From assembly GCA_047631715.1 (NCBI GenBank), contig JBLICC010000027.1:1-11253 (forward strand): a stretch of 11,253 bases of DNA. Direction: 5' to 3'. This DNA is from Alteromonas naphthalenivorans (GTDB taxonomy: Bacteria; Babelota; Babeliae; Babelales; CAIQNR01). Shown here piece after piece: positions 1-11,253 of this stretch. Below the pieces are notes generated by a model. It had not been told where the DNA came from. It ran no database searches and was given only the letters and a program-made list of their open reading frames with translations. A program made the translations under genes and the position numbers. Every line of letters starts with the position of its first letter. Position 1 is the stretch's first letter.

Positions 1-448
1 TGTGTTCTATTAATTGAAGCAGCTCGCAAAGTTGCCGTGTATTTACTCGTTGTAGTGTTGCTTGTAAGGTTACCTCAGTATATCGTTTTTTCAATACTTC
101 TTCGGTAATTCTTGCTTGTCCGCGCTGCTTTCCTGTTAATTGTAGCTTGCGCAGAGTATCTTCGAAAAAGTTTTTAATCTTAAAGTTTTTATCTTTCTCT
201 AAAAGCGTATTCACTTCACTGCTTTGTTTTTGAACATTTTTTAAACGTTCTAGTAATTCTTTTGCTACAAGCTCTTGTTTGTAGACTTCTTTTAATACTC
301 CTTGGAGCCGTCGTGTTCTTGTGTAGTAAAACCACATGCTTCCTGTGGTAACGAGTACTGCGAATCCTACAAAAAGCATACTGTTTCTATAAAATTCACT
401 TGTATCAAAAGAGCTGAAAGTGCTTCGTACTTTTTGCAAAAAGGTCAT
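1..448 (-). CDS. gspM: Type II secretion system GspM/PilO-like inner-membrane protein (3'-truncated by window edge)
   Basis: Absent from the ORF track because it has no stop in the window. Its ATG at 448 overlaps the gspL stop (ATGA), with SD AAGGAG at about 457-462. Manual translation is open for 149 codons: MTFLQKVRSTF...MLFVGFAVLVTTGSMWFYY (one TM helix), a coiled-coil-like region, then YTEVTLQATLQRVNTRQLCELLQLIEH, typical of the GspM/PilO ferredoxin-like domain. It lies directly after gspL. Confidence 0.7.
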   Translation of the reverse strand, partial: MTFLQKVRSTFSSFDTSEFYRNSMLFVGFAVLVTTGSMWFYYTRTRRLQGVLKEVYKQELVAKELLERLKNVQKQSSEVNTLLEKDKNFKIKNFFEDTLRKLQLTGKQRGQARITEEVLKKRYTEVTLQATLQRVNTRQLCELLQLIEH

Positions 449-1908
449 GATTGAACTCCTTTGTTAGCAATAGTAAGTACGATAGGATTAAATGAAGTTT
501 GTTGTAGAAACGGAACATCGGAAAAGAGTTCTGTCTCTTTGAGTTGTTTTTCGAATTCATCAATTGCTTCAAAATTTCTAACGTTACCATCAAGAGTAAT
601 TGTCCCCTTGCCGATAACCATTTTTTTAAGTTCGAGCCCCAAAACTTCTCTGTCTACTTTTGTACTTAAATCGAGTAAATATTTTAAAAAAGAATGTTGA
701 GTTTGGCTAGAAAAAGAAAACCAAATCTCTTCTTCTTTTTGAATTTGTTTTTTTGCGTTTTTTACCGCTTCTTTAAGAGAGCTACCTTTGATCCCAGAGA
801 AATTCTTTTTTAGGTCGGCAAGCGCTCGCTTTTTTGCTTTATCTGTTATAGAAGAGAGATTTCTTATTTGCAAAAAAGTATGTACCGAAAGAGATGCTGC
901 AATGGCAAGGCTTAATAGGGCTGCGGTAACAAATTGAGCATTAAATCGTTCTTGGTGTCCTGTTATAGATTCGTTCATTAATAAGTTGAAGTTAGAGGCT
1001 ATTTCAGATGGATAAGCCGTTGCGGTGCTTATAAGATTAAGAGGCTCATGAGTTGGAGCCATTTTTATTTTTGCTGTTTCTAACGCTGCTTCTAGTTTAA
1101 ATGTTTCGCATGGCATTCCGCCCAGTGCGTCTTTTACTTGCGCCAAGAGATCATGGCCAACGGATCCCATCAGGTATACTTTTTTTACGTCGCCTTCTTC
1201 TTGGATAAAAGAGTCGAGAGTAAAGGCAACTTGCTGAAGAGAAGATTCGTTATCGACAAGATTCTTCTGTATAGTTCTAACTTTTTTAAGAATGCCTTTT
1301 TTAAGATAAGCAATATGTGTTTTGGTGTCGTCTATTATAATAAGAGCAGTATTTTGTTTTTGATTTATAGGAGTGATTTTTTTATACAAACCAAAGACGC
1401 TGACAAGGTCTACCGTTATAGCATCTAAGAAAAGATTTGCTTTAGAGAAAAGACCTACATGGTCCGCAATATACTTTTTTTGAACGGCGGCAACAAGAAT
1501 AGAAGACGTTTTTGCCTTTGTGTCTTCTTGTGTAATAATAAAATCGATATTTGCTTGATCAATAGGAAACGGCAAATAGGATTCAAGTTCAAAATTAAGA
1601 ATAAGAGCTATTTTTTCTTCTCCAATAATGGGAAGAGCGAGCTCTTTGAAAACAATAAATGAACTATCGATGGTTGTTATAAGAGCGTCATAGCTTTTAA
1701 TTTTCCCCATAATCTTAGAAAGAGCTTCAACAATTTTTTCTGGTTTATCTATGGGCTCGCTATAAGAGCTTTCTATAGAGATGGAGTTTCCGTTTGCAAC
1801 AATAACGGTAGCGTATACGACATTTTTAGTAATATGCACACCAACGGTCTTTTTTTTGAAAAGAAAGTAAGAGCCCACTCTTTCTGGGAAAAAAATATTT
1901 TTTATCAT
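445..1908 (-). CDS. gspL: Type II secretion system protein GspL (PilM-like actin-fold cytoplasmic domain + TM + PilN-like periplasmic domain)
   Basis: 487 aa. Motifs FKELALP, FELESYLPFPIDQANIDF and ILVAAVQK are PilM/GspL-like. One TM helix (FVTAALLSLAIAASLSV) and a C-terminal ITLDGNVRNFEAIDEFEKQL (PilN/GspL-C-like). ATGA overlap with gspD and SD AAGGAGGT at 1916-1923. Confidence 0.8.
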   Translation of the reverse strand: MIKNIFFPERVGSYFLFKKKTVGVHITKNVVYATVIVANGNSISIESSYSEPIDKPEKIVEALSKIMGKIKSYDALITTIDSSFIVFKELALPIIGEEKIALILNFELESYLPFPIDQANIDFIITQEDTKAKTSSILVAAVQKKYIADHVGLFSKANLFLDAITVDLVSVFGLYKKITPINQKQNTALIIIDDTKTHIAYLKKGILKKVRTIQKNLVDNESSLQQVAFTLDSFIQEEGDVKKVYLMGSVGHDLLAQVKDALGGMPCETFKLEAALETAKIKMAPTHEPLNLISTATAYPSEIASNFNLLMNESITGHQERFNAQFVTAALLSLAIAASLSVHTFLQIRNLSSITDKAKKRALADLKKNFSGIKGSSLKEAVKNAKKQIQKEEEIWFSFSSQTQHSFLKYLLDLSTKVDREVLGLELKKMVIGKGTITLDGNVRNFEAIDEFEKQLKETELFSDVPFLQQTSFNPIVLTIANKGVQS

Positions 1909-4652
1909 GAACGAGACCTCCTTCTTTTTATAGAAGGTTTTCTTGTGAGCTTAGCTATTTTTTTCTTTTTTTCTTTCTTTTTCTCCGGATTAACTTGGTG
2001 CATAAAATCGTTCATGTGTTGTGTGGTTGAGTCGTGTCCGCTTTCTCCGAAGAAGAGTTTGTTGATAGGGTCTTTTCCTGTTGGATCATGACATCCAGAT
2101 TGCTGGCTCATCGTGCTTGTTGCTTGAACTTTGTGCTTCATATATTCATCTGCAGTGTCTGACATACCAGGGAAAATAATTTGAGGAGAGATAAAAATAA
2201 GAACATTAGATCGAGTTTTTGTTTTTAACTTACTTTTAAAGAGCCATCCAAGTCCTGGTATATCTCCTAGAAGAGGTGTTTTTCTTACTTCCTGGGTTAC
2301 TTTATTTTTGATGATCCCACCAAGAACCAAAACTTCTCTGTTTTGAACAATAGCTGCTGTATTGACTGTTTTCTTTATTTTATTTCCGTTACTTACGTCT
2401 GAACTGGAGTAGTCGTCAATTGAAATATGAATAGTCATTTGAATACTTCCATCGGAACTAATTTGAGGCGTGATGACTACTTCTAAATTAGCATGATCCT
2501 GTGAGAACCCCTGGCTGGTTTGTCCATTTGTTGTAACGTTACTGGTAACAATATTTCGTGTGCTTCCTAGAGTAACACTTGCTTGGTAGTTATTAGTTGC
2601 AAGCAGGAAAGGGTTTGAGATGATATCTGTTTTTGAGGTCTGTTGAAGAATGTTCATAATCCCCCAAATGCCTGATTGATTGTTCCCTACAGATAGGACA
2701 GTTGATCCACTTACTGCAGAAGATGCAAGGCTAATGAGGTTTCCAAGAAGGCTGCCATCGGATGCATTTACTACGCCGCCATAACTTCCAATAGAAGTAG
2801 GCATTCCGGTGCGTTGAAAATCAACATTTTTAACAAAGCTGTTAGTTGATTTATTTCTTATTTGTGTTCCTAAAATTTTATCATCACTTGTTTGAACATC
2901 TACAATAAGCACTTCGATAATGGTTTGAGGTTGAACAACATCAAGTTTTTTAATAATTTCTTTGAGTTTGTCATAGTCGTTTTCTTCGGCTTTAATAATG
3001 AGTCTATTCCCTGACTTATCTGGAGTAATAGTCATTGGTCCAAAGTACTGGTTGCCGTCTCGCACTCCACCATATTGAGCGGCAGCTGTTCCGCCGCCAA
3101 ACTTTGTTGCTGTGCTGTTTAAAATCTGTGCAATGTTAGTAGCTTGTGTGTATTGAAGTTCATAAATGTGAAGCGGAGAATAAGGCATATCAAGTTCAAC
3201 ATCTACATGTTTTACAATAAATTCTTCAATCTTTGCAAGCGCTGCTTTGGGGCCTAGAAGAATTAAAGAGTTGGTTCGTCGTTCTGGTAAAATTCGAGCA
3301 TTGGCCGGAAAGTACAACGATTTTGGCTGGTTGCGTTGAGTAGAAAATCGAGCAGCACCCTTTGGCGCTTCTGCCTGAGTGAGCGATTGATAAAGTTTAG
3401 CGACGTCTTCGGCGTCAGATTTTTTTAATTTTATTACCGACATTGCTTCTGGCATTTCTTTATCGAACTCTTTAACTATTTTCATAAGAGATCGAATATT
3501 GGAGCCTTTATCTGTAAGAATGAGAGCATTAAGGTCGGGGAATGTTAAGATTGGCCCTGCCGTTGAGCTTGAAAACGACTTAACCACTTCTTGAATGGCG
3601 CCTAGCGGAGTATTTTTTACAAAAAAGACATACCGAACTTTGGTGCTGTTGTCGGGAATAACATCAAGTTTGGTATCAAAAAATGTTGGGAGCACTTCTC
3701 TGTTTGCGTTTGTTAAGGAAGTGATTCTATAGAAGCGAGTTTTTTTGTGAGGCTTTGTTGGGTCTATGTTTTCTGTAGCTCTGCTATCGCCTTCTCCTGG
3801 AACAACTGCAAATCCAGCCATATCTAAGAATTTTAGAAAGAGGCTCCATGCTTCTGGGCGGGTTAAAGGCTTATTGGTGGTAAAGGTGAGCTTGTGCCCT
3901 TTAAGAGCTGAGCCACCATGCGGCAATGGATTAAGGTCGTCATCTATATAGAACTTTATGTTATACAATTCTTCTATATAGCGAACTAAGTTTTCGAGGG
4001 TTGCATCTTCAAAGTAAAAACGCACGAGTTGGTCATCTTTTTCTTGCTGTAAGATTTGTGCGTGGCTGATATGCTTGTCTTTGTCGTGATGCTTCTCATC
4101 ATGCTCTTTATCTTTGTCTTTGCCTGTATCGTGATGCTTAGCTGGGGAATCTTTTTTGTCATGCTTTGCTTCTGTGAGCATTTTTGTTTTATCTGATTTT
4201 TTATCTTCTGGAGCTTTATCTTTTTTATCATGATGGGTTTGTTCTTTTGGAACTTTAACTTTCCCTGCAAGTGTATCTTTATCAAGAGGTGGAGGTGTTG
4301 GCATTACAGGAATAGTGACAGAGCCAACTTTTGTAGTTTTTATAACCGGATGTTTTGGTTCGTGTGTAGATTTCTCTTCTGTATTATGTGTGGCTACAGG
4401 CACAGGATCTTTTTTTGATAGATCAGGAGGAGTAGGTAGTTTGCCTGGCGTACTGATAGGTGCATCGTGCGGAGCTGGAGGGTGTGCAGGTGGGATAGGT
4501 TTTTTCTCAGTATCTAAAGGATGGGCAGAAGAAGAATCTTTTTGCTGCATATGAGACAAGATGCCTCGAGAAGCAAAAAGTAATTGTGAGCTAAAACATA
4601 AAGCACTTAGCAAGAGAATAAAAATGTATGATCGGTTCTTTTTTTTATTCAT
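1905..4652 (-). CDS. gspD: Type II secretion system secretin GspD with long low-complexity N-terminal extension
   Basis: 915 aa. Signal peptide, N0 domain (FYFEDATLENLV), N-domain repeats (LNALILTD, RTNSLILLG, SGNRLII), QTIIEVLIVDV, and the secretin C-terminal signature LVLGGII...KTPLLGDIPGLGWLFK...NVLIFISPQII. Confidence 0.95.
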   Translation of the reverse strand: MNKKKNRSYIFILLLSALCFSSQLLFASRGILSHMQQKDSSSAHPLDTEKKPIPPAHPPAPHDAPISTPGKLPTPPDLSKKDPVPVATHNTEEKSTHEPKHPVIKTTKVGSVTIPVMPTPPPLDKDTLAGKVKVPKEQTHHDKKDKAPEDKKSDKTKMLTEAKHDKKDSPAKHHDTGKDKDKEHDEKHHDKDKHISHAQILQQEKDDQLVRFYFEDATLENLVRYIEELYNIKFYIDDDLNPLPHGGSALKGHKLTFTTNKPLTRPEAWSLFLKFLDMAGFAVVPGEGDSRATENIDPTKPHKKTRFYRITSLTNANREVLPTFFDTKLDVIPDNSTKVRYVFFVKNTPLGAIQEVVKSFSSSTAGPILTFPDLNALILTDKGSNIRSLMKIVKEFDKEMPEAMSVIKLKKSDAEDVAKLYQSLTQAEAPKGAARFSTQRNQPKSLYFPANARILPERRTNSLILLGPKAALAKIEEFIVKHVDVELDMPYSPLHIYELQYTQATNIAQILNSTATKFGGGTAAAQYGGVRDGNQYFGPMTITPDKSGNRLIIKAEENDYDKLKEIIKKLDVVQPQTIIEVLIVDVQTSDDKILGTQIRNKSTNSFVKNVDFQRTGMPTSIGSYGGVVNASDGSLLGNLISLASSAVSGSTVLSVGNNQSGIWGIMNILQQTSKTDIISNPFLLATNNYQASVTLGSTRNIVTSNVTTNGQTSQGFSQDHANLEVVITPQISSDGSIQMTIHISIDDYSSSDVSNGNKIKKTVNTAAIVQNREVLVLGGIIKNKVTQEVRKTPLLGDIPGLGWLFKSKLKTKTRSNVLIFISPQIIFPGMSDTADEYMKHKVQATSTMSQQSGCHDPTGKDPINKLFFGESGHDSTTQHMNDFMHQVNPEKKKEKKKKIAKLTRKPSIKRRRSRS

Positions 4653-4654
4653 AG

Positions 4655-5794
4655 TTACGATTCTTTAGGAAGTGAAAAATCTTTTAACTTTCCTGCTTTG
4701 CCTTCTGCAAGCATTTTCTTTCTTTGGTCAATCATGATCTCTTGTACTGTTGGTGCAAAGGTGTGGCGTTCTTTGAGCGTTGCAATACGTTCGCGTTCCA
4801 ATTCTTCGTCGCTTGGCCCTTTGAGCGCACCAGTTTCTTCTTCATCGTCATCATGACTACGATCTTTTGTTAGCGGATCTCGTAAGTCGTGAAGTTTAAA
4901 GGTTAGTGTTATTGGTTGATGATTGTGAGTTATTTCGACTATACAGGAGTCTCCAATTTTGAGCGAGGTAAGTTTGTTATAGATGTGAAGCCGCTCATCT
5001 GTTTTTGTAGCGGGGATTCCGGCTATTTTGTTTACAATGCTATATGGCTCTAGTCCCATTGCTACCCCTAACGAACTGTGTGTAATTTTTCCTATTCGAC
5101 ACCCAATACTCTTACCTTCTTTATATACAGTTGTTAGATCGAACATGTCAATGAAGTGTGCAAGATTTGGCACTAGGTCGGTAAATGCTTGAGGGTCTAG
5201 AAGAAAGTCGTGGTTGCTTATTTTTTTAATTAAGTGGCTCCAGTCTTCTTCGTTTTCAACAAGAGCAGAGTCTGTATCTGCTGATTTTCCATTAAGATAT
5301 AATGTTTCTTGTTGTCCGTTAGATCGAATAAGAATTACTTTGTTCCGTAAAATTCGAACAACTTGAGCATCTTCTATAGGGTCGCCAACTTTATAGTTTT
5401 CATCTTTTTTAGTTTTGTTATCGGCAATAACTGCAATATTATTACTCTCGTCGCTTAAGAGCATAATGCCCTTGAGAGTTGCTTCGAGTGGGGGCAAGAA
5501 TGGTTGTTTGGGTTCATCAGGAAGATGCACAGTTGTTGGCCCTGGTGGATTTGGAATTGGTTTTGCATAATCTGGTTCAACTGCTGGTTTTACTTGTTCA
5601 TGGTAAGTATCAAACAGATCATTATCATAAATGTTTGCAATGTTAATTACAGCAACATGATGTGCTGTGACATGAGCTTTTGCTTTTACTTTTTTTGGTT
5701 TAGGAATAATTGGCCTGGAGAGGAAGACGAATCCTAAACAGACTGCGAATAAAAGTAAGAGCGAACTGTTAATTATCCAGAACGGGTGTCTCAT
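4655..5794 (-). CDS. gspC: Type II secretion system protein GspC (TM + HR domain + PDZ-like domain)
   Basis: 379 aa. N-terminal TM helix, proline-rich linker, HR domain (LKGIM...IAVIAD...YKVGDPIEDAQVVRILRNKVILIRSNGQQETLYL) and a PDZ-like region (MGLEPYSIVNKIAGIP). It ends 2 bp before gspD. Confidence 0.85.
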   Translation of the reverse strand: MRHPFWIINSSLLLLFAVCLGFVFLSRPIIPKPKKVKAKAHVTAHHVAVINIANIYDNDLFDTYHEQVKPAVEPDYAKPIPNPPGPTTVHLPDEPKQPFLPPLEATLKGIMLLSDESNNIAVIADNKTKKDENYKVGDPIEDAQVVRILRNKVILIRSNGQQETLYLNGKSADTDSALVENEEDWSHLIKKISNHDFLLDPQAFTDLVPNLAHFIDMFDLTTVYKEGKSIGCRIGKITHSSLGVAMGLEPYSIVNKIAGIPATKTDERLHIYNKLTSLKIGDSCIVEITHNHQPITLTFKLHDLRDPLTKDRSHDDDEEETGALKGPSDEELERERIATLKERHTFAPTVQEIMIDQRKKMLAEGKAGKLKDFSLPKES

Positions 5795-5822
5795 AAAAAT
5801 TCCTTTTTAGCATTCTATGGAC

Positions 5823-5852
5823 ACGATACCCTTTTCCGCTAAGTATTGTCAA
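5823..5852 (-). promoter_or_regulatory. Putative sigma70 promoter for gspCDLM
   Basis: Minus strand has a perfect TTGACA (5852-5847), an 18-nt spacer and TATCGT (5828-5823), about 30 nt upstream of the gspC ATG. Confidence 0.45.
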
Positions 5853-5882
5853 GTTAAAGCCTTCTATAAAGGGTTTTGATCT

Positions 5883-6875
5883 TTAGGGGGAAGGAATCGT
5901 AGATAAAATTTTCTGTATCACTATGTCTGTCTTAATATCTTCTGCTTCTGCTTGGTAAGAAAGTAACAATCTGTGGCGTAAAATCGCAGGGGCAACAGCC
6001 TTTATATCATCAGGAATAACAAAGTGGCGTGCTTTTAAAAATGCGTAAGCGCGTGCTGCTTGGTGTAATGCGAGTGTTGCTCGGGGTGAGACGCCATATT
6101 GAATATAATCAGCGATATCATTAAGTTTGTATTCTTTTGGATTACGCGTTGCAAAGACAATATCAACAATATAATCTTTTATTTTATCATCTACATATAT
6201 TTTTTGTACAAGGCCCTGAGATTCAAAGATATCTTTCTTTTTTAAGACTTGCTTGATTTGATTAAGATCAAAGTTTTTATTTAAGATTTCTTTTTCATGT
6301 ATTTTTTCTGGATATTTAACATCAAGTTTAAACATGAATCGATCAACTTGGGCTTCGGGTAATCGATAAGTGCCTTCTTGTTCTATAGGATTTTGAGTTG
6401 CAAAAACTAAGAATGGAGGGTCGAGGGGAAACGTTTCTGACCCAATAGTTACCTGTCGTTCTTGCATAGCCTCTAGAAGGGCTGCTTGGACTTTAGCGGG
6501 AGCTCGGTTAATTTCATCGGCCAAGATTAAATTAGCAAATATAGGTCCTTTTTTTGTAGAGAACTCTTGAGTTTTGGGATTATAGATAAGTGTTCCAATA
6601 AGATCGGCTGGAAGCAAGTCTGGAGTAAATTGAATACGGGAAAAGTCTAAACCAAGAGCCGAATTTACAGCTTTGATCATAAGTGTTTTTGCAACGCCCG
6701 GCACGCCTTCGAGCATGATGTGTCCATTACTTAAAATTGCTAACTCTATAAATGTAATAATCTCTTGTTGCCCAACAATAACATTGGCAACTTCACGAGA
6801 AAGAGCATTAAATAGTGCACTTTTTTCTTTAATTGCTTCTATGACTTGGTTATCAAAAGTGTTATTCGTAGACAT
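5883..6875 (-). CDS. moxR: MoxR family AAA+ ATPase
   Basis: Walker A GVPGVAKT, RIQFTPDLLPAD, Walker B ADEINRA, ATQNPIEQEGTYRLPEAQVDRF and GVSPRA. The ATG at 6875 (GAGGG SD upstream) is preferred over the track's TTG at 6887. Confidence 0.95.
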   Translation of the reverse strand: MSTNNTFDNQVIEAIKEKSALFNALSREVANVIVGQQEIITFIELAILSNGHIMLEGVPGVAKTLMIKAVNSALGLDFSRIQFTPDLLPADLIGTLIYNPKTQEFSTKKGPIFANLILADEINRAPAKVQAALLEAMQERQVTIGSETFPLDPPFLVFATQNPIEQEGTYRLPEAQVDRFMFKLDVKYPEKIHEKEILNKNFDLNQIKQVLKKKDIFESQGLVQKIYVDDKIKDYIVDIVFATRNPKEYKLNDIADYIQYGVSPRATLALHQAARAYAFLKARHFVIPDDIKAVAPAILRHRLLLSYQAEAEDIKTDIVIQKILSTIPSP

Positions 6876-6984
6876 TATTTCCCTCAATAGCCTTTGTTTT
6901 GCTTAATAAAATTCTCTTTTTACCATAGTATAGAAACAATATATTTTAAATAGGTATTTTTTATAAAAAGAAACAAAGGGTATT

Positions 6985-7512
6985 ATGATTCTTTCTGGCA
7001 AAGAGATAAAAAGAAGACTAGGAAAAGATATTAATATATCTCCCTATGATGAAAAGCGCTTAAACCCTAATAGTTATAACTTGTCGCTTCATAAAGAGTT
7101 GTTTGTATATGACACAGATCACCTTGATATGAAAAAAGAAAATACAGTGCGCAAGATTGTTATACCACCAGAGGGATTAGTTCTTGAACGGCATAAATTA
7201 TATCTTGCTCGTACTAATGAATACACAGAAACAAATAACTGTGTTCCAATGCTAGAAGGTAGATCTTCTATTGGCCGACTAGGATTGTTTATTCATGTTA
7301 CTGCAGGATTTGGCGATGTTGGTTTTCGTGGGTATTGGACGTTAGAAATGTTTTGTGTGCAGCCAATTAGAATTTATTCTGATGTTGAGATTTGCCAAAT
7401 TTTTTATCACACCATTGATGGTGATTTTGATCAGTATGTAAGTAATAAGTATCAAGACAATAAAGGTGTTCAACCAAGCATGTTGTATAAGGATTTTGAG
7501 AAACAGTTATAA
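6985..7512 (+). CDS. dcd: dCTP deaminase
   Basis: 175 aa with MILS, NPNSYNL, EGRSSIGRLG, TAGFGDVGFRGYWTLE, ICQI and KYQ motifs of the trimeric dUTPase-like dCTP deaminases. Confidence 0.92.
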   Translation: MILSGKEIKRRLGKDINISPYDEKRLNPNSYNLSLHKELFVYDTDHLDMKKENTVRKIVIPPEGLVLERHKLYLARTNEYTETNNCVPMLEGRSSIGRLGLFIHVTAGFGDVGFRGYWTLEMFCVQPIRIYSDVEICQIFYHTIDGDFDQYVSNKYQDNKGVQPSMLYKDFEKQL

Positions 7513-7548
7513 AAAATAAAATATTCTAAAAAAGAAGGAGATGTGTTT

Positions 7549-7869
7549 ATGGAATTTTATATTAATATATTGCATTTGGTTACGATGTATATTGGCATTG
7601 CGGTGATTACTCTTGGGGTAGCGCTCTCTGTAGCAGAGCTTGTAAAGATGCTGTATGCAAAGAATCCGGATCTTTTGTATCGCCAAGCACGGATGATTTT
7701 GTGTAAGCATATTGTTTTTGGCTTAGAGTTTATGCTTGCTGGGGATGTTGTTAAAACTATCGTTATGCCAGACTATCACTCGCTTGCTCTTCTGGGTGGT
7801 CTCGTGGTTATTAGAACAATATTAAGTTATTTTGTTGATGTTGAATTAAGGCAATTACGTAAATCATAG
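7549..7869 (+). CDS. DUF1622 domain membrane protein
   Basis: Motifs GLEFMLAGDVVKTI and LGGLVVIRTILSYF match my recollection of DUF1622. The ATG at 7549 is 8 nt after SD AAGGAG (7535-7540); the track uses GTG 7543. Confidence 0.85.
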   Translation: MEFYINILHLVTMYIGIAVITLGVALSVAELVKMLYAKNPDLLYRQARMILCKHIVFGLEFMLAGDVVKTIVMPDYHSLALLGGLVVIRTILSYFVDVELRQLRKS

Positions 7870-7894
7870 CAGATAGAATAAAGGTTAAGGGGTT

Positions 7895-8290
7895 GTGTTG
7901 AGAAATTTATATTTTTGTTTATTTGTTATTTTCCAGTCTAGTGTTGCGGCAGATACTAATGATGCCATTGGGCATTATTACTCTCCTGTTTATGAAGGTT
8001 ATTATTTACATTATGAGCGATTGTTGCTTGCAAATACGGTGACGGTTCATTTAGAAAAGCCAGGAAGAAGAATTGTTACGTTTTGGGGGTATAAAGACGA
8101 GCAAAGTGCGTTTTATATTACTAAAATAGACCCATGGGTTAGCTTATATAAGCGCGACTTTGACGCAATAGGGGCGTTATTGGTGGATGCAAAAGATGCG
8201 TCTATAAAGGAGTTAAGGATACATTCGTGCGTGCAAAAAGATTTGTACGAAAGGGGTATTCTTAGTTTTGACGATATAAAGCTTGGTTAG
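7895..8290 (+). CDS. Hypothetical exported protein (signal peptide)
   Basis: 131 aa with a GTG/TTG start after AAGGGG. The N-terminus MLRNLYFCLFVIFQSSVAA resembles a Sec signal peptide. No family recognised. Confidence 0.6.
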   Translation: MLRNLYFCLFVIFQSSVAADTNDAIGHYYSPVYEGYYLHYERLLLANTVTVHLEKPGRRIVTFWGYKDEQSAFYITKIDPWVSLYKRDFDAIGALLVDAKDASIKELRIHSCVQKDLYERGILSFDDIKLG

Positions 8291-8293
8291 TTG

Positions 8294-8362
8294 TTATTGA
8301 TTCTTAACAATCTCGGACTGAATTGGTCCTTTAGTTTCTCCACGAATAAATTGATACACTTG
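8294..8362 (-). repeat. Displaced copy of the mlaF 3' end (last 22 codons + stop); direct repeat of 9860..9928, att-like
   Basis: 65/69 nt identical to 9860..9928. Mismatches at 8318, 8327, 8357 and 8360 are all synonymous third positions, so both copies encode QVYQFIRGETKGPIQSEIVKNQ*. Confidence 0.95.
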
Positions 8363-8401
8363 TTTAGTTTGTCGTTATTTGTAAAGGAGTGTCATTAAAG
8401 T

Positions 8402-9059
8402 ATGTATTTATTTAGCCTTCTCTTATTCTTGAATGTGGCAACAGTTTTTACGTTTGACCATCAAGGAGAACTATTCCTGGATTATTTTCGCGAGAGAGAT
8501 GAAGAAAAAAAACTGAATTAGAGATAAAAGATCTTGAGCAATTATCTAGTGTAGTTAGGCGTGACGAAAAGTATGGGTTTCCTTCTTTTCATATAGATTG
8601 GGACGATTCAAATATGGCGAAGGCCTGGAGTGCTGATATTTCAAGAATGCCTAAAATAAGCAATTTTCGGGAACACTTAGTGTTTCTTATCATGGATTTG
8701 CTCAAAACAAGTTATGCAAAGTAACTATGGAAATATTAGAAGAAAGGACTCCGTTTGATAATAATTATAAACTTAAAATCTTAGGCCTAGAGGGAGACTT
8801 TCGATACTTCCGTAGTTTTTTGGGAGCATTGTTTTACGATATTAAAAGCAGCCGTTGGAGGGGCATTACGTTAGGATATCATGATGGAAAAGAATACAGA
8901 AAATGGGGTAGTGTTACAGCGATTCGATTAGGACGGTTAAAAGAAAAACTGGATGAAGAAATTGTTTTAGATATGAATAAGGAATATTTGGAGTGGGGAG
9001 AAGAGAGAAAAAAAAGAATAAGGCAGCGTAGAGCTATAACTGGTTGGCCAATAAATTAA
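8402..9059 (+). pseudogene. Frameshifted paralog of the 9163..9852 exported protein (about 219 aa if repaired)
   Basis: SD AAGGAG at 8384-8389, ATG at 8402 and signal peptide MYLFSLLLFLNVATVFT. Similarity to the paralog continues across frames: FPSFHIDW vs PPSFRIAW, FSGTLSVSYHGFAQNKLCKVTM vs FFGSLSAFYKGFQRDELCKVTM, LEGDFRYFRSFLGAL vs LEGDVRYFRRFLKAL. Adding one A at the A8 run (8505-8512) and one at the A4 run (8653-8656) restores a single ORF. Track ORF 8727..9059 is its 3' half. Confidence 0.85.
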
Positions 9060-9149
9060 ATCTACAGATCTTTAGTTTTTTTACGAATAAATTGATTTAC
9101 CAGAGAGCCGTTAGAGCCTTAAATTTTTTTACATCGCCAACATACTGAA
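9046..9149 (-). repeat. Decayed copy of the gene-end/mlaF 3'-end junction
   Basis: By manual alignment, 9070..9149 matches 9895..9975 at about 61/81 columns with one 1-nt gap, including ACGAATAAATTGAT and ACATCGCCAACATACTGAA vs GCATCACCAACATATTGAA. Upstream, GCCAATAAAT matches 9845-9854, followed by an apparent deletion of about 26 nt. Confidence 0.8.
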
Positions 9150-9162
9150 AAAGGATCAAGAT

Positions 9163-9852
9163 ATGAATAAAATTAACTATCTTTTATTTTTGAGTGTAAC
9201 AGTTATTTTTGCACCTAATGGGTCAACTCAAACAGACCGGATTGCGCCTGTTGGTGCGCTTAAAGAGAAAGTAAAAGAGTGTGTAATGAGCATAGGCGCT
9301 TTAAAACGCCTTTCTGATGAGATTGGGTACGATACTACGCTCGATACAGAACGTGGAAATTATCCTCCATCATTTAGAATAGCTTGGCAAGGTCGCAGAG
9401 TATCTGAATGGGAGCCTACAACATTTAGTTTAGAATACCAGAAAGAAGATTGTTTTTTTGGCTCATTGAGTGCTTTTTATAAGGGCTTTCAACGGGATGA
9501 ATTGTGTAAAGTTACAATGAAACAACAAATGATAATAAGTTCTTCTTATCCAGCATATACAGAGACTAGAGTTAAAATTGTAAAACTAGAAGGAGATGTG
9601 CGTTATTTTCGAAGATTTCTTAAGGCATTAGCTTGTGATGTAGAGTTAAGCATGTTTGTAGCAACGTATGTTTTGAAGTTTCCTGAAAGAAAAGATAATG
9701 AAAGGTGGGGAAGAGTCGCGGCTGTTAATATGGGAAAATTTGAAAAAGAATTTAGCGCAGTACCTCGTTTAGATATGAAAAAAGAATATCCAAAATGGAT
9801 AAAAAAAAGTGAAGAGGAATTGAAAAAAGGCAATCGATATTGTCGCCAATAA
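9163..9852 (+). CDS. Hypothetical exported protein of unknown family (paralog of 8402..9059)
   Basis: 229 aa, SD AAGGA at 9151-9155 and a signal-peptide-like MNKINYLLFLSVTVIFA. Shares motifs LCKVTM, LEGDxRYFR, WGxVxA and LDMxKEYxxW with the upstream pseudogene. Confidence 0.8.
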   Translation: MNKINYLLFLSVTVIFAPNGSTQTDRIAPVGALKEKVKECVMSIGALKRLSDEIGYDTTLDTERGNYPPSFRIAWQGRRVSEWEPTTFSLEYQKEDCFFGSLSAFYKGFQRDELCKVTMKQQMIISSSYPAYTETRVKIVKLEGDVRYFRRFLKALACDVELSMFVATYVLKFPERKDNERWGRVAAVNMGKFEKEFSAVPRLDMKKEYPKWIKKSEEELKKGNRYCRQ

Positions 9853-9859
9853 ATCAATT

Positions 9860-10627
9860 TTATTGATTCTTAACAATCTCGGATTGAATTGGCCCTTTAG
9901 TTTCTCCACGAATAAATTGATAAACCTGAGGGTTATCAGAATCCCAAATAGTTTTTGCATCACCAACATATTGAATGGTTCTGTCGTTTAACAATGCAAC
10001 TTGATCGGCATATTGAAAAATATCTGGATCATGAGAAATAACAACAGAGGTAAGGCCAAGCTTGTCTTGGGTGCTTTTCATGAGTTCATGGATAATGCGA
10101 ACGGTAATGGGATCGAGCCCTGTGGTTGGTTCGTCATAAAGAACAATTTTGGGATTAGTAATAAGTGTACGAGCAAGGCCAACACGTTTTTTCATTCCAC
10201 CCGAAAGTTCGGACGGATACTTTTCCATAGTCTCTTCGGGGTTCAAATTAACGAGTCCTAATTTTTCTCGTACAATTGGCTCAACTTCTTCTCGACTCAT
10301 GCCTTTTTCTAGAAGAGGAAGACCAATGTTCTCGAACACTGTTAAAGAGTCTAAGAGCGCAGCAAACTGAAACACATAGCCAACTTTTTTAAATACTTGT
10401 TGAAGCTGTTTGTCATCAAGGTCGGAGATGTCAACGCCATCGATAATCACTTGTCCTGATGTTGGTTTAATAAGGCCAATAATTTGTTTTAAAAGAACGG
10501 ATTTTCCTTCACCCGATTTTCCAATAATACAGGTCATTTTACCATCAGGAATAGTAAGGCTAACATCATTGGTAATCCAAGGGCTGTCATCACCAAAACG
10601 TTTTTTTAAGTTTCTTAGTTCAATCAT
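9860..10627 (-). CDS. mlaF: MlaF/Mkl-family ABC transporter ATP-binding protein
   Basis: Walker A GKSGEGKS, VFQFAALLDSLTVFENI, signature LSGGMKKRVGLAR, LYDEPTTGLDP, ISHD and C-terminal PQVYQFIRG...GPI. It follows mlaE. Confidence 0.92.
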   Translation of the reverse strand: MIELRNLKKRFGDDSPWITNDVSLTIPDGKMTCIIGKSGEGKSVLLKQIIGLIKPTSGQVIIDGVDISDLDDKQLQQVFKKVGYVFQFAALLDSLTVFENIGLPLLEKGMSREEVEPIVREKLGLVNLNPEETMEKYPSELSGGMKKRVGLARTLITNPKIVLYDEPTTGLDPITVRIIHELMKSTQDKLGLTSVVISHDPDIFQYADQVALLNDRTIQYVGDAKTIWDSDNPQVYQFIRGETKGPIQSEIVKNQ

Positions 10628-10639
10628 GGTTTTGTCTCT

Positions 10640-11253
10640 TTATTTAAAGAGTAATGCTGTTAAGAAGTAATCAGATATTAAAATTAAAATGGAGCTTACG
10701 ACTACCGCTTGTGTGGTTGAAATACCAACTCCTTTTGCTCCACCTTCTGTTTGATGCCCTTTGTAGCAACTTACCCATGATAAAATTAAACCGAAGATTG
10801 ATGCCTTTATAAGGCCACCAGTAATGTCGGAATATTCTAAGTAGGTTTGGATTCCATCAATGTATTGTTGCCCATTAATATGAAGTGTATGAACAGCAAC
10901 TAAGTAGCCTCCTGCAATACCAAAAATTGTACAAAATATAGATAAAAATGGAAGAATAATAACACCAGCCAGTACGCGTGGAATCATTAAAAACTGATTA
11001 ACATCAATTCCAAGAGTTTTAAGTGCATCAAGTTGCTCTGTTATTTTCATGGTCCCAATTTCAGCTGCAATTGCTGACCCTGCTCGTCCAGTTACCATGA
11101 GTCCTGTAAGTACTGGCCCTAGCTCTCGAGTAAGCGATAGCGCAACAACAGGCCCAATAAAGCCTTCTGCGCCAAAACGTTTAAAGCCAAAGTAACTTTG
11201 TAGTGCAAGTACTGCACCCGATGATGCACCGGTGAGCACAACAATAGCTAATG
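10640..11253 (-). CDS. mlaE: MlaE-family ABC transporter permease (5'-truncated by window edge)
   Basis: Motifs RELGPVLTGLMVTGRAGSAIAAEIGTMKITEQLDAL and GGAKGVGISTTQAVV. The frame stays open to the window edge (..LAIVVLTG), so the true start lies outside the window. Confidence 0.95.
   Translation of the reverse strand, partial: LAIVVLTGASSGAVLALQSYFGFKRFGAEGFIGPVVALSLTRELGPVLTGLMVTGRAGSAIAAEIGTMKITEQLDALKTLGIDVNQFLMIPRVLAGVIILPFLSIFCTIFGIAGGYLVAVHTLHINGQQYIDGIQTYLEYSDITGGLIKASIFGLILSWVSCYKGHQTEGGAKGVGISTTQAVVVSSILILISDYFLTALLFK

Follow-up and report, generated by a model that had tools for sequence, protein, structure and literature searches.

How does the 3' end of a core gene come to stand three times at one locus, each time behind an orphan gene? 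The question is raised by a stretch of 11,253 nt (the window in what follows), which is one whole contig of an 845-kb, 58-contig, 90%-complete MAG (G000). In this window, orphan genes alternate with copies of the tail of an mlaF-like gene. The answer argued for below is that the extra tails are probably scars of DNA captured from related strains, in at least two events, through ordinary homology at one end and without an integrase.

Anatomy of the locus

The left anchor of the locus is a conserved DUF1622 gene (7543..7869, plus strand; Pfam PF07784, E 5e-19), which bounds a variable slot. On the other side of the slot lies an mlaF-like ABC ATPase gene on the minus strand (9860..10627; Pfam ABC_tran), located directly downstream of mlaE. 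Its product matches the NCBIfam MlaF model at E 2.5e-51, yet under that model's cut-off; the gene beside it passes the MlaE-family NCBIfam cut-off, and MlaF is 87% identical to its orthologue in the sister species (genome G001). Three genes on the plus strand were found between these neighbours. Gene A (7895..8290) encodes a 131-aa orphan with an N-terminus that by eye is signal-peptide-like, and its stop lies 3 nt from the first mlaF-tail copy. Gene B (8402..9059) is a pseudogene broken by two frameshifts, which lie near an A8 run at 8505-8512 and near 8650. Gene C (9163..9852), convergent on mlaF, is intact and encodes a 229-aa orphan, again with a signal-peptide-like N-terminus by eye.

B and C are paralogues: with X placed at the breaks, B aligns with C at 29.6% identity over 223 columns (E 5e-28). 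Gene A shows no similarity to C and none of significance to B. Neither A nor C matches a Pfam or NCBIfam family, the 110-aa last piece of B matches no Pfam family, and no Rfam family matches the window. A search of 5.8 billion proteins returned for A only itself, and for C the protein databases returned only C and the B fragment. Among 150 other genomes of the order, A had a single weak match (E 2e-4) and C had none; viral contigs held no relative of C. A single-sequence AlphaFold model of C reached a pLDDT of 31.8, with no usable fold, and a GNAT-like look of A and C, noted by eye, found no support. The genome as a whole holds many tandem families of secreted-looking proteins.

The mlaF tail was found in three copies, all on the minus strand. 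The live 3' end of the gene, R3, occupies 9860..9928, and a young displaced copy of the last 23 codons including the stop, R1, occupies 8294..8362. As an earlier note on this DNA had described, the two form a 69-nt direct repeat with a spacing of 1566, identical at 65/69 positions (94%; E 8e-24 against the whole genome), in which identity ends exactly at the mlaF stop codon, TAA. The mismatches (8318/9884, 8327/9893, 8357/9923 and 8360/9926) are all silent in the mlaF frame, being CAG/CAA, GTT/GTG, GGG/GGA and CAA/CAG, and the two copies agree without interruption over at most 29 nt. It also holds, as was claimed there, that MlaF would keep its sequence after a crossover between R1 and R3.

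The repeat pair is real, but that description overlooked a third mlaF tail as well as the paralogy of B and C. This third tail, R2 (9035..9149), is an older copy of about 75% identity. Its core match at 9070-9149 amounts to 75% over 81 nt (E 1.6e-7 in a genome-wide search), and in a gapped alignment, with two deletions, the match reaches about 9035. R2 is decayed: it contains an internal stop, and 13 of its differences are replacements against 5 silent ones. The cargo/tail junction at R2, GCCAATAAAT, is the same as that between C and R3. The locus thus runs DUF1622, A, R1, B, R2, C and live mlaF, so that every orphan gene has an mlaF tail after it. Since R2 lies closer to live mlaF yet is older than R1, it follows that B-R2-C was built first and was joined to A-R1 later.

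Assembly support

A direct repeat of this kind might be made by an assembler that merged two mlaF alleles with different downstream genes from two strains, and a MAG in 58 contigs is where such a chimera would be looked for. Parts of the stretch are held by three public runs, X1, X2 and X3, in the form of Logan contigs of low depth. Run X1, possibly the source sample, covers 7627-11253 in one contig with 0 gaps and uniform depth, and thereby spans the block. Run X2 matches 7890-8328 and 8615-9090, and run X3, which held a small share of the stretch and of which one contig was used, matches 9795-9945; both show 0 differences, and together they match the A-R1, B-R2 and C-R3 joins. Among the pieces listed, the 8362/8363 junction between R1 and B is bridged by X1 only, which may itself be the source. 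However, the copies have no exact stretch of more than 29 nt in common, and the pattern recurs in the 4-contig genome of the sister species. Misassembly is therefore an unlikely source of the repeat pair, and the strain chimera is hardly credible as an explanation of the locus.

The slot in related genomes

Genes A, B and C are all missing from the sister species G001, the one further species of the genus that was searched. Its DUF1622 gene abuts mlaF across a 3-nt gap, which equals the gap between A and R1. The earlier note had suggested a variable site with an empty form in relatives, and an empty form does exist; that form, however, is also without gene A, which lies outside the repeats. 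Across 14 loci of the family, the mlaF slot has DUF1622 abutting in 4, dcd abutting in 2, other ORFs in 7, many of them signal-peptide-like by eye, and a contig edge in 1. No mlaF tail copy was found at the other family loci, and no genome was found in which gene A abuts mlaF.

Orthologous loci were also searched for tail copies. For mlaF, the window itself was the one positive among 29 tested (30 were given and 1 was too short), about half of which had only 1.5 kb of downstream sequence. For mrdA, tail copies were found at 2/29 loci, that of G000 itself and that of G045, a genome of another family (1 locus dropped). For dprA, one locus of 29 (again with 1 dropped) carried only repeats of 26-36 nt that run across the stop, and it was excluded as a different pattern. 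A degenerate mlaF-tail pattern matched 10 loci in metagenomes, all of them distant (46-50% identity, high G+C), so that no same-species mlaF allele is among the metagenome matches. Genome and metagenome scans together returned no donor allele, no A-mlaF form and no C-only form, which counts against capture from a relative.

Displaced tails across the genome

Every core gene was scanned for free DNA copies of itself within 12 kb. The genome of the window has 5 direct downstream tail copies at 4/457 core genes, namely mlaF twice, mrdA (a name given on a score just below its NCBIfam cut-off) and two unnamed genes; near matches of the 'mid' and 'head' kind were left out here, being mostly a dispersed hairpin repeat or old duplications. 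The sister species G001 has 6 tail copies at 5/458 core genes (dprA twice, mrdA, uvrA, lysS and one unnamed) and additionally 3 upstream head copies. All 11 near tail copies in the two genomes are direct and downstream, none being upstream or inverted; they span eight different core genes and are 34-232 nt in length. By this count, a displaced tail is visible at about 1% of core genes. The same scan gave 0/350 core genes in G004, of another genus in the same family (0/677 when all ORFs were used), and 0/131 in parts of G008 and G006. The contrast of 9/915 core genes in the two sister species with 0/481 in the other genera has a Fisher P of 0.03, for kin that are not independent.

The cargo at these slots differs from case to case. 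At mrdA, G000 has a 328-aa orphan, G001 an Ntox37 gene with a 97-aa ORF and G045 an ankyrin protein, and a tail copy follows each. At dprA in G001, identity is 96% for the near copy and 83% for the far one, which is the order expected from successive additions.

Two alleles or one

Local duplication makes a definite prediction: the dead copy accumulates changes at every site and the live copy at silent ones, so that a share of 0.35-0.46 of the differences should be silent. For the mlaF pair alone, 4/4 silent differences have a P of 0.014-0.04; the two core mismatches alone give 0.12-0.2, the other two falling in the last six aligned bases, which counts against a two-allele origin. When the 8 young copies are pooled, 21 differences are silent and 10 are replacements (P 2e-4 to 0.01), counts open to bias from BLAST edges and from the young/old split of the copies, and once the mlaF pair is left out P rises to 0.025-0.052, which again counts against such an origin. 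The 3 old copies have 24 silent and 40 replacement differences, as expected for decay. Changes on the dead-copy side number 9 silent and 6 replacement, where 27-30% silent would be expected (P 0.007-0.015). In the mrdA copy of G045, which is about 190 nt long and free of stops and indels, 7 of the differences are silent and 4 are replacements, as counted by eye. The silent excess in the young copies supports two-allele origins, and it is probable, as the earlier note had proposed, that the two tails come from different alleles and not from plain local duplication. When the sister orthologue is used for polarity, neither side prevails (the copy is ancestral at 13 sites, the live tail at 15 and neither at 3), and no donor is named by it.

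The tails could nevertheless be of local origin if an orphan gene and its mlaF tail were duplicated in tandem, the cargo then diverging fast or being replaced while gene conversion kept the tails alike, with no second strain involved. Although B and C are paralogues with a common cargo/tail junction, A is unrelated to either, and the cargo at mrdA, dprA and uvrA is unrelated to its neighbours. Furthermore, the non-coding tails are better conserved than the coding paralogues beside them: B and C are 54% identical at the nucleotide level in B's last piece, against 75% for the R2 tail, and the cargo pair at the lysS slot is 70% identical, against 97.6% for the lysS tail. That same lysS slot in G001 has a textbook duplication joint between two paralogues, in which the head of the downstream gene is fused to the lysS tail; the tandem families of secreted-looking proteins in the genome and one copy that is 100% identical (C58) likewise fit local duplication, whereas the silent excess on the dead-copy side does not. 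Local duplication is on balance an unlikely account of the locus. Taken together, the silent counts and the greater divergence of the cargo than of the tails favour the joining of divergent alleles with moderate strength.

A different explanation for the silent pattern is that R1 is a local copy retained and reshaped as a terminator for gene A, the pattern of the mlaF pair being partly coincidence. A weak terminator-like hairpin is indeed matched in R1 and in no other copy (8315..8329, plus strand); both R1-specific core bases (8318 and 8327) pair in its stem with T's after it, and the mrdA tail copy forms a strong hairpin (z -6.25). The R1 hairpin, however, at -6.0 kcal/mol and z -0.19, is no better than shuffles, and the terminator scan returned 3 sites where 1.4 +/- 1.0 were expected. 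Nor would this account cover the silent differences at uvrA, dprA and the G045 mrdA copy, and reshaping as a terminator is accordingly very improbable.

Recombinases, excision and DNA uptake

Replacing the tail of a gene at its 3' end is typical integrase behaviour, and R1 and R3 could be read as attL and attR, left by an integrative element or a prophage whose integrase has been lost, or as sites on which Xer acts in trans. The block between R1 and R3 contains no recombinase by Pfam and NCBIfam, as the earlier note had observed. In the genome, itself only 90% complete, two tyrosine recombinases were found; their best matches, on the partial sequences scanned, are XerC and XerD models, and both are conserved in G001 (93% and 86% identical). 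A search of the genome with the resolvase (PF00239) and rve (PF00665) families gave no match. A 41-nt tRNA-end-like duplicate elsewhere in the genome and an XerC-like gene that adjoins the target at mrdA speak for such an element, but the targets are eight core genes, the copies vary from 34 to 232 nt, the junctions of the 11 tail copies have no common motif by eye, and C has no relative in viral contigs. The attL/attR reading that had been offered for the repeats is not supported, and an integrase at work here or in the past is judged quite unlikely. A search with a dif-like consensus (5 mismatches) was uninformative, giving more than 100 matches, none of them on this contig.

An excised form or an R1-to-R3 joint was seen in none of the three contig sets, which are of low depth with rare variants dropped, among the pieces listed. 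A ComEC domain and DprA are present in the genome. G004 also has comEC-like and dprA genes, yet 0 tail copies, so competence genes alone do not explain the pattern.

Proposed mechanism

The reading that we hold to be rather probable is capture from a related strain without an integrase, through one homologous anchor and one illegitimate joint, or through a circularised fragment and a single crossover. The DUF1622-mlaF junction would be a variable slot whose occupants, orphan genes that are probably secreted, differ between strains or close species. DNA of a relative would pair by ordinary homology at one end, either in mlaF or in dcd/DUF1622, and the other end would be joined illegitimately, by homology-facilitated illegitimate recombination (HFIR) or by circularisation followed by a single crossover. 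The outcome would be two slot occupants in tandem, with the orphaned mlaF tail of one parent between them. Such an event would have taken place here at least twice: R2, which stands between B and C, would be the trace of an old one, and R1, which parts A from B-R2-C, that of a recent one. What we infer is the donor, natural transformation as the way of uptake, and the type of joint. As to the incoming side, an anchor in mlaF would make it B-R2-C and an anchor in dcd/DUF1622 would make it A-R1, and the choice is about even. Of the earlier proposal that the block between the repeats came from a relative, the two-allele origin is supported; the block itself, however, would be a composite of two events, and A with the left repeat may be what came in.

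HFIR is taken here as an illegitimate joint with 3-10 bp of microhomology, often with deletion. The displaced tails show neither site specificity nor a dedicated recombinase, as HFIR or one-anchor integration would have it, and a homologous anchor from a divergent allele is indicated statistically, by the 21 silent and 10 replacement differences of the young copies. HFIR usually couples insertion with deletion and is rare in laboratory species, which counts against capture by this route. The cargo, with a G+C of 0.35-0.37 beside 0.362 for the core, is host-like, and this too counts against capture.

Implications

These bacteria are parasites of protists and have small genomes. If the reading holds, it explains how secreted orphans turn over in such genomes without an integrase being found, and a displaced tail becomes a simple marker for recently gained candidate effectors. 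HFIR-type capture is known mainly from laboratory transformation and toxin arrays, and its probable scars are here countable and age-ordered genome-wide.

A wider proposal, which is possible though we lean against it, is that integrase-free capture at core-gene ends is a routine, genome-wide way of effector turnover in this genus. Under this proposal, mlaF, mrdA, dprA, uvrA and lysS would act as integron-like accretion points, the cargo could be dropped again via the tails with the core protein unchanged, and the process would run much faster than in sister genera. If true, strains would pile up secreted orphans, ankyrin proteins and toxin-immunity pairs at such slots, and the faster pace would indicate that DNA uptake or repair has changed in this lineage specifically.

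Comparison with known systems

Integrative elements that target gene 3' ends make attL and attR, and integrase-less islets derive from them. The present locus resembles them in that the gene end is restored, the cargo is followed by a displaced tail and relatives have an empty site, albeit one that lacks gene A as well. It differs in that no integrase was found, the targets are many, the differences fall at silent sites and the copies are nested and of different ages.

HFIR was proposed for the displacement arrays of T6SS effector-immunity genes in Vibrio cholerae (Kirchberger et al. 2017, PMC5361080). Those arrays share with the present slots additions beside a conserved anchor, older orphans left in place, the lack of an integrase and, at one slot (Ntox37 in G001), toxin-like cargo. 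The differences are that the anchors here are ordinary core genes across the chromosome, that the orphan is the anchor's own tail of 34-232 nt, and that the cargo is a separate, mostly convergent gene and not a fused effector tip. In E. coli, according to PMC3240628, linear DNA with one anchor was partly degraded, recircularised and integrated by a single crossover, giving target duplications of 109-950 bp. There too, foreign DNA comes to lie between direct duplications of the homologous target end without a site-specific recombinase; the E. coli case was one of laboratory conjugation with identical homology, whereas the present repeat is natural, 69 bp long and 94% identical.

In Streptococcus pneumoniae, transformation triggers tandem duplications (merodiploids) that, according to PMC3784515, are mostly longer than 100 kb, mediated by IS repeats and made of self DNA. 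These are linked to competence and include one small duplication without flanking repeats, but the blocks here are 0.3-2 kb with divergent cargo. Recombination inside paralogue clusters, the subject of PMC2568036, offers a looser parallel. In the open-access literature, no paper on a displaced-tail pattern in Babelota was found. In conclusion, the class of mechanism is already known and the single mlaF case is ordinary; what is new here is that three tails lie nested at one locus, that a slot is used again for different cargo, and that the rate can be counted and is uneven between genera.

Displaced gene ends beside mrdA, dprA and lysS

In the genome to which the window belongs (G000), two copies of the mrdA tail were found on contig C46 (stretch L084, 1153-1246 and 2346-2440), and each contains a strong terminator-like hairpin (z -6.25 and -4.53). 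The mrdA C-terminus of the sister species, G001, is nearer to the displaced G000 copy than to the live G000 gene. In G001, an ORF with a signal-peptide-like start and an Ntox37 domain (E 5.7e-15) lies between rpsT and mrdA (L074:16679-17416). It is followed by a 97-aa ORF, possibly its immunity gene, and mrdA tail copies stand on both sides of the pair.

At the dprA slot of G001 (L080:5950-8716), the dprA tail occurs as a nested pair of copies, one 96% and the other 83% identical, and a small orphan precedes each of them; the mismatches of the young copy are concentrated close to the stop. The dprA slot of G000 holds another orphan, of 124 aa, and no dprA tail copy was found there. The lysS slot of G001 (L072:18541-19954) carries a pair of 205-aa paralogues that share 48% identity, and between them lies a fused joint consisting of the head of the downstream gene and the lysS tail. 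One of the two paralogues was scanned, and it is a C2H2 zinc-finger protein.

Other duplicates enclosing cargo

On G001 contig C2, a core-gene tail copy lies behind a 560-aa cargo gene (200185-202719; L093:185-2719). The copy begins with 36 identical bases, passes through an internal deletion and ends with the last codons of a gene that we take to be pseudouridine-synthase-like. On G000 C8, 212-nt duplicates of a small ORF plus hairpin, 95% identical (L086:3713-3924 and 6295-6504), enclose DUF5122, Trp-repressor-like and solute-binding genes, which are absent from the corresponding place in G001. Shorter direct duplicates in G000 comprise 41 nt, tRNA-3'-end-like by eye, around a 363-aa orphan (C11:17515-17555 and 18690-18730), and 52 nt, terminator-like, around a 624-aa orphan (C3:28395-28446 and 30452-30502). 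On G000 C2 (9713-12126; L087:2713-5126), two diverged copies of one gene, presumably hpf-like, flank two orphan ORFs, and G001 has this gene in a single copy.

Secretion operon, repeats and paralogues

The window carries a type II secretion-like operon on the minus strand (2-5794), including GspC, the secretin GspD, a PilM-like gene and further genes. Its GspD has a long N-terminus rich in His, Lys and Pro, and in relatives a second secretin is located immediately downstream. A dispersed hairpin repeat family occurs on many G000 contigs (e.g. C2:13663-13706), also within coding genes; it is abundant in G000, whereas the same scan gave almost no matches in G001 or in G004, from another genus of the family. 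On G000 C21 (7175-13771), three tandem paralogues of 640-760 aa have signal-peptide-like starts and a C-terminal region that resembles the MutS ATPase domain.
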